In this document: one piece after another, positions 1 through 64,000 of the stretch
Position numbering within the stretch: position 1 is the stretch's first letter
How the letters are laid out: every line of letters starts with the position of its first letter
From: Clostridia bacterium
Lineage (GTDB): Bacteria > Bacillota > Clostridia > Oscillospirales > CAG-272
Reading direction: 5' to 3'
DNA length: 64,000 nucleotides
Assembly: GCA_017625935.1 (NCBI GenBank)
Contig: JAGALA010000034.1
Coordinates: 18,593-82,592 of the forward strand
Translations under genes and position numbers: made by a program
The notes under the pieces: model-generated
Database searches by the model: none
Seen by the model: only the letters and a program-made list of their open reading frames with translations
Told to the model about the DNA's origin: nothing

Positions 1-474
1 AGCGGTCAGTATAAGATGAACCACACTGCTCTCGGCTCATACGAAAAGGGTATCAACGAGATTCTCTCCGTTGGCGGTATGACAGTTGAGTGCTTACACG
101 AGATAGGTCAAAGCGGTACAATCTGGTCAACATATACATCGACAAACTCCAAGTTTAAGTATCTTGACCAAACAGGCATTTGGGTATGCTCATATACCGA
201 GCTTATTCAGTATATGAAGGAGCAAATTTACTCCACGGTTGAAACAATTTCACGCAGCGAAAACGAGGTTGTATTTAACATCACCGACACGCTCGATGAC
301 CTTATGTTCAACTACGCTCTTACAGTAGAGGTTGACGTTGACGACTCCTGGACGGCTGACAAAATCACCGCAACGCAAAACGGTGAGGCTGTTGAGTTCT
401 TCTTGGAAAACGGATACGTTTACGTTAACGCAGTTCCCGACAGAGGAAATGTTGTTATCACATACAATGCTTAA
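1..474 (+). CDS. Hypothetical protein, C-terminal part (frame is open to the left window edge)
   Basis: The reading frame has no stop from position 1 to the stop at 472-474. A terminator hairpin follows. The C-terminal beta-rich layout loosely resembles the C-terminus of the CE4 protein at 26757-27716. No catalytic motif was seen. Confidence 0.4.
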   Translation, partial: SGQYKMNHTALGSYEKGINEILSVGGMTVECLHEIGQSGTIWSTYTSTNSKFKYLDQTGIWVCSYTELIQYMKEQIYSTVETISRSENEVVFNITDTLDDLMFNYALTVEVDVDDSWTADKITATQNGEAVEFFLENGYVYVNAVPDRGNVVITYNA

Positions 475-480
475 TACAAA

Positions 481-506
481 AAGGGCTTCAACGAAGCCCT
501 TTTTCC
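481..506 (+). terminator. Rho-independent terminator
   Basis: The stem aagggcttc / gaagccctt has a 3-nt loop and is followed by a T-run. Confidence 0.75.
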
Positions 507-610
507 TTTATCAAATTTTGATATCATAATATCATGATTTCATTAGCAAATTAACGGTATTATTAAGAAAATCAAAAGCCAAGATTTTTCGATTTCACAA
601 TCCGATTTTA

Positions 611-647
611 ACCACAAAAAGCACCGACAATCGGTGCTTTTTGTGGT
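611..647. terminator. Bidirectional stem-loop terminator (17-bp perfect stem)
   Basis: accacaaaaagcaccga-caa-tcggtgctttttgtggt lies between convergent genes. A/T runs sit inside both arms. Confidence 0.7.
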
Positions 648-648
648 G

Positions 649-1584
649 TTATAAACAGGTGTTTCCCATATGTGCTTCGCGTATTTCCGCCTCGATTATT
701 TCGTCCTCTTTTTTGTCGAAAAATTCATTCATACGGCAATAAAGCTTAATGCAGGTGCAATTTTTCGGGCAGCTTTGGCAGTTATACGGGCGCACGGTCA
801 TTCTCTTTTCTATATCTTGAGGGTATAGGCCGCTATTCTCTGTAACATGATAGCTTCTTACCTTTGTCGTTGCGCGCTCAAGACGCTTATCACGTATAAC
901 GAGGTTAATGGCGTCGCTTAATTTACTTGCCCTTTGGTCATCAATTACCGCTATAATTCTGTCAAGGTCGCGGTAATATTTTTTGTTGATGAGCGACTTA
1001 TGCTCCTTAAAATATTCCTCATTCTCGTCGATTTTATGGTTAGCCCTTGCAACGGTTTTTTCGTATTCGTGCGTTAAATGCTCAACCTCATTTTGGTATT
1101 CACGCCACAAAATCGGAAATTCCTTTTCGTTAAACTCCCTGTTTTCCTTATTCGTTTGCAGACGCTTTTTATAAATTTGCCTTGAAATAAACGTATAAGC
1201 AACCTCGGCAGTCATCAAAAACGCAAACGAGGCAACGCCGTATGCGCCGAAAAGCCCGACAACTAAGGCAATTATTGAAAAAATAAGTGTAACAATAGCA
1301 ATAGTAGGCAACAAAAGCGTGATAAGACGCAAAATCCAATAAGCCACCAAGCTAAAGCCGCAAATTGCAACACACAAAAGCAACAAAACGAGAAGCCCGA
1401 CTCTTATCGGTGCTGAGGAAAACGGTTCCTTTTCGTCCTTTATTTCCTTTTGCGTCGGCTTTTTTATGCGAAGGGCAATATACTCGTCCTTGCCTGTCAA
1501 TATATCCTTGTGACTGTCCTTGTATTCCTCAACCTTGTTTGAAAGCTCGTAAAGCTGCTCTCTCAGCTCTGAAATTTCAGGCAT
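649..1584 (-). CDS. Hypothetical membrane protein (coiled-coil N-terminus, 3-4 TM helices, Cys-rich C-terminus)
   Basis: The ORF is 311 aa. A hydrophobic block runs LLVLLLLCVAICGF...FLMTAEVAY. The C-terminal cysteine cluster is CQSCPKNCTCIKLYC. An RBS-like ggggagggg lies upstream of the ATG. Confidence 0.5.
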   Translation of the reverse strand: MPEISELREQLYELSNKVEEYKDSHKDILTGKDEYIALRIKKPTQKEIKDEKEPFSSAPIRVGLLVLLLLCVAICGFSLVAYWILRLITLLLPTIAIVTLIFSIIALVVGLFGAYGVASFAFLMTAEVAYTFISRQIYKKRLQTNKENREFNEKEFPILWREYQNEVEHLTHEYEKTVARANHKIDENEEYFKEHKSLINKKYYRDLDRIIAVIDDQRASKLSDAINLVIRDKRLERATTKVRSYHVTENSGLYPQDIEKRMTVRPYNCQSCPKNCTCIKLYCRMNEFFDKKEDEIIEAEIREAHMGNTCL

Positions 1585-1800
1585 ATTTTCCCCTCCCCCG
1601 TGTCTTATTTTACAGTATTTTTCATCTGTGAATTAATTATATCACCGCACTATTTTATTGTCAATATATGAAAAAGGTCTTTATTTGTAAATTTTTGTTG
1701 TATTTTGTATTTTTGATAAAAGCAACAATATTATTAACATAAAAAGGGGCTGGCTCATTAAGAATCCAGCAAAATCAATAGGCTTCGTCTAAATAACGAC

Positions 1801-1836
1801 AAAAAGCAGAATTTCGTCACGAAATTCTGCTTTTTA
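1801..1836. terminator. Bidirectional terminator
   Basis: The sequence aaaa-agcagaatttcg-tca-cgaaattctgct-ttttt has a perfect 12-bp stem with an A-run and a T-run on either side. Confidence 0.75.
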
Positions 1837-2080
1837 TTCTTAATGAGATGCCCTAATTTAGTCAGAGGGTAGGCAGATTAAGAGCAGAAATCTTCGATTT
1901 TTTATCGTCGCCGTACTTGCGTACGGCAGAGAAAAAATCGGAGATAATAAACCACATATATGAAGAAAAACGGAGTTTTTCAACCTAATTTCTCTTACGG
2001 TTAACGCCTTGTACTATTTTGCGCTTTTTGTGGTTTATGGTTGTGCCTTAATGTGTCACCCTCTTATTTTTTATTTACAA

Positions 2081-2692
2081 TTATGCCTTAAAATATTTCG
2101 CATTCAAAACAAAATAGTTTACGCCCGAAGCAACCGTCATAAACGTCATAAGTGCAAGTGAAATATACGATGCTATCCAAAGCGTATTTACGCCGAAGCC
2201 GATATTTATTGCGTATTCAAGTAAAACTATCAAAATAGCGATAATTTGCGTTACGGTCTTTGCCTTGCCGAAGAAGTTTGCGGGGATAACACCGCCGCCG
2301 CCCTGTGCCGAAACAAGACGTACTGAGGTCACTGCAAGCTCACGGAGCACAACAATTGTTGTCACCCAAAGGAGCACATTTGCAAGCACCTTTTCGTTTA
2401 CGCCCGCGTCGCTCTTGCCGCTTAAGATGAAGAACTTAACGGTAATTGAAATCATTGCCGAGAAAACCATAAATTTATCGGCAAGCGGGTCCATAACCTT
2501 GCCGAAGGTTGTCACAAGATTGTATTTTCTTGCAATCTTGCCATCAAGCATATCGGTAAGTGAGGTGATGCCGAATACTGCCGCCGCGATAAATCCGCAG
2601 GCTGCGGGAAACGGCTCTAAATAAATAAGCACCGAGATGAAAACGGGAACTAAAAGTGCCCTTAAAATTGTTAAAATATTTGGTACGTTCAT
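2081..2692 (-). CDS. pgsA: CDP-diacylglycerol--glycerol-3-phosphate 3-phosphatidyltransferase
   Basis: The CDP-alcohol phosphatidyltransferase motif DMLDGKIARKYNLVTTFGKVMDPLADK is present. The protein has multiple TM helices. A strong RBS (aaggag) precedes the start. Confidence 0.85.
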   Translation of the reverse strand: MNVPNILTILRALLVPVFISVLIYLEPFPAACGFIAAAVFGITSLTDMLDGKIARKYNLVTTFGKVMDPLADKFMVFSAMISITVKFFILSGKSDAGVNEKVLANVLLWVTTIVVLRELAVTSVRLVSAQGGGGVIPANFFGKAKTVTQIIAILIVLLEYAINIGFGVNTLWIASYISLALMTFMTVASGVNYFVLNAKYFKA

Positions 2693-2753
2693 TTTTTCTC
2701 CTTACTCGGAAGGTGTAATTATTAAAAATACATCTTACCGTATTATAAATAAG

Positions 2754-4079
2754 CTATATTTCCTTTGCCAAAAAATCAAAATCGTCAAGCACCTCGACAA
2801 TCTTAACCTTGACAAAATCGCCTGCCCTGTGTCGTTTTTTGGCGGTAAAAAATATTTTTCCGTCAATATCGGGGGCGTCGTGCTCACTTCTTGCCACGTA
2901 GATTTTTTCTGCTGTGTCGTAGCCCTCGCAAAGCACGGTAATTTTCTTGCCGAGTCGGTTTTCGTTATATTCCTCTATAACGGATAGCTGCTCGCGCATT
3001 AAAATATCATATCTGTCCTGCTTCACCTGCTCGTCTATTTGATCGGGCAAATTGTATGCAGGAGTGTCCTCCTCGCGCGAATAGGTAAACGCGCCGAAGC
3101 GGTCAAATTTCACCTCACGGATGAACTCGCAAAGCTCGTTAAAATTATCCTCGCTCTCACCCGGGAAGCCTACAATCGCCGTTGAGCGAATTGCAATTCC
3201 CTCAATCTCGCGTAGCTTTTTCATTACCTCGCGCACTAATTTTCCGTCACCGCGCCTGTTCATTTTTTTAAGCACGGAGTCGCTGATGTGCTGCACGGGA
3301 ATGTCTATGTACTTAACGAGCTTTTCGTTTGTTTTCAGCTCGTTTATAAGCTCAGGCGTTATCTTATCGGGATAGCAGTATAAAATGCGAAGCCAAGCAA
3401 CGTCAGTTTCCTTAGCCAAGCGCGAAAGCAGCTCGTGCAGCTTATATTCGCCGTAAATATCAACGCCGTAGGCGGTTGTATCCTGACCTATAACTATAAG
3501 CTCCTTTATGCCCATTGAAACGAGTGACCTTGCTTCCTCAATAATTTCGTCCATAGGACGCGAGCGGAATTTTCCGCGAATAAGCGGTATTGCACAGTAG
3601 GTGCAGCGGTTGTTACAGCCCTCGGAAATTTTAAGGTAGGCGTATGCTTTGTCCTCAGTCAAAACTGCTCTGTCGCCGCCGAGCGCTACCTCATTTTTGT
3701 CCTTATATTCCGAAAAGCGCTCGCCATTCTCCACCTTTTTAACGGCATCTACGATAGAATGCACGCTTCCCGTACCGAGCACCGCGTCAATTTCGGGAAA
3801 CTCGGTGAGCAATTCGTCGCGGTATCGCTCTGCCAAGCAGCCCGTTACCACAATGCCCTTTAAATTTGCGTTTTCCTTTAGCCAAGCAATATCTAAAATA
3901 TTGTCGATTGACTCCTTTTTTGCATCGTTTATAAATGCGCAGGTGTTTATTATAACAATATCTGCCTCGGTTGGCTCAGGCGTGATTTCATATTCCGCCT
4001 TAAAAAGGTGAGCGAGCATAACCTCGGTATCGAGCTGATTTTTCGGACAACCAAGTGAAACAAAGCCGATTTTACTCAT
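2754..4079 (-). CDS. rimO: Ribosomal protein S12 methylthiotransferase (MiaB-family radical SAM with TRAM domain)
   Basis: The N-terminus is SLGCPKNQLDTE. The radical SAM motif is CNNRCTYCAIP. A TRAM-like C-terminus is present. The protein is 441 aa and sits next to pgsA, as is common in Firmicutes. Confidence 0.8.
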   Translation of the reverse strand: MSKIGFVSLGCPKNQLDTEVMLAHLFKAEYEITPEPTEADIVIINTCAFINDAKKESIDNILDIAWLKENANLKGIVVTGCLAERYRDELLTEFPEIDAVLGTGSVHSIVDAVKKVENGERFSEYKDKNEVALGGDRAVLTEDKAYAYLKISEGCNNRCTYCAIPLIRGKFRSRPMDEIIEEARSLVSMGIKELIVIGQDTTAYGVDIYGEYKLHELLSRLAKETDVAWLRILYCYPDKITPELINELKTNEKLVKYIDIPVQHISDSVLKKMNRRGDGKLVREVMKKLREIEGIAIRSTAIVGFPGESEDNFNELCEFIREVKFDRFGAFTYSREEDTPAYNLPDQIDEQVKQDRYDILMREQLSVIEEYNENRLGKKITVLCEGYDTAEKIYVARSEHDAPDIDGKIFFTAKKRHRAGDFVKVKIVEVLDDFDFLAKEI

Positions 4080-4728
4080 CTTGTCCCTTGCTCCTGTCTA
4101 TTGCGATTTTTATGCCCTCTTTGATTTCTCCAATGTTGTAGCCGTAGCGAAGGAGCGCGCCCATCATCTTCTTTACATCGTCGGAGTTACCCGAAAGCGG
4201 CATAAATTTGTTTTCGATAATGTAAGCACAGTTTTGTGCAAAGTTGACCTTTTCAAGGTTTTTCTTTACAAACTCCTGCACGTCCTCACGCTGATAGCCG
4301 TGGGCAACGAGCTCGTTTATAATTTTAAGCTTGCCATATTTCTTTTTAAGGTAGTTTTGGCAAAGAAGCTTAATTTGCTTTTTCTCGTCTATATAACCTC
4401 TGTGCTCCATATAAATTGCAACGTTTTTGCAAAGCTCGTAGGAATAGCCGCGAGCCTGAAGCTTGGTTACAAGCGCTTTTTTATTATTTTCACCGCAGGA
4501 AAGAATAGAAAATGCCGCGCGGCGAGCGTTGTCAAACAGCATTTCCTCTCTGATTTCAAGAAAATGCTTATCATATATTATCTCGCCCTCTTCAATGTCA
4601 AATCTTTCGTACTGCTCATTTGAAACAAGCATTTCAAAAACAGTGCCCATATTTGATTTTATACAAAAAATTCTGCCCGCAGGTGTTTTTTTGATTTTTT
4701 CTACCTTGTAATAGATTTCGTTTTCCAT
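4072..4728 (-). CDS. recX: RecA regulator RecX
   Basis: The gene lies immediately downstream of recA. Repeated helical RecX-type modules are present (LQARGYSYE..., LVAHGYQRED..., LLRYGYNIGE). Confidence 0.75.
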   Translation of the reverse strand: MENEIYYKVEKIKKTPAGRIFCIKSNMGTVFEMLVSNEQYERFDIEEGEIIYDKHFLEIREEMLFDNARRAAFSILSCGENNKKALVTKLQARGYSYELCKNVAIYMEHRGYIDEKKQIKLLCQNYLKKKYGKLKIINELVAHGYQREDVQEFVKKNLEKVNFAQNCAYIIENKFMPLSGNSDDVKKMMGALLRYGYNIGEIKEGIKIAIDRSKGQDE

Positions 4729-4731
4729 ATT

Positions 4732-5835
4732 TTAATCCAAATTAAGTGAATCGAGGTCGAAATCGTCGCTATCGATGTCGAAGTCCTCATCTGGTGTGGC
4801 TTCTTGGTTTGATAATTTTTCCTTGATTTTTTCTTCAAGGACGCTCATAAGCTCCGGGTTGTCCTCAAAATATTTTCTTGCGTTGTCCTTGCCCTGTGCA
4901 ATCTTTGAGCCCTCGTATGAGAACCAAGAGCCACTCTTCAAAACAAGTCCAAGCTCAATTGCAATGTCGATAATCTCGGAGGATTTTGAAATACCCTTGC
5001 CGTAAATCATATCGAATTCGGCAACCGTGAACGGTGGCGCAACCTTATTTTTAACAACCTTGCATTTTACGTGGTTACCGTATGCAACGGTGCCGTTTTT
5101 AAGGGTGTCCGCCTTTCTTACGTCAATTCTTACCGACGCGTAGAACTTAAGCGCACGTCCGCCAGTTGTTGTTTCGGGGTTTCCGTACATTACGTTTAAT
5201 TTTTCACGAAGCTGGTTGATAAAAATTACAATACAGTTTGTCTTTGCAATAGCGCCCGAGAGCTTTCTTAGTGCCTGTGACATAAGGCGCGCCTGAAGTC
5301 CCATATGAGAATCTCCCATTGAGCCCTCAATTTCCTGTCTTGGAACAAGCGCCGCAACGGAGTCAACAACTATAATATCAACCGCACCCGAGGAAACGAG
5401 CTTTTCCGTAATTTCAAGCGCCTGCTCACCGTTATCGGGCTGAGAAACTAAAAGCTCGTCAATATTAACGCCTATTGCCTTTGCATATACGGGGTCAAGT
5501 GCGTGCTCCGCATCGATAAATGCCGCTGTGCCGCCAAGCTTTTGGCTCTCGGCAACCGCGTGAAGCGCAATAGTTGTTTTACCCGAGGATTCAGGACCGT
5601 AAATTTCTATAATTCTGCCCTTTGGAAGTCCGCCAACGCCAAGTGCCAAGTCAAGCGTTAATGAGCCTGTTGAAATAGCTCCTATTTGAATATCTGCCTT
5701 ATCGCCAAGGCGTCTTATCGACTCCTCGCCGCATTCCTTTTTTATTTGTGAGAGCGCGGTTTCAAGTGCCTTTTTCTTTTCCTGGTCATTTGTTACCATC
5801 TCTGCCTTCGTTACCTTTGTAGCCTTTTTTGCCAT
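4732..5835 (-). CDS. recA: Recombinase RecA
   Basis: The Walker A motif GPESSGKTT and the canonical RecA core are present. The start was chosen at MAKKATK (ATG at 5835) because it is preceded by a GGAG RBS. The longer ORF to 5883 lacks an RBS. Confidence 0.95.
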
Positions 5836-5863
5836 TATTTTCTCCTTCAAAATGGATTTAATT

Positions 5864-6487
5864 TCAATACGTCGGTGAGTCAATTCGCCAACCGTTTTCC
5901 TCTAAAATGAGCGTAACCAAAATTGTTTGCTCGCCGCCTAAGGAGGTTACGTACGCCTCTATAAAGCGCCTTGAAATTTTCTTAATTTCAATAGTTGAGG
6001 TATCGTATTTTAAAACGTCAATGCTAAAATAGCCGTCATCAAGCTTTTCTCCGTCTATGCTTTCACCGTGAACGGTTTTTTCCTTCAGCACCAAAAAGCC
6101 CTGATTGTTTTCGATGTAGCGCGCGGGCACACCCGTGCCGCCGACTGCGCCGCTTTGTCCCTCAAACGCGGTATTTTTCATAGTGGTTGAATACTTAACC
6201 GAGAACACCTTGCCAATAGCAACCTCGATATCGTATATTGAGTTATACTTATCGTTTTCCTTAACAAGCGCGTATCTTGTGTTTTTTGATTCCTCGGTTT
6301 CGATATATTCAAGCCCTTCTCCAAAAACGATTTCATTAAGCTCGTAGGATGCGTCAACTAATTCAGCAACCTTCAAGGTTGCCTCCTCCTCAGTGAGCTT
6401 TTTCTGACAGCCTGTCAGCCCAAGTACAAATATAAATACAAGGGCTATACAAGCTAATCTTATTGAATTTTTATTTATTTTTGTCAT
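5864..6487 (-). CDS. Hypothetical lipoprotein
   Basis: A signal peptide with the lipobox LGLTGC is present. The ATG at 6487 has a GAGG RBS. The TTG at 6499 used by the ORF track is less likely. Confidence 0.6.
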
Positions 6488-6501
6488 CGCTTGCCTCAAA
6501 T

Positions 6502-9075
6502 TTATTCATTTTCGGCGGGGGGAGTGTCTGTTTTTTCGTTATTTTCGGTTACTTGCTCGCTTACCTCGGCAGTCTCGTTTACCTCTTGCGCGTTTTCTGT
6601 ACCGTCAAATACTGCCTCGTTTTCCTCATCGTCTTCCTTGTCAACAAGAGTTGTGTTTGCAACAATTGCACCGTCGTCAAGACGCATAATCTTAACGCCC
6701 GTTGTGCTTCTCTTGTATGTTGGGATAACGTCAGTTGCGGTTCTTATGATAACACCCTCGTTTGTAATAACCATTACGTCCTTGTTATCGTCAACACACG
6801 CAATAGATGCAAGCTTACCTGTCTTTTCGCTGATATTATGAGCAATAACACCCATTATGCCGCGGTTTCTCGGCTCAAACTCGTCAAAGAAGCTCTTCTT
6901 TCCGTAGCCGTTTTCGGTAATTGTAAGAAGCTGCTTGTCATTATCAACGATAACCGCGCCGCAAACTATATCACCTGCGCGAAGGTCAATTCCGCGTACT
7001 CCGCGCGCGGTTCTGCCAACCACGTTAACCTTGTTTTCGTCAAAGCGCGCGCCGTAGCCGTTCTTTGTAGCAATAAGAATATGCTTTGTGCCGTCTGTGT
7101 GGCCAACGAAAATGAGCCTGTCGCCCTCGTCAAGATTAATGGCAATCTTACCGCCCTTGCGCTGATATTCGTATTCCGCGATATCCGTACGCTTGATTAC
7201 ACCCTTTTCCGTAACCATAGTGAGGTACTCGCCGTGTATGAACTCGGAAAGCGTTACCATAGCCGTTACGCGCTCACCCTTTTCAATTTCGATAAGGTTG
7301 ATGATATTAGAGCCCTTTGCGGTTCTTGATGCCTCGGGAATTCTATATACCTTACGCACGAAGATTTTACCGCTGTCGGTAAACATAAGCAAATAATCGT
7401 GGCTGTTTGCAACGAGAACCTTTTCAATAAAGTCCTCTTCCTTGGTGTGCATAGCGATAAGTCCCTTGCCGCCGCGTCTTTGTGCGGAGTAGGTATCTGC
7501 GGGAATTCTCTTGATATATCCCGAATTTGTAAGCGTGATTACACACTCGTGACGCTCGATAAGATCCTCAATGTCGATTTCTTCCTCACTGTCGATTATT
7601 TCGGTGCGGCGGTTATCGGCAAATTTTCTCTTAATCTCGGAAAGCTCGTCCTTGATAAGTGATTTAAGCTTACCCTCGTTTGTAATAATCTCGTTTAATT
7701 CCTTAATTGTTTCTTGGAGCTTGAGTAAGCGCTCCTCAATCTTTTGACGCTCAAGACCTGAAAGACGGCCGAGTGTCATCTCAACAATTGCCTGTGCCTG
7801 CTCGTCGGACAGACAGAAGGTTTCCTTTAATTTTTCCTTTGCCTCGGGTGTGCTTGCACTTCCTCTGATTATTGAAATAATCTCGTCAATATTGTCAAGT
7901 GCAATCTTGTAGCCCTCGTAGATATGCTCCTCTGCCTTTGCCTTTGCAAGCTCAAACTTTGTACGGCGGAGCACAACCTCCTCTTGGAATTCAACGTAGT
8001 TTTCAAGCACCTGCTTTAAATTAAGCGTCTTTGGCTCACCCTTAACGAGTGCAAGCATATTAACCGCGCAGGTATCCTGAAGCTGTGTATTCTTGTATAG
8101 AGTATTTAATATAATTTGCGCGTTTGCATCACGCTTATATTCAATTACTATTCTCATACCGGCTCTGCCCGATTCATCACGGATGCCCGAGATGCCCTCA
8201 ACGCGCTTTTCCTTAACAAGGTCGGCAATTCTTTCAACCAATTGGCTCTTATTTACCATATAAGGAATTTCGGTAATGATAATACGGTGGTGGTCCTCCT
8301 CAATTTTTGCTTTTGAGCGAACCATAACACGACCGTGTCCCGTTTCGTATGCGTCAATTATACCGCGCTTGCCGTAAATTGTCGCGCTTGTCGGAAAATC
8401 GGGACCCTTGATATATTCCATAAGGTCGGCAACCGTGCAGTCGGGGTTGTCAATTAAGTGAATTGTACCGTCGATAACCTCACCGAGATTGTGTGGCGGC
8501 ACGTTTGTTGCCATACCTACCGCAATACCAACGCTGCCGTTTACCAAGAAGTTTGGAAAACGGGAAGGAAGCACGGTTGGCTCCTTACGCGAGTTATCAA
8601 AGTTAGGAACGAAGTCAACAACGTCCTTTTCAATATCGCTCATAAGCTCGTTTGCGAGCTTTGACATTCTTGCCTCGGTATAACGGTAAGCAGCCGCGCC
8701 GTCACCGTCAACGTTACCGAAGTTTCCGTGTCCGTCAACAAGTGGATATCTGAGTGAGAACGGCTGTGCCATTCTAACCATAGTACCGTAAACGGACTGG
8801 TCGCCGTGCGGATGGTATCTACCAAGCACGTTACCAACCGTTGTCGCCGATTTTCTAAACGGCTTGTCGCTTGTTAGGTGGTCCTCATACATCGCGTACA
8901 TAACGCGTCTTTGTCCGGGCTTCATACCGTCGCGCACGTCGGGGAGCGCACGGGAAACGATAACCGACATTGAATATTCCAAAAATGCCTCGGGCACTCT
9001 TGATTCAATACTTCTGCCGACTATCATTTGCTCGGTATTTTCATAATCCAATTGATTTATATCTTTTTCACTCAT
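6502..9075 (-). CDS. gyrA: DNA gyrase subunit A
   Basis: The protein is 857 aa. The active-site region is AAAYRYTEARMS, followed by the C-terminal beta-pinwheel repeats. The gene is adjacent to gyrB. Confidence 0.97.
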   Translation of the reverse strand: MSEKDINQLDYENTEQMIVGRSIESRVPEAFLEYSMSVIVSRALPDVRDGMKPGQRRVMYAMYEDHLTSDKPFRKSATTVGNVLGRYHPHGDQSVYGTMVRMAQPFSLRYPLVDGHGNFGNVDGDGAAAYRYTEARMSKLANELMSDIEKDVVDFVPNFDNSRKEPTVLPSRFPNFLVNGSVGIAVGMATNVPPHNLGEVIDGTIHLIDNPDCTVADLMEYIKGPDFPTSATIYGKRGIIDAYETGHGRVMVRSKAKIEEDHHRIIITEIPYMVNKSQLVERIADLVKEKRVEGISGIRDESGRAGMRIVIEYKRDANAQIILNTLYKNTQLQDTCAVNMLALVKGEPKTLNLKQVLENYVEFQEEVVLRRTKFELAKAKAEEHIYEGYKIALDNIDEIISIIRGSASTPEAKEKLKETFCLSDEQAQAIVEMTLGRLSGLERQKIEERLLKLQETIKELNEIITNEGKLKSLIKDELSEIKRKFADNRRTEIIDSEEEIDIEDLIERHECVITLTNSGYIKRIPADTYSAQRRGGKGLIAMHTKEEDFIEKVLVANSHDYLLMFTDSGKIFVRKVYRIPEASRTAKGSNIINLIEIEKGERVTAMVTLSEFIHGEYLTMVTEKGVIKRTDIAEYEYQRKGGKIAINLDEGDRLIFVGHTDGTKHILIATKNGYGARFDENKVNVVGRTARGVRGIDLRAGDIVCGAVIVDNDKQLLTITENGYGKKSFFDEFEPRNRGIMGVIAHNISEKTGKLASIACVDDNKDVMVITNEGVIIRTATDVIPTYKRSTTGVKIMRLDDGAIVANTTLVDKEDDEENEAVFDGTENAQEVNETAEVSEQVTENNEKTDTPPAENE

Positions 9076-9106
9076 CTTATTTTCTCCGCAATCCTATTTC
9101 GATTGA

Positions 9107-11044
<1,938 letters not shown>

Positions 11045-11049
11045 CTATT

Positions 11050-11280
11050 TTAGCCCTTTATTATTGATGAGGTATTAAGTGGGGATAGATATACCTCGCC
11101 GTGTGTCATTACAATAAATGATTTTGGAAGCTCATAGGAAAGAGTAACTACTCTTTTTTCCTTTTGCGCTATACTTAAAAAGCTTCTTGTATTTTTTGAA
11201 ACGGTGGCTGAGTCAAGGTCGAATATGCCTAAAATCATAGATTTTTTCACAACCTTGTTGTTTCCTATATGTAAGTACAT
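11050..11280 (-). CDS. remB: DUF370-family small protein (RemB/YaaB-like)
   Basis: The protein is 76 aa. It occupies the conserved position between recF and gyrB seen in Firmicutes origin regions. Confidence 0.6.
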   Translation of the reverse strand: MYLHIGNNKVVKKSMILGIFDLDSATVSKNTRSFLSIAQKEKRVVTLSYELPKSFIVMTHGEVYLSPLNTSSIIKG

Positions 11281-12453
11281 TTAAAGCTCCGTTTCAGGCG
11301 AAATTTCGCCGTTTTCAGACTCTTGGGAATAAATACATTCATTTAGTATTTCGCCCTTTTTTCCGTCCTTAATATTTATAAAGTGACAGCATTCGTTATT
11401 TTCAAAAACGCTTCTGTCACAGGCGGTTATAATAACCTGTCTGTTCTTAATATTTGATAAAATATATTTCTTTCGTGAGTCGTCAAGCTCGGATAGCACG
11501 TCATCAAAAAGGAACACGGGGTATTCACCCTTCGACTCACGGCTGATCTCGCCCTCTGCCATTTTCATTGCCAAGGCAAGCGAGCGCTGCTGACCCTGTG
11601 AGGAATAAAGGCGTGAATCCCGTCCGTTTATCTCAATTTTTAAGTCGTCCTTATGGATTCCGAAAAGCGTCGCGCCGTATTTATACTCCCTTTCCTTATA
11701 GTCGGTTAAAAGATGCAAATATCTTTGCTTCAACGCTTCTCTGTTTTCAAAATCCTCCTCGCCGCCGTTTGACTCGTAGGTGATTTTCGGCACCTCGCGC
11801 CCATCGGTCATTTCGTTAAAGAAAATTTTAACCCAATAGTCGAGCTTTTTTATATATTCGTTTCTTATATCGGCAATATCGGCGCAAAGCGAGGCAAGCT
11901 CCTCACTGTAAACGTCAATCAAAGCCTCATTTGCTTCCCTTTCCTGTGGGTTCATCTTTATTATCGTGTTTCTTTCCTCTAAAACCTGATTGTATCTTGT
12001 CATCATCTTAAGATAAACGGGCCTTAGCTGAGAAATTGCCACGTCAATAAATTTTCTTCTCACAGACGGCGCATCCTTTATAATACCGAGGTGCGACGGA
12101 CAGAACAAAACCGCACGGAATTCACCTATTATCTCCGAGGTTTTATTAACCTTTACGTTATTACGGTAGAATTTCTTCGACTGTGACTTTGAAATTTCAA
12201 CGCCCAAGCGCGTTTCTTCATCCCTTGACTTAAAGTCCATCTTGGCATAGGCAACATTACTGTCGAAATTTACAAGCTCCTTATCCTTAAAAGCACGGAA
12301 GCTCTTTCCCCTTGCAAAGAGGTAAATTCCCTCTAAAATATTCGTCTTGCCCTGCGCGTTTTCACCGTAAATAACGTTTATTCCGTCACTGAACTCGATA
12401 ATCTCACTTTCAATATTACGAAACGAGTTAAATTCAATTTTAGTAACGTTCAT
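11281..12453 (-). CDS. recF: DNA replication and repair protein RecF
   Basis: The Walker A motif is GENAQGKTN. An SMC-like signature and Walker B (LFDDVLSELD) are present. The ATG overlaps the dnaN stop. Confidence 0.93.
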   Translation of the reverse strand: MNVTKIEFNSFRNIESEIIEFSDGINVIYGENAQGKTNILEGIYLFARGKSFRAFKDKELVNFDSNVAYAKMDFKSRDEETRLGVEISKSQSKKFYRNNVKVNKTSEIIGEFRAVLFCPSHLGIIKDAPSVRRKFIDVAISQLRPVYLKMMTRYNQVLEERNTIIKMNPQEREANEALIDVYSEELASLCADIADIRNEYIKKLDYWVKIFFNEMTDGREVPKITYESNGGEEDFENREALKQRYLHLLTDYKEREYKYGATLFGIHKDDLKIEINGRDSRLYSSQGQQRSLALAMKMAEGEISRESKGEYPVFLFDDVLSELDDSRKKYILSNIKNRQVIITACDRSVFENNECCHFINIKDGKKGEILNECIYSQESENGEISPETEL

Positions 12454-13607
12454 CAGTGTGTCATTCTCATTGGCATAATGAAGTAAGTAAATTTGCCCTC
12501 ATCGGTATTCTGCGGCTCGATAAGAACACCCGTCAACGGGTTAACAAAGCTCAATTTTGCCTTGCCGTTGTCGCAAACCTTTAATGCATCAAGGAAGAAC
12601 TTGCAGTTAAATGCAATAACAAGCTCGTCCCCCTTTATTTTTTCAATTTGGATTTCGTCATACACGTTTCCGTTTGAGGAAAGCGTTGAGATCGAAAGCA
12701 CCTCGTCTATTGTGAACTTAACGTAAGGACGGAGCGTGCCTGCTAAGTTATCCTCGATAATAAGCGCGGATCTTTCAAATGCACCTCTTAATTCCTCACA
12801 GCTTAAGTAAAATTCTATATTTGACTGCTTTGGCATAATTCTTTCGTAATCGATATAAGCCGATTCGATTTTCTTTGAGAAAAGCACGTACTTGCCAACC
12901 TTGAAAATAAGCTGACGGTTTGCAACTCTTATTTCCATTGTTTCCTCAGTATCCTTAACAAGCTTTAAAAGCTCAACTAAGGTTTTGCCGGGAACGATAA
13001 AAAGAATATAAAGCGGCGCCTTGGAGTCGTTTGCGTTTTCAAGTTCCGCCTCGTATTCAAGATGAGCCAAACGGTTACCGTCGCAGGAAACGACAGTCAT
13101 TTTTTTATCTCTTATCTCAAAGTAAGCGCCGTTGAAAACAGGACGAGTGTCGTTTTGACCTATCGCAAACAAAATCTTATTTACAAATTTTCTGAAAAGG
13201 TACTGCGGGATTTTGAAGCCGCGGTCAGCACGAAGCTCGGGAAGTGTCGGAAACTCTGAAGCGGAAAGCGCCTTGAAATCAAAGTGTGAAAGACCGTTTT
13301 CGGATTCTATAACGGTGCGAAGTGAGGTGTCAACCGAAATTTTGATAGGTCCCTTCGGCATTGTTCTTATAATCTGAAGGAGCTTGTTTGCATTAATGAT
13401 GCATTTACCTCTTTCAATAACCTGACATTCAAGCTGCGTTCTCGTACCCTTTTCAAGGTCGTATGAGGTGAGCGTACAAATATTTTCCTCTTGATTACAT
13501 TCAATCAAAATACCCTCAATGCAAGCCATTGTGTTCTTGCCCGAAACGGTATTCATAATAGGACCTATGGATGAAAGAAGTGTGTCCTTATCGAAAATAG
13601 CGATCAT
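12453..13607 (-). CDS. dnaN: DNA polymerase III beta sliding clamp
   Basis: A three-domain clamp-sized protein downstream of dnaA. The start was chosen at the ATG at 13607 (MIAIFDKD), which has a GGAAGGA RBS. The TTG at 13622 is less likely. Confidence 0.92.
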   Translation of the reverse strand: MIAIFDKDTLLSSIGPIMNTVSGKNTMACIEGILIECNQEENICTLTSYDLEKGTRTQLECQVIERGKCIINANKLLQIIRTMPKGPIKISVDTSLRTVIESENGLSHFDFKALSASEFPTLPELRADRGFKIPQYLFRKFVNKILFAIGQNDTRPVFNGAYFEIRDKKMTVVSCDGNRLAHLEYEAELENANDSKAPLYILFIVPGKTLVELLKLVKDTEETMEIRVANRQLIFKVGKYVLFSKKIESAYIDYERIMPKQSNIEFYLSCEELRGAFERSALIIEDNLAGTLRPYVKFTIDEVLSISTLSSNGNVYDEIQIEKIKGDELVIAFNCKFFLDALKVCDNGKAKLSFVNPLTGVLIEPQNTDEGKFTYFIMPMRMTH

Positions 13608-13622
13608 TTTTAATCCTTCCAA

Positions 13623-13948
13623 AAATCCACAAAGACAAGTGGATTTTTTCTTTTATTTTTCTTTTATTTTATTATTTATTTATATATGTAGTAGTTGTAG
13701 TAGTAGGGGGTAGTTTATATGTTGAAAATCCTTTGAAAGCCAATAAATATAGCAAATTTTTCTAAAAATTATAAACAGTTGAGTGTTGAAAAGTGTTGAC
13801 AATTTTTGTTTTGACTTTTGAAAAATTTTGCCTAAAAATACCAAAACTTAGAAACAAACTGTCCACCGTTGAAATTTTACCTGTTCAAAACTACCGCGTG
13901 CCCTTGATTTACAAGGCTTTTTTCGGATGTTGACAAATTGTGGAAAAG
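13623..13948. other. oriC, dnaA-dnaN part (unwinding module)
   Basis: An AT-rich tract lies at 13648-13688. TAG trinucleotide repeats lie at 13689-13706, followed by GGGGG. Several DnaA-box-like 9-mers are present: tgttgaaaa, tgttgacaa and tgtggaaaa (the reverse complement of TTTTCCACA). Confidence 0.75.
13689..13706. repeat. DnaA-trio-like element (TAG TAG TTG TAG TAG TAG) followed by a GC cluster
   Basis: This is read directly from the sequence. It sits between the AT-rich tract and the box-like sites, which is the arrangement described for the Bacillus-type basal unwinding system. Confidence 0.65.
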
Positions 13949-15334
13949 TTATGTAGATGAAATTTCTCTTATTATACTGTTAATCTCGTATTTGAAGGAA
14001 GAATCGTTCTCCATCGTTTCCTTAACAAAGTTTTCACTTGAAATAACGGTTGTGCGGTCACGGTTTATCGCCTTGCCTATTTGTGATTGAGATAGGTTTG
14101 TGCATTGGCGCGCAACGTAAACGCAAATATGTCTTGGAATTGCAATTTCCTTGTTTCTCTTCGTTGACAAAATATCGTCACGCGAGATACCGAACTTTTT
14201 GGAAACCGCCAAAATGATATCGTCCATCTTCTTTTGATCGGAGTCCTTCTTCGGCACAAACTCGTTAATCGAGCTTTTTACCCTTTCCATGCTGATGTCC
14301 CCACCCTCAAGGAGCTGAATTGCACCGAGCTTTTTGATAACTCCCTCAAGCTGTCTTATCGACGAGGTCACGTTTTCTGCAAGATAGCTTATGATGTCAC
14401 TTGAAATCTGAAGGTGATTTAGGAGTGCCTTTTGCTGTAAAATCGCACATCTTAAATCATAGTCGGGGAGCTGAATATCAACGATAAGACCTGCCATAAA
14501 TCTTGTACGAAGGCGATCCTCAAGCGATCTCATTTCGTGCGGGGGACGGTCAGAGGTGAAAATCATTTGCTTGTTTGCGTCGTAAATTGCATTGAAGGTG
14601 TTGAAAAACTCCTCCTGAAGTGATTCCTTACCTGCAACGAAGTGAATATCGTCGATAAGCAAAACATCCGCATCTCTGTACTTATTTTTGAATTCGTCCG
14701 TTGAGTGCTTTCTTATTGCAGTAAAGAGCTGATTTGCAAATTCCTCACCCTTTACGTAAACGATTTTCTTGTTTGGATAGCCAGCTAAAATTCTGTTTAC
14801 GATAGCGTAAAGCAAGTGCGTTTTGCCGACACCGCTCGGACCGTAAATAAAGAGTGGGTTATAGTCCTTTTTGCTAAAGCCGTCAAAGTTCTGACTTGCA
14901 ACCGCAACCGCCGCTGAGTTTGCAAACTTGTTTGAAGCACCGACAACGAAGTTTTCAAAGGTATATTCCGAGCGGAAGCTGTCTTGTGCGCTCGGCACAG
15001 GTGTCACTGTTGATGCTACACTGCTTTGTATAGGTGATGGCTGCATCTCCTTTAAAGAGAGGTCAACCTCGCCGTGCTCGGATGAATAAATAACAACGGA
15101 TGGCTCAAAGCCCAAAATTTCATTTAGCTTGTCCGCCATTGAGATAGCAAAGCGCTGCTGAATAATTTTCTTTTTTAAGTCAGTCGGGGAAACGAAAATT
15201 GCCTCGTTTTCATCAAGAGATGCAAGCTTAAGGTCGCCAAACCATAAATTCACCGCAGTTGACGAGTTGTCCTGAAGCATCATTTCAACAAGCATTGAGC
15301 GAATGCTTTCAAGGTCAAGAGAATTAAAATTCAT
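13949..15334 (-). CDS. dnaA: Chromosomal replication initiator DnaA
   Basis: The AAA+ Walker A motif is GPSGVGKTH and the C-terminal DnaA-box-binding domain is present. The start was chosen at MNFNSLD (ATG at 15334), which is preceded by AAAGGAG. Confidence 0.96.
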   Translation of the reverse strand: MNFNSLDLESIRSMLVEMMLQDNSSTAVNLWFGDLKLASLDENEAIFVSPTDLKKKIIQQRFAISMADKLNEILGFEPSVVIYSSEHGEVDLSLKEMQPSPIQSSVASTVTPVPSAQDSFRSEYTFENFVVGASNKFANSAAVAVASQNFDGFSKKDYNPLFIYGPSGVGKTHLLYAIVNRILAGYPNKKIVYVKGEEFANQLFTAIRKHSTDEFKNKYRDADVLLIDDIHFVAGKESLQEEFFNTFNAIYDANKQMIFTSDRPPHEMRSLEDRLRTRFMAGLIVDIQLPDYDLRCAILQQKALLNHLQISSDIISYLAENVTSSIRQLEGVIKKLGAIQLLEGGDISMERVKSSINEFVPKKDSDQKKMDDIILAVSKKFGISRDDILSTKRNKEIAIPRHICVYVARQCTNLSQSQIGKAINRDRTTVISSENFVKETMENDSSFKYEINSIIREISST

Positions 15335-15620
15335 TAAAGCTCCTTTCACACTCACACGCGCACGTATAGCGCACGCGCGAGAAATTAAAAGCGCAAAAAT
15401 CGTGAAAAATTGCGCCTAATATAATTATAGATATAAATATAGTTATATATAGTATAACATAGGTGTGGAAAACTGTCAAGAAAATTTGAAAAATTTCTTC
15501 TTTATTATATATATTTTTCAACAGTACTCGTGGAAAAGGTTGAAAAATATTCATTTTTTGAATGAATTGTTCAGAAAAAATGAATAGAATTTCGTTCATA
15601 AATTGTGTATTTTGGTACAT
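15335..15620. other. oriC, upstream-of-dnaA part, plus the dnaA promoter region
   Basis: Box-like sites are tgtggaaaa (15464-15472), cgtggaaaa and tttttcaaca. The region is very AT-rich (ataattatagatataaatatagttatatatag). Confidence 0.65.
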
Positions 15621-15677
15621 TAAAAAAATAAAAAAAGAGCAAAATTTAACACTAATTTAACATTAAATTCTGCTCTT
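15621..15677 (-). terminator. Rho-independent terminator (minus strand)
   Basis: The stem is aagagcaaaattt / aaattctgctctt. On the minus strand it is followed by a long U-run (plus strand aaaaaaataaaaaaa). It lies downstream of the 15909-17192 gene and of the hairpin array. Confidence 0.7.
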
Positions 15678-15691
15678 ATTAGATTTTTGAC

Positions 15692-15900
15692 ACGCAATGC
15701 TTGCTCAAAATGACGAAGTAAATTCATGTCTAAAAGACAATTCATGTTGCACCGCAACAATTCATGGCAAAGTCAATTCATGCAACACGTTGCAATTCAT
15801 GTGCTTAGAGCACAATTTATGAAGCCCCGCTTCAATTTATGACGTTAGTCAATTCATGTTTCATATAAACAATTCATGACCGCAGGTCAATTCATTCAAC
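15692..15900. repeat. Mini-hairpin tandem array A (about 10 units, linker CAATTCATG / CAATTTATG)
   Basis: CAATT[C/T]ATG starts at 15738, 15758, 15774, 15793, 15813, 15833, 15850, 15870 and 15888, with aattcatg at 15721. The spacers are short palindromes, for example ttgcaccgcaa, caacacgttg, aagccccgctt, accgcaggt. Confidence 0.9.
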
Positions 15901-15908
15901 TCCGCTGA

Positions 15909-17192
15909 CTACTTTCCAAGCATAATTTTTATAATTTCCTTATCGGTTCCGCTCATTCCGACAGAGGCAAGGCGTCCGACGTTTTTGATTGTTTTTTCAA
16001 CGCCCTTTGTTACAATTCCCTCGCCTGAGTAGAATTGGTGGCCGCTTTTCGCCATCTCGTAGCCCATTATACCAGCTTCAACCGCCATTGAAATTTTAGC
16101 CGCGCACGAGGATTTTGCGCCGTCGCAAATAGTGCCCGATAAAATTGCAACCGCATTGACAAGAGTGTGTGAAATTTCGTAGTATCTGCCGCCGTGAAGA
16201 TAGCAAATGCCACAGCCCGCGCCAACACCTGCCGAAATAGCGCCGCAATATGCGGAAAGACAGCCGATGCCTGTTTTTTGGTGGATTGTAATTAAGTCTG
16301 AAACGATAAGTGCACGCAAAAGCTCCTCTTTTGTAGAGCCGAGCTTCTCGGCATATACGCAAAGCGGAACCGATGCGGTAATTCCCTGGTTGCCGCTGCC
16401 CGAAATTATACAAACGGGAAGCTCACAGCCGTTCATACGTGCGTCCGAGCCTGATGCCGCTAAGGCACGCGCCAAAACGCGCACGTCGTCACCCCTACTA
16501 AGATATAGTGTGCGGCCGATTGATGCGCCAAAATCGCCTGAAATTCCCTCTTTTGCTATTGCCATGTTGTATTCGATTTGCTTTTCCAAAATAGGTGAAA
16601 GCTCGTCAAGGTTGACAGTTTCTGCAAACTCTAAAATTTCCTCTACGTTAAGTGAGGAGCGGTCGGTTGCTTCCTTCTCAACAATATCGTCGGGAGACTG
16701 ATATCTTAGTGTTACGTCCTCTCCGTTTAAGCATGCCTCGACTAAATTTGTGTGGCGCTTAAGAAGATGCGCGCTTGCACTTTGACTGCCTAAAAAGCCC
16801 TCAATGTAAATTTCAAACGGGCTCGATGAATCAATTTCATATATTTCAATGCTTGCACTATTCTGAAAATCGCGTATTTTAGACACGTCCTCGGGTAAAA
16901 TTTCCGAAAGAACCTCTAATTTTTTGTGTGGGGACGCTGAAATAATACCTGCGCAAACGGCAGAATTAATACCGTGCATACCGCCTGTTTTTGGCACAAT
17001 AACGCTTTTTACGTTCTTTATTATGTTTCCGCTAAGTCCTATTTTTATCTCATTCGGATAAGCACCGAGCGCGTGAGAAATTATAGACGCGGCATACGCT
17101 ATCGCAATAGGCTCGGTACAGCCCATAGCGGGGATTAATTCCTCTTTCAGTATATTTGTATAGGCAGCTGCTTTTTCTTTTGTTAAAGCCAT
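15909..17192 (-). CDS. UPF0597 family protein (L-cysteine desulfidase / YhaM-like)
   Basis: The protein is 427 aa. The N-terminal MGCTEPIAIAYAA motif and the Gly/Ala-rich C-terminal half are typical of the serine-dehydratase-alpha-like UPF0597 family. Confidence 0.7.
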   Translation of the reverse strand: MALTKEKAAAYTNILKEELIPAMGCTEPIAIAYAASIISHALGAYPNEIKIGLSGNIIKNVKSVIVPKTGGMHGINSAVCAGIISASPHKKLEVLSEILPEDVSKIRDFQNSASIEIYEIDSSSPFEIYIEGFLGSQSASAHLLKRHTNLVEACLNGEDVTLRYQSPDDIVEKEATDRSSLNVEEILEFAETVNLDELSPILEKQIEYNMAIAKEGISGDFGASIGRTLYLSRGDDVRVLARALAASGSDARMNGCELPVCIISGSGNQGITASVPLCVYAEKLGSTKEELLRALIVSDLITIHQKTGIGCLSAYCGAISAGVGAGCGICYLHGGRYYEISHTLVNAVAILSGTICDGAKSSCAAKISMAVEAGIMGYEMAKSGHQFYSGEGIVTKGVEKTIKNVGRLASVGMSGTDKEIIKIMLGK

Positions 17193-17291
17193 ATTTTTTC
17201 CTTTTTAACCAGCTTTGTCAGTTGATTTTATAAATAATTTTTTGAAAAACAGACACAGGGTGCCTTTTTTTATAATTTTGGACAATAATTA

Positions 17292-18530
17292 TTAAATGTT
17301 CTTTCCGTCAACAGTTACGTTCTTAGCTCCGTCTGTATAAAGAAGATCGCCTGTTTTAAACGGTGCTTCAAAAATATCGGGCACGTTTGGCTGAATATCC
17401 ATTTTGCCGTAGTAATATGGATGCGTGTCGCCCTTTTCATACTTAAACGAGCAATTCTCTATCTTAACTCCGTCAAGGTTTTCTCCGTCACCGACAACTA
17501 TTGATGGGTTTTCCTCGACAAACGAGCAATTCTTGATTTCAATGTTTTTAATTTGACCCGTGGTATTCTTGGCGCAGATAACAAAGCCCTCGCCCTTTCC
17601 CCACCACCAGCCGGCGTGAATTTGAGTTTTAGCTCTTACGTTTTCAATTTTGATGTTTTCAACCACTCCGTTGTCGCCTGTAAAGATTGAAATTGCGCGG
17701 TTAGAGGGTAAAATTTCAATGTTTTTAATTGTCGCGTTTCTAACCTTGCTGTAAAGGTGACCGAAGCGAATTGCAGCCGAGCGCGAGGACATAAGACAGT
17801 TTGAAATTTCCATATTTTCGCACACTCCCTCGGTGTTTGTGATGCACGTTGCCGCAAAGCAATCGTCACCGCAGAGGAATGTTGAGTCACGCACAACGAT
17901 GTTTCTCGATGCTGAAAAATGAACGCCGTCATTGTTTGCAATACGGTTGTGGTTGTCAACGTAGCAGCGCTCAAAAACGATATTCTCACAGTTTGAGAAT
18001 GTAAAGGTCCAGCAAGGGGAGTTGAAAATTTGAAGGTCGTGAATATGTATATTTTTGCAGTTGTTAAAGAAAATAGGCTGAGTCGGACGAGCAATTTTTT
18101 CGTCAGGTCCGATAACCGTTTGCTCCTCATATTTCAGGGTCAAATTTTCATCGCGCATAAATTCGGGCGAGCCGCAGGTGAAGTTTGCAAACGCATCACC
18201 GCTTAAAATAATCTTACCTCCGCCGTACATTTCAATGTTGTCCGAGTCAAGCGCGTATATGAGCGAAATTGTCTTTACCATTTCGTTATGATAAAATTCA
18301 TTAACGTAGTAGTGATTTAAGTTACGTGAGCCGCAAAGCTCCGTACCCTTTTCAATATAAACCTTAATGTCGCCCTTTAATCTGAGTGTGCCCGAGAGAA
18401 AAATTCCCTTGCCGTCAAAAACAAGCGTATCGCCCGCCTCACACGCGTTAATTGCATTTTGAATAGCTACCGTGTCAAGCGTAGCACCGTCACCAATTGC
18501 ACCGAAATCTCTTACGTTTACGTTTTTCAT
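17292..18530 (-). CDS. Glycoside hydrolase family 28 (polygalacturonase-like, right-handed beta-helix)
   Basis: The N-terminus is VRDFGAIGDGATLDT. The GH28 catalytic motifs NNDGVHF, GDDCFA and RFGH are present. Confidence 0.8.
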   Translation of the reverse strand: MKNVNVRDFGAIGDGATLDTVAIQNAINACEAGDTLVFDGKGIFLSGTLRLKGDIKVYIEKGTELCGSRNLNHYYVNEFYHNEMVKTISLIYALDSDNIEMYGGGKIILSGDAFANFTCGSPEFMRDENLTLKYEEQTVIGPDEKIARPTQPIFFNNCKNIHIHDLQIFNSPCWTFTFSNCENIVFERCYVDNHNRIANNDGVHFSASRNIVVRDSTFLCGDDCFAATCITNTEGVCENMEISNCLMSSRSAAIRFGHLYSKVRNATIKNIEILPSNRAISIFTGDNGVVENIKIENVRAKTQIHAGWWWGKGEGFVICAKNTTGQIKNIEIKNCSFVEENPSIVVGDGENLDGVKIENCSFKYEKGDTHPYYYGKMDIQPNVPDIFEAPFKTGDLLYTDGAKNVTVDGKNI

Positions 18531-18555
18531 AATTATCTCCGTTAAATAAAATTTG

Positions 18556-19164
18556 TTAAATTAAATCTTCAGTTTTATATGATTTATAGCCCTCATAAAA
18601 ATAGCTGTTGTCAATGATCTTCATAAATATCTCGCGGTCATTTATCTTATCTGTCAATGCATTTTTGATTACGTGCTTAATTTCAATGTCGCGCACAGGG
18701 CTTCTTTCCATTGCCAAAAGGTAGTCCTCCTTGTCAACAAGAGACCAGTCAACAACGTAGCCAAGCTCCTTTTTGAGCATTAAATCAAGCCAAATGCGTG
18801 TGCTTCTGCCGTTACCCTCACGAAAAGGATGAGCAATGTTCATTTCAACGTATTTTTCAATGATTTCATCGAAGCTTGACTGCTTCATTTTGTCGATATT
18901 TTTCAATGATTCATTAAGATACATAAGCGGTGCAAAGCGAAAATTGCCTTTTGAAATATTCACCTTGCGAATTTCGCCTGCAAAACCGTAAATATCGCTA
19001 AAAAGATATTTGTGAATTTTAGACAAGGAGTCAAACGTGCCGCTTTCGAGCTTATCTAAAAAACCGCTTTCGTAAATCTCAAGCGCACGCTTTTTGGTTA
19101 TTTTTTCTTCAACATCTGCAAGCTCCGCCGAGCTTTCAATACCTAATTTATTTTCAAGCGCCAT
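18556..19164 (-). CDS. fic: Fic-family protein (adenylyltransferase type, class III-like)
   Basis: The Fic motif is HPFREGNGRSTR. The C-terminal SYFYEG matches the (S/T)xxxE(G/N) autoinhibitory motif. Confidence 0.85.
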   Translation of the reverse strand: MALENKLGIESSAELADVEEKITKKRALEIYESGFLDKLESGTFDSLSKIHKYLFSDIYGFAGEIRKVNISKGNFRFAPLMYLNESLKNIDKMKQSSFDEIIEKYVEMNIAHPFREGNGRSTRIWLDLMLKKELGYVVDWSLVDKEDYLLAMERSPVRDIEIKHVIKNALTDKINDREIFMKIIDNSYFYEGYKSYKTEDLI

Positions 19165-19261
19165 AATTTTGCCTCCCCATCACATAATTATCTAATTTAT
19201 ATTATATCATTAAATAATATAAAAAGCAAGAAAAAACCGAGGTAAAAGCCTCGGTATTAAA

Positions 19262-19657
19262 TTATTTATGTTTTTGATTTGGTATTTTATTCCCGTTTTC
19301 ATCAAAGTTTTTCTTTAACATTATTTCCGTTGGAATAACGGGTACTATCATAGGAATAAATTCTAAAAATGTTAAAACAAGTCCTACGTAACTGATAACC
19401 GTCGTACTTTCATTTATAAGAAATAACATCGGGATAGAAAAAATGGGTAAAGAAACTAAACCTAAAATAAGCCAAAGCTTGCCAAAAAGCTTGTGAGAAT
19501 ATTCCCACGTTTCCTTGCTTGCCATTGATTTTTCGGTTCTGTAACCCGAAAATGTATTAATATTTTTCGGCGGATTTTTAATATAAATTGCTCCAAAAAT
19601 AATCATAGAAAGTGGAATTAAAAGAACCATTATAAGCATATAAATCCAAAATCCCAT
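19262..19657 (-). CDS. SdpI/YhfL-family membrane protein
   Basis: The protein has 4 TM helices and the motif GYRTEKSMASKETWEYSHKLFGKLW. The start was chosen at the ATG at 19657 (MGFWIYM), which has an AGAGGTGA RBS. Confidence 0.65.
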   Translation of the reverse strand: MGFWIYMLIMVLLIPLSMIIFGAIYIKNPPKNINTFSGYRTEKSMASKETWEYSHKLFGKLWLILGLVSLPIFSIPMLFLINESTTVISYVGLVLTFLEFIPMIVPVIPTEIMLKKNFDENGNKIPNQKHK

Positions 19658-19786
19658 AAAATCACCTCTTAATGATATTATAATATATCTATTTACCAAA
19701 ATCAACATATTTATAAAATTGGTAAATAAAGAACACCTTTCTGCACAAGGCACGCCACAAGTGTTTCCATTGGTGAAATCATTATA

Positions 19787-20008
19787 TTATTTGTCAAGCT
19801 TTTTTGGCACATCAATAATTCCTGCCAAATAATCAAGTGAAACGTTATAAAACTGTGCGAGGATAATTGCACGGCTGAACGGAAGCTCTCTTTTTCCACT
19901 TTCATATGTGCTGTAATATTGATATGTCGTATTTAACACCTCTGCGACTTGTGCTTGTGTTAGGTCTCTGTCTTCTCTTAAATTTCTTAATCTTTTATTG
20001 TAGTTCAT
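19787..20008 (-). CDS. XRE-family helix-turn-helix regulator (cassette 1)
   Basis: The protein is 73 aa. The HTH_3-type core is LTQAQVAEVLNTTYQYYSTYESGKRELP. It is a paralog of the protein at 34000-34227. Confidence 0.85.
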   Translation of the reverse strand: MNYNKRLRNLREDRDLTQAQVAEVLNTTYQYYSTYESGKRELPFSRAIILAQFYNVSLDYLAGIIDVPKKLDK

Positions 20009-20150
20009 ATAATCACCTCATAAGAATATTACCACATATGATTAGTCAATAATTAAAAATTAATCACAAGTGATTAAAAAATACTTGACAAAAATGAAAA
20101 TGATATATATACTATTATTAATCATATATGGTTAAAAAGAGGTGAAAAAT

Positions 20151-20417
20151 ATGAAAAAAATTATTGAAAATCTATGGTACGGAAATATAGATCCGTGTGG
20201 TGATTATGTAAAAAATACAGATGAATTAAATGAGTTAAGAAAAAAACGTACTGATTTATACGAAAAGCTGTTAGCGGTATTAAATGAAAAAGAGAAAAAG
20301 CTACTTGATGAATACGAAGAATGTAATATCGAGATATTTGCAATACACGAAAAGGAATTATTTGAATATTCCTTTAGCTTAGGGTTTAACCTTGCAATAG
20401 AAATACTAACGAAATAA
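20151..20417 (+). CDS. Small helical protein partnered with the XRE regulator (cassette 1)
   Basis: The protein is 88 aa, starts with LWYGNIDP and is divergent from the XRE gene. The RBS is aagaggtga. It is a paralog of 34337-34606, with a shared ...E.EECxIE...F..G...A pattern. Confidence 0.65.
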   Translation: MKKIIENLWYGNIDPCGDYVKNTDELNELRKKRTDLYEKLLAVLNEKEKKLLDEYEECNIEIFAIHEKELFEYSFSLGFNLAIEILTK

Positions 20418-20421
20418 AAAG

Positions 20422-20455
20422 CCTTCCCCTTTGCTTGGAGGGGAAGGTGGATTTT
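20422..20455 (+). terminator. Stem-loop terminator
   Basis: The stem ccttcccct / aggggaagg is followed by a short T-rich tract. Confidence 0.55.
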
Positions 20456-20501
20456 ACGAAGTAAAAGACGGATGAGGTGTAGCCTTTATAAAAATGAATT
20501 T

Positions 20502-22379
20502 TTATTTACTCTGTAAGTATATGATTAAAACCGAAATATCGGCAGGGGAAACGCCCGAGATGCGTGATGCCTGACCGAGAGTTAATGGCTTTACCTTATT
20601 TAGCTTTTGCACCGCCTCAATACGAAGACCCTTGACAGTTGAATAGTCAAGGTCGGGGTCGAGTGGCTTTGACTCCATTTTTTCAGCCCTTGCAACCTCG
20701 TTTAATTGCTTCTTTACATAGCCGTCGTATTTTATGTCCGTTTGCGCGGTGAAAACAACGCTTTTTGGCAAATTAGCCCTACCTGTGTCTAAGTTTTCAA
20801 ACATAGAGAGGTCAAGCTGAGGCCTTTTTATAAGGTCGGCAAGTGAAATTGGCGTTGAAATCGGCGTTGTTCCCGATGCTTCAATTATCGAATTTACCTC
20901 GTCTGTTGGGTGAATTATAACCTTTGAAAGACGGTTCTTTTCGTCATTAATTTGGTTTCTGCGCTTTTCAAAATGCGCCCATTGACTGTCACTCACGAGT
21001 CCAACCTCTCGTCCTATGGGTGTTAGGCGAAGGTCGGCGTTGTCTTGGCGAAGGAGCAAGCGGTATTCACTGCGTGAGGTCATCATACGGTACGGCTCGT
21101 GCGTGCCCTTTGTAACAAGATCGTCAATTAGCGTGCCGATATAGGACGAGGAGCGCGGAAGAATCATTGGCTCACGTCCCTTTATTTTAAGTGCGGCGTT
21201 GATGCCTGCGACAAGTCCCTGTGCTGCCGCCTCCTCATAGCCCGAGGTGCCGTTAAACTGTCCTGCGCCGTAAAGACCCGAAATTTTCTTGTATTCGAGT
21301 GTGGCAAGCAGCTCCTGTGGGTCTGTGCAATCGTACTCAATTGCGTAGGCGTATCTCATTACCTTTGCGTTTTCAAAGCCCGAGAGAGAGTGAAGCATCT
21401 CCATTTGAACGTCAATTGGCATTGAGGTTGAAAAGCCCTGAAGGTACATTTCCTTAGTGTCAGCGCCCGTTGGCTCAAGGAACAGCTGGTGGCACTCCTT
21501 GTCTGCAAAGCGCACGATTTTGTCCTCAATTGATGGGCAATAGCGCGGACCTGTGCCGTGGATGTTTCCCGAGTACATCGCGCTTCTTTTTATGTTGTCC
21601 TTTATGATTTTGTGTGTTTCAAGGTTTGTGTATGCAATATAGCAGGGCACCTGCTCCTTTATCGGATAAGTGCTTTCATCAGTTTGCCAAGAAAATGGGA
21701 AGGAGCCAAGCTCTCCCTCTTGAATTTCAAGCTTGGAGTAGTCAATTGAATCTGCGTGGATTCTTGCAGGAGTGCCCGTTTTGAAGCGCATCATCGAAAT
21801 CCCCTCGCGAAGGAGCGCATCTGTCAAGAACGAAGCGTGCATAAGTGAATCGGGTCCTGAGTGATAGCAAATATCTCCCGTATGTACCGTTGCATTTAAG
21901 TAAGTTCCCGTGCATAAAATAGCCGCACGGCAAGAGTATTCCTCGCCGAGGCGTGTTACAACCTTGTCAATACGCTTATTTTCCCCCTCGCCCACGGTTT
22001 TTATATCGCAAATTTCCGCTTGAACGAGGCGAAGGTTTGGTGTGTTTTCCAAAACACCCTTCATAATAGAGCGGTATTTCAGTCTGTCGGCTTGAATTCT
22101 CTTTGAGTAAACCGCCGCACCCTTGCCAAGATTTAAGGTTCTTGCTTGCAGAGTAACCAAATCCGCGCTTTTTCCCATTTCACCGCCGAGAGCGTCAATT
22201 TCATAAACCAAATGGCCCTTGGCAGTGCCGCCAATCGACGGATTGCAGGGCAAATTAGCAACGGCATCGAGCGACATTGTAAATAAAACGGTGTTCAGTC
22301 CCATTCTCGCACATGCAAGCGCGGCTTCAATTCCCGCGTGGCCTGCGCCGACAACGGCAACGTCACAATAGTTTGACAT
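20502..22379 (-). CDS. mnmG: tRNA uridine 5-carboxymethylaminomethyl modification enzyme MnmG (GidA)
   Basis: The protein is 625 aa. The FAD-binding N-terminus is VVGAGHAGIEAA and the canonical GidA core is present. Confidence 0.95.
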   Translation of the reverse strand: MSNYCDVAVVGAGHAGIEAALACARMGLNTVLFTMSLDAVANLPCNPSIGGTAKGHLVYEIDALGGEMGKSADLVTLQARTLNLGKGAAVYSKRIQADRLKYRSIMKGVLENTPNLRLVQAEICDIKTVGEGENKRIDKVVTRLGEEYSCRAAILCTGTYLNATVHTGDICYHSGPDSLMHASFLTDALLREGISMMRFKTGTPARIHADSIDYSKLEIQEGELGSFPFSWQTDESTYPIKEQVPCYIAYTNLETHKIIKDNIKRSAMYSGNIHGTGPRYCPSIEDKIVRFADKECHQLFLEPTGADTKEMYLQGFSTSMPIDVQMEMLHSLSGFENAKVMRYAYAIEYDCTDPQELLATLEYKKISGLYGAGQFNGTSGYEEAAAQGLVAGINAALKIKGREPMILPRSSSYIGTLIDDLVTKGTHEPYRMMTSRSEYRLLLRQDNADLRLTPIGREVGLVSDSQWAHFEKRRNQINDEKNRLSKVIIHPTDEVNSIIEASGTTPISTPISLADLIKRPQLDLSMFENLDTGRANLPKSVVFTAQTDIKYDGYVKKQLNEVARAEKMESKPLDPDLDYSTVKGLRIEAVQKLNKVKPLTLGQASRISGVSPADISVLIIYLQSK

Positions 22380-22395
22380 AATTACTCCTTTCTAT

Positions 22396-22598
22396 GCACA
22401 ACTGCGTTGTGATTCCATACAGTAAAACACACTGATTCCATACCGCATTCGGACGGATTCCATACACGAATATGGCGTGATTACATACAACCTGCGGTTG
22501 ATTAAATGTTTACGCAAGTAAACAATTCATGTCAGGCACGCCTGACAATTCATGACAGCTATACTGTCAATTTATGATACCGTAGGTATCAATTCATT
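22396..22598. repeat. Mini-hairpin tandem array B (9 units, linkers GATTCCATAC to GATTAAATG to CAATTCATG)
   Basis: Linkers start at 22411, 22434, 22456, 22478, 22499, 22523, 22546, 22568 and 22590. Palindromic spacers include tttacgcaagtaaa, tcaggcacgcctga, acagctatactgt, ataccgtaggtat and aacctgcggtt. Confidence 0.9.
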
Positions 22599-23081
22599 TT
22601 ATTTATGATATTTCGTACCGTTTACAATAGAAAGTGAACGGTAGGCTGTTTCGTATAAAATAACGCGTAAAAGCTGATGCGGAAACGTGAGCTTAGATAC
22701 CGACAGCTTAAAGTCCGCCCTTTGCTTTACCGATGGGGCAAGCCCAAAGGATGATCCGATGATAAAGCAAATTTCGCTCTTTCCGAGCGTGGTTATTTCG
22801 TTTATTTTTGAGGCAAGCTCCTCGCTTGAAAGCTGCTTACCCTCAACGCACATAGCGATAACGTACGATTTATTTGAGATTTTCTCAAATATCGATTTAG
22901 CTTCCTTTTCAAGCGCTAAATCAATTTGGCTCTGGCTTGGATTTTCGGGCAGCTTTTCTTCCTTGAGTTCAATTTCCTCAACCCTTGCCCAAGCGCCGAG
23001 CCGCTTTTTATATTCGTCAGCCGCTGCGCGAAGATAGCCTTCCTTTAGGTTTCCTGTTGCAATAATTTTTATGTTTAGCAT
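22599..23081 (-). CDS. rlmH: 23S rRNA (pseudouridine1915-N3)-methyltransferase RlmH
   Basis: The protein is 160 aa with the SPOUT fold pattern (IGSSFGL...LSVSKLTFPHQL). Confidence 0.88.
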   Translation of the reverse strand: MLNIKIIATGNLKEGYLRAAADEYKKRLGAWARVEEIELKEEKLPENPSQSQIDLALEKEAKSIFEKISNKSYVIAMCVEGKQLSSEELASKINEITTLGKSEICFIIGSSFGLAPSVKQRADFKLSVSKLTFPHQLLRVILYETAYRSLSIVNGTKYHK

Positions 23082-23084
23082 TAT

Positions 23085-23135
23085 TCTTCAATCAATTTTT
23101 CAGCCGCCGATAAAATTGCCAATTTTCCGCTTTAA
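23085..23135 (-). pseudogene. Orphan duplicated 3' end of the PLP-enzyme gene (encodes SGKLAILSAAEKLIEE*)
   Basis: The minus-strand translation matches the C-terminus SGKIAILHAAENLIKE* of the 23190-24434 gene. Nucleotide identity is about 75%. The fragment's stop codon (23082-23084) abuts the rlmH ATG. Confidence 0.7.
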
Positions 23136-23189
23136 CCGGCTCCTTTGTGTAAAGGGAGCTGTCAGCTTTGCTGACTGAGGGATTGATTA

Positions 23190-24434
23190 TTACTCCTTAA
23201 TCAAATTTTCGGCAGCGTGTAAAATAGCAATTTTACCGCTTTCGTATGTGAGCGAGCCTTGGAAAAATGCGGTGTACGGTGGGCGCACAGGACCGTCACA
23301 GGAAAGCTCTATCGATGAGCCTTGAGTAAACGCGCCTGCCGCCATAATTACCTCATCCTGATAGCCCGGCATTGCCCAAGGCATTGGCGTTACGTATGAG
23401 TCAACAGGGCTTGCTGCCTGTATTCCCTGGCAGAATTTTATAAGCCCGTCAGCGTAGCCAAACTTAACGGTTTGGATAATGTCCGAGCGCATCTCACTGT
23501 ATTTTGGATAAACGTCAAAGCCGAGTGCTTCAAGCACGTATGCGGCAAAATGTGCAGTCTTTATTGCTTGCGCAACAACGTGAGGAGCTAAGAAAAAGCC
23601 CTTGAAAAGATTTCTGTTTTGACCCAAGGTTGCGCCAACCTCACAGCCTGTGCCAACTGAGGTAAGGCGGTATGAGGCAAGCTCAACTGCCCTTTTTGTT
23701 CCCGCAATATATCCGCCGCTTTCGGCAATTCCTCCACCCGGATTTTTTATAAGTGAGCCAATAATCATATCTGCGCCAACGTGTGTAGGCTCGCGCTCCT
23801 CGCAAAATTCGCCGTAGCAGTTGTCAACCACGACGTAAGCACCGCTTCTTTTGTGAACAAAATCGCAAATTTCGCCTATTTCGTCAATAGTCAAGGTCGG
23901 TCGGTTTAAGTAGCCCTTTGAGCGCTGAATGAACACAACCTTAACGCGCTCGCCGTACTCGTTCAGCTTTTCTTCAATTCCGTCAAAGTCGATTTTGTCG
24001 TTCTTAAAATTCACTTGGTCGTACTTTACGCCAAAGTCGGCAAGTGAGCCGTCACCGTTTGCACCGTTAAGGCCGATAACCTCGCAAAGAGTATCATACG
24101 GCTCGTTGGTAACGGAAAGAAGGACGTCATTTGGACGGAGCAAGCCGAAAAGACCTATCGTTAAAGCGGTTGTGCCGTTTGGAATTGTATGGCGCACAAA
24201 CGCTGCCTCAGCACCGAAAACGTCAGCGTAAACCTTGTCGAGCGTATCTCTGCCGATATCGTCGTAGCCATAGCCCGTAGTACCGGAAAACATACTGTCG
24301 CTGACTCTATGCTCACGGAAAAATTCAAGCACGCGCGCGGTGTTTTTATATGATGTTTCGTCTATTTTTTTATAAATATCGCTAAGCGCGGCCTCTGCCT
24401 CACTTGCAATTTTAAGAAGTCTTTCTGAAATCAT
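23190..24434 (-). CDS. PLP-dependent enzyme, aluminium-resistance / YnbB (Cys/Met-metabolism lyase-like) family
   Basis: The protein is 414 aa. The N-terminus ...FSGTTGYGYDDIGRDTLD... is typical of this family. The RBS is aaggag. Confidence 0.65.
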   Translation of the reverse strand: MISERLLKIASEAEAALSDIYKKIDETSYKNTARVLEFFREHRVSDSMFSGTTGYGYDDIGRDTLDKVYADVFGAEAAFVRHTIPNGTTALTIGLFGLLRPNDVLLSVTNEPYDTLCEVIGLNGANGDGSLADFGVKYDQVNFKNDKIDFDGIEEKLNEYGERVKVVFIQRSKGYLNRPTLTIDEIGEICDFVHKRSGAYVVVDNCYGEFCEEREPTHVGADMIIGSLIKNPGGGIAESGGYIAGTKRAVELASYRLTSVGTGCEVGATLGQNRNLFKGFFLAPHVVAQAIKTAHFAAYVLEALGFDVYPKYSEMRSDIIQTVKFGYADGLIKFCQGIQAASPVDSYVTPMPWAMPGYQDEVIMAAGAFTQGSSIELSCDGPVRPPYTAFFQGSLTYESGKIAILHAAENLIKE

Positions 24435-24496
24435 AAATTCTCCTTATTTAGCAAACACAGGTCAAGGTTTTTGCCCTGCCTGTGTCTGTTTTTCTA

Positions 24497-26317
24497 TTAT
24501 TTTAACTTTGCGTATGCCTTAAGTCTTAACTGAGTATTAAGAATTTTCTTTCTTAAGCGGAGCGACTTTGGAGTAACCTCAATAAGCTCGTCCTCTGCAA
24601 TATACTCAATTGCCTGCTCAAGTGACATTTGTCTTGGCGGAGTTAAGATGAGCGCCTCGTCCGCACCCTTTGAACGAATAGCGGTTAAGTGCTTTTTCTT
24701 ACATACGTTGACAACGATATCCTCCATTTTCGGACATTCGCCAACAATCATTCCCTCATAAACGGGAGTTTGAACGCCAATGAACATAGCACCTCTGTCC
24801 TGTGTATTGAAAAGACCGTATGAGGTTGCCTCTCCGTCCTCGGAAGCAATAAGCGAGCCTGTAAATCTTGTGATAACGTCGCCCTTGAAAGGCTGATAGC
24901 CGTCAAATAAGGTGTTTAAGATACCCTCGCCCTTGGTGTCTGTCATAAATTCACTTCTGTAGCCGAACAGACATCTTGACGGAATTAAATATTCAAGACG
25001 CGTTCTTGTGCCTGCCTTGTTCATTTCAAGCAGCTCGCCCTTACGTGAGCCAAGCTTTTGAACAACCGCGCCAACGCTTTCGTCAGGCACGTCAATTGAA
25101 ACTCTTTCCATCGGCTCGTGTAAAGTGCCGTCGATTGTTTTATAAAGCACACGCGGAGTTGAGCAGCAAAGCTCGTAGCCCTCACGGCGCATAGTTTCGA
25201 TAAGAATTGATAAGTGCATTTCGCCTCTGCCCGCAACCTTAAAGGAGTCGGTTGTGTCGCCATCCGTTACGCGGAGGGAAACGTCCTTAAGTGTTTCCTT
25301 GTAAAGGCGGTCACGGATTTGACGGGAGGTAACAAACTTGCCCTCCTTGCCTGCAAACGGGCTGTCGTTTACGCTGAAGGTCATTTCCATTGTCGGCTCT
25401 GAAACCTTAACGAATTCAAGCGGCTCAGGGTTGTTAACCGAGCAAATTGTATCACCTATTGAAAGCTCCTCAACGCCCGAGAAGCAAACGATATCGCCGA
25501 CCGTTGCTGTTTGTGCGGGCTGACGTGAAAGACCCTCAAACTGATAGATTGAAACAATCTTTGCACGTCTTGGGGCTGCATCGGAGTGATAGTTGCAAAC
25601 GGAAACCTCGCCGTTTACCTTAAGAGTACCGCGCTCAATTCTACCGATACCTATCTTACCAACGTACTCGTTATAGTCGATTGCAGAAACGAGAAGCTGT
25701 AAATCCTCATCCTCCTCGCCCTCGGGCTCGGGGATATAGTCGATAATTGTATCGAGAAGCGGCTTTAAGTCAGTGCCGGGAACGTCGGGTGAGAATGAGG
25801 CTGTGCCTGCTCTGCCCGAGCAGAAAAGCATTGGTGAGTCAAGCTGCTCATCAGTTGCGTTAAGGTCGATTAGAAGCTCCAAAACCTCGTCGATAACCTC
25901 GTGCACACGTGCATCGGGGCGGTCGATTTTGTTAACGACAACTATTATTCTGTGGTTAAGCTCCATTGCCTTGCGAAGCACGAAGCGTGTTTGAGGCATC
26001 GGACCCTCTGCCGCGTCAACGAGCAAAATAACGCCGTTAACCATCTTAAGGATTCTTTCAACCTCACCGCCAAAGTCCGCGTGGCCGGGGGTGTCGATTA
26101 TGTTTATTTTCTTATCGCCGTAGCGAATAGCTGTATTTTTTGCCAAGATTGTAATGCCGCGCTCCTTTTCGAGTGCGTTTGAGTCCATTACACGGTCGGT
26201 AGTGGATTGATTTTCGTGGTATGCGCCGCCCTGCTCCAAAAGTCCGTCAACGAGTGTTGTTTTACCGTGGTCAACGTGGGCAATGATTGCAACGTTTCTT
26301 AAATCTTCTCTAAGCAT
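24497..26317 (-). CDS. typA: Translational GTPase TypA/BipA
   Basis: The G1 motif is AHVDHGKTT, the G3 motif is DTPGHADF and the G4 motif is NKID. The protein is 606 aa. Confidence 0.95.
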
Positions 26318-26436
26318 TTCATCCGTCCTTTTTTATATTGAAAAATTTAGCGTGCCTATTATAGCACACATTTTTCTAAAATAAAAGACTTTTTTATAAA
26401 AAAATTAAATTTTCATAAAATCAACACAAAAGCATA

Positions 26437-26545
26437 CTCACTGAGGGTGAGATTCCATACAGAACAAAGTACTGATTCCATTCACGGTGAACCGTAATTC
26501 CATACACATAAATGTGTGATTCCATACAACCTTCGGTTGATTTAG
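26437..26545. repeat. Mini-hairpin tandem array C (5 units, linker [G/A]ATTCCAT[A/T]C)
   Basis: Linkers start at 26451, 26474, 26496, 26518 and 26538 (degenerate). Spacers are tcactgagggtga, acggtgaaccgt, acataaatgtgt and aaccttcggtt. Confidence 0.85.
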
Positions 26546-26547
26546 CC

Positions 26548-26633
26548 GTAGGGTAAGATATTATCTTCCCGCGTATCAAGCAGATGTTAATTAAATCGCA
26601 TTCGCGTTTGTAGGGGAGGGGCTTGCTCCTCCC
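26548..26633 (+). repeat. Two GTAGGG-plus-hairpin REP-like elements
   Basis: The two elements are gtagggtaagatattatcttccc (26548-26570) and gtaggggaggggcttgctcctccc (26610-26633). Confidence 0.7.
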
Positions 26634-26713
26634 GCCTTTCGGATTAAGTCCTGACCTTGTCAGGATGAAGTCGCTTCGCGGTTATATTACCTTCCCTTAC
26701 AAAATCAAAAGGT

Positions 26714-26750
26714 TGATAAAAATCCCTCCTTGAAATACCAAAGAGGGATT
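26714..26750 (-). terminator. Rho-independent terminator (minus strand)
   Basis: The stem is aatccctc / gagggatt. On the minus strand it is followed by TTTTTAT. Confidence 0.65.
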
Positions 26751-26756
26751 GAATTA

Positions 26757-27716
26757 TTATTTTACAGGTTCAAAAACAACGGATTTTACTACGTCTAAGT
26801 AGATTTTTCCATCTTCGCTTGGAGATACGCGTTTTGTGTTTTCGTTTTCGTCATAAACCAAAATATCTGAGTCACTTTCAATTAAAATAGTGAGGGGAGT
26901 GTCTAAAATTGCACTTGGCGTGTCGCTGTTTACGAGAATTTCCGCCTTTAATTTTCCGTCCTGCTCACTCACTTGAAGCGTGCTGTTTTCGTATTTTCTA
27001 AGATATGAGGCAACCTCGTCAAACGAGCCCGTCCAAATTTTACCGCCGCGTGCGCGCTCGGCAAGATAATCACATTCCACCTTAAACTGCTCCGCATTTT
27101 GTGAGTGGAAAACGTCCTCGTCCTTGTGGGTGATCCAGTGGTTCATTTGGACGCCCCAGCCACCCTCACTTATTGTTTTGTCAATATAATCGGTATAGTA
27201 TTTCAAGTCCTTTGCAAGCATAGCGGTTAAGCAGTTTACGTCAAGCCAATTGATTTTTCCGGGCTGGTTTACACCGTCTCCACCCGCACGGCAAGCAATA
27301 TAATGCTCGGCAAGTAGGGCTGTTCCCTCCTCGTCACGCGCGCCGCCTGCAAAAATAAAGGTGTTTACCTCCTCGCCCGGGAACATCTCGCGCAGCTTTG
27401 CTTGAGCACCCTCGGCGTCCGCCTTTCTTCTCTCATACGGAGTTGAGGAGCAAAACGCAATATCGTGTCCAATAGTGTGTGAGGCAATATCAAAATAGTT
27501 AGCTTCGATAGCCTCGCGCCACATATTAATTAAGCGCTCGTGCATAAAAGCAACGGTAATTCCAACGGTTGCTTTAATCTTAACGCCCGTTTTTTCGTAC
27601 ACGTCCTCAAACTTTTCGATTACCTCGCGCGTTGAATCATAGTAGCAGCCGTCGTCAAAGGTAAAGGAAAACGCACAGCCTGCACCGCCCTTGTATTTGC
27701 AAATTTCAATATTCAT
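26757..27716 (-). CDS. Polysaccharide deacetylase (NodB/CE4-like)
   Basis: The NodB-type motifs FTFDDG and SHTIGH are present. The start was chosen at MNIEICKYK (ATG at 27716). Confidence 0.7.
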   Translation of the reverse strand: MNIEICKYKGGAGCAFSFTFDDGCYYDSTREVIEKFEDVYEKTGVKIKATVGITVAFMHERLINMWREAIEANYFDIASHTIGHDIAFCSSTPYERRKADAEGAQAKLREMFPGEEVNTFIFAGGARDEEGTALLAEHYIACRAGGDGVNQPGKINWLDVNCLTAMLAKDLKYYTDYIDKTISEGGWGVQMNHWITHKDEDVFHSQNAEQFKVECDYLAERARGGKIWTGSFDEVASYLRKYENSTLQVSEQDGKLKAEILVNSDTPSAILDTPLTILIESDSDILVYDENENTKRVSPSEDGKIYLDVVKSVVFEPVK

Positions 27717-27790
27717 AAATTTGTCCTCACAAAAAATATTTATTAAAATAATTATATCACACGCACGTAAGATATTCAATATTATAAAAT

Positions 27791-27820
27791 AAAAAAGCAC
27801 CGAAAATCGGTGCTTTCTTT
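27791..27820. terminator. Bidirectional terminator
   Basis: The sequence is aaaaaa-gcaccga-aaa-tcggtgc-tttcttt. Confidence 0.7.
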
Positions 27821-27830
27821 ATGTAGCCAA

Positions 27831-28052
27831 TTAGATATCCATTTTATTAAGAAGCTCTTTAAGGTTCTTAATTTCAGCTTCTGTAAGAGTAATGCCCTTA
27901 CCGAGCTTTTCGTGGCCCTCTTGCCAAACACGAATGTCATAAACAGGCTCGCGCTCGTTCCAGCTGATAAGGTTAACTTCCTTAACCCAACCACTCTCGC
28001 TGTCAGAAACATTACCAAATGTTTTAACGATATCATACTTGAATTCTGCCAT
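27831..28052 (-). CDS. PC4/YdbC-like single-stranded DNA-binding protein
   Basis: The protein is 73 aa. The pattern ...WVKEVNLISWNEREPVYDIRVW... is typical of bacterial YdbC/PC4 homologs. Confidence 0.6.
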   Translation of the reverse strand: MAEFKYDIVKTFGNVSDSESGWVKEVNLISWNEREPVYDIRVWQEGHEKLGKGITLTEAEIKNLKELLNKMDI

Positions 28053-28310
28053 TTCAGTATACCTCCTTACAAAATATCGAGTTTGGTTAAACCACCCTCA
28101 TTTATGCATATTTTACCATACTATTTTTGAAATTGCAATATATTATATATAAAAATATATATAAAAAGAGGGAAAATTCAAAAAAAATTTACAATTTTCT
28201 CGAAAAATGTGTAAAAGATACCGCTTTTTATTAAAGAATGCGCGCTATGCTTTAAAATATAAGCACGCGCGCTAAAATTTCTACTAATATATTATATATA
28301 CGTGAAAGCT

Positions 28311-28339
28311 AAACAAAATGGGCGCAATTTTGCGCCCAT
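28311..28339 (-). terminator. Rho-independent terminator (minus strand)
   Basis: The stem is atgggcgca / tgcgcccat. An A-run on the plus strand gives a U-run on the minus strand. Confidence 0.7.
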
Positions 28340-28344
28340 TTAAA

Positions 28345-29490
28345 TTATTTTGTGTACTTTTTAAGAGTTACCGTAACATCCTTGCCGCCTGCCTTGATAG
28401 GTGCGTCGAAAGTTTCAAGCTCGGCATCTCTGTGGTAAAGCTCCTCTTTTGTTTCGGGAACCTTGTAAAGCGGCTCTTCCTTTGGAAGCTTCTTGCCGAT
28501 GTTTGCAATGTGGTGTCTGTTTTGAGCTACTGTAATTTTGTATTCGTCAACGTCAGGCTCACGGTAAAGCTCGGGAACCGATGCTTTAACAGCACAGATT
28601 GCAACCTGAATTTGATCGTCACTTGGCTCTCTTGTGGTAATTCTCTGCATCCAAAGACCCGGAGCTGAGAGAATTTTTGTGATTTGGTTTTCGTTCTTGC
28701 CCGCGTACATAATGTATTCGTAGCCAATGCCCATAACAAGCGGAAGCACCAAAATCTTAGTAACTATTCTTGTAAAGCCCGTAAACGGAATGAAGCAACC
28801 AACGAGAATACTCAAAAGAATCATAACGAACATAAAGGATGTGCCACATCTTGGGTGGAATCGTGTGCATTTTCTTACGTTCTTTACTGTAAGCTCGTGA
28901 CCTGATTCAAAGCAGGCAATTGTTTTATGCTCCGCACCGTGATATTCAAACGTGCGGCGAATATCCTTCATAAGTGAAACGATAAGCAGGTATGCAATAA
29001 AGATTGCAACCTTGAAAACGCCCTCAATTAATGCAATGATTGAAAAATGCCAGAATTTTTCGGTTGTCAGCTGGAAAAAGTCCGCAATCCACTGTGCAAT
29101 ATATGTCGGCAGAACCGAGAAAAGCACGAGTGAGAGGCAAAGACCAAGCACCAAGGAAACAATCATAACAAGCACGGTGGAAGCACCGCTTTTTTTCTTG
29201 CCGTTTTTCTTGTCCTCCTCAAGGTCAAGCATATCTGTTGAGTGGCTCAGTGTCTTAAACGAAAGCACCAAGGATTCAAAGAAAGCTATAATTCCTCTGA
29301 TTATGGGCTTGTCAAAAAGCTTAAATTTTTTTCTTGGGGAGTGGAATTCAGTATTTTTAATTTCAATGCTTCCGTCCTCCTTGCGCACAGCGAGCGATAC
29401 GCGTTCGCTGTTTTTCATCATAACGCCTTCGATAACGGCTTGACCGCCGACCTTGTTATGACGGTTGACGAGGTTTGAGTTTTTGTCCAT
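28345..29490 (-). CDS. DUF1385-domain membrane protein (YqhQ-like)
   Basis: The motifs GGQAVIEGVMM and EYHGAEHK are present along with several TM helices. The protein has a C-terminal extension. It is located near prmC, as in many Firmicutes. Confidence 0.75.
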   Translation of the reverse strand: MDKNSNLVNRHNKVGGQAVIEGVMMKNSERVSLAVRKEDGSIEIKNTEFHSPRKKFKLFDKPIIRGIIAFFESLVLSFKTLSHSTDMLDLEEDKKNGKKKSGASTVLVMIVSLVLGLCLSLVLFSVLPTYIAQWIADFFQLTTEKFWHFSIIALIEGVFKVAIFIAYLLIVSLMKDIRRTFEYHGAEHKTIACFESGHELTVKNVRKCTRFHPRCGTSFMFVMILLSILVGCFIPFTGFTRIVTKILVLPLVMGIGYEYIMYAGKNENQITKILSAPGLWMQRITTREPSDDQIQVAICAVKASVPELYREPDVDEYKITVAQNRHHIANIGKKLPKEEPLYKVPETKEELYHRDAELETFDAPIKAGGKDVTVTLKKYTK

Positions 29491-29536
29491 TATGTCCTCC
29501 TATTTAAAAGTAAACAGGCTTACCTGTGTACGAAAA

Positions 29537-29971
29537 TTACGATTTATAAATTGACGTGGGTGAATCAAGATAGCTTTGCAAAATCAAGCAAGCAGACATT
29601 TCATCAATAATTTCCTTGCGCTTTTGTCCGTGCGTGCCTGTAATATTGAGCATCACGTGCGCGTTTGCGGTAGATAATCGCTCGTCATAAAGGATAACCT
29701 CAATGCCCGAATGCTCTCTTAGATAATCAGCAAAGGCTTTTATCTTTTCCGAGCGCGGCCCCTCTGTGCCGTTCATATTGATAGGATGCCCGAGCACAAT
29801 CAAGCCAACGTCGTTTTTTTTGGCAATTTCAACCACAGAGTCGCCCGTTTCCTTAAAGCTCTTGCTTTTTATCGTGCCGCATCCGCTTGCCAAAAAGCCG
29901 CTCAAATCCGACAAAGCAAGACCTGTGCGTGCATCACCGAAGTCTACACCAAGCGTTCTTTTCTTCATCAT
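29537..29971 (-). CDS. ruvX: Holliday junction resolvase-like nuclease RuvX (YqgF)
   Basis: The YqgF signature LGVDFGDARTGLALSD is present. The start is uncertain (29971, 29968 or 30007). Confidence 0.85.
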   Translation of the reverse strand: MMKKRTLGVDFGDARTGLALSDLSGFLASGCGTIKSKSFKETGDSVVEIAKKNDVGLIVLGHPINMNGTEGPRSEKIKAFADYLREHSGIEVILYDERLSTANAHVMLNITGTHGQKRKEIIDEMSACLILQSYLDSPTSIYKS

Positions 29972-30055
29972 TTGTCCTTTTTCAGCCAATTTTTTAATGT
30001 TTCGCATCTAATATTTTAACATATGCGCGAAAAAATTTCAATAGAAAAGCGCAAT

Positions 30056-30865
30056 TTATTTATAAATTATAAAAGCGCGCGGATTTTTACCGTAATCGTA
30101 AAGAATTTGGTAGCTTGAAAATCCCGTAGCACTCGAAAGCAGGGCGCAAATTTCGTTTTCTTGGTCGTAGCCGAACTCAACTATCATTTTACCGCCGTCG
30201 TTTAAGTGGCGAGGGCAGTCGCTTACCAAAAATCTGACAAGGTCAAGCCCGTCGTCTCCGCCGTCAAGTGCCAAAATTGGCTCTTTTTTTACCTCGGGCG
30301 AGAGGTTTTGAATATCGTGTGTTTTGATATACGGTGGATTTGAAATTATCAAATCAAATTTTTCGTTTGACAAAGACGTCCTTATATCGCCAAGAATAAA
30401 TCGAGCATCTATACCGTGGGCGCTTGCGTTTCTCTTAGCCATTTCAAGCGCGCCGCTTGAAATATCAACAAGCGTTAAGTCAATCCCCGGCTTATATAGT
30501 GATAATGAAATGCCGATACAACCGCTTCCTGTGCATAAATCAGCCACGTGGTCGCCTTTTTTTAAGAATGTAAGCGCTTTTTCAACCAAAATTTCGGTGT
30601 CGGGGCGCGGTATCAAGCAGTTCGGTGAAACAAAGAACTCCTTGCCCATAAATTCCCACTTACCAAGTATATACTGCAAGGGAACGCGCTCTTTTCTTTT
30701 TTCTAAAATTTCAAAAATACGCGACCCTGTGTACGTTTTTTGTGTGTCGAGCATAATCTGCGCACGGCTGACGCCTTGCGTTTCCTCTAAAATCAAAAAC
30801 GCTTCCTCACGCGGGTTTTCCACGCCGTATTCGCTTAATTTGCTTATTATATCATTTAAAGTCAT
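30056..30865 (-). CDS. prmC: Release factor glutamine N5-methyltransferase PrmC (HemK)
   Basis: The NPPY motif is LIISNPPYIK and the SAM-binding motif is DLCTGSGCIG. The start at MTLNDIISKL avoids overlap with the upstream gene. Confidence 0.88.
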   Translation of the reverse strand: MTLNDIISKLSEYGVENPREEAFLILEETQGVSRAQIMLDTQKTYTGSRIFEILEKRKERVPLQYILGKWEFMGKEFFVSPNCLIPRPDTEILVEKALTFLKKGDHVADLCTGSGCIGISLSLYKPGIDLTLVDISSGALEMAKRNASAHGIDARFILGDIRTSLSNEKFDLIISNPPYIKTHDIQNLSPEVKKEPILALDGGDDGLDLVRFLVSDCPRHLNDGGKMIVEFGYDQENEICALLSSATGFSSYQILYDYGKNPRAFIIYK

Positions 30866-30881
30866 TTCTGCTTCGTTATTT

Positions 30882-31643
30882 TCAGCCTGCAAGTGATGCC
30901 TCGATTTTAGAGATAAGAGCTGCTTTGGAAAGCGCGCCTTCCTTTGCATACGTAATTACGCCGTTTTCATCAATTATAATTGTGTATGGGTAGTAGCCGT
31001 TTCCACCGAAGGTCTCGTAGCATTCGTCAAAATAAACGTTGCCCTCGCCAAGATCCTCATCAGCCGCAAAGATGATATCTGAGTCGGCAAAATTGTTCTT
31101 TATATGGGAAACTGCACCTGTCGAAAAATTCTGTACTGAGTGGATTGCAACAATTGTAACGCTGTCCTTATATTCCGTTGCAACCTCGGAAAACTCGGGC
31201 AGCTCGCCAACGCACGGTGGACACCACGTGCCCCAAAAGTTAATTACCGTTACCTTGCCAAGCGCGCTTGGGTCAATGCATTCACCGCTTAATCCGTTTT
31301 CGTCAAAGGTTTCAACAAAGTAGCTTGGAAGCTTTTGACCGACCTGTGTGCCGATTTCATAGCTTTCCTCGGGTGGCTCGCTTGGATTTTCAACGTCGGT
31401 ATTGGTGTCGCCCTCACCGCTGCTTGTCGATGAGTCGCCTGTGCCCTCACCGTTGCTTGTCGATGAGTCGCCTGTGCCCTCGCCGCTGTCGGTTGAGGTT
31501 CCGCCTTGGCTGCCTGTATCCGTTGAGGTGTCGCCCTCATTCTTTTCGCTCTCCGTGTCTGTGGTTTGCGGTGTCGGCGTGCAGGAAGCAAGCAAAATGC
31601 ATGCAAAAATTATTAATAAAAGACTAAAAATTTTATTTTTCAT
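30882..31643 (-). CDS. Thioredoxin-fold thiol:disulfide oxidoreductase lipoprotein (TlpA/ResA-like)
   Basis: The lipobox is LLASC. The active site is WGTWCPPC. A low-complexity Gly/Ser/Thr/Asp linker is present. Confidence 0.8.
   Translation of the reverse strand: MKNKIFSLLLIIFACILLASCTPTPQTTDTESEKNEGDTSTDTGSQGGTSTDSGEGTGDSSTSNGEGTGDSSTSSGEGDTNTDVENPSEPPEESYEIGTQVGQKLPSYFVETFDENGLSGECIDPSALGKVTVINFWGTWCPPCVGELPEFSEVATEYKDSVTIVAIHSVQNFSTGAVSHIKNNFADSDIIFAADEDLGEGNVYFDECYETFGGNGYYPYTIIIDENGVITYAKEGALSKAALISKIEASLAG
31415..31480. repeat. 2 x 33-bp tandem repeat inside the TlpA-like gene (encodes GEGTGDSSTS[N/S])
   Basis: caccgctgcttgtcgatgagtcgcctgtgccct is repeated with a single mismatch. Confidence 0.9.
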
Positions 31644-32031
31644 TTTTTGTGTCCTCACTGTCTTGTGAATTTTCCAAGCCTGAGCCGTTATCTATTATAG
31701 AATCGTCTGTATTGATGCTTTGATTATCATCATTTGCGGTATTGTTACCGCTGTCCGGCGCGGTTTGGTTGTTATTGCCGCCACTTGTATTGTTGCCGCC
31801 GTTTTCCCCATTGTCAGGGGTGCTTGGCTGCTCTCCACCTGTTGCGCCCTCGTTCTTGTCCGAGTCGTCCTCAACACCTGTTTTCTTAAAAAACAGCTCC
31901 AAGGCGTTATATAAAGTATCGTAAAGACCGTCCATCGCTTCGTCTATCTCGGCGCTGAAGTCCAGTGAGCAGGCACAAAGCGGTGCACAGCACATAAGAA
32001 CTAATAGCGCGCAAGCTATAAATTTTTTCAT
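31633..32031 (-). CDS. Hypothetical secreted lipoprotein, low-complexity Asn/Gly/Asp-rich
   Basis: The signal peptide with lipobox is PLCACS. The RBS is aaaggag. Confidence 0.55.
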   Translation of the reverse strand: MKKFIACALLVLMCCAPLCACSLDFSAEIDEAMDGLYDTLYNALELFFKKTGVEDDSDKNEGATGGEQPSTPDNGENGGNNTSGGNNNQTAPDSGNNTANDDNQSINTDDSIIDNGSGLENSQDSEDTKNEK

Positions 32032-32184
32032 AATAATTCTCCTTTCGCGCGCAAAATGTTGCGCGTTTCTTTATTTAATTTTATCATTATATTATTTTAT
32101 TGTCAATATTTTATTTTTCCGTTGACTTTGCGAAAGTTTTTTGATACAATCAAAGTAACAAATTTTTACTGCCTTGGGGGTACT

Positions 32185-33420
32185 ATGGAAAAGGTTAGAA
32201 TTGGTTTAATTGGATTTGGCTGCCGTGCATACGGTATGAATGATATTTTGCTCGGCTTTGACGATGTTGAGATAGTGGCGGTTTGCGACAAATACGAGGA
32301 CAGAGTAGAAAACGCAAAGAAAAGAGTTATCGAAAAGCGTGGCAACACTCCGTTTGGCACAACAAATTATAAGGAGCTTTTAGCGCTTGACTACGTTGAT
32401 GCGGTTTATATCGCAACCGACTGGAATATGCACTTCCCTATTGCTATTGACGCTTTATATGCAGGAAAGGCAACTGCGCTTGAGGTTGGCGGCGCTTACT
32501 CCGTTGAGGATTGCTGGGCACTTGTTGACGCACAGGAAAAAACGGGCACACCGTTTATGTTTATGGAAAACTGCTGCTATAACCGTGAGGAGCTTTTGGC
32601 AACTGCAATTGTACGTACGGGCAAATTCGGTAAAATCGTTCATCTGAGCGGCGCATACTCACACGACCTTCGCGGTGAGGTAACGGGCGGCAAGGAAAAC
32701 AGACACTACCGCTTGAATGAATACCTTACAAGAAACTGCGAAAACTACCCAACGCACGAGCTTGGCCCTATGGCTAAGGTGCTTAACATCAACCGCGGCA
32801 ACCGTATGACCTCGCTTGTTTCCGTGGCAACCGGCTCTTTCGGTATGGAGGATTACGTTGAGAGCCGCAAGGACACTATCGTAAACAAGGATCTTATCGG
32901 TGTTGATTTTGCACAGGGCGACGTTGTAAACACAATTATCACCTGTGAAAACGGTGAAACAATGCTTCTTAGGCTTGACACCTCTCTCCCTCGCTCATAT
33001 AACAGAGAGTTTACAATCCGCGGCACAAAGGGAATGTACGAGCAGAACACAAACAGCGTATATTTTGACGGTCAGCCCGAATATTGGTCAAGCATTGACT
33101 ATATTAATAAATACGTAAACAGTGCGGAGCAGTTCAAGGAGCTTTTGCCGCACGAATGGAAAATTATAACCAAGGAAGCACTTGAGGCAGGTCACGGCGG
33201 AATGGACTACGTTGAGCTTCGCGAATTTGTTGACCGCGTAAAGGACGGCGGCGAGATGCTTTGCGACGTTTACGACGCGGCAGCCTGGATGGTTGTCACC
33301 TGCCTTAGCGAGCAGTCGATAAAGCAAAACGGCGCACCGCAGTTGGTTCCCGATTTCACCCGCGGCGCATACAAAACCCGCGCACCCAAGGACGTGCTTG
33401 AGTTCGGTAAAATGGAATAA
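32185..33420 (+). CDS. Gfo/Idh/MocA-family NAD-dependent oxidoreductase (GH109-like)
   Basis: The Rossmann N-terminus is VRIGLIGFGCRAYG. The start is the ATG at 32185 (MEKVRIG). The upstream promoter is ttgact-17-tacaat. Confidence 0.7.
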   Translation: MEKVRIGLIGFGCRAYGMNDILLGFDDVEIVAVCDKYEDRVENAKKRVIEKRGNTPFGTTNYKELLALDYVDAVYIATDWNMHFPIAIDALYAGKATALEVGGAYSVEDCWALVDAQEKTGTPFMFMENCCYNREELLATAIVRTGKFGKIVHLSGAYSHDLRGEVTGGKENRHYRLNEYLTRNCENYPTHELGPMAKVLNINRGNRMTSLVSVATGSFGMEDYVESRKDTIVNKDLIGVDFAQGDVVNTIITCENGETMLLRLDTSLPRSYNREFTIRGTKGMYEQNTNSVYFDGQPEYWSSIDYINKYVNSAEQFKELLPHEWKIITKEALEAGHGGMDYVELREFVDRVKDGGEMLCDVYDAAAWMVVTCLSEQSIKQNGAPQLVPDFTRGAYKTRAPKDVLEFGKME

Positions 33421-33423
33421 CAA

Positions 33424-33453
33424 AAATCGCAGAGGTTGTCCTCTGCGATTTTG
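33424..33453 (+). terminator. Rho-independent terminator
   Basis: The stem aaatcgcagagg / cctctgcgattt is followed by a T-run. Confidence 0.8.
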
Positions 33454-33461
33454 ACAAGAAT

Positions 33462-33974
33462 ATGGAAAGAAACGAATTACCCAAAAGAAAACCGATAAGG
33501 TTAAATAATTTTCATTACGGTGCGGGATATGCATATTTTATCACCGTATGCACGAAGGATAGAGCGAAAATTTTATCAAAAATAACCGTAGGGGACGGCG
33601 CCCTCGACGTCCCGAAAACAGAATTAACAAAATGCGGTGAAATTGTTGAGAAATATATTTTATCTACAAATAAAATAAATAATGTATGTGTTGACAGATA
33701 TGTAATTATGCCGAATCATTTTCATATGATTATTAGGATTGAGGGAGATTCAAATGATTTGGAAAACGGGACGTCGAGGGCGCCGTCCCCTACAAACAAA
33801 ACAATTCCGCATATTGTTTCAACCTTGAAAAGATTCTGCAATAAAGAAATAGGGGAAAACATCTTCCAACGCTCATTCTACGACCACGTGATACGCGGAC
33901 GCGAGGACTACGAGGAGATATCAAGGTATATTTACGAAAACCCACTAAATTGGAAAAATGATGAATTATACTAA
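33462..33974 (+). CDS. REP-associated tyrosine transposase (RAYT; IS200/IS605 Y1-HUH TnpA-like)
   Basis: The HUH motif is MPNHFHMII. The C-terminal catalytic Tyr region is YDHVIRGREDYEEISRYIYENPLNW. The protein is 170 aa. Confidence 0.8.
   Translation: MERNELPKRKPIRLNNFHYGAGYAYFITVCTKDRAKILSKITVGDGALDVPKTELTKCGEIVEKYILSTNKINNVCVDRYVIMPNHFHMIIRIEGDSNDLENGTSRAPSPTNKTIPHIVSTLKRFCNKEIGENIFQRSFYDHVIRGREDYEEISRYIYENPLNWKNDELY
33588..33614 (+). repeat. REP-like element inside the RAYT ORF (left arm; translated as VGDGALDVP)
   Basis: gtaggggacggcgccctcgacgtcccg is the perfect reverse complement of 33767-33793. Confidence 0.9.
33767..33793 (-). repeat. REP-like element inside the RAYT ORF (right arm; translated as GTSRAPSPT)
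   Basis: cgggacgtcgagggcgccgtcccctac forms a 27/27 inverted repeat with 33588-33614. Confidence 0.9.
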
Positions 33975-34001
33975 AAAACAGCCACAGGGTGGCTGTTTTT
34001 T
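33973..34001. terminator. Bidirectional terminator
   Basis: The sequence is aaaaaa-cagccac-agg-gtggctg-tttttt, between convergent genes. Confidence 0.8.
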
Positions 34002-34227
34002 AATACAATTTTCTCGGTGTTTTAATGATGTCCGCAATATAGTCAAGCGATACGTCGTAAAATTTGGCAAGAGTGATAAAATGGTGCATCGGCATTTCTC
34101 TTTTGCCGCTTTCGTACAATTGATATTGTTGAGGTGCGATGCCTAATACTTCTGCAATATCTGCTTGTGTCTTATCTAAATCCTCACGCAAATCGCGCAA
34201 TCGATGATAATAATACAACCAACTCAC
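34000..34227 (-). CDS. XRE-family helix-turn-helix regulator (cassette 2)
   Basis: The HTH core is KTQADIAEVLGIAPQQYQLYESGKREMP. The start is a non-ATG codon (GTG at 34227 or in-frame TTG at 34218) downstream of AAGGAG. Confidence 0.8.
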   Translation of the reverse strand: MSWLYYYHRLRDLREDLDKTQADIAEVLGIAPQQYQLYESGKREMPMHHFITLAKFYDVSLDYIADIIKTPRKLY

Positions 34228-34336
34228 TCCTTTTCAATAATATATTCAAATTTTAACAAAAACATTCAAATGAATGATTGAAAAACAATCAAATGATTGT
34301 TAAAATAGAATTATAACTACTTAAGGAGAATATATT

Positions 34337-34606
34337 ATGAAATTTAATTACGAAAAATTTACGGAAAAAGCACTTGCAACAGGAATGGCGGATGAGTTTG
34401 AGTCGCAAATTTTCAAAAAACGTCAGGTTGACATTATGAGAAAAATAGATTTACTGACAGAAAAGCTATCAAAGACGCTGACCAAGGAGCAACGCGCGAT
34501 TTTTGAGCAGCTTGAGGAATGTGAAATTGAATATGAGGATGCATTGGAAAAGCAGGCATTTTGTAAGGGATATATGCTTGCAAGCTCGCTTTTTCTAATT
34601 GAATGA
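34337..34606 (+). CDS. Small helical protein partnered with the XRE regulator (cassette 2)
   Basis: The protein is 89 aa and divergent from the XRE gene. The RBS is aaggag. It is a paralog of 20151-20417. Confidence 0.6.
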   Translation: MKFNYEKFTEKALATGMADEFESQIFKKRQVDIMRKIDLLTEKLSKTLTKEQRAIFEQLEECEIEYEDALEKQAFCKGYMLASSLFLIE

Positions 34607-35263
34607 TTTTTCAACAATTTCTGTGCTCGATTTATAGATAGAGTTTCCCATAACCGTACCGCGCACGCATGAAAGCGGGTAGATAATGGCGTTTGGAAAG
34701 ATGAGCGTGCCGGGGTTTAAAACCGAGCCGCAGCCGACCTCGGCGTGTCCACCGACGACTGCGCCCATTTTGCGCAGCCCTGTGTCGATTTTTTCTCCGT
34801 TTATGCTTACCTTAACGCTTGATTTGTTGATTTTTAGATTTGAAATCACCGCGCCTGCGCCAAGGTGCGCGCCTTCGGAGAGAATCGAATTGCCGACATA
34901 ATTAAAATGCGGAACACACGCGCGGTCATATAGAATAGAATGCTTTATTTCACAACTGTTGCCAACCACCGCGCCGCGCCCAATTATCACCTCGCCGCGC
35001 AAATATGCTCCGTGGCGTAGCTCCGCGCCCTCGCAAATTACGGCTCTGCCCTCAATTTTGACACTGTTTGGAATGGTTATTCCGCGAAAAACGTACACTC
35101 CCTCGCCAATTTTTTCAAAATCGTCACCTAAATCATTAATTACACTTGATATGATATCGGGAATTTTTTCAATCGCCTGCCAAGGCAAGCGGTGCTTTAT
35201 TATCTCGCTGTGCGCAATTGATGCGTCGCTTCCTAAAATTCTTTCTGTTAAATTAATACTCAC
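34595..35263 (-). CDS. Left-handed beta-helix (hexapeptide-repeat) protein, GlmU C-terminal acetyltransferase-like
   Basis: Hexapeptide repeats are present (IGRGAVVGNSCEI, LGAGAVISN, VGGHAEVGCGSVL). The gene overlaps the glmM stop, which suggests an operon. Confidence 0.55.
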   Translation of the reverse strand: MSINLTERILGSDASIAHSEIIKHRLPWQAIEKIPDIISSVINDLGDDFEKIGEGVYVFRGITIPNSVKIEGRAVICEGAELRHGAYLRGEVIIGRGAVVGNSCEIKHSILYDRACVPHFNYVGNSILSEGAHLGAGAVISNLKINKSSVKVSINGEKIDTGLRKMGAVVGGHAEVGCGSVLNPGTLIFPNAIIYPLSCVRGTVMGNSIYKSSTEIVEKSFN

Positions 35264-36584
35264 TATCGCACTCCGAAATTAAATTTTGCAGCTCCGCGCA
35301 AATTTCACGACACAGGGTGGTGCTTTTTCCCTCTACAAGCACGCGAATTTTCGGTTCAGTTCCGCTTGCGCGCACCAAAATCCGTCCACTCCCCAGCACC
35401 TTTTCGTAATAATCAACCATTTCCCAAATGCGCGGATTTTCAATTGTTTTTTCTTTGTTTCCAACCAAAACCGCACCCTGTATCGACGGAAAGGTAGAAA
35501 AGCCGTCAAGCAAGGAGGCAATCTTACCGCCGTTTTTATGCGCCAGCTCACTTATCTTTATTGAGGTTAAAATTCCGTCACCCGTCCTTGCGTATTTACT
35601 TATAATTATGTGACCCGAGTCCTCGCCGCCCAAGGAGTATCCGCCGCGCTTCATTTCCTCGTAAACAAAACGGTCGCCGACCTGTGTTTTCTTTACCTCT
35701 ATCCCCTTTCCTTGAAATGATTCCCAAGTGCCTGAATTTGACATAACGGTTGTGACAACAGTATTCTTGTTCAGCGCTCCCTGCTCCTTTAGGTTGTTGC
35801 CCAAAACGTATAAAATTCCGTCACCGCTTACGACCATTCCCGTTCCGTCAACCGCTAAGCACCTGTCAGCATCTCCGTCGTATGCAAAGCCGATATCGAG
35901 CTTGCTTTCCTTGACAAAGCGCACAAGCGTGTCGATATTTGTCGAGCCGCATCCGTCATTTATATTTACGCCGTTTGGTTTGTCTGCGATAGTATAAACA
36001 CTCGCGCCCAAGCGTTCAAAAGCCTCACGCGCAACCAAGCACGCGCTGCCGTTGGCAGTGTCAAGCCCCACCCTTAGTCCGTTTAGCTCACGCTCATTAC
36101 AGGCAACAAGATAATCGACGTATTTTTTTGCGCCCTCACTAAATTCAACTGCTTTTCCGATGCTTTTTGCCTTTTTGGTCGGGGACGTGTCTGTTTTTGC
36201 GTCCAAAAACTGCTCTATTTTGTCTGTTTCCTCATCACTCAGCTTCTCGCCTGTATGGCTTAAAATCTTAATTCCGTTGTCGTAATACGGATTATGGCTT
36301 GCCGAAATCATAACGCCATAGTTAAAGTCGCACGTGTACGTTAGGTATGAGGCACACGGTGTTGTGTTTACACCCAAAAGATATACGTCAGCACCCATGC
36401 TCGTCGCGCCTGCGCTCAGTGCACATTCAAGCATACCTGACGAGAGGCGTGTGTCCTTGACAACGAGAATTTTTCCACCGCTTGACTCTTTGCCTAAATA
36501 TTTTCCTATCTTAAAGGCATGCTCTGCACAAAGCTGTTCCCCTGCTTTTCCGCGAAAGCCGTCTGTCCCAAAATATTTTCCCAT
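35253..36584 (-). CDS. glmM: Phosphoglucosamine mutase
   Basis: The N-terminus is YFGTDGFRG and the active-site loop is SASHNPYYDNGIK. The start was chosen at MGKYFGTDG (ATG at 36584) after a GGAGG RBS. Confidence 0.93.
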   Translation of the reverse strand: MGKYFGTDGFRGKAGEQLCAEHAFKIGKYLGKESSGGKILVVKDTRLSSGMLECALSAGATSMGADVYLLGVNTTPCASYLTYTCDFNYGVMISASHNPYYDNGIKILSHTGEKLSDEETDKIEQFLDAKTDTSPTKKAKSIGKAVEFSEGAKKYVDYLVACNERELNGLRVGLDTANGSACLVAREAFERLGASVYTIADKPNGVNINDGCGSTNIDTLVRFVKESKLDIGFAYDGDADRCLAVDGTGMVVSGDGILYVLGNNLKEQGALNKNTVVTTVMSNSGTWESFQGKGIEVKKTQVGDRFVYEEMKRGGYSLGGEDSGHIIISKYARTGDGILTSIKISELAHKNGGKIASLLDGFSTFPSIQGAVLVGNKEKTIENPRIWEMVDYYEKVLGSGRILVRASGTEPKIRVLVEGKSTTLCREICAELQNLISECDSEY

Positions 36585-36679
36585 ATAATCCTCCAAAATT
36601 TTGCAAATTACGAGAAAAACTACATTATTTATTATATGTATGTTATTTTGGTTTGCTATTTTCTAAAATAAAAATTGGC

Positions 36680-36699
36680 TGACACATTAAGGCACAACC
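36680..36699. repeat. 20-bp repeat (tgacacattaaggcacaacc), inverted copy of 2039-2058
   Basis: It is an exact 20/20 reverse-complement match to ggttgtgccttaatgtgtca at 2039-2058. Confidence 0.85.
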
Positions 36700-36820
36700 T
36701 TAAACGAGAACCCCAAACCTCATACTTCGGTTCGGGAAACCCCTACACAAACAGAAAGAGAGAACAAATCGGTTTTATAGCCGAACTGTTCTCTCTTTTT
36801 CTGTTCGTTTTAAGTTTAGA

Positions 36821-37006
36821 GTTATGAAGCTCGCTTTGCTTGCCGTTATGAGCTTGCACAGCAAGCGTTATGATATGATTGCCTTGCTAACCTGTAACTT
36901 GGCGTAGCCAATCATAACAATGCGTAAGCATTTCATAACTCATAACTTGCCCGTAAGGGCAATCATAGTTTAGCGTGATACTCCGTTAAGAGTATCACGC
37001 TAAACG
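36821..37006. repeat. Mini-hairpin array D (GTTATGA units on the left, inverted TCATAAC units on the right)
   Basis: GTTATGA starts at 36821, 36845 and 36867. TCATAAC starts at 36912, 36933 and 36940. Hairpins are gcttgcacagcaagc, aatgcgtaagcatt, ttgcccgtaagggcaa and a 13-bp stem at 36971-37002. Confidence 0.8.
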
Positions 37007-37016
37007 TGGGAAATTT

Positions 37017-37949
37017 TTATTGGTTTTTGTTTTGACTAATTTTCTCTTCCTCTTTTTTCTTTGCTTCCTCAAGCTCGCGCTTTTTGTTTGCGCGTGCGGC
37101 GGCGTCGGAAATTGAGCGGCGGCGCCTCTGCTCTCTCACCTTGGAAAGATATTCAAATGCGTAATACGGCTTGATGCCTGCGGGCAACGGGTCGTACTCT
37201 GCTTCCTCCGGGTAAAGCTTAAAGATCCTTCTCATATGCTTGTCGTAAAATCTAAGGTACTGCCACGAGCGGTATTCCGCCATAATGATGCAAGCAACAA
37301 CGCCAAAGGCTATAAGCGATATGCCGAGAAACGGATTTATCGCAATGCCTGCTATGCCAAAAAGGGCAAGCGAGGCAAAAAGGAACATCACAATTTGAGA
37401 GTTGCGCTTGATTGTGAAAATCTCCTCCTCAAAGCGCGAAATATATTTTTTTACGGTAACCACGCGTCCCTTTGTATCGTCGAAAATAGTCAGGTCGGGG
37501 TTTTTGCAAATCTTGCGCTGTAAAAGCGTATAGTCATACATTGTGTTTCTTTGCGGTGTGTATTTGCCGTATTCAACAATCTCCGCGCCGTAGGGTCCCT
37601 TCAGGTATGCGTAAATACGGTCAATCTGAAGTGCCAACGGAACGCCGATAACGGTGATTCTTAAAATAAACGCAAGGAGTGAATAACAAAATCTCGCGCC
37701 GTAGCCGCCGAAAAGACACCAAATCACGTTTAATACCCTGCGCTTCGGTGTGGGTCTGTACACAACCGTTTTGCCGCTTGGCATAAATATAATAGGAATA
37801 AACTTAAAATGCTTTATTCCAAACGGAATGCCGATAATTGAAAGGCAGCAAAGCGTGCCTATAACCGCGCTTATTATGCTTGCCCAAATACCGACAAGCA
37901 AAACCCAAGCAATGAAAAAGCCCTTGGAGCTTGTGTTTTTAATCATCAA
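37017..37949 (-). CDS. YccF-domain (DUF307) membrane protein with a charged C-terminal tail
   Basis: Two YccF-like motifs are present (IGIPFGIKHFKF and VIGVPLALQ) along with multiple TM helices. The RBS is aaggagg. Confidence 0.6.
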   Translation of the reverse strand: MMIKNTSSKGFFIAWVLLVGIWASIISAVIGTLCCLSIIGIPFGIKHFKFIPIIFMPSGKTVVYRPTPKRRVLNVIWCLFGGYGARFCYSLLAFILRITVIGVPLALQIDRIYAYLKGPYGAEIVEYGKYTPQRNTMYDYTLLQRKICKNPDLTIFDDTKGRVVTVKKYISRFEEEIFTIKRNSQIVMFLFASLALFGIAGIAINPFLGISLIAFGVVACIIMAEYRSWQYLRFYDKHMRRIFKLYPEEAEYDPLPAGIKPYYAFEYLSKVREQRRRRSISDAAARANKKRELEEAKKKEEEKISQNKNQ

Positions 37950-38157
37950 ATTCCTCCTTATATAAAAAATAGGGGCACGGCGTGCTCCTTTATTGTGTTT
38001 TCAGAACGCGCCGTAAACAGCAAACGAGGCCTTCGTTGCTCTAAATTTATTATAACATATAAAAACGCGCGTTTTCAATATGTAATTGAGAAAATTTTGC
38101 GACAAAATACGATTTTTCAAAAAATTAAAAAAATTCAAAAAAATTTTTAAAAACCTA

Positions 38158-38199
38158 TTGACAAACGAAAAAATTTTGATATAATGATAATAGTAATCA
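38158..38199 (+). promoter_or_regulatory. Sigma-A-type promoter with an overlapping Fur/PerR-box-like operator
   Basis: TTGACA lies at 38158-38163, a 16-nt spacer follows, and TATAAT lies at 38180-38185. tgataatagtaatca (38185-38199) resembles the 7-1-7 Fur-family box TGATAATnATTATCA. Confidence 0.6.
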
Positions 38200-38223
38200 T
38201 TACTGATAAGGATGGTGAAGAAA

Positions 38224-38601
38224 ATGAGAGAAACAAAGCAAAAAACGGCTATACTCGAATTTCTTCGTTCCAAGCGTCAGCATCACAGCGCAATTCAAAT
38301 ATATGATGCGGTCAGGGAAAAAATTCCCAATATTAGCCTCGGCACGGTATATAGGAATCTTGGCGCGCTTATTGAAAGCGGAGAAATTATATCTGTCGAA
38401 ACGAACGATAAATGCGTTTTTTACGATGGATTTATAGCTGACCACGCGCATTTTGTCTGTCAAGGGTGTAAGGGCATTTTCGATTTTGATATGCCGACGG
38501 GAATGACGGAGGAAATGAAAAAATCGGGCTTTAAGGTAAGCTCCGAGCATCTTGTTTGCTACGGCTTATGTAGCGAATGTGCAAAAAATACTGCACAATA
38601 A
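38224..38601 (+). CDS. perR: Fur-family peroxide-responsive repressor (PerR-like)
   Basis: The winged-helix motif is GTVYRNL. The CxxC...CxxC zinc site is present (CQGC, CSEC). The gene is adjacent to rubrerythrin. The start is at 38224 or 38212. Confidence 0.75.
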   Translation: MRETKQKTAILEFLRSKRQHHSAIQIYDAVREKIPNISLGTVYRNLGALIESGEIISVETNDKCVFYDGFIADHAHFVCQGCKGIFDFDMPTGMTEEMKKSGFKVSSEHLVCYGLCSECAKNTAQ

Positions 38602-38640
38602 AAAAGCTAAAAATTTTATTTATATAGAGGAGTTAAAATT

Positions 38641-39189
38641 ATGAAAAAGTTTGTATGTTCTGTTTGCGGTTACGTTCACGAGGGAGATAGCGCACCTGAA
38701 AGATGCCCACAATGCAAGGTTCCCGCGGAAAAATTCAACGAGGTTGTTGAGGAAAACCGTTTTTGGGCTGCTGAGCACGTTGTAGGTGTTGCTCAAGGCG
38801 CACGTGAGGACATTATTATGGACCTTCGCGCTAACTATATGGGCGAATGCACAGAGGTTGGTATGTATCTTGCAATGGCAAGAGTTGCACACCGCGAGGG
38901 CTATCCCGAGATCGGTCTTTATTGGGAAAAGGCAGCTTGGGAGGAGGCTGAGCATGCTGCAAAGTTTGCAGAGCTTCTCGGCGAGGTTGTAACTGACTCA
39001 ACAAAGAAGAACCTTGAAATGCGTGTTGAAGCGGAAAACGGCGCAACAGCCGGCAAGTTCGACCTTGCAAAGCGCGCAAAGGAGCTTAACCTCGACGCCA
39101 TCCACGACACCGTTCACGAAATGGCTCGCGACGAGGCAAGACACGGAAAGGCATTTGAGGGACTTCTTAATAGATATTTCAAAAAGTAA
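38641..39189 (+). CDS. rbr: Reverse rubrerythrin (N-terminal rubredoxin domain plus ferritin-like diiron domain)
   Basis: The N-terminus has CSVCGY...CPQC. Diiron ExxH motifs follow ([16 protein letters not shown]). Confidence 0.88.
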
Positions 39190-39305
39190 GATAAAGCCTT
39201 CTGTTTTTGTCCATAGGGACACTTTCTGACAGGTGGGTATTCGGCTAATAGCAAAGGCGGACGGCGAAAGCTGTTCGCCTTTGCTATACTGTTCTGTGCG
39301 TTGTT

Positions 39306-40973
39306 TTATGCTGATTCTGAGATTGTTTCCGTGCATTGAGGCGGTTTTTCTTCGCTTTCCGCTTCCTGATCCCATTCTCCGATATCACGGTAGACGATTC
39401 GGATTTTTTGAGTGGAATGCCTTGAGTATTTTTCGGTACGCTCGCCTATCTCAATTCTTGCAATAAACAATCTTACGATTTCGGGTGTCAGCACATCAAT
39501 GCTCTTGTACTTTTTGGCTTTTTCAATGAAGGCATTGACATTGTCGGCAGAGGACTTCAGCTTACCGAGCCTTTCTTCCTTCTGCGGTATTGCTTCATCC
39601 AATCCATTCTGCTCGGCATTATAATCGCCGGAGAGTAGTCGGAACTGCTCGTTGGTGATTCGTCCAAGCACGTTATCCTCGTACAGCCGTTTGAATAATG
39701 CGGTCAGCTCATCACGGCGTTTACGCATGGAGTCAAGCTCTCGCTGAAGTGAGGTTATCTCCCTGCGAAGTTCTACGCTGTTTTTGCGATTGATATACTC
39801 CGCAAACTGCCGTTCCTTCATTCTCGCTATATGCGTTACTCTACGCAAGTCATCCAGTATGATTTCATACAGTTCATCCTCACGGATATGGTGAGGCGAG
39901 CATTCCGCTTTGCCACGCTTTCCGTAGGTATAGCATTTGAAATTATAACTAGATTTTTTCATTGTGCTTGCTCTGTGCAAAACCATTGATCTTCCGCAAT
40001 CGGCACAGAAGGTGATTCCCGAAAATATATTCGGTTCTTCCATCTGTTTCGGCGCTCTCTTTTTCTGCTTGCGCAGATCCTGAACGATATCCCATTGCTC
40101 TCTTGTTATCAACGCAGGATGCGTATTTTCCACGATAATAACTTCATTGTCGGGGCGAGTGATCGCCTTTTTGTTTTTGTAGGATATCGTAGTGTGGCGC
40201 AATCCAACCGTATGACCAAGGTATACCATATTTTCAAGGATAGCGGTAACGGTACTGCCTGTCCAATGATACGGGTGAGTCGTGTCCAATTGATTGTGCG
40301 ACTTTCCGAATGCGTGATAATAATAGTTTGTGGGATTGTAGATTTTTTCGTTACTCAAAATACGGGCAATCTGATTGGGGCCTTTGCCTGCCGCACACAT
40401 TGCAAATATCCTTTTTACGATGATGGCTGTTTCCTCATCGGGAATAATCGCTTTACTGTCCTTATCGACCTTTTTGTATCCATAAGGCGGTTTACCACCG
40501 AGCCGTTCACCACGCTCTGCCTGAAGCTTTTTAACGGCACGAACCTTCTTGCTCGAATCCTTTGCGTGAAGCTCGTTCGCCCAATTTCGTATAGGGCTGA
40601 AATCGTTACTGCTTTCAATCAGCGAGTCAACGCCGTCGTTGATGGCAATGAAGCGAACGCCCATTCTTGGAAAATACAGTTCGGTATAATATCCGACCTG
40701 CAGGTATTCTCGTCCGAGTCGGGAGAGGTCTTTGACGATTAAGGTTTCGACCTCGCCTCGTTCAATCATTTCCTCAATTTGCTTCCACGAAGGACGGTCA
40801 AAGTTCGTTCCCGAATAACCGTCATCCGCAAGGAATATCGTGTTTTCAAAGCCGTTGTCCTTCGCATATTTTTCGAGCAATAATCTTTGATTGATGATAC
40901 TGTTGGAGTCACCCATACGAGCATCCTCTTGACTCAATCTTCCATAGAGTATATTAAATTTTTGGCTTGTCAT
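39306..40973 (-). CDS. Large serine recombinase (TnpX-like, with zinc-ribbon, coiled-coil and DUF4368-like C-terminus)
   Basis: The resolvase catalytic N-terminus is YGRLSQEDARMGDSNSIINQ...KDLSRLGR. The recombinase domain and the Cys cluster CADCGRSM...C are present. The protein is 555 aa. Confidence 0.9.
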   Translation of the reverse strand: MTSQKFNILYGRLSQEDARMGDSNSIINQRLLLEKYAKDNGFENTIFLADDGYSGTNFDRPSWKQIEEMIERGEVETLIVKDLSRLGREYLQVGYYTELYFPRMGVRFIAINDGVDSLIESSNDFSPIRNWANELHAKDSSKKVRAVKKLQAERGERLGGKPPYGYKKVDKDSKAIIPDEETAIIVKRIFAMCAAGKGPNQIARILSNEKIYNPTNYYYHAFGKSHNQLDTTHPYHWTGSTVTAILENMVYLGHTVGLRHTTISYKNKKAITRPDNEVIIVENTHPALITREQWDIVQDLRKQKKRAPKQMEEPNIFSGITFCADCGRSMVLHRASTMKKSSYNFKCYTYGKRGKAECSPHHIREDELYEIILDDLRRVTHIARMKERQFAEYINRKNSVELRREITSLQRELDSMRKRRDELTALFKRLYEDNVLGRITNEQFRLLSGDYNAEQNGLDEAIPQKEERLGKLKSSADNVNAFIEKAKKYKSIDVLTPEIVRLFIARIEIGERTEKYSRHSTQKIRIVYRDIGEWDQEAESEEKPPQCTETISESA

Positions 40974-41079
40974 TTATAAGCATCCTCCTTGTTCTGCAGG
41001 GCAAGCCGATACGGTACACCAAGCATATCACATCGGCTTGCCGAAGTCCAGCGGAAAGAAGTAAAAAATCGGATAACTT

Positions 41080-41349
41080 TTACTTCTTTTTCATATCCGC
41101 ATCTATTAATTCAAGCATTTTATCCGTAGCGGTTGCGGTGCTTTCAACGGGAAACACGGATGATATAATAAACCGCTTTCCCTTGATAATCATACTTCGC
41201 TCACGGGTATAATTAACATCGTCAACCGTATAATCGGAGTCTTGGTAGACGGCTCTTGCCGTGCCATCCTCCGATTTTTTAATTGTGGCTTTTTCGGGAT
41301 AGTAAGCTCCCAATCTTCCTGTTGTAAGGTATTCTTTCGCTTCGTTCAT
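41080..41349 (-). CDS. Small hypothetical protein of the integrative element
   Basis: The protein is 89 aa from the ATG at 41349, which has a strong AAGGAG RBS. It lies directly upstream of the recombinase gene. Confidence 0.5.
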   Translation of the reverse strand: MNEAKEYLTTGRLGAYYPEKATIKKSEDGTARAVYQDSDYTVDDVNYTRERSMIIKGKRFIISSVFPVESTATATDKMLELIDADMKKK

Positions 41350-41470
41350 AGAGTTCTCCTTTACATTCCACTCATTACGGGGCCTGATTGTTGTTCTTTC
41401 TTCTTTCTGCTCGGTGCATAGTGTATCGTGGTGCAATCTTCAACGTAGGCATCCTCGTCGATGATATTGG

Positions 41471-41764
41471 TTAGATCAGCGATAAAATAAGCCGTATCAC
41501 TTCCCAGACTATAAGCACCGCCGTCGGTATCAAAGCGATGCGGTTGAGCCGCTTCGTATATGCTTCCATCGCTTCCTTCTCCGAAGACATATTCCTCGAA
41601 AAGCTTTCGCTCGCTTTCCCAACCTGTTCCGTTACGCTCTGTGCTGCCGTGGTCATCTTGCTCTCGGTGTCCGTTGCCAAGCTCGTCAGCAGTTCCTGAA
41701 ATTCTGCCGTTTCGTCCCGACATGCATCCGAGTATCTCGTCAGCGTATCGATCTGTTGATCCAT
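41471..41764 (-). CDS. Hypothetical coiled-coil protein with a C-terminal TM anchor, probably 5'-truncated or degraded
   Basis: The frame has a helical Ala/Ser/Glu-rich sequence and the hydrophobic tail IALIPTAVLIVWEVIRLILSLI. A second long ORF (41361-41864) overlaps it in another frame. Coding status is unresolved. Confidence 0.3.
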   Translation of the reverse strand: MDQQIDTLTRYSDACRDETAEFQELLTSLATDTESKMTTAAQSVTEQVGKASESFSRNMSSEKEAMEAYTKRLNRIALIPTAVLIVWEVIRLILSLI

Positions 41765-41806
41765 AAGACTTGTGAGTTCGTTCTTCGTCGCAAGGCTCGG
41801 AAGCGT

Positions 41807-43810
41807 ATGAAAAAGAGAAAAGAAAGCTTTTGGGGACTGCATTTTGATTTTCACGCAAAGCCAACGGATGTGTCTATCGGAAAAGCTCTTAAGGAAGAGG
41901 AAATAAGAGAAATATGCAGGGAGCTAAAGCCTGATTTTATTCAGATTGATTGCAAGGGCCACCCCGGATATACGTCTTATCCGACAAGTCTTGGAAACGC
42001 TGTTCCCGATATGGAAAAGGATACACTTGCGCTTTGGCGCAGAGTAACAAAAGAGGAAGGTGTTTCTCTTTATATGCATTACTCGGGCGTGTATGACGTT
42101 AAATATTGTGATGAGCATCCAAATGAACGCGCGCTTATGGCAGGCGGAAGGTATCACAATGGCTCAACGAGGTTGATTGGCTCTTACAGTGATGAGCTTT
42201 TAATCCCTCAGCTTTTAGAGCTTGCCGAAAAATACGAGGTTAACGGTGTTTGGATTGACGGGGATTGCTGGATGGCTCTTTCTGATTTCTCAGGTGAAAC
42301 AATTTCCGCCTTTGAAAAGGAAACAGGAATAGATTTAGAGGGAAATTTGCCTGAAAATCCAAGCGATAAATATTATTATGAATACAAGGAATTTAACAGA
42401 GAGCTTTTCAGAAGATATTTGCGCCACTATGTAGACGCAGTCCATGAAAAGCATCCTGATTTTGAAATATGCTCCAACTGGGCATTTAGCGACCATATGC
42501 CGGAGGAGGTTTGTGCAAACGTTGACTTTTTATCTGGCGATTTAAATCCCATGAACTCCTTTAGTTCTGCGCGCTATGCCGCAAGAGCGCTTGCACAGCA
42601 AAACGGATACGCTTGGGATTTGATGTCATGGAACTTCAGAAACATAGTGGGCGGCAAGCAGGGATACTGCGCAAAGCATCCAAATCAGTTAAAGCAGGAG
42701 GCAGCGTCTGTAATTTCCGTTGGTGGAGCGTTTCAGGATTATATTCCTCAAAACAGAGACGGCTCTCCCAGAATGTGGGAAATAAGAAACCTAAAGGACG
42801 TTTCGAAATTCGTCCTTGAAAGAAAGGAGTTTTGTCATCGCGGAAAAGTGGTGCCACAGGCTGCACTTTTGCTCTCAACCTACGATAGAGCCAGGGAGTC
42901 GGAGCATTTATTCTCGCGCACGGGCTATGAAAAGACAATGGGTATGACTGCTCTTCTTTGCGATGTAGGTCAATCTCTTGAAATTGTCGGTGAACATACC
43001 TTATTTGAAAAAATAAACGAATATAAGATGATAGTTGTGCCTGAGCTATACTGTGGTCTTGAAGAAAAAACAATAGAAGCGCTCCTTGGCTATGCAAAAA
43101 ATGGTGGAAATTTGGTTTTGGTTGGTAAAAACACCTGTTCTGTTTTTTCAAGCGCGGGCGCACCGTACTTATGCAAGGAGTTTTCCGAATTTGTTGCTAA
43201 CGAGTCAAAGGGCACAGAAGATGGACACAATAACGCATCTACAAATAAACTTAAGCCGTATTGGTTTACAATTGATGGTAGATGCTTTGGCAATTTATTC
43301 TCTCCCTGTGAAATATATGCAGAGAACGGAAAATATAACGCGTATTTTTGCGAAAATCCGACAGAAAAACCACACCCCATTTCTGCAACGGTGATATTTG
43401 GAAAGGGAACCGTTACAGCAATAGGCTTTGACATTGGCTCGGAGTATTTGAACGGAACGCAGTTTTTGCAAAGAGATCTTATGCGTGAAATAGCAAATAG
43501 TCTATACGTGCCCATTGTAAGAGTAGAAAAAGCGAATGGAAGACTTGAGGTTGTATCGTTAGAAAAGGATGGAAATCTTATGATTCAGCTTGTGAATGCG
43601 GGTGGCACCCACACCGATGCGAGTGTGGCAAGTGATGATTATATTCCGCCAATCCTTGATATAACTCTTTCACTTTCCTTGGAAAACGAGCCTGAAGCTC
43701 TTATTTTACAGCCACAGGGTCGAGAATTGATGTTTACAAAGGAATCAGACGGAAGCTTTAGAGTAGATATTGACAGGGTAGATATTCATAGTGTTGTTGA
43801 GGTATGCTAA
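41807..43810 (+). CDS. Putative glycoside hydrolase (TIM-barrel, GHL6 / alpha-L-fucosidase-like N-terminal domain)
   Basis: The N-terminal pattern is GLHFDFHA...IQIDCKGHPGYTSYPT...LYMHYSG. The protein is about 668 aa from MKKRKESFWG. Family assignment is tentative. Confidence 0.5.
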   Translation: MKKRKESFWGLHFDFHAKPTDVSIGKALKEEEIREICRELKPDFIQIDCKGHPGYTSYPTSLGNAVPDMEKDTLALWRRVTKEEGVSLYMHYSGVYDVKYCDEHPNERALMAGGRYHNGSTRLIGSYSDELLIPQLLELAEKYEVNGVWIDGDCWMALSDFSGETISAFEKETGIDLEGNLPENPSDKYYYEYKEFNRELFRRYLRHYVDAVHEKHPDFEICSNWAFSDHMPEEVCANVDFLSGDLNPMNSFSSARYAARALAQQNGYAWDLMSWNFRNIVGGKQGYCAKHPNQLKQEAASVISVGGAFQDYIPQNRDGSPRMWEIRNLKDVSKFVLERKEFCHRGKVVPQAALLLSTYDRARESEHLFSRTGYEKTMGMTALLCDVGQSLEIVGEHTLFEKINEYKMIVVPELYCGLEEKTIEALLGYAKNGGNLVLVGKNTCSVFSSAGAPYLCKEFSEFVANESKGTEDGHNNASTNKLKPYWFTIDGRCFGNLFSPCEIYAENGKYNAYFCENPTEKPHPISATVIFGKGTVTAIGFDIGSEYLNGTQFLQRDLMREIANSLYVPIVRVEKANGRLEVVSLEKDGNLMIQLVNAGGTHTDASVASDDYIPPILDITLSLSLENEPEALILQPQGRELMFTKESDGSFRVDIDRVDIHSVVEVC

Positions 43811-43875
43811 TGCTGTCAAAATAGTGATTCATCACGGGAACTCCAAGGTTGAATTGACGTAAATCTTGGCAACTA

Positions 43876-43927
43876 GGCAAGACACGGCAAGGCATTTGAA
43901 GGTTTACTTAATCGTTACTTTAAATAA
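43876..43927 (+). pseudogene. Orphan rubrerythrin 3' fragment A (encodes [16 protein letters not shown])
   Basis: ggcaagacacggcaaggcatttgaaggtttacttaatcgttactttaaataa aligns to rbr 39136-39189 but is diverged. It is followed by its own terminator. Confidence 0.8.
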
Positions 43928-43939
43928 TAAATACATAAA

Positions 43940-43965
43940 GGGAGTGCATAAGTGCTCCCTTTTTC
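43940..43965 (+). terminator. Rho-independent terminator after fragment A
   Basis: The stem gggagtgc-ataa-gtgctccc is followed by TTTTT. Confidence 0.7.
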
Positions 43966-44065
43966 CGTGTCAACTCCTTCCACCGCTTACATAGTGAGTG
44001 CGTAGTTAAAGTATATACGCTGCGGTCCCTCTCTGCACAAGGCACGCCGCAAGGGTGCCTCAAAG

Positions 44066-44122
44066 ATGGAGGCTATTGGAAAGGCATTCGAGGGACTTCT
44101 CAACAGATACTTCAAGAAATAA
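44066..44122 (+). pseudogene. Orphan rubrerythrin 3' fragment B (encodes ...[17 protein letters not shown])
   Basis: ggaaaggcattcgagggacttctcaacagatacttcaagaaataa aligns to the end of rbr. It is followed by a REP and a terminator. Confidence 0.8.
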
Positions 44123-44125
44123 AAT

Positions 44126-44151
44126 GTAGGGACAGGCGTCCCCGACTGTCC
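44126..44151 (+). repeat. GTAGGG-plus-hairpin REP-like element
   Basis: The sequence is gtagggacaggcgtccccgactgtcc (gggac / gtccc stem). Confidence 0.65.
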
Positions 44152-44184
44152 GTTAATACAAGGGTTTTTAGAACTAATACATAG

Positions 44185-44215
44185 AGGGAATGAGTTTAAC
44201 TTGTTCCCTTTTTTG
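44185..44215 (+). terminator. Rho-independent terminator
   Basis: The stem agggaa...ttccct is followed by TTTTTT. Confidence 0.7.
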
Positions 44216-44401
44216 TTGCACTTTTTCCACAAAAACATGGAAAATTTATGGAATTTTGAAGGTATTGTTTTTGGAAAAAGGTCAAATTATGGAATTTGTA
44301 ATTATGGAATTTTCAGATCGTGATTTTAGGATATGCAAAACTTTACAAACGATTTTAGTAATGCTATAATATTATAAACAAGCCAAATGCGAGGAGAGTA
44401 T

Positions 44402-45133
44402 ATGTTTATTGCAATAGATAAAGATAACAATCGAGTAGAAATTGAAAACGCAGATAAAACAAAAGAATATTTTTGCCCTGTTTGTGGAGAAAAATTAAGC
44501 ATTAGGGCGAAAGAGTCAATTTCTGTCAAAACGCATTTTGCTCACAAAAGAAATAGCCAATGTGTCGATGATTGGAATCACGATATGAGTGAGTGGCATT
44601 TAAATTGGCAAAGAAGGTTCCCGACCGAGTGCCGTGAAGTGGTTATAGAACATAACGGGACAAAGCATAGGGCAGACGTTTGTATAGGAAAAACAATAAT
44701 AGAATTTCAACATAGCCCGTTAAGCAGCGAGGAATTTGGAAAAAGAAATGAGTTTTATACAAATTGTGGCTATAAAGTGGTTTGGGTGTTTGATGCAGAA
44801 GGAAAGATAGCAAGTTGCCATCCGAAAGCCTATGGTATCGATCCAAATGAACTTTCTTTTGTTGAACTTTGCTGGAAAAGAAAAAATGTTCTTTTTTTGA
44901 CTAAACCTTCTTCTAAATTGGAGATTTTTATACAGTATAAAGTCGAAAAACAAGATATAATGCTAAAACTGAAAAACGTTTCTTCTAAAGGTTTTAAGTT
45001 TTATCGCACATATCCTAACTATTTGTTGATTGAAAATTTTTTGAAAGAATATGGTGCGAATGTAGATCCAAGAGTCCGCTCTGTTTCAGTGATTATCGAG
45101 CAAACAAAGGACATTTACAAAAGCATTCCATAA
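44402..45133 (+). CDS. CoiA-like competence family protein (putative nuclease)
   Basis: The motifs YFCPVCGEKL...HFAH, SEWHLNWQ, KHRADV and IEFQHSPLSSEEF match the CoiA family layout. The RBS is gaggagag. Confidence 0.7.
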   Translation: MFIAIDKDNNRVEIENADKTKEYFCPVCGEKLSIRAKESISVKTHFAHKRNSQCVDDWNHDMSEWHLNWQRRFPTECREVVIEHNGTKHRADVCIGKTIIEFQHSPLSSEEFGKRNEFYTNCGYKVVWVFDAEGKIASCHPKAYGIDPNELSFVELCWKRKNVLFLTKPSSKLEIFIQYKVEKQDIMLKLKNVSSKGFKFYRTYPNYLLIENFLKEYGANVDPRVRSVSVIIEQTKDIYKSIP

Positions 45134-45343
45134 GAGAATTTGAGATTTTATTGTCCTATGAATTGAAAAATTAATTGAAAATTTAATCTTTTGCAGTTGC
45201 AGAGCTAACACCATTTTTTGCTTGAACTGTGTTTGCGATTGTGATATAATTTAACTAACAAGCAAAGTGACGATAGAGAGAATATGCACAAGTGCAAAAA
45301 ATTATTTTTACAAGCACGGTGAGTTGAAAATAAAGGAGCAAAA

Positions 45344-46297
45344 ATGCGCAGGCTTTTATCTATAATTTTAATTATTTTGATTGCGGTTTCCTCTGTGGCG
45401 GTGTGTGGCTGCACAGATAGGGGTGACGAAGGCGCCCACCTTGAATTGAATACCGATTTTAAGGAGCCGACAAGTTTAAGCGACGGCGAGGGGAAAGACG
45501 TCAAGGTGATTTTGTTGCTTGGTCAGAGCAATGCAACAGGCTGTGCGCTAAACAGCTATCTTGAGGAAAACGTCGGCAAGGAGGAATACAGCATATATGA
45601 AGACGGCTTTTCGGGTGTTTTAACCAACTTTAGCGTTGACAATCAGCTTAACACATCATGCGGTGAATTTGTAAAAACCGCCGTCGGTTTTGGACACAGG
45701 GTCGAGTATTTCGGACCCGAGCTTGGCATTGCCGAGAAGCTTTCGAGCGCGTACCCCGACGAAACAGTTGTAATTTTGAAATACACGTATTCGGGGAGCT
45801 GTCTTAAAACACAGTGGCTTGATGACGGTGAGCGCGGCGATATTTACAAGGCGTGTATGAATTTTACGGAAACTTATATGAATGCACTCATAGAAAGCAA
45901 TTATGACGCAAAAATCGGTGCAATATGCTGGATGCAGGGCGAGAGCGATGCCGTGAAAAACGTCGCTGATGAATATTATGACAACCAAAAGCGGTTTGTT
46001 TCCTTTCTAAGAGAGGACCTTGATAAATACGCGGACGATGGAAAAATATACTTTATTGATGCGGGAATTCAAGCGGGCAATATTTTCCCAATGTATGAAA
46101 CGGTCAACGAGGCGAAGGCGCGATTTGCAAATGAATCCGAGCTGAATTTATATTTTTCAACGATAGATGAAGGTTTGACAACAAATCTTGAGCCAAAAGA
46201 AGCTCCCGATCTTGCACACTATGATTCTATGAGTGAATTAAAGCTCGGTCATCTTTTTGCTGAGTATATAATAAGCTCGTATGAAAAAAGAAATTGA
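45344..46297 (+). CDS. SASA/DUF303-type carbohydrate esterase lipoprotein (sialate O-acetylesterase-like)
   Basis: The lipobox is AVCGC. The motifs LLLGQSNATG and WMQGESD are present. Confidence 0.7.
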   Translation: MRRLLSIILIILIAVSSVAVCGCTDRGDEGAHLELNTDFKEPTSLSDGEGKDVKVILLLGQSNATGCALNSYLEENVGKEEYSIYEDGFSGVLTNFSVDNQLNTSCGEFVKTAVGFGHRVEYFGPELGIAEKLSSAYPDETVVILKYTYSGSCLKTQWLDDGERGDIYKACMNFTETYMNALIESNYDAKIGAICWMQGESDAVKNVADEYYDNQKRFVSFLREDLDKYADDGKIYFIDAGIQAGNIFPMYETVNEAKARFANESELNLYFSTIDEGLTTNLEPKEAPDLAHYDSMSELKLGHLFAEYIISSYEKRN

Positions 46298-46321
46298 AAT
46301 AAATAAAAGGCGGTGCGTAAT

Positions 46322-47851
46322 ATGAAATATAAAAATCCAATTATTAGGGGCTTCAATCCCGACCCGAGCATTTGTCGCGTAGGCGAGGACTTTTACCTTG
46401 TTACATCTACGTTTGAGTTTTTCCCGGGTGTTCCCATTTATCACAGCAAGAATCTTGTAAACTGGGAGCTTATCAATTACTGTCTTGTGTCAGACTCTCA
46501 GCTTCCTTTAGAGGGTGCTGCCGCATCGGGCGGCATTTATGCGCCGACCATCAGATATCACGACGGCGTGTTTTTTATGACCACCACCAATGTTTCAAAC
46601 GGTGGAAACTTCATTGTGCATACCGAGGATATTTACGGTGAGTGGAGTGAGCCTAACTATGTTGACCAAGGCGGAATTGACCCGTCGCTGTTTTGGGATG
46701 ATGACGGAAAATGCTACTTTGTGTCGAACGGACTTGACGAAAACGAAAGAGTGTCTATTTATCTTTGTCAGCTTGATCCGTTCACGGGAAAGAAGCATAC
46801 GCCCACTGAGCTTATTTCATACGGCTGTGGCGGCAGATATCCCGAAGCACCTCATATATACAAGGAAAACGGCTATTATTATTTGATGCTTGCAGAGGGT
46901 GGCACCGAATACGGACATATGGAAACCATACAGCGCTCAAAAAATATATACGGACCATTTGAAAAATGCCCTCATAATCCAATTCTTACTCATCGTGACA
47001 CCCCGGGGCGTATTCAAGCAACGGGACACGCCGACTTGATAGAGGATCAAAACGGAAATTGGTGGCTTGTTTGTCTTGCAATCAGAACCGTTAAAAAATT
47101 TCAGCTGCACCATATAGGCAGGGAAAGCTTTTTAGCACCTGTTATCTGGGACGAGGACGGTTGGCCTGTTGTTGGCAACAATGGTAAAATCGATATTGAA
47201 ATGCAGGGTCCTCTCCCGGGACCGACTCCGCAGCCTGTCAGCCTTGATTTTTACGATAATTTTTAAAAAGATAAGCTGGATTTGAAATGGAATTTTGTTC
47301 GCAATCCGAGAAGAGAAAATTATCTTTTGGAAAAGGGGCGCATGATTTTAAGGGGAGGCAAGGACGGTCTTTCTACACCTTTAGGACATCCTACAATGAT
47401 TGCGTTGCGTCAGCAATCGTTTGATATGGAGGCTGTTGTGCATATAGAGGGTGAGGTGCAGTGCGGTCAGCGCTCGGGTCTTTGTGCATTTTACAATAAC
47501 GAGCATCACTATGACATTTTTATAACCAAGGAGCAAAATGAACACGCAGTGTGCCTGCGCAAGCGCGTGGCAGATATTGACGTTATCGTGGAAAGACACG
47601 CGGTGGACTATAACGGGTCTATTCGATTCAAAATTGAGTCAAACGACGAATGGTATAAGTTCTTCTACGAAAAAGACGGAGAATTCTTCGAGTTGGGAAA
47701 AGGAAGGTCATCGTTGCTCGCCACAGAGGTTACATTTCCCAATTCATTTACGGGAACATTCTTTGGTGTCTTTAGCGAACAAGGAAGCATTTCCGTAAGG
47801 AGCGTTGCGGTAAAAGAGCTGAATGATGTTGACACGAGAAATAAAACGTGA
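46322..47851 (+). pseudogene. GH43 beta-xylosidase/alpha-L-arabinofuranosidase interrupted by one in-frame TAA (47264-47266)
   Basis: The N-terminal catalytic domain (NPIIRGFNPDPSI) is encoded at 46322-47263. The C-terminal beta-sandwich domain (KWNFVRNPRRENY) is encoded at 47267-47851. Both are in the same frame, separated only by the TAA. Confidence 0.75.
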
Positions 47852-47934
47852 TATAATTATAAAAAATAGTAATGAGAGGAGCCAGCTGACTGTAGAGGAC
47901 GTTGGTTCCCTTATGCTTTTCAGAGGAAATTTTT

Positions 47935-49296
47935 ATGGTTAGAAAAAAGAAATTCAAGCTTTCAACCACGCAGATTATATTGCTCAGCTTTCTTGTGACA
48001 ATTCTTGTTGGAAGCGGACTCTTGGCGCTGCCGATAAGCTCTGCAACGGGGGAGGCGGTGCCGTATCTTGATGCGCTTTTTATGGCGACAACCTCAACCT
48101 GCGTGACGGGACTTGTTACGCTTCCGACGGTGTCAACTTGGAGCATATTCGGGCAAATCGTCATTCTGCTTCTCATACAGATAGGCGGTCTTGGCATTAT
48201 TACAATTATGTCGGGGATAATGCTTCTTTTAAACAGAAAAATGGGCATTGGCGACCGCTTGCTTATTCAGGACGCCTTCAACCTTAATACGATGTCGGGG
48301 CTTGCTAAGTTTGTTAAGAACGTGCTTTTCGGCACGCTCACCATCGAGGGCATAGGTGCTATCCTCTATATGCTTGTGTTCGTACCGAAGCTTGGTGCGA
48401 GGGGCATCTGGATATCAATATTTAATTCGGTTTCCGCCTTTTGTAACGCAGGAATTGATATTATCGCGGAAAACAGCCTTTGCGATTACGCAACTAATCC
48501 TCTTATCAATGCAGTAACCTCTGCGCTGATCATTCTCGGCGGTCTTGGCTATATCGTATGGTGGGACGTGCTTCGTGTTTTGAGGAGCCGTTCAAAAAAG
48601 AACCGCAGGGTTTTCAGGCATCTTACCCTGCATTCAAAAATAGCGATTACCGTTACCGCAGGGCTCATTCTCGTCGGTGCGATTCTTATATTCATTTTTG
48701 AATACGCTAACCCGTTGACCATCGGTGAGATGTCCTTGCTTGATAAAATTCAAGTTTCCCTCTTTCAATCGGTTACTACGAGAACGGCGGGCTTTGCCTC
48801 TGTCCCTCAGGAAAATCTGACAAACGCCTCATCTGCCGTATCTATTATATTGATGCTTGTCGGCGGTTCACCCGTGGGTACGGCGGGAGGAATGAAAACC
48901 GTGACGCTTGCCGTTCTTGTCTGCTCTGCATTTGCTACAATACGCAACAAGAAAAGCGCAACACTCTTCGGCCGTCACATTTCCGAGGAATCGCTGAAAA
49001 AGGCGGTTGCCGTAGCGGTATCGTTTGTGACAATATGCACCGTGTCAACCGTGCTTTTGATGGCAACGAGCGATGCGTCAGCTCTTGATGCGGTTTATGA
49101 AGCGGTCAGCGCGACCGCGACCGTCGGTCTTTCAAGAAATCTAACGCCATCGCTTAATACAATCGGCAAGCTGATTATTATAGTAACAATGTATTTAGGC
49201 AGGGTCGGTCCAATATCACTTGCGGTTGCACTCGGCAGTAAAAACGAAAGTCAAAACGTCATTTCCGAGCCGACGGAGGACATCAGTATAGGATAA
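47935..49296 (+). CDS. ktrB: Potassium uptake membrane subunit (TrkH/KtrB family)
   Basis: Multiple TM-P-loop-TM repeats with the Gly signature are present (QIGGLGI, NAGIDI, TRTAGFA, VGGSPVGTAGG). Confidence 0.85.
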   Translation: MVRKKKFKLSTTQIILLSFLVTILVGSGLLALPISSATGEAVPYLDALFMATTSTCVTGLVTLPTVSTWSIFGQIVILLLIQIGGLGIITIMSGIMLLLNRKMGIGDRLLIQDAFNLNTMSGLAKFVKNVLFGTLTIEGIGAILYMLVFVPKLGARGIWISIFNSVSAFCNAGIDIIAENSLCDYATNPLINAVTSALIILGGLGYIVWWDVLRVLRSRSKKNRRVFRHLTLHSKIAITVTAGLILVGAILIFIFEYANPLTIGEMSLLDKIQVSLFQSVTTRTAGFASVPQENLTNASSAVSIILMLVGGSPVGTAGGMKTVTLAVLVCSAFATIRNKKSATLFGRHISEESLKKAVAVAVSFVTICTVSTVLLMATSDASALDAVYEAVSATATVGLSRNLTPSLNTIGKLIIIVTMYLGRVGPISLAVALGSKNESQNVISEPTEDISIG

Positions 49297-49306
49297 GGAG
49301 AAAAAT

Positions 49307-49957
49307 ATGAAATTGAAAAAAACATATGCAGTTTTTGGACTTGGACGATACGGCATAGCCGTGGCAAGGGAGCTTGTAGAGAACGGTATGGAGGTTATTG
49401 CGGTAGACAGCGAGCAACGGATTGTCAACGATGCGGCTGCGTATCTGCCCGTGTGCAAGTGTGCCGACGTGACTGACGCGGAGGTGATCTCCCGTCTTGG
49501 CATCGGTAATATTGATACCGTTATTATTTGTATGGCAGGCAATCTTGAAGCAAGCGTAATGGCGGTTACGCTTTGTAAGGAAGCGGGTGTTGAGACTGTT
49601 ATTGCAAAATGTGCCAACGAGATGCATCGAAAAATATTGCTTCGCATAGGTGCGGATCAGGTGGTTTTCCCCGAAAGCGAATCGGGCATACGCCTCGCCA
49701 AAAACCTGCTCAGCTCGGGCTTTATCGATATGCTTTCTCTGTCAAGTGATGTATCTATCGTCGAAATTGGCGTGAAGGATGAGTGGCGCGGCAAAAACCT
49801 CATCGAATTGAATCTCCGTAAAAAATACGGCTTCAATATCGTTGCTGTCAAAAACGGTGAAAGCGTTGACGCAAACATAAATCCCGAGAAGCCGCTTGAT
49901 GCGGAAAGCTCGCTAATCGTTATTGCAAATACCGCAAAATTGGGAAAATTGAAATAA
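49307..49957 (+). CDS. ktrA: Potassium uptake peripheral subunit with RCK domains (TrkA/KtrA family)
   Basis: The Rossmann N-terminus is VFGLGRYGIAVARELVENGMEVIAVD and a C-terminal RCK_C domain is present. Confidence 0.85.
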   Translation: MKLKKTYAVFGLGRYGIAVARELVENGMEVIAVDSEQRIVNDAAAYLPVCKCADVTDAEVISRLGIGNIDTVIICMAGNLEASVMAVTLCKEAGVETVIAKCANEMHRKILLRIGADQVVFPESESGIRLAKNLLSSGFIDMLSLSSDVSIVEIGVKDEWRGKNLIELNLRKKYGFNIVAVKNGESVDANINPEKPLDAESSLIVIANTAKLGKLK

Positions 49958-50007
49958 GCTGTAAGCCAAGCATATCAAATCCCGAATTCTTATTATGAAC
50001 AGAGAAA

Positions 50008-50053
50008 GAGCAAACACGCAAGGCGTAAAACCCTATGTGTCTGCTCTTTTTTT
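50008..50053 (+). terminator. Rho-independent terminator
   Basis: The stem gagcaaacac / gtgtctgctc is followed by TTTTTTT. Confidence 0.7.
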
Positions 50054-50068
50054 ATGCAATGATTATAG

Positions 50069-51928
50069 TTAAATTCTTTTAAGTGTAAAGCTATCCGAAA
50101 TGTGCAAATAATTGGCAAGGACACAAACGCCGTTTTCGTTTAATTCTTCGGTTGTTACTGCCCTGCTTTCACCACCTTGCTTGAGTGTGTAGATGCCATC
50201 TCCCTCTATGAAGGGATAAACCGTTGCGTACTCCTGCACGGGATGCTCGGTATATGAATAAATCCTTATTTCGTTATAGTCCTTGTCGTTAAATTGCAAA
50301 ACGGTGAGCGTTGGCGTATTGCAAAGAATATGGCACTCGCTGCTTGCCCAAAATTCTCTTTCGCCCTTATACGTGTCGATAAACTCGCCCAATTCCTTGA
50401 TTGTGGCGCTTGAAACCTGCGTTAAATCACAGCTTATGCCGATAGGTCCGCCAACGAGCGCGTTTTTGATAAAATCAAGGCTTGATTCCTCTGCCCTTTG
50501 CCAGTTGGACGTGGAGCTTAACAGTATTTTTTCCTGCGTGCCGCCCACGGGATAAGTGGGTGTGAAGCCTTCAACCGAGCGTATAGTAGCCCATCTTTCA
50601 AGCATTGATACAGGCATACGCACAAGCGCGTTTTTGAAAATCTCAAGCTGGGTGTAAATGCCGTGGCTGTCACTCATCCAAAACGAATCAAAATACGGGG
50701 CGTTGGAAAGCGACATTCTGCCGCCTCCGCTTGCACAGCATTCCAAATGCAAATCGGGATAATCGGTTTTTATTTTCGAAAGGAAATAATTATACCCCTC
50801 GTGGTATTTAACAAAGCTGCACCTTGACTTGTCGTAGTATAAGGGGGCGTTTAGGTCAAACTTGATAAATTCCACGCCGTACCTATCAATATTTGCTTTC
50901 AAAACATCATAAATAAAGTCGCAGGCTTCTCTGCTTGAAAAATCAATGAAGCAATGCTCTCCCTCGGTTATGTAATATTCGGGGTGTGCTCTTACGTTTT
51001 CACAATTTGGGTTGGCTCTTTCAATCTCAAACCAAAGACCGAATTTAAGTCCCTTTTCTCGCACACGGTCGGCAAATTCAGACAGCCTTCCCCTCATTGC
51101 GCTTTCGTTTGACTCCTGCCAATCTCCGACAACGTCCCACCAAAGCTGAGTCTTGCCAAACCAGCCTGCGTCAACCGTGAAGTATTCGCAGCCAAGAGAG
51201 GCGGCGCCCTCAAGCTGAGATACAAGGTTGTCAAAATCGATATAATCAAAGTGGCTCATCCAGGTGTTATAGATAATGGGTAAGCTGTGAGGCTTTTTTT
51301 CGTTCCAATATCTGTGCAGCTTGTAGGCGTCCATATCAAGCTTCGATTTGAAGGTGTAATATAGAATGGTCGGAAATGCAAGCACCTCACCCGGGTGCAG
51401 GACGTATCTGAAATCCTGACTTTTTATACCCAATTCAACCGTTACAACCTTGTGGTCCAAAAACTCTCCGTGGCGGCTGACTCTGTATTCAAAGCAGGAG
51501 TTGGACATTATGTGAAAAGCAAGCCCTCTTTGGTTTTGCTCGTTGAAAATTGCTACAAATGGGTTTACGTCTTGGTTTGTGCGGATTTCATCGCTCATTC
51601 CGAAAACGCCGCTTACAAGAGGCTGCCAGCCGCCAATGCCCTCCTTAATATGCTTGCTCGTCTGCGTGTAGACCTGGTATTCGCCGCCGTTTAAGGTGAA
51701 TTTGGAAAGCAGGGTGCTTATTTCAATGTCCCTGTCCGATATGTTTTTTAAGGTGTCGCATCTTTCAAAAACCCCCGAGGAGTGTCTGTTTTTTACACTT
51801 TTTAATTCAATTTCGCTGTTTTTATAGATGATGGCGTTGCCGCTTTTTTCAACCAAGCCGACTGCCCTTTCAAAATCACCGTAAACGGTGAATAAATCCG
51901 TGACCTTTTCGCTATATGTAAAATTCAT
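50069..51928 (-). CDS. GH36-family alpha-galactosidase-like glycoside hydrolase
   Basis: The motifs FTVDAGWF, KFGLWFE, FIKFDLN and ECCASGGGRM match the GH36 catalytic-domain layout. Confidence 0.7.
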   Translation of the reverse strand: MNFTYSEKVTDLFTVYGDFERAVGLVEKSGNAIIYKNSEIELKSVKNRHSSGVFERCDTLKNISDRDIEISTLLSKFTLNGGEYQVYTQTSKHIKEGIGGWQPLVSGVFGMSDEIRTNQDVNPFVAIFNEQNQRGLAFHIMSNSCFEYRVSRHGEFLDHKVVTVELGIKSQDFRYVLHPGEVLAFPTILYYTFKSKLDMDAYKLHRYWNEKKPHSLPIIYNTWMSHFDYIDFDNLVSQLEGAASLGCEYFTVDAGWFGKTQLWWDVVGDWQESNESAMRGRLSEFADRVREKGLKFGLWFEIERANPNCENVRAHPEYYITEGEHCFIDFSSREACDFIYDVLKANIDRYGVEFIKFDLNAPLYYDKSRCSFVKYHEGYNYFLSKIKTDYPDLHLECCASGGGRMSLSNAPYFDSFWMSDSHGIYTQLEIFKNALVRMPVSMLERWATIRSVEGFTPTYPVGGTQEKILLSSTSNWQRAEESSLDFIKNALVGGPIGISCDLTQVSSATIKELGEFIDTYKGEREFWASSECHILCNTPTLTVLQFNDKDYNEIRIYSYTEHPVQEYATVYPFIEGDGIYTLKQGGESRAVTTEELNENGVCVLANYLHISDSFTLKRI

Positions 51929-52148
51929 TTTGAAAATCTCCTTATGATTTGAATTTCTAAATTAACTATATCATATTTTAGCACAGTCCGTCAAGCGTTT
52001 TGAATCGGTTTTGGCAAAACCGCTCTTTAATATTATAAAAATGAAAAGTTGAAAATTGTAGGATATTATGGTATAATTTAGTTGTAAACGCGCCGAAAGG
52101 AAAAAAGGCGCGCAAAAATGTCGCGCACGCGGCAGAAACGAGGGTTTT

Positions 52149-55082
52149 ATGAAAAAGCAAATATGCATATTTTTCGCACTGCTTATGGCAATACTTATGC
52201 TTGCGGGCTGTGCTTTAAGCGGTGGTAGGGACACAGGCGGAGCAACAGATGACACAAGCGGAGGCGAGGTAGAGGTGCCCGATGCACCAACCGATTCCGA
52301 CACGAATGTGGACAAGCCTACCGACACAGACACGGGCGTTGGCGGCGAGCCAAGTGAGCCGAGTGAGCCGAGTGAGCCAAGCGAGCCCGAAAAGCCGAGT
52401 GAGCCAAGCGAGCCGAGCAAGCCCGAAAATCCAGATGAGCCAAGCGGTGTTGAAATTACAGTATCCAAAACCGCGGCACAGCTTGCCGAATCAATTGGCA
52501 AGGGGGAAAACGGTGACATTGTCAGCGGAAGCGAAATCAAGCTTGACAATAACATTTCAGTTGAGTTTGGCAAGGGTACAGCAAACACCGAGCCTGCGCT
52601 TTACAGTGAGGCAATAAGAATTTACCAAAACGGCGGTACGCTTACCGTTAGTGCCAAAAACGGCAGAGAGCTAAAAGCAATTATCATCACCGCATCTGAC
52701 GGTAAAACAGGCAGCGGCAGGCTTGTTGCCTCTGACGGAAGTGAAATAAGCGTAAGTGGCAACATAATTACAATTACGCCAAGCAATACTCAAGAGGTGA
52801 CAGTTACCGTTGGCGGCTCAAATAAGAGTGACCGTCTTTACGTTGAGTCAATTGAGGTTGTCTATATGGGACAAAGCGGCGACGGTACGATACCAAACGA
52901 GCCGAGCGAGCCCGAAAATCCCGATATAGGCGGCGGTGACGGAAAGGAATATTTATATAATGATTTTACCGCCGAGGAAAAAAGCACGTATGAAAAATAC
53001 GTAGGGCTTGTAATTCCGTTCCTTGCAAACAATGATTACTACATAGAAAGCTATGACGAGGAGGGCTATCAGGGCGTTTACCTCTCTGCCCTTTGCGAAA
53101 GCGAGGAGGATTTCGGTTGGTATCTTGCAAAATTCTCATCCTATACAAATGACGGCACAGACGTTGACGAATACGGCGACACGTGGTATCTTTTCTCACA
53201 AGGAAACGTATATATTGACGTTTGCTACTATGAATATGAGGGCGCGTACTACGTTGACGTTGACGCATACCGCGAGTCAAGCGGTGACGTTGGCGGTGAC
53301 ACAACCGAGCCCGAGGACCCCGACACGGGTGACGGAGAGGGCGAATATCAGTATTACGAATTTACAGCCCAGGAAAAAAGCACGTACAACGATTACGTTG
53401 GGCTTGTGATTCCGTTTATTCCAAACAACTACTACGAAATAGAAGCATATGACGAGGGCGGCTACCGTGGCGTTTACTACTCTGCTCTTTGCAAGAGCGA
53501 AACCGCGTTTAGCTGGTATCTTGCAATGTTCTCCTCTTACTCAAATGACGGCACGGACGTTGACGAATACGGTGACACTTGGTATCTTTTCTCACAAGGC
53601 AATGTTTTTATTGACGTTTGCTACTATCAATACGAGGGTGCGTACTACGTTGACGTTGACGCATACCGCGAGTCAAGCGGTGACGTTGGCGGCGATGTTG
53701 GCGGCGGTGACGATGGCGGCGACTCAGGCGGAAACGATAATATCGGCGGCGAGGGTGACAAGGACGTAATAACAAACGCAGGTGCTTCCCTGCCAGAGGA
53801 CGACGGCGACGGAATATATGACGTTGATTTTACGGATGCCGACAAGGTAAAGGACGTAACCGACCAGGGCTACTTCCTTGACGGATGCCCAACGCTCGGC
53901 TCCTCGGGCGTGCTTGTTATTCCCGTTGAGTTCAGCGACAGAACCGCATCGAGCTTAGGCTACGATATAGACAACATTAAAAGCGCATTTGAAAAGGGCG
54001 GCGAAAACATCTATTATTCCGTTTACGACTATTACTACATATCGAGCTTAGGTCAGCTGACGCTTGATATTACCGTCGTTGACGAGTGGTTCCGTCCGTC
54101 AAAGCCAAGCACCTACTATGCAAGCTACACCGATAACTACGATGGGACAGAAACTCCAATGGGTGACCAGCTCGTAATTGACGAGGCACTTGCTTACCTT
54201 GCGGAAATAATGGACCTTTCAAAATTCGATTCCGACTCTAACGGAACGATAGATGCCGTTGTGCTTGTAACAACGCTTGAAATTGACCCCGACACAGATT
54301 TTTATTGGGCGTACAGATATTGGAACATATACGCGGACGAGAATGACAATTACTACGAATATGACGGAGTGAGCGCAAACGATTACCTTTGGGCGCCCTA
54401 CGAGTTCATTCACGAAAACCCCGAAAATAGCGAGGACTACTCCGATAAATCGATTATAAATCCGTACACCTTTATTCACGAGTTTGGACACATTCTCGGC
54501 GCTGAGGATTACTACGATACAGCCTACGCAGGCTCGTCCCCGCTTGACGGCAACGATATAATGGATGCAAAAATCGGTGACCATAACGCCTACACGAAAT
54601 TCAACCTCGGCTGGATAACAAATTCCCGCCTTGTTGTAACAGACACCGAAATCACCGTAACGCTCGATGCGTTTTCCGAAAGCGGCGATACGCTGATAAT
54701 AGCAAACAACTTCGACCCATCCCTTGGCGTATATCAAGAATACTACATAATAGTTTACTATACCGAGGATGAATTAAACTCGGGCGTGGGCGGCTATTTT
54801 GACGGAGAGGGCATTATCGTTTACCACGTCAACGCTTCTCTTTTCTGTGAGGAGTACGATGGCGAGATGTATTACGACGTATATAACACCAACACCGACC
54901 CAAGCGACAGCTACGGCACGGAAAACAACCTAATTGAGCTTGTAGAAAACGACTTTGGTTATCTATTCTTAGAGGGCGACACCTTAGGTACGCTCACTGA
55001 TGACCTCGGCGCGCCCCTTGGCTACACCTTCACGGTTGAGTCCTTGGGAGAACAGGCAACTCTTACAGTAAGCGCAAAATAA
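52149..55082 (+). CDS. Secreted zinc metalloprotease lipoprotein (M6/immune inhibitor A-like, HEFGH)
   Basis: The lipobox is LAGC. An (EPS)n linker and two internal repeats of about 118 aa are present. The C-terminal peptidase domain has FIHEFGHILGAEDYYD. Confidence 0.75.
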   Translation: MKKQICIFFALLMAILMLAGCALSGGRDTGGATDDTSGGEVEVPDAPTDSDTNVDKPTDTDTGVGGEPSEPSEPSEPSEPEKPSEPSEPSKPENPDEPSGVEITVSKTAAQLAESIGKGENGDIVSGSEIKLDNNISVEFGKGTANTEPALYSEAIRIYQNGGTLTVSAKNGRELKAIIITASDGKTGSGRLVASDGSEISVSGNIITITPSNTQEVTVTVGGSNKSDRLYVESIEVVYMGQSGDGTIPNEPSEPENPDIGGGDGKEYLYNDFTAEEKSTYEKYVGLVIPFLANNDYYIESYDEEGYQGVYLSALCESEEDFGWYLAKFSSYTNDGTDVDEYGDTWYLFSQGNVYIDVCYYEYEGAYYVDVDAYRESSGDVGGDTTEPEDPDTGDGEGEYQYYEFTAQEKSTYNDYVGLVIPFIPNNYYEIEAYDEGGYRGVYYSALCKSETAFSWYLAMFSSYSNDGTDVDEYGDTWYLFSQGNVFIDVCYYQYEGAYYVDVDAYRESSGDVGGDVGGGDDGGDSGGNDNIGGEGDKDVITNAGASLPEDDGDGIYDVDFTDADKVKDVTDQGYFLDGCPTLGSSGVLVIPVEFSDRTASSLGYDIDNIKSAFEKGGENIYYSVYDYYYISSLGQLTLDITVVDEWFRPSKPSTYYASYTDNYDGTETPMGDQLVIDEALAYLAEIMDLSKFDSDSNGTIDAVVLVTTLEIDPDTDFYWAYRYWNIYADENDNYYEYDGVSANDYLWAPYEFIHENPENSEDYSDKSIINPYTFIHEFGHILGAEDYYDTAYAGSSPLDGNDIMDAKIGDHNAYTKFNLGWITNSRLVVTDTEITVTLDAFSESGDTLIIANNFDPSLGVYQEYYIIVYYTEDELNSGVGGYFDGEGIIVYHVNASLFCEEYDGEMYYDVYNTNTDPSDSYGTENNLIELVENDFGYLFLEGDTLGTLTDDLGAPLGYTFTVESLGEQATLTVSAK

Positions 55083-55089
55083 AACAATA

Positions 55090-55118
55090 AAAAGAACAGC
55101 CTCGGCTGTTCTTTTTTT
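55090..55118 (+). terminator. Rho-independent terminator
   Basis: The stem gaacagcc-tc-ggctgttc is followed by TTTTTTT. Confidence 0.8.
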
Positions 55119-55179
55119 GCGCATCGGGAGGAATTTGATACAACAATTGATGCAAAAACGGCGAAAAAACGAGGGAAAA

Positions 55180-55500
55180 TGAAAATATTTTCAAAAATTG
55201 TGTCAAAATTGTAAACTGACAAAAATTCAAAAACGAAAGTAATTTTCACGAAAATGGCGAAAAAGTGAAAAAAATTTTCAAAAATGTGCGATTTTGTAAA
55301 AATTAGTGAAAATTTTTCTATATTATAGATTACTTGGTTTATTTTGAAAACCGTACTAAAATTTTACGGAAATTGTTGACAAAACGTAATTCTTGTGCTA
55401 AAATCGGAATTGTGAAAGTATTTTTCATTAATATTGAAAATAATTTTCATAAAACACAAAAGTTAAGTGAAAATGTTTCAAAAAGTGAAAATAATTTTCA
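55180..55500. promoter_or_regulatory. Cluster of about 7 TGAAA-N3-5-TTTCA palindromes plus a sigma-A promoter upstream of the rpiR/BMC locus
   Basis: Palindromes: tgaaaatattttca at 55180-55193, tgaaaaaaattttca at 55266-55280, tgaaagtatttttca at 55413-55427, tgaaaataattttca at 55435-55449 and 55486-55500, and tgaaaatgtttca at 55468-55480. The promoter is TTGACA (55375-55380), a 17-nt spacer and TAAAAT. Confidence 0.6.
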
Positions 55501-55544
55501 TTCAACGAAAAATGAGATGCGAAATTTCAGAAAGGAGGCAAATA

Positions 55545-56384
55545 TTGAACAGGACTTTACTTCAAGCTCAGCTTATGTACAATGACATGGGCAGATCCGA
55601 GAAGAAGGTCGCTGACTGGTTGTTTTCTCACTCCGGTGAGGTACTGCCCTATTCCATAACAGATTTTGCCTCTAAATGTGAAAGCAGTGAGGCAACGATA
55701 GTCCGTTTTTCAAAGCGGCTTGGCTGCTCGGGCTATAAGGATTTAAAAATCACATTGGCACAGGAGCACGAAAAGAAGGTTATCGCTCCTATGATAACGA
55801 GCGAGGACGACTGCTTCTCTATTTTTGAAAAGGTATGCAACGATGCGTATATGTCGCTTGAGCGTACGAAAAAGACCCTTTCCGCCGGCAGTATGACAAA
55901 CGCGGTTAAGGCAATTTCGTCGGCAAGGCGCGTGGTGCTTATCGGTCTTGGCACGTCGGCTCAGGTTGCGGAGGATGCAAGCAATAAGCTGCTTCGCGCG
56001 GGCTGTAACTCAAGTGCGTATGCCGATACGCATATGCAGGCGATAGCCGTTTCTCAGCTGAGAGCAGGCGACGTCGTTGTGGGAATATCTCAATCGGGCT
56101 CGTCTAAGGATATAGTGGAGGCAATGAAGATGGCAAGGGCGCACGGCGCTACCACCATCTCGATAACCTCAAAGGAGCGCTCGCCTATCATAAGGCAAAG
56201 CGATATTGTGCTTCTTACCGATACGGAGGAAACAAGACACAGTACATTAGGACTCAATTCTCATATTTCAAGGCTTGTCGTTATTGACGCCTTGTGCTAC
56301 AAAATCGTTTATCAGAACTCCGCAACCGCCCACAGCGTTGGCGAAAGCGAGGCGGAGCTTCAGTCTAAACGAATAATTGAATAG
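55545..56384 (+). CDS. RpiR-family transcriptional regulator (HTH_6 plus SIS domain)
   Basis: The HTH region is ITDFASKCESSEATIVRFSKRLGCSGYKDLK. The SIS region is GLGTSAQVA. A TTG start at 55545 lies 6 nt after AAAGGAGG. Confidence 0.8.
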   Translation: MNRTLLQAQLMYNDMGRSEKKVADWLFSHSGEVLPYSITDFASKCESSEATIVRFSKRLGCSGYKDLKITLAQEHEKKVIAPMITSEDDCFSIFEKVCNDAYMSLERTKKTLSAGSMTNAVKAISSARRVVLIGLGTSAQVAEDASNKLLRAGCNSSAYADTHMQAIAVSQLRAGDVVVGISQSGSSKDIVEAMKMARAHGATTISITSKERSPIIRQSDIVLLTDTEETRHSTLGLNSHISRLVVIDALCYKIVYQNSATAHSVGESEAELQSKRIIE

Positions 56385-56426
56385 CTTACAATTAAATTTA
56401 TATATCAATAAAGAAGGAGAGGAAAA

Positions 56427-57617
56427 ATGAAAATTCTCGTTGTAAACGCCGGAAGCTCATCACTTAAGTATCAGCTTTTCGATATGGACACCGGCGACGT
56501 TCTCGCAAAGGGCTTATGCGAGAGAATCGGCATTGACGGAGCAATCACTCACAAGCGCCCGGGAAAAGAAAATTACAAGAGCGAAGCACCCCTTAAAGAC
56601 CATAAGGCTGCTATTGAGCTTGTTTTGTCGCTTCTTTGCGACCCCGACCTTGGCGTAATTTCAAGTGCGGACGAAATCGGTGCTGTCGGACACAGAGTTG
56701 CCCACGGCGGAGAAAAGCTCCGCCAGTCAAGCGTAATCGGCGAAAAAGAGCTTGAATACCTTGAAAGCATAGTTGAAATCAACCCACTCCACGGCCCACC
56801 CGCCATAAGCGGAATCAAGGCTTGCCAAAGTGTAATGCCAAACGTGAAGCACGTTGGAGTCTTTGATACCTCCTATTATTCAACAATGGAGGAAAAAGCG
56901 TACATCTACCCTATTCCCTATGAGCTTTATGAAAAATATAAGATTCGTCGCTACGGCTTCCACGGTACCTCACACAGGTACGTGTGCCAAAAGGTGATGG
57001 ACATTTTAGGAAATAAGGATGCAAAAGTAATCACCTGTCACTTAGGTAACGGCTCGTCCATTACCGCAAGCGTAGGCGGACGCGCAGTTGACACCTCAAT
57101 GGGCTTTACCCCGCAGGAGGGCGTGCCGATGGGAACGCGCAGCGGCTCCCTTGACCCAACGGTTGTAACATATATAATGAAAAAGGAAGGACTTAATCCT
57201 GAGGAAATGGAAAAGCTCCTTAACTCGAAATCGGGACTTCTTGGCGTGTCGGGTGTTTCAAGCGACTGCCGTGACGTTATGATTGCCGAGGGTGAGGGAA
57301 GCAAGCGTTCAGCTCTTGCTATGGAAATTCTCGTTCATTATATTAAAAAAATTATCGGCTCGTACGTTGCTGAAATGAACGGGCTTGATGCCTTGGTGTT
57401 TACAGCGGGCATCGGTGAAAACGACGGCGTTGTAAGAGAGCTTATTTGTAAGGATCTTTCCTATCTCGGCGTTGAAATCGACAGCGAGGTAAACCTTGGC
57501 GCAAAGCGAGGCACACAAACGGAAATTACAAAGGCGGGTGCTAAGGTAAGAACCTTTGCTATACCAACCGACGAGGAATATATGATTGCCCTCGATACCT
57601 ACGCTTTATCAAAATGA
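56427..57617 (+). CDS. ackA: Acetate (acyl) kinase
   Basis: The N-terminus is ILVVNAGSSSLKYQLF. The protein is 396 aa and the canonical AckA core is present. Confidence 0.93.
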   Translation: MKILVVNAGSSSLKYQLFDMDTGDVLAKGLCERIGIDGAITHKRPGKENYKSEAPLKDHKAAIELVLSLLCDPDLGVISSADEIGAVGHRVAHGGEKLRQSSVIGEKELEYLESIVEINPLHGPPAISGIKACQSVMPNVKHVGVFDTSYYSTMEEKAYIYPIPYELYEKYKIRRYGFHGTSHRYVCQKVMDILGNKDAKVITCHLGNGSSITASVGGRAVDTSMGFTPQEGVPMGTRSGSLDPTVVTYIMKKEGLNPEEMEKLLNSKSGLLGVSGVSSDCRDVMIAEGEGSKRSALAMEILVHYIKKIIGSYVAEMNGLDALVFTAGIGENDGVVRELICKDLSYLGVEIDSEVNLGAKRGTQTEITKAGAKVRTFAIPTDEEYMIALDTYALSK

Positions 57618-57660
57618 TTATTAAAAAAATTTATATACAAATTGAAAGGAAAAAAGAAAA

Positions 57661-58410
57661 ATGAAATCAGCTTACGAAATTAAAAAGGAAATCTGTGAAG
57701 TCGGCCACGCGCTCTATCACCTCGGCTTTGTTGCCGCAAACGACGGTAATATCTCCGTTAAGGTTAGCGAAAACGAGTACTACTGCACACCAACAGGCGT
57801 ATCAAAGGGTACTCTTACCCCTGATATGATTATCAAGGTTGACAGAAACGGAAACAAGATTGAGGGCAAGCTCAATCCGTCATCTGAAATTAAGATGCAT
57901 ATGCGCGTTTACCAAAAGCGTCCCGACGTTGGCGCGGTTGTTCACGCTCACCCACCGATAGCTACTGCATTTACAATCGCAGGCATCGACCTTGACCAGT
58001 ATATTCTTCCCGAGGCAGTTCTTACAATCGGCGAGGTTCCAACCTGCGCATACGGAACACCCTCAACTATGGAAATTCCCGACTCACTTGAGCCATACAT
58101 CGAAAACCACGACGCATTCCTTCTCCAAAACCACGGTGCTTTGACAGTTGGCTTCAACCTTCAAAAGGCTATGTTCGTTATGGAAGAGGTAGAATTCAAC
58201 GCAAAGATTTGTAAGTACGCAATGGAGCTTGGCGCGGTACACGAAATCCCGAACGATCAGCTTAAGAAGCTTATGGACCTTCGTAAGAAGATGAACATCC
58301 CTGGCCGTCACCCCGGCATTGACTACGGTGAGCATGAGTGCAAGTGCGATGCTAACGAGGAGCTCGTTGCTGAAATCACACGCCGCGTTATAGCAGCTCT
58401 CGGAAAATAA
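57661..58410 (+). CDS. Class II aldolase (L-fuculose/rhamnulose-1-phosphate aldolase-like) with a C-terminal encapsulation-peptide-like helix
   Basis: The class II aldolase/adducin N-terminal pattern AANDGNISV and the His cluster VVHAHPP are present. The amphipathic C-terminal tail is EELVAEITRRVIAALGK. Confidence 0.8.
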   Translation: MKSAYEIKKEICEVGHALYHLGFVAANDGNISVKVSENEYYCTPTGVSKGTLTPDMIIKVDRNGNKIEGKLNPSSEIKMHMRVYQKRPDVGAVVHAHPPIATAFTIAGIDLDQYILPEAVLTIGEVPTCAYGTPSTMEIPDSLEPYIENHDAFLLQNHGALTVGFNLQKAMFVMEEVEFNAKICKYAMELGAVHEIPNDQLKKLMDLRKKMNIPGRHPGIDYGEHECKCDANEELVAEITRRVIAALGK

Positions 58411-58450
58411 TTTCTCCACATCATATCAATTTTAAGGAAAGGAGAAAATT

Positions 58451-59908
58451 ATGGCTATAAATTGGACAGATGCGCAAATTGAAGAAATCGTAGCCTCTGT
58501 TATGAAGGGGCTGACGGGCGAGGCTCCCAAGGCGAAGCCACAGTACTGCGGTGCGGGCTATAACGGCAAAAAATATATCGGCGTTTACGAGGATATGAAC
58601 GACGCAATCGATGCCGCCGAGGCAGGCTACCGTGCAATTCGCGCAATGTCGCTTGAGGAAAGAGAAAAGGTTATCAATATAATCCGTGACCTTTGCCGTA
58701 AGGAAGCGCCGACAATGGCGTCCTTAGGTGTTGATGAAACCAAAATGGGCAGAGTTGACCACAAAACCGCAAAGCACATCTTGGTTGCGGACAAAACACC
58801 GGGCACATCCGACATTGTCGCAGACGTAAAAACGGGCGACTACGGCTTGACCCTTACCGAAATGGCTCCCTTTGGAGTTGTCGGCAGTATCACCCCAAGC
58901 ACAAACCCATCGGAAACAGTTATTTGTAACAGTATAGGAATGATAGCCGCAGGCAACGGCGTTGTTTTCAACCCACATCCTAACGCTATCGCAACCTCAA
59001 ACTACGCGGTAGATTTGATTAACCGCGCGAGCGCTATGGCAGGCGGCCCCTCCGTTCTTGTTTCATCGGTTGTGAAGCCGACGCTTGATACCGCAAGCAT
59101 AATGTATAAGGACCCAAGAATCAGACTGCTTGTTTGCACAGGCGGACCGGGGGTTGTTAAGAGCGTTTTATCAAGCGGTAAAAAGGCAATCGGCGCAGGT
59201 GCGGGAAATCCTCCTGTAATAGTTGACGATACAGCTGATATAAAGAAGGCGGGCAAGGACATCATCGACGGCTGTACCTTTGACAATAACCTACCCTGCA
59301 TTGCGGAAAAGGAGGTATTTGCCTTCGCTAATATTGCAGACGAGCTTATCGATGCAATGAAAGCAAACGGCGCTTACCTTATAAGCTCACAGGATGCAGA
59401 TAAGCTTGCCAAGATTGTTCTCGTTGAGAAAACAAACCCGAAAACAGGTATAAAGTCAAAAATTGTCAACCGTGACTGCGTTGGCAGAGACGCAAAGGTG
59501 TTGCTTGAAAAAATCGGCATTTATGTAGGCAACGACATTCGCTGCATTATTTGCGAAACATCCTTCGAGCACGAGTTTGTGCAAGAGGAGCTTATGATGC
59601 CTATTTTGCCTATCGTAAGAGTAAAAAATATTGACGAGGCAATTTCGCTTGCGGTTAAAGCCGAGCACGGCAACCGCCACACAGCGCATATGCACTCTAA
59701 AAATATTGACAATCTCACAAGATTTGCACGCGCCGTTGAAACTACTATATTTGTAAAGAACGCACCGTCCTACGCAGGCATCGGCTTTGGCGGAGAGGGA
59801 CACACAACCTTTACAATAGCAGGCCCGACAGGCGAGGGTATTACAAGTGCAAGGAGCTTTACAAGAAAGCGCCGTTGCGTTCTCTCTGAAAGCTTCAGAA
59901 TAATCTAA
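58451..59908 (+). CDS. CoA-acylating aldehyde dehydrogenase (PduP/EutE family) with an N-terminal encapsulation peptide
   Basis: The catalytic Cys context is NNLPCIAEKE. The N-terminal amphipathic helix is DAQIEEIVASVMKGL. Confidence 0.85.
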   Translation: MAINWTDAQIEEIVASVMKGLTGEAPKAKPQYCGAGYNGKKYIGVYEDMNDAIDAAEAGYRAIRAMSLEEREKVINIIRDLCRKEAPTMASLGVDETKMGRVDHKTAKHILVADKTPGTSDIVADVKTGDYGLTLTEMAPFGVVGSITPSTNPSETVICNSIGMIAAGNGVVFNPHPNAIATSNYAVDLINRASAMAGGPSVLVSSVVKPTLDTASIMYKDPRIRLLVCTGGPGVVKSVLSSGKKAIGAGAGNPPVIVDDTADIKKAGKDIIDGCTFDNNLPCIAEKEVFAFANIADELIDAMKANGAYLISSQDADKLAKIVLVEKTNPKTGIKSKIVNRDCVGRDAKVLLEKIGIYVGNDIRCIICETSFEHEFVQEELMMPILPIVRVKNIDEAISLAVKAEHGNRHTAHMHSKNIDNLTRFARAVETTIFVKNAPSYAGIGFGGEGHTTFTIAGPTGEGITSARSFTRKRRCVLSESFRII

Positions 59909-59922
59909 GAAAGGAAAAAGAA

Positions 59923-61119
59923 ATGAATATTTCATCATCACAGGTAGAGAGCATAGTTCGCAAGATTCTCGGTGAGGTTTCTGGCGCAAAGACTGCATCG
60001 GCAGGTGTGCCGAAAACCGCTAAGGTTGCAATGCTCACCGCGCCTAAGAAGATTGAGGTTAAGGAATACCCTATTCCAACCGTTGGTGACAACGATATCC
60101 TCGTTAAGGTTGAGGGCTGCGGCGTTTGCGGAACTGACGTTCACGAGTGGAAGGGTGACCCCTTCGGCATTATTCCCGTTACTCTCGGTCACGAGGGAAC
60201 AGGTGAAATTATCGCTCTCGGTAAAAATATAAAGGCAGATACCGCAGGCAACCCGATTAAGGTTGGCGACAAGATTGTTACCTCAGTTATCAGCTGCGGC
60301 GAATGCTTCGTTTGCCGTAACAAGCCCGCAAATACCAACCTTTGCGACAAGCAGGGCGTATTCGGACTTATCCCACATAACGATGCAAATCCGCTTACAG
60401 GCTGGTTTGCTTCACACCTTCTTATCAGCGGCAAGGGCTCTACATATTTCGTTGTAAACGACCTTGACTTGAAGGAAAGAATGCTCCTTGAGCTTGCTTG
60501 CGTTTGCGTGCACGCACTCAAAAGAGCTAACACCACGGGTCTTATCAACTTTAACTCAAAGGTTTTGGTTCAAGGCCTTGGCCCTGTCGGTCTTGTTATG
60601 ATTAGCGTGCTTCGTGCAGCGGGTGTAAACCATATCGTTGCAATTGACGGCACTCCCAAGCGCCTTGAAATGGCAAAGAAGCTTGGCGCTAAGACAGTTA
60701 TCAGCTTCAAGGAGGTTAGCTCACTTGAGGAAAGAGTAAATATCGTTAAGAAGGCCGCAAACGGCGTGGGCGTTGACTTTGCATTCCAATGCACAGGCGC
60801 ACCTATGGCGGCTAAGGATATTTACGAATACATTCGCCGCGGCGGCGGAATGTGCGAAATGGGCTTCTTTGTAAACAACGGCGAATATACCGTTAACCCA
60901 CACTTCGCAATGTGCAACAAGGAAATTAACATTGTAGGCTCTTGGGACTACAGCGCGGATGACTATCCGACGACTATGGCGTTCCTCCGTCAAGCAAGAG
61001 AAATGAACATTCCGATAAAGGAGCTTATCACTCATACCTTCCCTCTTGACAAGCTCAACGAGGCAATGGAGGTTAACGTTTCTCAGGCAGGCATTAAAAT
61101 CTGCTACGTTGCGGAATAA
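59923..61119 (+). CDS. Zinc-dependent medium-chain alcohol dehydrogenase with an N-terminal encapsulation-peptide-like helix
   Basis: The motifs CGVCGTDVH and GHEGTGEI are present. The N-terminus is SSQVESIVRKILGEV. Confidence 0.8.
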   Translation: MNISSSQVESIVRKILGEVSGAKTASAGVPKTAKVAMLTAPKKIEVKEYPIPTVGDNDILVKVEGCGVCGTDVHEWKGDPFGIIPVTLGHEGTGEIIALGKNIKADTAGNPIKVGDKIVTSVISCGECFVCRNKPANTNLCDKQGVFGLIPHNDANPLTGWFASHLLISGKGSTYFVVNDLDLKERMLLELACVCVHALKRANTTGLINFNSKVLVQGLGPVGLVMISVLRAAGVNHIVAIDGTPKRLEMAKKLGAKTVISFKEVSSLEERVNIVKKAANGVGVDFAFQCTGAPMAAKDIYEYIRRGGGMCEMGFFVNNGEYTVNPHFAMCNKEINIVGSWDYSADDYPTTMAFLRQAREMNIPIKELITHTFPLDKLNEAMEVNVSQAGIKICYVAE

Positions 61120-61150
61120 GCCAAGACCGAGGAAGCAAAGGAGTTAAATT

Positions 61151-61468
61151 ATGGCTCTTGGAATGATTGAGGTTTATGGCTTTGCCACTGCAATTGTGGT
61201 TGCTGACGCTATGGCTAAGGCGGCTGAGGTTAAGGTGGTTGCCATTGACAAAAACAAGCCCGCAGGCGGTGACTCGGCAAGAGTGCCACTCGTTATGGCT
61301 ATAAAGATAGAGGGCTCGGCTGCCGCTGTTGAAGCTGCTATTTTGGCAGGCAAGGCGGAGGCAGAAAAGCGCGAGCTTTATATCACACATAAGGTAATTG
61401 CCAGACAGAGCGAGGATATTGAATGGTTTGCACACCTCTCTGCTCTTGGTAAGGATAAATTAAGATAA
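61151..61468 (+). CDS. BMC-H shell protein (Pfam00936-type) with a C-terminal extension
   Basis: The sequence is ALGMIEVYGFATAIVVADAMAKAA... Confidence 0.85.
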   Translation: MALGMIEVYGFATAIVVADAMAKAAEVKVVAIDKNKPAGGDSARVPLVMAIKIEGSAAAVEAAILAGKAEAEKRELYITHKVIARQSEDIEWFAHLSALGKDKLR

Positions 61469-61492
61469 TTAAATTAAAAGGAGAATAAAACA

Positions 61493-61768
61493 ATGATGGA
61501 AGCATTAGGAATGGTAGAAACAAGAGGCTTGGTTGCTGCAATTGAGGCGGCAGACGCTATGGTAAAGGCGGCAAACGTAGTTCTCGTTGGAAGCGAAAAG
61601 ATCGGTAGCGGTCTTGTTAGCGTTATGGTTCGCGGCGACGTTGGCGCAGTTAAGGCAGCAGTTGAGGCAGGAAGCGCAGCTGCAACATCACTTGGCGAGG
61701 TTATTGCAACTCACGTAATCCCAAGACCGCACGCAGACGTTGAAAAGCTTCTTCCTATTATAAAATAA
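61493..61768 (+). CDS. BMC-H shell protein (PduA/EutM-like)
   Basis: The sequence is [27 protein letters not shown]...IPRPH. Confidence 0.92.
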
Positions 61769-61785
61769 TTTAAGGAATTTATAGT

Positions 61786-62058
61786 ATGAAGGCAATAGCG
61801 TTACTTGAAGTGCAGGCAATGGTAGCCGCCATCGCAGGACTTGACGCTATGGTAAAGGCAGCCGACGTAAAGCTCATTCACGTGGAAAAGCGCCTCGGCG
61901 GCAGACTGGTGACGGTTGTTGTTGAGGGTGAGGTTTCCGCGGTAAAAGCATCGCTTGAAGCAGGTGCGGCGGAAGCGGCTAAGGTCGGAAACGTTAAGTG
62001 CTGTGAGGTTATTGCACGCCCACACCCCGACGTTATGAGATTTTTAACAACGGGCTAA
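61786..62058 (+). CDS. BMC-H shell protein
   Basis: The sequence is AIALLEVQAMVAAIAGLDAMVKAADV...IARPH. Confidence 0.85.
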   Translation: MKAIALLEVQAMVAAIAGLDAMVKAADVKLIHVEKRLGGRLVTVVVEGEVSAVKASLEAGAAEAAKVGNVKCCEVIARPHPDVMRFLTTG

Positions 62059-62148
62059 GATGGCAAAGCCATCACAAAATCAGTTTTTGAAGCTTATGCT
62101 TTGAAATATAAAACAAAATAATAATAATTCTTATAGGAGGATTTTAAA

Positions 62149-62421
62149 ATGGAAGCACTCGGAATGGTAGAAACAAGAGGTCTTGTAGCTGCAATTGAGG
62201 CGGCTGACGCTATGGTAAAGGCAGCAAACGTTGTTCTTATCGGCAGCGAAAAGATCGGTAGCGGTCTTGTTAGCGTTATGGTTCGCGGCGACGTTGGTGC
62301 AGTTAAGGCAGCAGTTGAGGCAGGATCAGCAGCTGCAACTTCACTCGGTGAGGTTATTGCAACTCACGTTATTCCAAGACCGCACGCAGACGTTGAAAAG
62401 CTTCTCCCTTCAATTAAATAA
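62149..62421 (+). CDS. BMC-H shell protein (near-identical paralog of 61493-61768)
   Basis: The protein differs from the paralog at 2 aligned residues, plus one extra N-terminal Met in the other copy. Confidence 0.92.
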
Positions 62422-62546
62422 TTATAGAAGGATAGCTTTCAGTATCCAAAGGGCACTTGCCCTTTGGGTACTGCAAAAGAGCTTAAATAAACCGTTGAGC
62501 TTTTTTGCAGTACTAATCTATGAAAAAGCGAGAGAAAGGAAAGAAA

Positions 62547-63200
62547 ATGGATATTTCAACTGAAAAAATAGCCGAAATGGTAAAGCGCGCGCTTCTTGAA
62601 ATAAAAGGCGAGCAAAAGCCAAGCACAGATGGCGCAATTCCCATCGGCGTTTCAAACAGACACATACATCTATCGAAGAGCGACCTTGAAACCCTGTTCG
62701 GCGAGGGATATGAGCTGACACCCATAAAGGAGCTTTCTCAGCCGGGACAGTATGCGTGCAAGGAGCAGCTTACCATAATCGGCCCGTCAATGCGCCCGAT
62801 TGAAAACGTAAGAGTTTTAGGACCTGTAAGAAAAGCATCACAGGTTGAAATATCAGCGACTGACTCCTACGTTTTGAAGGTGAAGCCGCCTGTGCGTGAG
62901 TCTGGCAATATAAAGGACTCCGCCCCCATAAGAATCGTAGGGCCTAAGGGCGTTGTGGAGCTAAACGAGGGCTGTATAATCGCAAACAGACATATTCATA
63001 TGTCCCCTGCCGAGGCTGAGGTGTTTGGACTTCGCGACGGTGACTACGTTGATATTGACGTAAACGGAAAGCGCCGCACAAGATGGTTTGACGTTCAGGT
63101 AAGGGTGCACAAGGATTTCCGCCTTGAGATGCACGTCGATACAGATGATGCAAACGCGGCAGGCATAGGAAACGGCTTTACGGTAACTATCGCAAAATAA
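62547..63200 (+). CDS. pduL: Phosphate acyltransferase PduL with an N-terminal encapsulation peptide
   Basis: Two PduL repeats are present (GVSNRHIHLS and ANRHIHMS). The N-terminal helix is EKIAEMVKRALLEI. The start at MDIST (62547) follows AAAGGAAAG. Confidence 0.88.
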   Translation: MDISTEKIAEMVKRALLEIKGEQKPSTDGAIPIGVSNRHIHLSKSDLETLFGEGYELTPIKELSQPGQYACKEQLTIIGPSMRPIENVRVLGPVRKASQVEISATDSYVLKVKPPVRESGNIKDSAPIRIVGPKGVVELNEGCIIANRHIHMSPAEAEVFGLRDGDYVDIDVNGKRRTRWFDVQVRVHKDFRLEMHVDTDDANAAGIGNGFTVTIAK

Positions 63201-63231
63201 CATAGCAAATAAAATTTGTGAGGAAATAAAA

Positions 63232-63480
63232 ATGTTAAAGGGAATTATCAGAGGAAACATCGTTTCCACAAGAAAGCAGGACTCCTTGGTTGGCAGTAAG
63301 TTTATGGAGGTTCAGCTTATTAAAAACGGTCAGTTTACAGACGAATATATTATAGCTATTGACTCCGTTGGCGCAGGCATAGGTGAAACCGTGCTTATAA
63401 CAACGGGCAGCTCAGCGCGCTTGGCTTTGCATAACACAAACAGCCCCGCTGACGCAGTTATTGTAGGTATTGTCGATTAA
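63232..63480 (+). CDS. BMC-P pentameric vertex protein (EutN/CcmL family)
   Basis: The protein is 82 aa with MLKGIIRGNIVSTRK...AVIVGIVD. Confidence 0.88.
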   Translation: MLKGIIRGNIVSTRKQDSLVGSKFMEVQLIKNGQFTDEYIIAIDSVGAGIGETVLITTGSSARLALHNTNSPADAVIVGIVD

Positions 63481-63497
63481 AAAACGTGAGGGGGCGG

Positions 63498-63588
63498 GAC
63501 GTCGCCCAAAACAGGTCGTCGAGGACGTCGCTAAAACGGGTCGTCGAGGACGTCGCTAAAACGGGTCGTCGGGGACGTCGACCCCTAC
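63498..63588 (-). repeat. REP-like element expanded into about 3.6 tandem 25/26-bp units (GTAGGGG head on the minus strand)
   Basis: Units of gacgtcgc[c/t]aaaac[a/g]ggtcgtcgag lie at 63498-63523, 63524-63548 and 63549-63573, with a partial unit at 63574-63588 ending in cccctac. Confidence 0.85.
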
Positions 63589-63616
63589 GATGGAAATTAT
63601 TTGAAAGAGTGAAAAG

Positions 63617-64000
63617 ATGCAGGAACTAAAGAACATAATGCGCAATTTCGGCATTGTTGGTGCCGGAGGAGCGGGGTTCCCCTCTTACGCGAAGCTTGCG
63701 GAGGGGGCAAACCTCCTCCTTATTAACGGCTCGGAGTGTGAGCCGCTTTTATACACAGACTACGTTATTCTTAAAAACGAAATGACTATGGTGCTCTCGG
63801 GCATTTCAGAGGTGCTTTCGCACACGGGCATACCAAAGGCACTTTTGGCGGTAAAATCGCATACGGCGAAAATGCTCGGTCTTTGGGACGGTGAAAAGCT
63901 CGCTGAGAAAATTTACGTAAGAGAGCTGCCCGACGTCTACCCTATCGGTGACGAGGTGAGCCTTATATATGAATCAACGGGCAGACAGATAAAGCCGGGT
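63617..64000 (+). CDS. RnfC/PduS-like flavoprotein, N-terminal part (runs off the right window edge)
   Basis: Manual translation gives MQELKNIMRNFGIVGAGGAGFPSYAKL...NGSECEPLLYTDY. The GAGGAGFP and ECEP motifs are typical of the RnfC/NuoF-like SLBB family found in BMC loci. Confidence 0.7.
   Translation, partial: MQELKNIMRNFGIVGAGGAGFPSYAKLAEGANLLLINGSECEPLLYTDYVILKNEMTMVLSGISEVLSHTGIPKALLAVKSHTAKMLGLWDGEKLAEKIYVRELPDVYPIGDEVSLIYESTGRQIKPG

Follow-up and report, generated by a model that had tools for sequence, protein, structure and literature searches.

REPs and their nucleases are best known as REPtrons, in which a tnpAREP (RAYT) gene is flanked by REP or BIME sequences, as described in E. 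coli, Pseudomonas, and Stenotrophomonas (Nunvar 2010, PMC2817692; Corneloup 2021, PMC8266576). The enzyme, TnpAREP, binds the single-stranded REP (ssREP) and not the complementary iREP, requires the GTAG tetranucleotide, and, for group-2 REPs, also requires an irregularity in the stem (Corneloup et al. 2021, PMC8266576). In the E. coli protein the catalytic tyrosine is Y115, followed about four residues later by N119 (Quentin 2018). Two inverted REPs and the spacer between them constitute a REPIN, which is mobilized as a unit (Bertels & Rainey 2011, PMC3116915), and both REPs and the Rickettsia palindromic elements can lie in frame in protein-coding genes (Di Nocera 2013, PMC3733652). Current surveys restrict the search for REPs to extragenic sequence flanking RAYT genes, and consequently most RAYT groups are classed as not REP-associated (Bertels 2017; Quentin 2018).

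Here we describe a RAYT-like gene from a clostridial genome in which a REP-like inverted pair is located within the coding sequence itself (Table 1). In our preferred reading, to which we assign a probability of roughly 60%, the two arms are inverted GTAG REPs housed in loops of their own nuclease, making the gene a REPtron with an internal REP pair. Throughout, the window is the whole 64-kb stretch of DNA that was analyzed, and homologous loci are identified by L numbers.

Table 1. Positions of the nuclease gene, its two arms, and REP sites in the window.
Feature	Coordinates	Strand	Sequence, content, or source
RAYT/TnpAREP-like HUH-Y1 gene	33462..33974	+	170 aa, 513 nt; ORF listing
Arm 1, REP hairpin, GTAG head on coding strand	33588..33614	+	GTAG-GGGACGGCG-CCCT-CGACGTCCC-G
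Spacer between arms, 152 nt	33615..33766	+	Encodes helix 1, strand 75-82, HUH strand
Arm 2, same REP, GTAG head on template strand	33767..33793	-	27-nt repeat search
Intergenic GTAG-tagged REP, other class	26610..26634	+	GTAGGGGAGGGGCTTGCTCCTCCCG
Intergenic GTAG-tagged REP, other class	44126..44152	+	GTAGGGACAGGCGTCCCCGACTGTCCG
Intergenic REP array	63497..63588	-	One complete REP and ~3 head-less 25-nt units

The nuclease gene and its two arms

Judged by profile scores, structural matches, and predicted fold, the protein is RAYT/TnpAREP-like and belongs to a divergent subfamily, in agreement with the original prediction. It scores below the curated cut-offs of both NCBIfam REP_Tyr_transpos (NF047646; 72.2 bits vs 80) and Pfam Y1_Tnp (PF01797; 19.6 vs 23); its best solved relative is E. 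coli TnpAREP bound to REP (4ER8; hmmsearch E 9e-10). The AF2 model (pLDDT 84) has the fold expected of a TnpAREP, and the top Foldseek match is again 4ER8 (E 3e-8, TM 0.58), ahead of the IS200/IS605 TnpAs. The HUH motif is HFH (residues 86-88; nt 33717-33725), within MPNHFHMII, and the putative catalytic tyrosine is Y156 (nt 33927-33929), within RYIYENP; these align with HMH and DYIYINP of 4ER8, respectively. H86, H88, Y156, and N160 are invariant in an alignment of 28 homologs, and Y156 and N160 supply the RAYT hallmark of a tyrosine followed about four residues later by an asparagine in the C-terminal helix. Sources name the family either "transposase" or "RayT".

The gene starts 10 nt past an upstream terminator hairpin, with no recognizable promoter or Shine-Dalgarno sequence at the locus, and its neighbors in the window encode a GH109-like oxidoreductase, an HTH_3 protein, a DUF6809 protein, and a hexapeptide transferase. 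An HTH_3 gene adjoins both this gene and its close relative in L083, where a DUF6809 gene is also present (according to the annotation of L083); this partial synteny suggests that the gene is resident. HTH_3 and DUF6809 were considered as conserved partners and rejected, as an HTH_3 homolog lies beside the gene only in L083.

The perfect 27-bp inverted repeat that had been predicted was recovered by a repeat search at the same coordinates, with 100% complementarity between arms. Both arms are indeed in frame and translated, as VGDGALDVP (residues 43-51) from arm 1 and, from the plus strand of arm 2, as GTSRAPSPT (residues 103-111), in a codon phase different from that of arm 1; MPNHFHMII is encoded between them, as was also claimed. 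The GC content of the arms is 0.70-0.77, compared with ~0.3 for the gene overall. Allowing up to three mismatches, the arm sequence occurs at just these two sites in the window, and it has no match in 100 dinucleotide shuffles.

The predicted REP architecture of the arms stood with respect to the GTAG head and a covarying stem, and was revised with respect to the extent of the stem. Folding of a single arm as ssDNA gives a 6+2-bp hairpin 3' of GTAG (-9.7 kcal/mol on the GTAG strand vs -7.0 on the complement), and the stem is better read as nine pairs, GGGACGGCG/CGACGTCCC, enclosing a 4-nt loop and interrupted at pair 7 by a conserved G·A mismatch. Arms in homologous genes have either nine pairs with a 4-nt loop or eight pairs with a 3-4-nt loop, and GTAGGG is invariant in 67 distinct arms. 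Inspection by eye revealed no conserved CT cleavage dinucleotide beside the arms, and when the locus was scanned against Rfam with permissive E-values, the downstream terminator alone gave matches, all to unrelated families.

In the AF2 model, the arm 1 peptide is predicted to form the tip of a beta-hairpin between E39-42 and E52-55, and it is an insertion relative to 4ER8. The arm 2 peptide is placed in the loop that connects the HUH strand (E86-93) to helix 114-130 (block pLDDT 56-70). Its counterpart in the 4ER8 alignment is the GDDDFSSRW loop, immediately ahead of the helix with K82, a residue that aligns with the invariant K123 of the window protein.

Conservation of the arm pair and selection on its hairpins

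We compared 81 homologous genes as DNA, found in a way that favors intact genes. The original prediction had allowed that homologs might lack the inverted pair; instead, a GTAGG…CCTAC pair is present at the same two loop positions in 74 of the 81, and the pair is not a strain accident. Within these 74 pairs, 51 have two or fewer mismatches over 27 nt and 19 are perfect. Arms are also present in L008 and L046, while L045 has one internal arm together with flanking REPs. Four of the 81 homologs clearly have no arms and an intact HUH ORF, indicating that the arms are dispensable for the protein and can be lost. The spacer ranges from 104 to 272 nt in the homologs, and the arm sequence varies widely between genomes, with the GTAG head and the self-complementary stem kept throughout. 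At 50% identity the family falls into ~1000 clusters, most of them from Clostridia of the gut and rumen, with hosts that include Oscillospirales-type MAGs, Gemmiger, and Ruminococcus.

The agreement between arm class and protein phylogeny is loose (Spearman -0.35), and class switches are numerous among ~70%-identical proteins; at the other extreme, the L001 protein is 57% identical to that of the window and its arms are identical at 27 of 27 positions. RAYTs typically occur once per genome; several genomes here carry paralogs, either on separate contigs of one MAG (L002 and L034) or as two or three adjacent copies (L004, L012, L037, L042).

Alternatively, the arms could be passive residents: REPs would have entered two permissive loops once, or re-insert beside existing REPs, as harmless additions that genome-wide REP homogenization keeps current with no gain for gene or host. 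Consistent with this, the arm peptides lie in loops of lowered model confidence, their frame, sequence, and copy number are freely variable, four homologs have lost them with the ORF intact, single arms change class independently of each other (for example, in L004, L014, L016, and L036), and tolerated intragenic REPs are known in unrelated genes (Di Nocera 2013, PMC3733652). However, both positions are occupied in ~95% of the 81 genes, in proteins whose identity to that of the window is as low as 34-57% (best-segment tblastn), no REPs occur elsewhere in the ORF, and the pair is head-outward throughout, bracketing the catalytic motif, whereas REPs in other genes sit at differing sites without such constancy. 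We therefore regard passive residence as unlikely. The earlier suggestion of REPs tolerated in surface loops agrees with the modeled placement of the peptides, but the fixed positions across a large family and the concerted evolution argue for something beyond passive invasion.

We examined covariation in the nine-pair stem across 67 distinct 27-mers, with shuffles and slid versions as controls. Stem cells are paired in 92% of cases, compared with 70.8% in shuffles and 31-54% in slid controls, and there are 128 double-change cells compared with 30±5.5 in shuffles, a number reached by 0 of 500. All four Watson-Crick types are used at three of the stem pairs. When arm 1 is compared with arm 2 of the same gene, 20 stem pairs differ on both sides, 19 of which are Watson-Crick in both arms, and only four differ on one side; the loops are the most divergent part (29 positions). 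Because the differences between arms are compensated inside each arm, selection acts on two separate hairpins, and not on the peptides or on an arm–arm duplex; the functional pairing of one arm with the other that was implicit in the original prediction is weakened accordingly. At the level of aligned arms, these patterns show selection on nucleic-acid structure, with each arm holding its own nine-pair or eight-pair hairpin through compensatory changes.

The peptides, in turn, are passengers, since their frame, sequence, and copy number all vary. In L083, an arm that has lost 1 nt retains its stem and is read in another frame, and arm 2 is read as …SPT or as …SPL(R/Q) depending on the subfamily. 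Alternative frames were assessed by position-wise degenerate matching of reverse-complement-compatible peptides, counting only runs of at least 24 nt on account of the noisy background (shuffled median run 19 nt, maximum 30). Copy number varies as well: in L081, arm 1 is present five times in tandem, in frame and at a period of 42 nt, a case in which the sequence pattern shows that arms can expand in tandem like extragenic REP arrays, but only by multiples of 3 nt. It could be argued that VGDGALDVP and GTSRAPSPT, which recur in many homologs, are simply conserved protein motifs whose reverse-complement relationship is a coincidence or a relic. We give this practically no credence: both peptides change jointly where four-way nucleotide compensation has taken place (VGVGALDDP occurs with GSSRAPTPT, and VGTGVLDCP with GQSGTPVPT), the L083 arm and the alternative arm 2 frames break the motifs, and elsewhere the identical 27-mer is mostly non-coding among the matches listed.

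A structural role could also be played by the transcript, in which the 27-bp arm duplex or the two hairpins would obstruct ribosomes or provide a cleavage site for RNase III and thereby hold nuclease levels very low, with REP identity at the DNA level being secondary. Folded as RNA, the whole unit (33588-33793) has as its minimum-energy structure one long hairpin with a 27-bp arm:arm stem around the HUH region (-88.3 kcal/mol, z -9.8); 51 of 74 pairs have two or fewer mismatches, and a start 10 nt past a terminator with no recognizable promoter or Shine-Dalgarno sequence fits tightly limited expression. Against this, compensation runs inside the arms and not between them, and the loops diverge fastest. 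Both arms retain the conserved purine·purine mismatch in the GTAG orientation, which leaves arm 2 on the mRNA with the weaker pyrimidine·pyrimidine version; moreover, the identical sequence elsewhere is mostly extragenic among the matches listed, and no Rfam family matches the locus. Asymmetry of G·T wobbles could in principle separate an RNA from an ssDNA role, with just three T·G pairs in 107 arms being too few to do so. Overall, we consider a primarily cis-regulatory RNA function quite unlikely.

Extragenic REPs and mobility of the unit

By sequence comparison, the arms are members of a dispersed REP family, contrary to the possibility, also raised in advance, that they might be unrelated to extragenic REPs. 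In 1.16 Mb of sequence flanking the nuclease genes, GTAGGG hairpins number 157, compared with 9.2±3.0 in shuffles, and extragenic matches to a gene's own arm near that gene number 30, compared with 6.5±2.7 after permutation of the arms among loci (0 of 2000); both counts include some arms of adjacent paralogs (L004, L012, L037, L042) and are slightly inflated as a result. The own-class excess upholds the description of the arms as cognate-looking REPs embedded in coding sequence, and these comparisons show concerted evolution of the two arms, both mutually and with the extragenic REPs of their own genome. The exact arm of the window was found in at least 120 metagenome stretches, and among the matches listed (the first 80 stretches, L084-L163) 78 of 82 exact copies lie outside RAYT-like ORFs.

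Within the window, the arm class of the gene has no extragenic copy, the three intergenic REP sites being of other classes, and no REP flanks the gene within ~7 kb on either side; both copies are internal. About a dozen homologous loci have an extra REP copy within ~100 nt of the gene. The other classes in the window also have intragenic counterparts. The REP at 26610 is of the class that forms the intragenic arms in L070, and the REP at 44126 is of the class of the arms in L037 and L055, with near-identical arms in L009, L010, L017, and L025. The array, with its complete GTAG-headed REP (63562-63588, GTAGGGGTCGACGTCCCCGACGACCCG), is of a class related to the arms of L002, L036, and L053.

The unit of arm, spacer, and arm may itself be mobile. 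One gene-external copy of it, in L032, has homology that begins at GTAGGGG and stops at CCCCTAC, and a paralogous ORF in L004 (8045-8365) matches only profile positions 3-42 and 110-166, with 43-109 missing and the junction at a GTAGGG head; the breakpoints are ambiguous at the nucleotide level because the paralogs have diverged. A pseudo-copy in L021 ends exactly at CCCTAC. The unit copy and the unit loss are single examples each, and together they suggest REPIN-like behavior. We also considered extragenic doublets generally as fragments of the gene; this applies only to L032, as the doublets in L025, L035, L041, L061, L073, and L037 have unrelated spacers.

The same observations could be taken as traces of a genetic switch, in which the enzyme itself, or slippage of replication at the long hairpin, excises or inverts the segment between the arms, so that the HUH motif is removed or flipped and the nuclease is off in part of the population. 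The L004 junction and the exact REP boundaries in L032 and L021 would fit, as would the stop predicted, from minus-strand ORF 33722..33862, to arise 14 codons past arm 1 if the window unit were inverted. Nevertheless, we found the inverted allele in 0 of 81 genes (a set biased toward intact genes), the L004 copy with the deletion represents a diverged paralog and no allele of the gene, the two REPs are on opposite strands whereas the action of Y1 HUH enzymes is confined to one, and no invertase gene is adjacent to the gene in the window. A switch is thus very unlikely; as for the invertible or excisable segment of the original prediction, excision has anecdotal support in L004 and L032, whereas all 81 genes have the intact orientation.

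Returning to the REPtron with an internal REP pair, the arms would be GTAG-tagged REP hairpins of a family dispersed in the genomes of gut Clostridia, lying in frame within two surface loops of a REP-type HUH/Y1 nuclease that is expected to recognize such hairpins. With the REP pair inside the ORF and not flanking it, the gene and its substrate would form the REPtron, and arm 1, the HUH-encoding spacer, and arm 2 would have the geometry of a REPIN. We infer, by analogy with the action of E. coli TnpAREP on ssREP, that when the gene becomes single-stranded (for example, during replication) the encoded enzyme may bind, cleave, and rejoin arm 1 on the coding strand and, likewise, arm 2 on the template strand. 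Such cleavage and rejoining could homogenize the internal copies with the dispersed family, and enzyme and substrate would be inseparable in inheritance. Low expression would be a likely side effect or secondary role, brought about in the mRNA by the GC-rich hairpins or by the 27-bp duplex or, alternatively, by binding of the enzyme to its own gene.

A further idea, which we regard as a long shot, is that the REP encodes part of its own reader and that the catalytic motif is REPIN cargo. The most variable stem pairs (3-5) specify four loop residues (bracketed in VG[D]GALD[V]P and G[T]SRAP[S]PT), and switches of REP class would consequently rewrite protein loops adjacent to the DNA. The arm-encoded loops adjoin the counterparts of elements that contact the REP in E. 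coli TnpAREP, namely strand beta-1 and the helix of K82, a residue that touches the stem irregularity. If the idea were true, substrate sequence and enzyme specificity would be coupled in one piece of DNA, and excision of the unit would inactivate the enzyme.

To all appearances, an intra-ORF REP pair maintained throughout a large gene family is a previously undescribed arrangement; our search of the literature on RAYTs, intragenic REPs, Clostridia RAYTs, and the arm peptides found no account of it. As this family hides its probable cognate REP pair inside the ORF, some RAYTs classed as "REP-less" may have been misjudged. The findings bear on the workings and the purpose of RAYT action on REPs and REPINs inside cells, and they extend GTAG REP systems to abundant gut Firmicutes. 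They also offer a compact natural system, a 170-aa enzyme and two putative substrates in one 513-nt gene with dozens of natural putative specificity variants, for the study of REP recognition, concerted evolution, REPIN mobility, and possible self-regulation, and a clean case of dual coding in which nucleic-acid structure, and not protein sequence, dictates two stretches of protein.

Comparison with known systems

The locus differs from invertons, which are recognized by the presence of both orientations in populations and by a dedicated invertase nearby: no inverted allele was found among the 81 genes, and no invertase gene adjoins the gene in the window. With the TnpA of IS200/IS605 elements it shares a Y1 HUH fold and, putatively, recognition of ssDNA hairpins that accompany the gene; in those elements, however, the hairpins are outside the ORF, share a strand, and mark out a transposon by which the gene is moved, whereas here they are inside the ORF and on opposite strands.

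In common with REPtrons, the protein is of the HUH-Y1 type and finds its best match, by sequence as well as by fold, in 4ER8; the stem-loops are GTAG-tagged, and in some the stem has a conserved irregularity. Genomes have more than one REP class and, in some cases, more than one paralog, and the gene-class REPs are dispersed outside genes, with REPs flanking some loci within 100 nt. Unlike in described REPtrons, the REP pair is inside the ORF, translated, at two fixed loop positions, and bracketing the HUH motif, and the window gene has no flanking REP. In addition, the protein is below the curated family cut-offs, and the hosts are Clostridia, a group for which GTAG REPs are not listed in a 2013 survey (Di Nocera 2013, PMC3733652).

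Like a REPIN, the unit is a head-outward inverted REP doublet with a predicted long hairpin as a single strand; one whole-unit copy with exact REP boundaries exists (L032), and ordinary short-spacer doublets of the same classes occur nearby. Typical REPIN spacers, however, are short, variable, and non-coding, whereas this one is 152 nt long (104-272 nt across the homologs), conserved, and encodes the catalytic core of the presumed REPIN-mobilizing enzyme. Finally, as in intragenic REPs and the Rickettsia palindromic elements, the palindromes are translated in frame, probably in loops, and tolerated. Those elements are sporadic and lineage-specific, at varying sites in unrelated genes; here, the host gene is the REP-type nuclease itself, and the sites are fixed across ~1000 clusters with the two copies evolving in concert.

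The inverted repeat and the gene that carries it

A repeat search returned the 27-nt arm and its perfect reverse complement 152 nt further on (see table), the only two occurrences in the 64 kb at up to three mismatches, with none in 100 dinucleotide shuffles. As the original prediction had it, both arms are in frame and translated (arm 1 gives VGDGALDVP, arm 2 GTSRAPSPT), with the HUH motif (MPNHFHMII) encoded between them; the in-ORF inverted pair is confirmed. The arms are GC-rich islands (GC 0.70-0.77 vs about 0.3 in the gene), and each is by itself a GTAG-headed palindrome, with a predicted ssDNA folding energy of -9.7 kcal/mol for the strand bearing GTAG and -7.0 kcal/mol for its complement. 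The reading of the arms as REPs is supported.

The protein scores 72 bits against NCBIfam REP_Tyr_transpos (cut-off 80) and 19.6 bits against Pfam Y1_Tnp (cut-off 23). In a profile of 28 homologs its best solved relative is 4ER8, the E. coli TnpAREP with its REP hairpin (E 9e-10), which is also the top Foldseek match of an AF2 model (pLDDT 84; E 3e-8, TM 0.58), with IS200/IS605 transposases ranking below. H86, H88, Y156, and N160 are invariant in this profile, the first two aligning with the HUH motif and the others with the region of catalytic Y115/N119 in E. coli TnpAREP. Because of these family matches, the similarity to 4ER8, and the invariant HUH and tyrosine residues, the product is predicted to be a divergent TnpAREP/RAYT-like HUH-Y1 nuclease. 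By word search its family comprises 4153 clusters at 90% identity; clustered at 50% identity, 1008 have E <= 1e-30. Its members are mostly from gut and rumen Clostridia MAGs. Two homologs lie outside the Clostridia, in a Synergistaceae MAG (L040, without arms) and in a locus labelled Bacteroidaceae (L071, with perfect arms of a Clostridia-type class); these could reflect horizontal transfer or binning error.

Features of the window
Feature	Position	Strand	Remark
Intergenic single REP	26610-26634		class different from the gene's arms
Region upstream of RAYT-like ORF	33423-33461		terminator hairpin of upstream gene
RAYT-like ORF	33462..33974	+	170 aa, contains both arms
Arm 1	33588-33614		GTAGGGGACGGCGCCCTCGACGTCCCG
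Arm 2	33767-33793		reverse complement of arm 1
Terminator-like hairpin	33964-34010		bidirectional
HTH_3 (XRE-type) and DUF6809 genes	34000-34606		divergent; adjoin RAYT-like gene
Listed ORF	43987..44238	-	probably spurious
Intergenic single REP	44126-44152		class different from the gene's arms
Intergenic REP array	63497-63588	-	between two + strand genes; class different from the gene's arms

Expression of the RAYT-like gene probably depends on read-through. Low expression is plausible from the sequence, since no promoter or Shine-Dalgarno sequence is recognisable upstream and the start codon lies 10 nt past the preceding gene's terminator hairpin; at the 3' end, the gene shares its terminator-like hairpin with the convergent HTH_3 gene. 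In the close relative L083, an HTH_3 and DUF6809 pair (2389-3001, by that locus's own annotation) lies on the opposite side of the RAYT-like gene; among loci L001-L083, tblastn places an HTH_3 homolog no more than 1 kb from the RAYT-like gene in L083 only.

Conservation of the arms as DNA hairpins

We compared the window gene with homologs from 80 genomic loci, whose products are 34-57% identical to the window protein. With the window's own gene counted, a GTAGG…CCTAC pair occupies the same two positions in 74 of the 81 genes, with spacers of 104-272 nt; homologs thus keep the inverted pair. Over 27 nt, 19 of these pairs match perfectly, and mismatches number no more than two in 51. Among the other seven genes, a pseudogene (L008) and L046 also carry arms, L045 has a single internal arm plus flanking REPs, and four intact HUH ORFs (L020, L040, L048, L064) have none. 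Arm sequence varies strongly among genomes, while GTAGGG and a self-complementary stem are always kept, as in GGGACGATG-ccca-CATCGTCCC, GGCGGGGTG-ccct-CACCCCGCC, GGGAGGGG-ttc-CCCCTCCC, and GGGCGATT-cacg-AATCGCCC. Across 67 distinct 27-mers, 92% of cells in the 9-pair stem are paired, compared with 70.8% in shuffles and 31-54% in slid-register controls, and 128 cells are double changes (30±5.5 in shuffles; 0 of 500 reach 128). All four Watson-Crick combinations occur at stem pairs 3-5, whereas two purines face each other in a conserved mismatch at pair 7 (G·A in 55 cases, A·G in 9, A·A in 5), recalling the stem irregularity that group-2 TnpAREP needs (Corneloup 2021, PMC8266576). What is conserved in the pair is DNA.

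Differences between the two arms of one gene are compensated inside each arm: of 20 stem pairs that differ on both sides, 19 are Watson-Crick in both arms, one-sided differences number only four, and the loops diverge most (29 positions). Selection thus keeps each arm's own hairpin, so that two separate structures are maintained instead of a single long duplex; the identity of the two arms follows as a by-product, from concerted evolution or from a specificity that they share. The predicted RNA fold of the window's unit (the two arms with their spacer) is a single hairpin closed by a 27-bp stem (-88.3 kcal/mol, z -9.8), as a purely RNA-level regulatory structure would have it; given the separate hairpins, we regard that explanation as improbable.

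Conservation of a protein motif was considered and rejected. Compensatory changes rewrite both peptides jointly (VGVGALDDP with GSSRAPTPT; VGTGVLDCP with GQSGTPVPT); a 1-nt deletion within an arm of L083 leaves the GGGACG/CGTCCC stem intact and reads ASTSQ in place of ALDVP; and L001, whose protein shares 57% identity with that of the window, has arms identical at 27/27 positions. More distant subfamilies (proteins P0260, P0262) read arm 2 in a different frame (…SPLR or …SPLQ) and have quite different arm peptide classes, such as VGAIHESP and VGATALGRP; the phenomenon probably reaches well past the one subfamily whose DNA was sampled. The arm peptides are passengers. In the AF2 model, arm 1 is predicted to encode a beta-hairpin tip that is an insertion relative to 4ER8, and arm 2 a loop from the HUH strand to the next helix, both with lowered confidence, in line with the suggestion that the inserts map to loops. 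Passive residence in such permissive loops would fit this placement; set against the constancy of the two sites across the homologs, it is unlikely.

The dispersed REP family and the behavior of the unit

The arms are part of a dispersed REP family, as the proposed kinship with extragenic REPs implied. The flanks, 1.16 Mb in all, contain 157 GTAGGG hairpins whose stems have at least 6 bp, a few of them arms of adjacent paralogs; shuffles that preserve composition give 9.2±3.0. Outside the gene, its own arm class (at most 3 mismatches in 24 nt) recurs 30 times, compared with 6.5±2.7 after permuting the arms among loci (none of 2000 permutations reaches 30). Many copies are no more than 100 nt from an end of the gene or form head-outward doublets with short spacers. 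The window's exact arm is present in at least 120 metagenome stretches. In the first 80 listed (L084-L163), 78 of 82 matches lie outside any RAYT-like ORF; over the 120 listed, the stop-to-stop frame covering the match has a median length of 93 aa, and a second GTAGGG hairpin lies no more than 250 nt away in 47 of 101 matches analysed. Divergence in arm class goes along with divergence of the rest of the protein (Spearman -0.35, a value as extreme in none of 2000 permutations); nonetheless, class switches are frequent among proteins about 70% identical.

In other genomes, each of the window's three intergenic REP classes is found as the arms inside a gene, which suggests further RAYT-like paralogs elsewhere in the window's genome. 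The array begins with a complete REP bearing its GTAG head (63562-63588), after which come about three head-less 25-nt units (TRF: period 25, 3.3 copies, 93% matches); its appearance is that of an array in growth or decay via unit duplication. The listed ORF probably does no more than translate the REP it covers as GQSGTPVPT. Elsewhere, an extragenic head-outward doublet (L035, 12927-13075) has a 95-nt spacer that is itself a long palindrome (…GAACGGAAATCTCCGGCGAAT…ATTCGCCGGAGATTTCTGTTC…), and the whole element would form an extended hairpin; L047 (7610-7670) holds a GTAGGGG-headed palindrome on both strands with a 12-bp AT-rich stem (GTAGGGGAAACTTTCCCAAAAGTTTCCCCT), unlike the GC-rich REP classes.

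Adjacent paralogs are present in several loci, and one MAG has paralogs with different arms on separate contigs (L002, L034). Tandem amplification of arms within the ORF is always in multiples of 3 nt, with five copies at a 42-nt period in L081 and up to five copies of arm 1 or four of arm 2 in other proteins. In L032, a copy of the gene's own unit, 96-99% identical to the internal one, lies 27 nt downstream of the stop codon, with homology starting exactly at GTAGGGG and ending exactly at CCCCTAC; it lacks a 23-24-nt stretch including the HUH codons (MPNHIHMI), apparently between short TGATTAT direct repeats. L004 has three RAYT-like paralogs within 5 kb (8045-12997), one of them without HUH, matching profile positions 3-42 and 110-166 only, with its junction at a GTAGGG head; it lacks just the arm-bounded segment, by approximate breakpoints. 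A pseudo-copy in L021 ends exactly at CCCTAC. An excision or inversion switch would account for the HUH-less paralog, and we consider it very improbable; the L032, L004, and L021 products, each a single case, are those expected if the unit behaves like a REPIN. About 2 kb beyond the L004 paralogs (14972-15170), four GTAG hairpins of four classes form a BIME-like mosaic within 200 nt.

Proposed mechanism and known systems

The data show that selection on structure, together with concerted evolution, maintains a hairpin pair from the genome's own dispersed REP family at two sites of a TnpAREP-like gene that code for loops. TnpAREP of E. coli, Stenotrophomonas, and Marinomonas binds ssREP strand-specifically and GTAG-dependently (Corneloup 2021, PMC8266576). 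Most likely, by analogy, the encoded enzyme would recognise the hairpins of its own gene while this is single-stranded, on the coding strand at arm 1 and on the template strand at arm 2. Such recognition could keep the arms homogenised with the dispersed copies and would make enzyme and substrate inseparable; mRNA hairpins or duplex, or self-binding, could add to low expression.

The closest known systems are the REPtron, in which REPs flank a RAYT gene, and the REPIN. REPs have been described inside unrelated genes and across the ends of RAYT genes (Di Nocera 2013, PMC3733652); our literature search turned up neither a conserved REP pair translated within a RAYT ORF nor any GTAG REP/RAYT system from Clostridia. 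Because surveys have defined REP association by extragenic flanks only (Quentin 2018; Bertels 2017), they would miss an intra-ORF arrangement.

Follow-up and report, generated by a model that had tools for sequence, protein, structure and literature searches.

REP elements keep their stems and GTAG head constant and have variable linkers, and the modules of BOX elements are conserved in sequence. Hairpins also serve as landing sites of mobile elements, since REP hairpins receive IS1397 and ISKpn1 in their loops and terminator hairpins have class C group II introns inserted beside them. The intervening sequences found in the 23S rRNA of Leptospira and Coxiella encode proteins of the PF05635 family. 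We know of no word-and-hairpin arrays in these intervening sequences, and outside the diversity-generating retroelements the PF05635 "intervening-sequence" proteins are, to our knowledge, unexplained. The same applies to Gut-1 (RF01706), which has been in Rfam since 2010 and has, as far as we know, no function, no organism and one descriptive sentence. As published, the Gut-1 motif is a single array of hairpins, 77 nt long, which is filed as an sRNA and for which human-gut sequences were the only source (Weinberg et al., 2010, PMC2864571); a search of the literature on Gut-1 returned nothing beyond that paper.

The window analyzed here is a stretch of 64,000 nt from a contig of a Clostridia bacterium assembly (JAGALA010000034.1 in GCA_017625935.1). 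At 36821-37006, in a 420-nt spacer between two minus-strand genes, it carries an array in which the heptamer GTTATGA, repeated between small hairpins, is followed by its reverse complement TCATAAC, also repeated between hairpins, so that two half-arrays face each other as mirror images (Table 1). Based on the evidence presented below, this array is best regarded, with a probability of roughly 0.6, as a solo (gene-less) copy of a mobile, non-coding mirror-array repeat of the Gut-1 type that resides in uncultured gut Clostridia. The three GTTATGA words, the three TCATAAC words and the degenerate TCATAG that an initial annotation of this DNA had reported are all in place, as are the small hairpins with unrelated stems and the 13-bp perfect stem; the latter, which forms H6 (36971-36983 with 36990-37002), can be extended to 16 bp (36968-36983 with 36990-37005). 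Together the two words occur 16 times in the window versus 8.1 expected, six of them within 126 bp, and the folding energy of the array departs from that of dinucleotide shuffles with z = -8.5 for the plus strand and -9.6 for the minus strand.

Table 1. Features of the spacer between the glmM-like and YccF-domain genes, in window positions.
Feature	Position	Strand	Remarks
Phosphoglucosamine-mutase-like (glmM) gene	35253-36596	-	
A-tract AATAAAAATT left of the insert	36668-36677	.	perfectly complementary to 37011-37020
Composite insert, ~333 nt	36678-37010	.	two relatives have no such insert in the orthologous yccF-like/glmM spacer
REP-like 40-nt repeat, GTAGGGGTTTCCCGAACCGAAGTATGAGGTTTGGGGTTCTCG	36705-36746	-	GTAG-headed; separate optional module
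Element-borne terminator-like hairpin (AGAAAGAGAGAACAAATCGG..CCGAACTGTTCTCTCTTTTTCT)	36747-36808	.	inverted repeats I1, I3; U-rich tails on both strands
Array unit proper	36803-37005	+	TTCGTTTTAAGTTTAGAG, mirror array, terminal hairpin; minimal insertion unit
Left half-array	36821-36873	+	GTTATGA, H1, GTTATGA, H2, GTTATGA
GTTATGA words	starts 36821, 36845, 36867	+	direct reading
Hairpin H1	36828-36844	+	
Hairpin H2 gcttgc-aca-gcaagc	36852-36866	+	covaries between copies
Array center	36874-36898	+	TATGATTGCC, then variable spacer
Right half-array	36899-36968	+	H3, TCATAAC, H4, TCATAAC, TCATAAC, H5, TCATAG
Hairpin H3 ttggc-gta-gccaa	36899-36911	+	covaries between copies
TCATAAC words (reverse complement of GTTATGA)	starts 36912, 36933, 36940	+	direct reading
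Hairpin H4 aatgc-gtaa-gcatt	36919-36932	+	covaries between copies
Hairpin H5 ttgccc-gtaa-gggcaa	36947-36962	+	covaries between copies
Degenerate TCATAG word	36963-36968	+	direct reading
Terminal hairpin H6 (GTT TAGCGTGATACTC cgttaa GAGTATCACGCTA AAC)	36968-37005	+	inverted repeat I2
T-tract AATTTTTATT	37011-37020	.	overlaps the YccF-domain gene stop codon (37017-37019, minus)
YccF-domain membrane protein gene	37017-37949	-	stop codon 37017-37019

The unit, of ~195 nt, is present in 8-9 copies (nine forward matches) in the 2.08-Mb genome to which the window belongs, on contigs C40, C60, C32, C31, C49, C4, C52 and C10, at identities of 77-89%; the copy on C10 is a variant with a different word. 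The window copy scores 219.9 bits with covariance model R1. Of 61 related genomes, 38 gave matches to a covariance model built from eight copies of the unit; a single genome has as many as 29, many matches lie at contig ends, and the matching genomes comprise nearly the whole genus as well as five other families of the order. A further 64 copies were collected from metagenome-assembled genomes (MAGs) of Clostridia, Eubacteriales and Oscillospiraceae. The exact central 17-mer was detected in MAGs labelled Clostridia, Eubacteriales, Oscillospiraceae, Acutalibacteraceae and Ruminococcus, with sheep, deer, goat and cattle guts among the sources; its matches in unrelated phyla are attributed to chance, because by our own arithmetic ~70 chance hits are expected in the collection. 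The plasmid and phage collections searched for the array unit gave no match. Within each of three relatives (G009, G012 and G004) the copies are 97-98.5% identical. Those of the genome studied here are at most 88% identical to one another, and some are closer to copies of other species.

A blind census of this genome for at least three identical heptamers spaced 7-34 nt apart returned 159 clusters versus 10 in the shuffled control. Inverted half-arrays, the frequency of which the initial annotation had suggested checking, recur in the genome (~11 mirror loci versus none in the shuffled control), and the common family it had proposed with its array A is supported in that this array and the other mini-hairpin arrays of the genome belong to one superfamily with a common grammar of private hairpins and a constant word of 7-9 nt. 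It had also named the chance that the array is a local palindrome with no further GTTATGA/TCATAAC units elsewhere. Such units were found on the eight other contigs and in the 38 relatives, and the array therefore survives this test. Nothing but the small size of the word speaks for a chance palindrome, which is vanishingly improbable in view of the excess of words, the folding z-scores and the covariation described below, and is refuted by the copies elsewhere.

The consensus of the unit reads TAGTTTAGA, GTTATGA, H1, GTTATGA, H2, GTTATGA, TATGATTGCC, spacer, H3, TCATAAC, H4, TCATAAC, TCATAAC, H5, TCATAG, TT, H6. Pairing was assessed in 63 distinct further copies, the alignment of which was fitted to the covariance model and with which an independent MAFFT/RNAalifold run agrees. 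In these, H2-H6 are paired at 96.8%, compared to 71.3% with shuffled partners and 36-43% with slid partners, and double-sided changes affect 32 of the 35 pairs, in 396 cells versus 86 expected. The stem of H2, for example, occurs as gcttgc/gcaagc, atttgc/gcaaat and gcttga/tcaagc, and all 13 pairs of H6 have changed on both sides. The array is a dispersed repeat whose hairpins persist by compensatory change. The GTAA loops previously noted as GNRA-type do exist in the window copy but are private to it, GAA triloops closed by C-G being the commonest across copies. Nor did the proposed GTAG-containing core at the center turn out to be conserved, since GTAG is private to the window copy and the other copies have mostly GAA and also AAA, GGA, TAA or ACA at this place.

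The pairs amount to 1836 Watson-Crick, 43 G.T and 13 A.C in the further copies and to 1242, 18 and 7, respectively, in the first set. In both sets G.T exceeds A.C (43:13 and 18:7), and a small excess falls on the strand opposite the PF05635 gene discussed below; this excess is not decisive for the folded strand because wobbles make up only ~2% of the pairs and two positions of H6 alone supply 17 of the 43. At a longer range, the central TATGATTGCC, which consists of the last five bases of the word and a copy of the 5' arm of H5, is complementary at 10 of 10 positions to 36958-36967 (inverted repeat I11), and RNAalifold favors a helix between both segments; in the 63 copies this helix is 98.4% complementary and invariant, with no covariation. 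Word-to-word pairing likewise gives helices that are 90.9% and 98.4% complementary, with no covariation within the family and with shuffles performing equally well. Single deviations in the words are mostly uncompensated, one clean compensation being found in locus L038, and in solo copies words and stems decay alike.

Two further observations concern the folding of the unit. The central TATGATTGCC (36874-36883) repeats the 5' arm of H5 (36947-36952), and either of them pairs with the 3' arm of H5 plus TCATA (36957-36967); in the subfamily formed by L052-L056 (TCGCC/GGCGA) the TATGATTGCC segment and both H5 segments change jointly. It is possible that TATGATTGCC and the 5' arm of H5 constitute an alternative-pairing switch. 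In L036 (G001:C37) the loop of H6 is inverted (TTAACG for CGTTAA) and the stem is unchanged, which suggests a flip of the palindrome at the DNA level.

Sister arrays with the same grammar and other words were recovered as weaker matches of the model and carry GTGATGTT/AACATCA, AGTGATATT/AATATCACT, AGTGAAGTT/AACTTCACT and AGTTATATT/AATATAACT. The covariance-model matches thus comprise five words in total, the right word being always the reverse complement of the left one, and more than 10 further words were read beside PF05635 genes. Between families the central piece differs along with the word, and H6 is common to the arrays of four word families, as it also ends families 2-4. This concerted change between families agrees with pairing just as it does with inverted protein sites.

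In these bacteria a single genome can hold as many as 50 RF01706 matches above the cut-off of the model. Its matches overlap the sister arrays on both strands, with 51.7-90.4 bits (the Rfam gathering threshold being 50 bits), so that the mirror array amounts to two Gut-1-type half-arrays in inverted orientation. The consensus of the Rfam model has three free-stem hairpins linked by GUGAAAU. The array of the window shares with it three or more short covarying hairpins and a constant heptamer, but the heptamer is GUUAUGA, not GUGAAAU, and the Rfam search of the window copy gave no Gut-1 or other match at the gathering level, nor at E <= 10 over 36600-37020.

The yccF-like/glmM spacer measures ~400 nt here versus ~70 nt in two relatives (G072:C62 and G065:C23), where it holds solely a plain terminator composed of an A-tract, a hairpin and a T-tract. 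The A-tract to the left of the insert is presumed to be a remnant of the bidirectional terminator of the host. At its left junction the window copy has no clean terminator half. A base-precise empty site is available for a sister copy: in G065:C67 the terminator AAGCACCGA-TTGC-TCGGTGCTT and its T-run are intact, and on contig C60 of the genome studied here identical stem halves are separated by 194 nt that lie in the 4-nt loop, the insert being the entire homologue of the array unit. Presence and absence at orthologous sites are thus observed, with this sister copy lying exactly inside the 4-nt loop of a terminator. Split terminators were also detected from the flanks of single copies. Among the first 39 copies are 13 in which H6 is followed by 8-15 variable bases and a T-run that are perfectly complementary to an A-run and stem half located 150-235 nt upstream (19-39 nt in short forms); in a second set perfect complementarity of the flanks occurs in seven of 52 copies, and for 28 copies out of 84 the energy of the flank duplex has z <= -2, the partner lying 135-220 nt upstream. 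Roughly one copy in three has one half of a host terminator on either side.

Long forms of 323-413 nt bear three extra modules upstream of the array unit, namely a left module, an optional REP-like 40-mer and the element-borne terminator-like hairpin, all of which also occur apart. The hairpin is kept upstream of most copies, in two covarying stem types, and in the window copy it gives weak terminator-like matches only, both to Rfam and in the scan. The left module starts with sequence similar to the reverse complement of H6, a similarity that covaries in one subfamily; such possible terminal inverted repeats are confined to the long composites, and the short form at C60, which is a complete insert, has no left end. 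The duplication of the target site is irregular (3 nt at C60, 18 nt at C49, 0-3 nt elsewhere and none at several copies), and a fixed-length duplication was rejected since the lengths vary between copies. No empty site was found for the full composite at C10, as its left flank has no counterpart in the relatives.

The 40-mer occurs more than 30 times in the genome, with ~95% identity and sometimes in tandem (C25:71945-72052), and is present in some composite copies and missing from others. This GTAG-headed module inside the composite and the BIME-like location just 3' of genes would be expected of a REP/BIME-type element (the initial annotation had drawn the analogy with BIMEs) spread by a RAYT, but the module is optional, the hairpins of the array have no conserved GTAG head (the central GTAG being unique to the window copy) and their stems, in contrast to the conserved stems of REPs, are swapped for unrelated sequences between copies. 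Identity with REP/BIME elements is consequently very unlikely. What stands of the analogy is the switch of orientation, which is a regular feature of the family, as evidenced by the ~11 mirror loci and the arrays of 25 of 26 PF05635 genes.

The copies have unrelated neighbor genes and no linked transposase, reverse transcriptase or recombinase, and a scan of the genome for H6-like ends revealed no transposase bounded by the ends of the element that could represent an autonomous partner. The H6-like ends at C5, C2, C41 and C20 adjoin unrelated genes, those at C5 and C2 with a 77-nt repeat only. At C41:21501-21790 and C20:1-160 the H6-like hairpin GTTGTGTTCTTAACGGAG is lodged in a split terminator and both loci are cut by contig ends; judged from its sequence, the gene 3' end beside this hairpin looks like the tail of a large serine recombinase.

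The array family is linked to genes of the PF05635/TIGR02436 family. Between one and seven PF05635 genes are present in each of 44 of the 61 relatives, and a mirror word array lies no more than ~350 nt from 25 of the 26 genes examined with their flanks, every one of these arrays using a word of its own. Conversely, nine of 100 GTTATGA-array loci have a PF05635 gene or an internally deleted remnant at a distance of 9-72 nt. In the GTTATGA cassettes that were read, the gene lies directly behind guaA, and the leader runs in gene sense as CTATGA, TTGCC-hairpin, GTTATGA GTTATGA, hairpin, GTTATGA, hairpin, spacer and GGCAATCATA, followed by the TCATAAC half (TCATAAC, hairpin, TCATAAC, TCTAAAC). The solo array on the minus strand is collinear with this leader of the relatives; hence the solo unit corresponds to the leader without the open reading frame, and the insert at 36678-37010 contains no PF05635 open reading frame. 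In the window the gene-sense strand is the minus strand, as for both neighbor genes, and a minus-strand transcript through the array would be ended by the hairpin at 36808-36747. The guaA gene of this genome (C7:41652 onward) is joined directly to sequence that in the relative L149 lies past the cassette, which constitutes an empty cassette site, and the genome therefore lacks a GTTATGA cassette.

The cassette protein belongs to TIGR02436/PF05635, with PDB 2RLD as its nearest solved relative (E = 3e-26), and its sequence follows the word: compared with one GTTATGA-cassette protein, those of other GTTATGA cassettes are 71-82% identical, those of AGTGATATT/AGTTATATT cassettes 62-64%, and the rest at most 56%. 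The genomes G009 and G012 contain both a GTTATGA-type gene and near-identical array copies, but G004 has near-identical copies and no GTTATGA-type protein in its 90%-complete assembly, so that a dependence of the array copies on the cognate protein finds partial support.

The cassettes themselves are diverse. In the genome studied here, C60:8490-9117 comprises a tRNA gene, a terminator, an AATGAAG/CTTCATT mirror array and a PF05635 gene, a near-identical copy of which is cut off by the start of contig C27. At C25:67740-68470 the PF05635 gene is located inside the mirror, between the CATGAATTG and CAATTCATG half-arrays, and the downstream half-array, CAATT(C/T)ATG, includes CAATTTATGA, the variant of the "array A" described in the initial annotation. 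In two relatives, L101 (G030:C23) and L110 (G015:C10), the gene is flanked by plain tandem words (AATGCAGA/TCTGCATT and TTTTCACT, respectively) with no hairpins between them. Behind guaA, the loci L154, L172 and L187 retain only PF05635 pieces of 22-33 residues beside their GTTATGA arrays, the L154 remnant being read as an internal deletion; the gene at G004:C7 has an in-frame TAA and L117 an apparent frameshift in a G-run. These cassettes appear to decay.

The filing of Gut-1 as an sRNA raises the possibility that the array serves the cell as a structured RNA, free-standing or cis-acting, being either a paralogous RNA gene or a regulator in a 3' or 5' UTR. The array of complete GTTATGA cassettes reaches up to the ribosome-binding site and must therefore be part of the mRNA leader, the element-borne terminator lies past the array on the leader strand, where H1 reads GGUGAGC-GAAA-GCGAGCC, with a GNRA loop and tandem G.A, and all six hairpins show strong compensatory change. 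Against this, the copies lie in either direction relative to tandem host genes (9 versus 6), no promoter-like site was found upstream of the unit, wobbles are scarce and slightly favor the strand opposite the gene, words and stems decay similarly in solo copies, and the presence/absence at orthologous sites together with the near-identical bursts is transposon-like. A cellular RNA of this sort is considered unlikely.

The words might instead be oriented sites in double-stranded DNA for a sequence-specific protein, the four-helix-bundle protein or another, in the manner of iterons or transposon ends, the mirror corresponding to two inverted arms and the hairpins being secondary. The words are identical throughout one array, beyond what pairing alone demands, from family to family the left and right words change together, and their pairing shows no covariation; in addition, some cassettes have hairpin-free word repeats on both sides of the gene (G030:C23 and G015:C10) and the gene at C25 sits between two half-arrays. 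Sites of this kind, on the other hand, leave unexplained the hairpin spacers that have been kept through 396 double changes, and the words are unphased, with a variable spacing of 7 or 21-26 nt, for which reasons this explanation is regarded as quite improbable.

A mobile Gut-1-type repeat, the reading preferred here, can be outlined as follows. The solo copies would descend from PF05635 cassettes whose open reading frame was lost or never carried. In a single strand, be it a transcript or single-stranded DNA, the private hairpins would fold and the constant words would end up side by side, where the left and right words may pair or one word-specific factor may bind both of them. The best candidate for this factor would be the four-helix-bundle protein of the cassette, since the divergence of its sequence parallels that of the word. 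The insert would thereby collapse to a compact branched stem and the halves of the host terminator could still meet, which would make terminator loops a safe landing site. Since the genome lacks the cognate cassette and its copies date from long ago (no more than 88% alike), the window copy is most likely inert, a relic whose sole effect would be a longer 3' UTR and terminator for the yccF-like gene. In a broader and tentative proposal, which we hold to be doubtful, Gut-1-type arrays and stand-alone PF05635 genes would represent one unrecognized kind of selfish cassette that targets hairpin loops (terminators, tRNA and guaA sites and, in other phyla, 23S rRNA helices), the protein reading the word of the cassette between sequence-free hairpins and the gene-less arrays being non-autonomous passengers.

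The locus and its relatives allow Gut-1 and the PF05635 proteins to be framed jointly, the motif being one half of a mirror array that is mobile, lands in terminator loops and varies its words jointly on the two arms; in its complete form the array is the leader of a four-helix-bundle gene, the sequence of which tracks the word. If the protein does read the word, this would be a new module of protein/nucleic-acid recognition and possibly a new mobility mechanism. At a practical level, the repeats break assemblies of gut Clostridia and can be mistaken for small-RNA genes or for CRISPR-like or REP arrays.

Compared with known systems, the array family shares with MITEs a presence/absence polymorphism with precise boundaries, and differs from them in lacking a fixed-length target-site duplication and, as far as the scan of this genome shows, a transposase-encoding partner with the same ends. 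The BOX elements of Streptococcus pneumoniae, modular MITE-like repeats, are likewise non-coding, intergenic and presumed to be mobilized in trans, with a variable number of units and strong predicted folding, but they have neither the grammar of words and private hairpins nor mirror halves nor a link to a four-helix-bundle gene. IS1397/ISKpn1 and the class C group II introns resemble the array in that the target is a hairpin and not a sequence; they encode their own enzymes, whereas the array encodes nothing and contains none of their sequence or RNA signatures (no Rfam match). The cassette protein falls in the same PF05635/TIGR02436 family as Avd of the diversity-generating retroelements and the protein of PDB 2RLD, although no reverse transcriptase, template repeat or variable repeat lies beside the cassettes examined. 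A further parallel is offered by the 23S rRNA intervening sequences, which are lodged in a hairpin loop, have complementary ends and a sporadic distribution and are linked to a PF05635 gene, as are the complete array cassettes; in place of rRNA helices, however, the arrays occupy terminators of protein-coding genes and positions behind tRNA genes or guaA, and the window copy is gene-less. With the REP/BIME elements of enterobacteria and Pseudomonas the arrays have in common that they are short intergenic hairpin repeats located just 3' of genes, with alternating orientation of the units, short linker motifs and one chromosomal "master" gene locus accompanied by many dispersed copies; in the arrays it is the linkers that are conserved and the stems that are free, with no GTAG head, and the analogy fits the niche and not the membership. 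With Gut-1 the arrays share at least three small free-stem hairpins with UUC/UUCG-type loops on that strand, a constant heptamer linker and uncultured gut Clostridia as hosts; the published motif is a single half-array, whereas here two half-arrays form an inverted pair within a mobile unit of ~195 nt that ends in a terminal hairpin.

Follow-up and report, generated by a model that had tools for sequence, protein, structure and literature searches.

A peroxide-defense gene, that for reverse rubrerythrin (rbr), in a Clostridia bacterium appears to be the anchor of an accretion array: the region that starts with the final 14 codons of rbr and extends to roughly position 45333 of the window (the whole 64,000-nucleotide stretch analyzed here, to which all positions refer) probably arose by successive insertions at a tyrosine-integrase attachment site, a reading to which we assign a probability of roughly 0.8 from comparisons among related loci. 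The attachment sites of elements from two or more tyrosine-integrase families would contain an rbr-tail copy together with a terminator, and recombination within or beside GACGAGGCAAGACAC followed by GG would insert the element, complete rbr with the element's synonymous copy, and displace the previous tail to the element's opposite end. Several such insertions and the later loss of the integrase and of most other genes would leave nonautonomous modules separated by orphan tails.

The array lies downstream of a perR-rbr gene pair (Table 1). Pfam places RUBY_RBDX at residues 4 to 32 of Rbr and Rubrerythrin at residues 62 to 175, and an identical Rbr protein is encoded on 17 contigs. The architecture is that of an N-terminal rubredoxin-like domain joined to a ferritin-like domain.

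Table 1. Features of the perR-rbr locus and of the region downstream of it
Feature	Position	Strand	Remarks
Promoter-like site for perR-rbr	38158-38185		Promoter scan, 12/12 match
perR-like FUR-family repressor gene	38224-38601	+	Pfam FUR, E 6e-22; heads perR-rbr pair
rbr, intact reverse rubrerythrin gene	38641-39189	+	182 aa; Pfam
Common core GACGAGGCAAGACACGG	39130-39146	+	Inferred crossover region; type switch right after ...GACAC, before GG
Current gene tail "v1"	39145-39200	+	Last 14 codons, stop, 11-nt linker; putative element-derived replacement
Truncated serine-recombinase mobilizable element	39201-41805	-	Left limit ambiguous within 39193-39201
End motif of that element	39201-39232
Hairpin of that element	39248-39287		No U-run
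Recombinase gene	39306-40973	-	Pfam Resolvase, Recombinase, Zn_ribbon_recom, DUF4368
89-aa ORF in that element	41080-41349	-
MobA/VirD2-type relaxase gene, last 147 codons	41361-41804	-	Matches relaxase residues 307-453
Integrase-less glycosidase module	41806-43870		Cargo is the glycoside-hydrolase-like gene
Glycoside-hydrolase-like gene	41807-43810	+	667 aa; weak Pfam hits; weak alpha-L-fucosidase match
Orphan A	43871-43927	+	Degenerate core (43871-43885), former rbr tail (43886-43927)
Micro-remnant (microCIME-like)	43928-44077	+	150 bp; ends in degenerate core GGAGGCTATT followed by GG
Terminator of orphan A	43937-43967		Hairpin and U-run; dG -17 kcal/mol, z -5.8
Orphan B	44078-44217	+	Older rbr tail (44078-44122), linker hairpin, terminator (44183-44217)
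AT-rich conserved block	44218-44310	+	TTTCCAC...TGGAA and repeated (A/T)ATGGAAT motifs; heads every cargo module
CoiA-like gene	44402-45133	+	Pfam CoiA_N, CoiA_nuc
CoiA-like gene and flank	44402-45333	+	To end of strain-variable region (about 45333), 11 bp before SASA gene

Synonymous copies of the rbr tail and a mosaic gene

The plus strand contains three copies of the last 13 to 14 codons of rbr, at 39145 to 39189 in the intact gene, at 43886 to 43927 in orphan A, and at 44078 to 44122 in orphan B. A previous sequence-only reading of this DNA had reported such a triplication, and direct reading, a six-frame motif scan, and a repeat search all agree on it; orphan B had been taken to start at 44066, and while its homology to the gene holds for 44078 to 44122, the extra "EAI" encoded at 44066 to 44076 is not homologous to the gene. 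Over the 39 nt shared by the copies, the intact tail differs from A at 9 positions and from B at 5, and A differs from B at 12; as that reading had proposed, the copies are kept as protein and diverge at synonymous sites, every one of these 5 to 12 changes being synonymous and none altering an amino acid. In simulations the peptide was kept in 2e-4 of trials after 5 random substitutions and in 0 of 200,000 trials after 9 or 12; the synonymous-only pattern lies far beyond chance. The claim that each copy has its own terminator stands for A and B and fails for the intact gene, where the hairpin that follows has no U-run. The arrangement is not an assembly artifact, since six or more independent assemblies share this structure (L001, L006, L008, L010, L012, and L061).

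In every junction comparison the sequence type changes at the same point, between ...GACAC and GG; any exact position assigned to the crossover within the core is putative. The gene itself is a mosaic: strains diverge by 1 to 2.6% over nucleotides 1 to 504 of rbr and by up to 31% over the last 42, without any amino acid change. Positions 39106 to 39182 match an orphan copy from another species (L063) at 100% identity, whereas the perR-rbr regions of the two are only 82% identical. The last 14 codons of rbr are thus, as far as these comparisons indicate, of foreign origin. At the far junction of an integrase-bearing element in L004, element-type mismatches lie on the left and the old gene tail on the right; the tail at this junction is of the A type, which also resembles the intact tail of L002. 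These data support the proposal that the orphans are displaced former ends of rbr.

Tyrosine integrases at the rbr tail in related genomes

Strains with identical Rbr carry at least five different gene sets past rbr, with two to five same-strand tail copies bounding the modules. Modules show presence/absence polymorphism among related genomes, with junctions at a fixed point, and their cargo includes glycosidases, CoiA-like or TfoX-like competence genes, and defense genes. That strains with the same Rbr differ in what lies downstream bears out the suggestion that the 3' end of rbr is a reused integration site.

The enzymes implicated are tyrosine integrases of sister strains and species and not, as had been supposed, the serine recombinase found in the window. 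The intact tail of L004 is separated from a 91-bp rbr copy, whose right part is the A-type tail, by an 8.3-kb element that encodes a tyrosine integrase. A tyrosine integrase also adjoins the attachment site in L063 to L069, L109, L160, L163, and L168. Two integrase families, represented by 5 and 4 lineages, respectively, adjoin an rbr tail wherever their contexts were examined. Family 1 has homologs at 84, 83, 69, and 60% identity, with an rbr fragment about 150 to 300 bp upstream of the start; the family 1 element of L063 has the intact rbr at its opposite end, so that rbr tails flank the L004 and L063 elements alike. Family 2, which has an arm-binding domain, lies 330 to 380 bp past the rbr tail in 4 of 4 lineages. 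The family 1 integrase is <25% identical to any integrase from phage records, and a viral origin was rejected, as viral contigs scanned twice for the rbr-tail coding pattern and once for the ATGGAAT block returned nothing.

A tblastn search found no tyrosine integrase in the 64-kb window; nothing there can therefore currently act on the rbr-tail sites, and the window holds remnants rather than an element. A 414-aa open reading frame in L007, considered as a hidden integrase, has no integrase domain. When the survey was widened to 80 loci encoding Rbr homologs of 74 to 88% identity, 55 of which had at least 3 kb of downstream sequence, only three loci had orphans or an adjacent integrase, which indicates that the hotspot is lineage restricted.

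Cargo modules and remnants

The glycosidase module has attachment-site copies on both flanks and no integrase or transfer genes. The window, L002, and L003 share an identical right flank of the module as far as ...GACAC, past which the window has an A-type tail and L002 and L003 have a B-type tail, which follows the module directly together with its linker. The module is 92.2% identical at the nucleotide level to its counterpart in L154/L157, versus 80.5 to 82.7% for flanking core genes.

The stretch between orphans A and B had been read as the remnant of an old element, which our data support with an extent of 150 bp. It too is flanked by attachment-site copies and devoid of integrase and transfer genes, and it contains a window-specific 26-nt insert at 44032 to 44057. 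The unit formed by A, the spacer, and B has nearly identical counterparts in L003 and L004 and is still recognizable in L067 (about 78% overall), in each case at another array position. Searches of the spacers with Rfam and ARAGORN gave no match to a known RNA or to a piece of a tRNA.

The AT-rich block beyond orphan B recurs 3' of rbr-tail copies in L002, L003, L004, L007, L063, L067, L068, and L154 to L159, and we predict that it contains arm-type integrase binding sites. In L109, L160, L163, and L168 the interval from the rbr tail to the integrase gene contains analogous GTGGGAA and TTTCCCAC repeats; motif order differs between the AT-rich block and these family 2 arm repeats. Modules headed by the ATGGAAT block resemble the left ends of family 2 elements in architecture. 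An integrase-bearing version of such modules was sought and found in none of the loci seen.

Farther downstream, L002 and L005 have other genes in place of the CoiA-like gene, and homology resumes at 45333. An arm-like remnant at 45162 to 45207 matches the right end of a module in L003, and no terminal rbr copy is recognizable at the distal end of the array. G+C content discriminates weakly, at 42 to 46% in the modules against 44% overall, and it is low only in the AT-rich block (27%) and the CoiA-like gene (34%).

An unrelated serine-recombinase insertion beside rbr

The sequence-only reading had attributed the duplication to a younger element of 4.7 kb (39190 to 43875), whose TnpX-like serine recombinase would have targeted the 3' end of rbr, brought in the present tail, and displaced orphan A. 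The arrangement in the window invites this reading, since the recombinase gene does end 117 bp past the rbr stop, as stated, and orphan A lies 4.7 kb downstream. The supposed element is instead a composite of a serine-recombinase remnant and an unrelated glycosidase module, and the glycosidase gene with its flank and orphan junction occurs without any recombinase in L002, L003, L004, and L005. The remnant begins 11 bp past the rbr stop, within the linker of the replaced tail, and its target is uninterrupted in L003, L004, and L007; no rbr repeats flank it. It is cut off at 41805, inside the relaxase gene at residue 307 of 453, and the window contains only one end motif, a second having been sought. 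Of 42 relatives of the element, none lies near rbr or has an rbr tail beside it, and a scan of the genome collection places them at unrelated sites in other genomes. Serine-recombinase mobilizable elements of this type are known to cross over at 2-bp identities, to leave very short repeats, and to have low target specificity (PMC5704250). We thus regard this recombinase as a highly improbable source of the repeats, and the genome-collection scan rules it out as their cause.

The remnant is a dead insertion unrelated to the rbr repeats. Its recombinase is 38.8% identical to TndX, and the hairpin near its end belongs to it, because the hairpin is conserved in relatives of the element in unrelated genomes. 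A fuller copy in L013 carries AAA_25, NikA/MobC, and relaxase genes; the complete mobilization gene set is absent from the copy in the window. A plasmid-borne origin was considered and rejected, the plasmid collection giving no nucleotide match.

Proposed order of events and alternative explanations

The following order of events is our proposed reconstruction. An rbr gene with a B-type tail would have received an element, now decayed to 150 bp, that was the source of tail A; the glycosidase module would then have entered at tail A and brought the present tail. The unrelated serine-recombinase element would have inserted 11 bp past the rbr stop thereafter, and a deletion would finally have removed the far portion of that element along with some 190 bp of host spacer, ending 1 nt before the glycosidase start. 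The native promoter and ribosome-binding site of the glycosidase gene were lost with the deletion that truncates the neighboring element. The integrase-less modules would be decayed elements.

That the fragments are decayed tandem rbr paralogs has a precedent in distant species, where two or three full-length rbr paralogs lie in tandem (L078, L090, L114, and L138), but we consider it the remotest of the explanations, and it is ruled out by the extent of the orphans, their fixed starts, and the unrelated cargo. None of the orphans in the window's species and its relatives reaches upstream of codon 153 or so, they start at a few fixed points, and they flank unrelated cargo and bear element-type arms; full-length paralogs between the fragments, which the sequence-only reading had named as the finding that would speak against integration, are absent from every strain examined. 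Homologous recombination after DNA uptake is a likelier rival, although it is improbable as the main cause. The repeated unit of rbr tail, linker, terminator, and AT-rich block (about 250 bp) would then serve as portable homology through which modules are acquired, dropped, and rearranged, and integrases would have done no more than seed the first copies. Repeated units are 80 to 90% identical over 150 to 250 bp, the cargo modules have yielded no integrase, and the array holds CoiA-like or TfoX-like competence genes that vary by strain. Sequence types nevertheless switch precisely between ...GACAC and GG even where only about 15 nt of homology exist on one side, which fits site-specific rather than homology-length-dependent exchange, and the rbr-tail site shows tight linkage to two integrase families. 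Exchange between the 250-bp units could still be the source of part of the reshuffling.

Within the accretion-array interpretation, the cargo modules may conceivably form a population of nonautonomous cassettes rather than dead remnants, which integrases provided in trans by co-resident elements capture, reorder, and pass between species; we consider this unlikely. The glycosidase module does occupy different tail copies in different strains, and it is 92% identical across species, compared with 81 to 83% for flanking genes. The modules so construed are the glycosidase and CoiA-like modules and, in relatives, those with cellulases, Abi, and other genes, all of which begin with an rbr tail, a terminator, and the ATGGAAT-repeat block. 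If this were so, the rbr tail would be an integron-like platform for the exchange of carbohydrate-degrading and defense genes in gut Clostridia.

Relation to known systems and implications

The mechanism is not new; the target gene and the integrase lineages are, and we found no literature on rubrerythrin as an attachment site. Accretion, CIMEs, and microCIMEs have been described in streptococci (PMC7563491), and in Streptococcus thermophilus and S. salivarius the 3' ends of genes such as fda harbor elements of the ICESt1/ICESt3 type (PMC7563491; Bellanger et al. 2011 as cited there). The rbr array shares with them a tyrosine integrase that targets a housekeeping gene at its 3' end, a gene tail duplicated as direct repeats, tandem arrays, integrase-less remnants that keep attachment sites, and very small remnants. 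It differs in its target (rbr) and hosts (uncultured gut Clostridia), in the distance of its integrases from phage-record integrases, in its cargo of glycosidases and competence-like and defense genes, and in that no conjugation module was seen and the window lacks an integrase.

In the tycheposons of Prochlorococcus (bioRxiv 10.1101/2020.12.28.424599), repeated insertion at a single site likewise displaces older elements deeper into an island, neighboring elements are separated by partial target-gene copies, and degenerate remnants and cargo modules remain. Because they target a tRNA gene, they show neither the coding-sequence constraint nor the synonymous divergence of the rbr copies, and both the integrase lineage and the hosts differ. 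Integron cassette arrays are also similar in having promoter-poor or single-gene modules, a repeated site-like unit between them, and a fixed anchor beside them. The rbr array differs in that it is flanked by perR, yccF, and rbr with no IntI-type integrase at the anchor, its repeats consist of a coding tail and a terminator rather than attC hairpins, and the mobility of single modules is putative. The serine-recombinase remnant resembles Tn4451/Tn4453 (TnpX) and Tn5397 (TndX) in its recombinase domain set, including DUF4368, and in the mobilization genes of its fuller relative, but its relaxase is of the MobA/VirD2 rather than the MobV type, and the copy in the window is one-ended and truncated.

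These findings add to the catalog of integration hotspots in uncultured gut Clostridia a protein-coding site, the reverse rubrerythrin tail, and two poorly characterized tyrosine-integrase lineages, and they show that glycosidase and defense genes are carried in the rbr-tail array. For annotation, the orphan tails are better treated as scars than as pseudogene paralogs, the recombinase beside rbr as an unrelated dead insertion, and the last 14 codons of rbr as a probable foreign replacement.

Tail copies and strain layouts at the rbr 3' end

The sequence-only reading had described three versions of the 3' end of the reverse rubrerythrin gene (rbr), which our analysis confirmed; the 13-residue C-terminal peptide is encoded by three + strand copies starting at 39145 (intact gene), 43886 (orphan A), and 44078 (orphan B), which a repeat search groups into a single family. 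Pairwise comparison shows 9, 5, and 12 nucleotide differences per 39 nt, all of them synonymous, and simulated random substitutions in these numbers almost never keep the peptide, indicating that the divergence arose under selection, with each copy then ending a working gene. The further claim that each copy has its own terminator holds for both orphans, but the strong hairpin 3' of the intact gene (39248 to 39287) is part of an inserted recombinase element. Searches for tRNA genes and Rfam families in 38000 to 46000 found none. A conserved ATG ahead of orphan B opens a 19-codon ORF, present too in L003, L004, and L067 (loci from other assemblies), that probably arose as a side effect of the degenerate copy of the core (the inferred crossover region) at this place. 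The spacer between the orphans carries a 26-nt insert (44032 to 44057), confined to the window lineage, that folds into a small G+C-rich hairpin; the remaining spacer is near-identical to that of L003 and L004.

Features of the window and of compared loci (positions are those of the window unless a locus is named)
Feature	Position	Description
perR-like gene	38224-38601	FUR family
Reverse rubrerythrin gene	38641-39189	Rubredoxin-like domain, residues 4-32; ferritin-like domain, 62-175
Glycosidase	41806-43804	L154, 1145-3143; L157, 3900-5898
Orphan A terminator	43937-43967	Hairpin and U-run
ORF at orphan B	44063-44122	19 codons
Orphan B terminator	44183-44217	Hairpin and U-run
AT-rich block	44218-44310	TTTCCAC...TGGAA and repeated ATGGAAT
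CoiA-like module	44402 to ~45333	Arm-like remnant at 45162-45207
Layout of L001, L006, L008, L010, L061		Post-rbr content same as window
Layout of L002, L005, L009		GH43 gene, then 667-aa glycosidase; no recombinase
Layout of L003		Two small modules, GH43, glycosidase, CoiA-like gene
Layout of L004		8.3-kb tyrosine-integrase element, then glycosidase
Layout of L007		Unrelated genes
Survey locus L082		57-bp repeat from GACGAGGC flanking a 2-kb module
Survey locus L131		Tandem mini-repeats
Survey locus L109		Integrase adjoining

Same-species contigs from many assemblies, gathered by exact look-up of the Rbr and PerR proteins, show five layouts downstream of rbr, and in all of them module borders carry additional same-strand rbr tails (two in L002, four or five in L003, and two in L004). 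The orphans reach upstream only to about codon 153 in all layouts, which rules out decayed tandem rbr paralogues, the alternative raised with the original reading, as their source. Among same-species strains, rbr nucleotides 1 to 504 differ by 1 to 2.6%, whereas the last 42 nt differ by up to 31% with amino acids unchanged, so the tail of the intact gene is itself exchangeable. A 77-nt stretch at the end of the intact gene (39106 to 39182) matches an orphan of L063 (9480 to 9556) at 100%, while the perR-rbr region of this different species is only 82% identical. The five layouts, the tail copies at borders, and the exchangeable gene tail support the proposal that the rbr 3' end is a reused integration hotspot.

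In every comparison the switch in tail type falls directly 3' of GACGAGGCAAGACAC, at the GG of Gly169 (39130 to 39146). The far junction of L004 runs from an element arm through rbr-like sequence with element-type mismatches to the core and an A-type tail (the type of orphan A), an order that places an A-type tail at the end of rbr in the ancestor of L004; beyond it lie the terminator of that tail, the 150-bp spacer also present in the window, and a B-type tail. The intact rbr of L002 still has an A-like tail.

Serine and tyrosine recombinases

The serine recombinase had been read as carried by a younger integrated element extending from rbr to orphan A, and here the sequence-only reading was wrong on both the role and the extent of the recombinase element. 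The element begins 11 bp past the rbr stop codon, where the window, identical to L003, L004, and L007 through GATAAAGCCTT (39200), departs into CTGTTTTTGTCCATAGGGAC... (alignment A2). A genome-collection scan recovered 43 loci, 42 of them clear recombinase relatives, with homology to the window ending at 39192 to 39204 and no rbr tail near the relatives. Closest among these relatives is L013 (98% protein identity), which adjoins lysS and belongs to a fuller element with AAA_25, NikA/MobC-like, and MobA/VirD2 relaxase genes, an 89-aa ORF, and the recombinase; the window copy is cut at 41805 within the relaxase gene, leaving residues 307 to 453, and only one of the element's end motifs is present. 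The right junction lies 1 nt ahead of the glycosidase ATG (41807), and a deletion has therefore taken not only the distal part of the element but also three sequences found before the glycosidase in L004, namely, the spacer, the terminator, and the AT-rich block. The glycosidase lacks its native promoter and ribosome-binding site, with only GGAAG left a few nucleotides upstream (junction at 41800 to 41809). The recombinase shares 38.8% identity with TndX. Serine-recombinase elements of this type recombine via 2-bp identities, and the repeats that they leave are very short (PMC5704250); a 45-nt gene-tail duplication would not result from them.

Two families of tyrosine integrases are linked to rbr tails, and neither is present in the 64-kb window. 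Family 1, represented by the L004 integrase, matches Phage_integrase and has homologues numbering in the thousands; in each of the clusters examined (84, 83, 69, and 60% identity to the L004 integrase) an rbr fragment lies ~150 to 300 bp upstream of the integrase start, and L063 also has intact rbr at the opposite end of its element, with four further orphans in the locus. These elements span 8 to 12 kb and encode a replication initiator, HTH regulators, a small invertase-type recombinase, and WYL and SprT-like proteins, with variable cargo (e.g., AIPR and methyltransferases). Family-2 integrases, ~27 to 31% identical to family 1, have an arm-binding domain and lie on the + strand 330 to 380 bp 3' of an rbr tail in all four of the lineages examined (L109, L163 to L167, L160, and L168 to L173), the tail in L160 being an orphan; the terminator-to-integrase interval holds the repeats GTGGGAA (twice), TTTCCCAC, and GTGGGAA. 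L160 also encodes a third tyrosine integrase (3163 to 4674; 445 aa; ~30% identical to family 2) that ends ~110 bp before the orphan tail, which the family-2 integrase follows; this locus is an accretion of two integrase-bearing elements.

Cargo modules and breadth of the hotspot

The 3' flank of the glycosidase module is identical up to the core in the window, L002, and L003; past the core, the window has an A-type tail, and the other two have a B-type tail and its linker (alignment A1). Thus, either the integrase-less module or the 190-bp unit of A plus spacer sits at different tail copies from strain to strain, a pattern that deletion alone could not create and that implies integration of a nonautonomous unit or of a composite. 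Between the window and L154 to L159, which are from another species, the glycosidase has 92.2% nucleotide identity, and neighboring core genes have 80.5 to 82.7%. In L154 to L159 it is also headed by an orphan tail, terminator, and AT-rich block; intact rbr is absent from the part of the L157 contig in view. The AT-rich block trails tail copies in every array seen. Its composition, though not the order of its motifs, is like that of the arm-repeat region in family-2 elements, and we infer that it is a putative arm-type binding region. The CoiA-like module opens with the same tail/terminator/AT-rich-block unit and bears at its distal end an arm-like remnant but no final rbr copy; other genes take its place in L002 and L005. 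In these two loci a phosphoglucomutase (an HTH-domain fusion) and hexapeptide-transferase pair replaces the CoiA-like gene on the + strand downstream of the glycosidase (L002, 12255 to 14529); in the window such a pair lies on the - strand upstream of yccF (35253 to 36596 and neighbors).

Our survey covered 80 metagenome loci whose Rbr homologues have 74 to 88% identity; 55 of these loci extend for at least 3 kb downstream. Only L082, L131, and L109 show the hotspot signature, and four others have genuine full-length rbr paralogues; the hotspot is thus real yet limited to certain lineages. In L131, from a distant species, the last ~seven rbr codons and stop form three tandem repeats with a 49-bp period (10502 to 10638).

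Tandem elements at a gene 3' end with remnants that keep attachment sites (CIMEs and microCIMEs) are known from streptococcal accretion (PMC7563491), which the rbr array matches; it likewise matches tycheposons, in which one integration follows another and partial copies of the target are left (bioRxiv 10.1101/2020.12.28.424599). No paper found in our literature search named rubrerythrin as an attachment site, and the array is a new target with new integrase lineages within a known kind of system. A more interesting, if less probable, possibility is that the cargo modules without an integrase serve as cassettes under active exchange. Among smaller features, short G+C-rich tandem repeats (ggtgcggtggaggatggcgc...) lie right behind the distal orphan tail of L002 (11960 to 12040), and a ~135-nt hairpin-rich insert between an orphan stop codon and the aagcctt linker occurs in two species (L003, 8460 to 8590; L063, 9590 to 9700, reverse strand) and is a candidate miniature element or structured RNA.

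Follow-up and report, generated by a model that had tools for sequence, protein, structure and literature searches.

The locus opens close to the end of the window, the 64,000-nucleotide stretch of Clostridia bacterium DNA that was analysed, and the window holds only the 5' half to two-thirds of the operon, with about 7 kb more lying past position 64000. All operon genes, in the window and beyond, are on the + strand. The first-pass annotation had recognised a metabolosome locus here, which holds, and every gene that it listed from the RpiR regulator to the RnfC/PduS-like flavoprotein is present, as judged by profile matches. The features inside the window are:

55089-55116, hairpin ending the gene that precedes the operon
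55376..55404, + strand, candidate sigma-70-like promoter, TTGACA-17-TAAAAT with TG, by consensus match only (11/12 matches)
55545..56384, + strand, RpiR-family regulator, 279 aa, with HTH_6 and SIS sugar-phosphate-binding domains (PF01418, PF01380)
56427..57617, + strand, acetate/propionate kinase AckA, in the AckA/PduW role (PF00871, 458 bits)
57661..58410, + strand, class II aldolase, predicted fuculose/rhamnulose-1-phosphate aldolase (PF00596)
58357-58401, aldolase C-terminal encapsulation peptide, residues 233-247, ELVAEITRRVLAALGK
58451..59908, + strand, CoA-acylating propionaldehyde dehydrogenase AldDH, PduP/EutE type (NF011927, 667 bits; cut-off 403)
58469-58513, AldDH N-terminal encapsulation peptide, residues 7-21
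59923..61119, + strand, Zn-dependent MDR alcohol dehydrogenase (ADH), predicted GRM5 lactaldehyde reductase (PF08240 and PF00107)
59941-59979, ADH N-terminal encapsulation peptide, residues 7-19, QVESIVRKILGE
61151-61468, 61493-61768, 61786-62058 and 62149-62421, + strand, four BMC-H genes (PF00936 in each)
62547..63200, + strand, PduL phosphotransacylase (PF06130, 261 bits)
62562-62603, PduL N-terminal encapsulation peptide, EKIAEMVKRALLEI
63232..63480, + strand, BMC-P pentamer (vertex) protein (PF03319, 96 bits)
63481..63597, no strand, REP-type repeat, 25-bp x 3.3 tandem expansion (TRF, period 25)
63617..64000, + strand, 5' part of a PduS-like RnfC-type flavoprotein (Complex1_51K, SLBB, Fer4_17, RnfC_N); the full gene (439 aa) is L009 210-1529

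The remainder of the operon is given in coordinates of L009, which corresponds to C29:82000-101999; adding 63407 gives the window-equivalent position. After PduS it contains, in order:

L009 1531-2076, + strand, PduT-like tandem-domain BMC-T with Cys38, the next gene 3' of PduS
L009 2103-4634, + strand, predicted glycyl-radical 1,2-propanediol dehydratase, 843 aa (PF02901 and PF01228, 811 and 121 bits)
L009 4969-5751 (at widest 4837-5751), + strand, radical-SAM activase, 260 aa
L009 5753-6112, + strand, EutS/PduU-like BMC protein
L009 6112-6573, + strand, PduV/EutP
L009 6570-7361, + strand, ParA/Soj-type ATPase, directly after PduV
L009 7348-7749, + strand, 133-aa disordered McdB-like adaptor, directly 3' of ParA
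L009 7768-7802, terminator hairpin 3' of the adaptor gene, the first terminator of the operon

The RpiR gene starts with TTG at 55545, with GAAAGGAGG just 5' of this codon, and RpiR orthologues hold the equivalent position in the 7 related loci with a long enough flank. The position of AckA is conserved within the clade, and a second AckA (49% identical) is encoded on contig C43. The PduL ORF opens at 62520, and its orthologues (starting MDISTEKIAEM) place the start at the second Met, at 62547. All four BMC-H genes are kept in every related locus, with the second and fourth being 98% identical, and the BMC-P is the only one in the genome. The aldolase scores below all NCBIfam equivalog cut-offs, so its predicted substrate is taken from the context; the genome has just one further gene of the aldolase fold, AraD, leaving no second candidate for a fuculose/rhamnulose-phosphate aldolase.

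The four terminal amphipathic helices previously proposed as encapsulation peptides of the aldolase, AldDH, ADH and PduL were confirmed as conserved helices beyond variable linkers in up to 56 orthologues. All four sit outside the catalytic domains, next to linkers which differ in both length and sequence among orthologues, and their hydrophobic moments are in the top 0.3-7% among all 14-mers of the locus proteins. The aldolase peptide is conserved in 55 orthologues and preceded by a variable, Cys/Gly-rich linker; in the AlphaFold2 model of this enzyme (pLDDT 88.7) residues 233-247 form a confident helix off the core, while the linker has a pLDDT <50. Such a C-terminal peptide on the class II aldolase, joined through a linker of 23-81 residues, has been described (PMC4594438). 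The same pattern of conserved helix and variable linker was seen in 39 orthologues of AldDH, in 53 of the ADH, and in PduL. These peptides would target the aldolase, reductase, AldDH and PduL to the shell interior, and the glycyl-radical enzyme (GRE) would be targeted by its own internal insert.

The GRE gene begins 27 nt after the BMC-T gene on the same strand, approximately 1.5 kb past the end of the window. The best solved relative of its product is 5I2A, the Roseburia inulinivorans GRM5 diol dehydratase (RiDD), with 1187 bits in one stretch, 62% identity over the full length and an insert of about 45 residues common to both, compared to 1003 bits in two stretches with glycerol dehydratase, about 1000 bits with the uncharacterised GRE 9RCO and about 600 bits with CutC. 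The catalytic residues H166, S284, C438, E440, D452 and G819 are conserved, and the pocket residues F344, V698, A453 and F160 are those of RiDD and unlike those of glycerol dehydratase, at the positions that separate the pockets of the two structures. With a RiDD-like pocket and an insert as expected for this type (about 45-60 aa), the enzyme is predicted to be of the 1,2-propanediol dehydratase type. The sole cluster motif in the 260 aa of the activase is CX3CX2C, and the protein has no ferredoxin-like insert. The earlier statements that the locus has no signature enzyme and no BMC-T thus hold within the window only, as both the GRE with its activase and a PduT-like BMC-T directly after PduS follow in the same operon.

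We conclude that the locus is very probably a GRM5-type operon of about 15.6 kb and 20 genes, encoding a glycyl-radical-enzyme microcompartment for L-fucose/L-rhamnose. It has the enzyme and shell set of the GRM5 loci of Clostridium phytofermentans (Cphy_1174-1187) and R. inulinivorans (PMC3557285, PMC6325248), i.e. a propanediol dehydratase GRE with internal insert, an activase lacking the ferredoxin insert, a class II aldolase with C-terminal encapsulation peptide, AldDH, a Zn-MDR lactaldehyde reductase, four BMC-H, PduL, BMC-P, PduS, PduT and an EutS/PduU-like shell protein, with gene-by-gene identities of 47-89% to Lachnospiraceae GRM5 loci. All features by which GRM5 has been defined (PMC6325248) are present: an FPA with PF00596, a lactaldehyde reductase with PF00107 and PF08240, PduS/PduT and an activase without ferredoxin insert. 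The Zn-type ADH had been listed as less typical, but is in fact the defining GRM5 lactaldehyde reductase (PMC6325248, PMC3557285), and the C. phytofermentans and R. inulinivorans loci, with the same Zn-ADH and aldolase, are induced 15-87-fold on fucose/rhamnose (PMC3557285). The RpiR regulator was rightly singled out as unusual, and is the sole item on that list departing from published GRM5 loci, which carry a DeoR regulator (PMC4207490), a feature typical of GRM5 without defining it. Compared with the classical GRM5 loci, the blocks are swapped here (FPA-to-PduT first, then GRE-AE-EutS-PduV), AckA is in the operon, RpiR takes the place of DeoR, ParA and the disordered adaptor are added at the end, and the host belongs to an uncultured animal-gut Clostridia lineage, with Ca. 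Scatosoma and Christensenellaceae MAGs as nearest named relatives. The locus falls within the known GRM5 fucose/rhamnose microcompartment family as an ordinary member. It resembles the GRM3 of Rhodopseudomonas palustris (PMC5311937) in its propanediol dehydratase GRE with intramolecular encapsulation peptide-like insert and its AldDH/PduL core, but in GRM3 neither the aldolase nor the Zn lactaldehyde reductase is present, and a ferredoxin-like insert occurs in the activase.

Away from the operon, the genome encodes FucI (1026 bits, above cut-off), RhaA and RhaB, supporting the pathway logic proposed earlier, in which fuculose- or rhamnulose-phosphate is cleaved to give lactaldehyde. A dedicated fuculokinase FucK was not found in this approximately 95% complete genome, where RhaB and XylB are the sole FGGY kinases, and hence the operon may serve mainly or exclusively for rhamnose, or else RhaB may be a bifunctional kinase.

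The first-pass annotation had assigned the locus to an aldolase-type, PVM-like class, whose signature enzyme is the aldolase and in which no radical enzyme takes part, the core enzymes converting lactaldehyde straight to lactyl-CoA/lactate and 1,2-propanediol. The window alone does show just the aldolase and the AldDH/PduL/AckA/ADH core, PVM-like loci are syntenic with the GRM5 FPA-to-PduT block (PMC4207490), and PVM and PVM-like metabolosomes (Erbilgin 2014; Axen 2014, PMC4207490) share with this locus a homologous class II aldolase with C-terminal encapsulation peptide, a fucose/rhamnose source and AckA. The locus differs from them in having a GRE, activase, lactaldehyde reductase and PduS/PduT, and the aldolase is not its sole signature enzyme: the GRE and activase continue the same-strand operon, which has no terminator before the end of the adaptor gene, and follow the aldolase block in 80/80 related loci. 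We therefore rejected the aldolase-only reading, which retains next to no probability; a downstream glycyl-radical enzyme, named at the outset as grounds for reclassification, is what the sequence contains, and with it just past the window the locus belongs to GRM5 and not to the planctomycete-like aldolase-only compartments. It also seems very improbable that the GRE has a substrate other than 1,2-propanediol, e.g. glycerol, another vicinal diol or a deoxy-sugar product, with the fucose/rhamnose assignment being only partly right: it has the RiDD residue at every pocket position separating RiDD from glycerol dehydratase as well as the insert specific to propanediol dehydratases, the co-encoded aldolase and lactaldehyde reductase would yield 1,2-propanediol in situ, and RhaA, RhaB and FucI are present. 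In favour of such a substrate are the similarity in sequence of GRE eliminases, for which annotations can be imprecise (PMC13450708), the identity of only 62% to the characterised RiDD, the nearly equal scores of about 1000 bits for 9RCO and glycerol dehydratase, and the missing FucK.

In the GRM5 reading, FucI or RhaA/RhaB would produce fuculose-1-P or rhamnulose-1-P in the cytosol, which the class II aldolase would split in the shell interior into DHAP and L-lactaldehyde. The Zn-dependent reductase would use NADH to convert lactaldehyde to 1,2-propanediol, from which the GRE dehydratase, once switched on by the radical-SAM activase, would form propionaldehyde. AldDH would convert this to propionyl-CoA, regenerating NADH, PduL would produce propionyl-phosphate and recycle CoA, and AckA, outside the shell, would give propionate and ATP. 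Electrons are probably provided by, or passed on through, PduS and the PduT-like BMC-T. The effector of RpiR is probably a sugar phosphate, and the ParA ATPase and disordered adaptor probably spread the organelles across the nucleoid in a McdAB-like way.

The ParA and adaptor pair has a fixed place after PduV in about 30 related loci, and its family comprises at least 500 sequence clusters. ParA has the deviant Walker A motif KGGSGKTT in 32/32 orthologues, and matches Soj/ParA with 109 bits versus 54 bits for the cyanobacterial McdA (6NOO). The adaptor has no match in either Pfam or NCBIfam and no detectable sequence homology to carboxysomal McdB, and its AF2 model has a pTM of 0.15 with no folded DNA-binding domain predicted. 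Two parts are conserved, the N-terminus MPIGKNAIKRV (G4 and K5 in 28/28, R10 in 27/28) and the tail [LVI]Gx[DE][LM]Px[YHFW]LL (P at position -5 in 28/28), where the aromatic position is occupied in this genome by His and not by Tyr, Phe or Trp. As with McdAB carboxysome systems, the ATPase has a signature-lysine deviant Walker A motif, and directly downstream, as in these and in the putative McdAB-like pairs beside PDU or GRM loci, lies the gene for a small partner, disordered and of low complexity, with a conserved basic N-terminus, an aromatic among the last five residues and acidic residues nearby. In contrast to McdAB, the ParA shows no greater similarity to McdA than to Soj, Y/H/F/W replaces the invariant W, and the cargo is a catabolic BMC for which positioning is putative. 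McdAB-like pairs beside GRM loci were already predicted (PMC8359340, section 2.9; PMC11321042, Fig. 4), and the pair fits the description of GRM-associated McdB-like proteins in the latter.

ParA is Soj-like by sequence, the K/A/P-rich middle of its partner gives weak histone-H1-like (PF07382) matches and could bind DNA, and chromosomal parAB lies only about 7 kb away, all of which could point to a DNA-partition or nucleoid-associated module, adjacent to the BMC operon by position only, that places no organelle. We consider this unlikely, as the genome carries a separate Soj/Spo0J pair, whereas the pair described here is translationally coupled to PduV inside the operon, before the terminator, and keeps this position in about 30 species with differing flanks and on independent metagenome contigs; the partner is without a folded DNA-binding domain, and its conserved acidic-aromatic C-terminal tail matches the signature reported for McdB-like proteins associated with BMCs (PMC11321042). 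We lean slightly towards a working organelle-segregation module in this block-swapped, RpiR-controlled GRM5 of uncultured gut Clostridia, in which MPIGKNAIKR of the adaptor would activate the Soj-like ParA on the nucleoid and the [DE][LM]Px[YHFW]LL tail would dock on the shell. If so, the pair would actively position a catabolic microcompartment, and a family with two such sharp motifs would provide a tractable model for the published 'McdAB beyond carboxysomes' hypothesis.

Finally, the REP-type repeat between the BMC-P and PduS genes has about 20 more copies elsewhere in the genome, and is a passenger element within the operon, outside the BMC machinery.

The open reading frames and domains reported for this region in the first-pass annotation were all recovered on the + strand, and the RpiR start at 55545 agrees with the coordinate reported there. 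Same-strand genes run on past 64000 without a strand switch into the 20 kb of downstream DNA examined (L009, contig C29:82000-101999; the window itself is C29:18593-82592; genome 2.08 Mb, ~95% complete), and the combined gene order is as follows.

Gene order of the microcompartment (BMC) locus
starts 55545 (TTG, behind GAAAGGAGG), +, RpiR regulator (HTH_6 and SIS)
after RpiR, +, acetate kinase, AckA (domain match)
after AckA, +, class II aldolase (domain match)
next, +, CoA-acylating aldehyde dehydrogenase, AldDH (NF011927, 667 bits)
next, +, Zn-type MDR alcohol dehydrogenase (PF08240 and PF00107)
next, +, four BMC-H, then PduL (start refined to the second Met, 62547), then BMC-P (domain matches)
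exits the window at 64000, +, PduS/RnfC-like flavoprotein, 439 aa in full
after PduS, +, tandem-domain BMC-T, PduT-like (Cys38 in PSCPGK)
after BMC-T, +, glycyl-radical enzyme (GRE), 843 aa (PFL-like 811 bits, Gly_radical 121 bits)
after GRE, +, radical-SAM activase
after activase, +, EutS/PduU-like BMC protein, then PduV/EutP
after PduV/EutP, +, ParA/MinD-type ATPase
last gene, after ParA, +, 133-aa protein without any family match

A hairpin with a 15-bp stem directly follows the gene for the 133-aa protein and a strong promoter-like site lies upstream of RpiR, and because of these features and the same-strand continuation, the predicted transcription unit spans 55545 to 71156 (window numbering extended past its end). 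This is the only BMC locus in the genome and its GRE the only one of this type. Scanned against Rfam, neither the window nor the 20 kb beyond it contained a riboswitch or any other RNA family scoring at the gathering threshold.

From the part inside the window, the locus had been read as an aldolase-type compartment like the planctomycete-verrucomicrobial aldolase metabolosome (PVM), with a lactaldehyde-based fucose/rhamnose pathway and an atypical Zn-dependent alcohol dehydrogenase. The downstream DNA was checked for a GRE, the finding set in advance as counting against that class, and a GRE and its activase are present in the same operon just past 64000; the PVM-like class is therefore rejected, which leaves the pathway logic right in part and the class assignment wrong. 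The fucose/rhamnose GRE class GRM5 has been defined by five features (Ferlez et al. 2019, PMC6325248): a propanediol dehydratase GRE, a fuculose-phosphate aldolase with PF00596, a lactaldehyde reductase consisting of PF00107 and PF08240, PduS and PduT always present, and an activase without ferredoxin insert. All five are found here, with the activase being 260 aa from its real start and having a single CX3CX2C motif and no ferredoxin motif in its sequence. The Zn-type dehydrogenase also turns from an oddity into a diagnostic feature of GRM5, since C. phytofermentans and R. inulinivorans have the same Zn-MDR dehydrogenase, along with the aldolase, in their loci, which are induced 15-87-fold on fucose and rhamnose (Petit et al. 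2013, PMC3557285). By its predicted gene products the locus is a standard GRM5 fucose/rhamnose metabolosome bisected by the window edge, rather than a new clostridial compartment of the aldolase or PVM-like type; in kind it is known, and in arrangement and regulator a variant.

The best solved relative of the GRE is the 1,2-propanediol dehydratase of Roseburia inulinivorans (RiDD, structure 5I2A), which aligns in one stretch over residues 8-841 (1187 bits, 62% identity). Scores were lower for glycerol dehydratase (1003 bits), the uncharacterised GRE 9RCO (1006 bits) and CutC (~600 bits), and the alignments to glycerol dehydratase and 9RCO are interrupted at an insert of ~45 residues (roughly 595-640). 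The catalytic residues H166, H283/S284, C438, E440 and D452 and the radical glycine G819 are all kept. The pocket was mapped via HMMER alignments of the GRE to 5I2A and 1R8W, using the positions taken to separate RiDD from glycerol dehydratase in their structures. At all of these positions the GRE carries the RiDD residue: Y339, S642, S448 and Y158 of glycerol dehydratase correspond to F344, V698, A453 and F160 here. On scores and pocket residues, assignment as a choline (CutC), glycerol, hydroxyproline, sulfonate or isethionate GRE was rejected.

We also searched the genome for the upstream steps of the pathway (contig regions recorded for RhaA-RhaB and FucI: C44:8227-10969, C15:27270-29069 and C12:1281-2771). 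A true L-fucose isomerase is present on another contig (NF008220, 1026 bits, cut-off 775), as is RhaA (659 bits) with an adjacent rhamnulokinase. The only class II aldolase-fold gene outside the operon is AraD, so that the operon aldolase is the only candidate for cleavage of fuculose-1-phosphate and rhamnulose-1-phosphate. The gene behind FucI is nucleotidyltransferase-like and does not encode a kinase, and no dedicated fuculokinase was found in the ~95% complete genome, where the FGGY kinases are RhaB and XylB only; this makes the fucose part of the assignment slightly less secure. A second PduL (52% identical, C51:35487-36053) and a second AckA (49% identical, C43:380-1624) are encoded outside the BMC locus, and presumably form a housekeeping acyl-phosphate route.

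The four encapsulation peptides proposed from sequence (C-terminus of the aldolase, N-termini of AldDH, alcohol dehydrogenase and PduL) were borne out by comparison of 39-56 orthologous sequences, in which the short helix is kept while the neighbouring linker, Cys/Gly-rich in the aldolase, varies in length and composition. Their hydrophobic moments rank in the top 0.3-7% among all 14-mers of the locus proteins. An AlphaFold2 model of the aldolase, made from a 33-sequence alignment, has a confident core (pLDDT 88.7), a low-confidence linker (212-232) and a detached helix (233-247), consistent with the C-terminal peptides surveyed on BMC aldolases (PMC4594438). Among the proteins without encapsulation peptide, that survey names alcohol dehydrogenase as one example, whereas the GRM5 reductase here has a clear, conserved N-terminal one.

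Next the GRE was used as query against species-representative genomes, which gave 80 loci. The closest (75-92% GRE identity) are from MAGs of animal-gut Clostridia that carry the labels Eubacteriales, Oscillospiraceae, Ca. Scatosoma or Christensenellaceae, while the classical loci of Lachnospiraceae, Blautia and Acetatifactor have 66-70% GRE identity. Mapping the locus proteins onto all related loci showed the same set of genes, arranged as two blocks:

block 1, GRE-activase-EutS-PduV
block 2, aldolase-AldDH-lactaldehyde reductase-H-H-H-H-PduL-P-PduS-T

Block 1 leads in the Lachnospiraceae GRM5 loci, whereas block 2 leads in the clade of this locus, where it is preceded by AckA, and by RpiR wherever the flank extends far enough. 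The clade is thus a GRM5 arrangement variant with swapped blocks, AckA within the operon and an RpiR regulator, and by its predicted functions an uncultured lineage of animal-gut Clostridia would join the organisms that convert deoxy-sugars from mucin or plants to propionate and propanol. Ten GRM5-like loci (L045, L046, L049, L050, L053, L059, L064, L073, L086 and L089; mostly Acutalibacteraceae-type) gave no PduL match, and several no AldDH match, within the fetched flanks.

The ParA ATPase carries a deviant Walker A motif, KGGSGKTT, present in 32/32 orthologues. It shares 35% identity with the Soj encoded in this genome, and matches Soj/ParA structures (109 bits) better than McdA (54 bits). 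In every locus of the clade it is followed by a small open reading frame of 71-161 aa, which usually shares 13-14 nt with the end of the ParA gene. This partner starts with MPIGKNAIKRV (G4 and K5 in 28/28, R10 in 27/28), has a K/A/P-rich middle of variable length, and ends in [LVI]Gx[DE][LM]Px[YHFW]LL, with the proline and the aromatic residue or His both in 28/28; AlphaFold2 predicts it to be disordered (pTM 0.15) except for a helix at 5-13. Clustered at 90% identity, the family comprises at least 500 clusters, none of them named, and two members on independent metagenome contigs have the same EutS-PduV-ParA-partner order. In two Lachnospiraceae/Ruminococcus loci ParA lies upstream of GRE and has no partner next to it. 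Proteins encoded next to PDU and GRM loci that are putatively McdB-like, having Tyr or Phe within their five C-terminal residues and acidic residues close by, are described in section 2.9 of MacCready 2021 (PMC8359340) and in Basalla 2024 (PMC11321042), so the McdAB-like prediction for GRM loci is already in print. The ParA-partner pair supports this existing prediction that catabolic microcompartments may be actively positioned, and provides clear motifs as targets for mutation.

Finally, some features of the surrounding DNA were recorded. Upstream, window 52149-55082 encodes a 977-aa secreted lipoprotein with a HEFGH metalloprotease motif and EPS-repeat linkers, without Pfam match. A REP-type repeat (63481-63597, 25-bp unit x 3.3, ~20 related copies genome-wide) lies between BMC-P and PduS. 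The 335-nt GRE-activase spacer contains 3.5 copies of a 24-bp unit, TACATCATTATTTGCAAAGCAAGC (L009 4858-4942, equivalent to window 68265-68349), each with a small TTGC-AAA-GCAA hairpin, and this repeat adds 44 spurious codons to the 5' end of the activase reading frame. In two relatives (L093 10373-13183, L095 4617-7421), the gene following the ParA partner gives a faint match to GH106 (alpha-L-rhamnosidase family); the same position in this genome holds a GH38 mannosidase, then a GDSL esterase. The chromosomal soj/spo0J genes and a second, Noc-like ParB are located ~7 kb past the operon (L009 12218-18104, C29 about 94200-100100), and the BMC locus is therefore probably near the replication origin.
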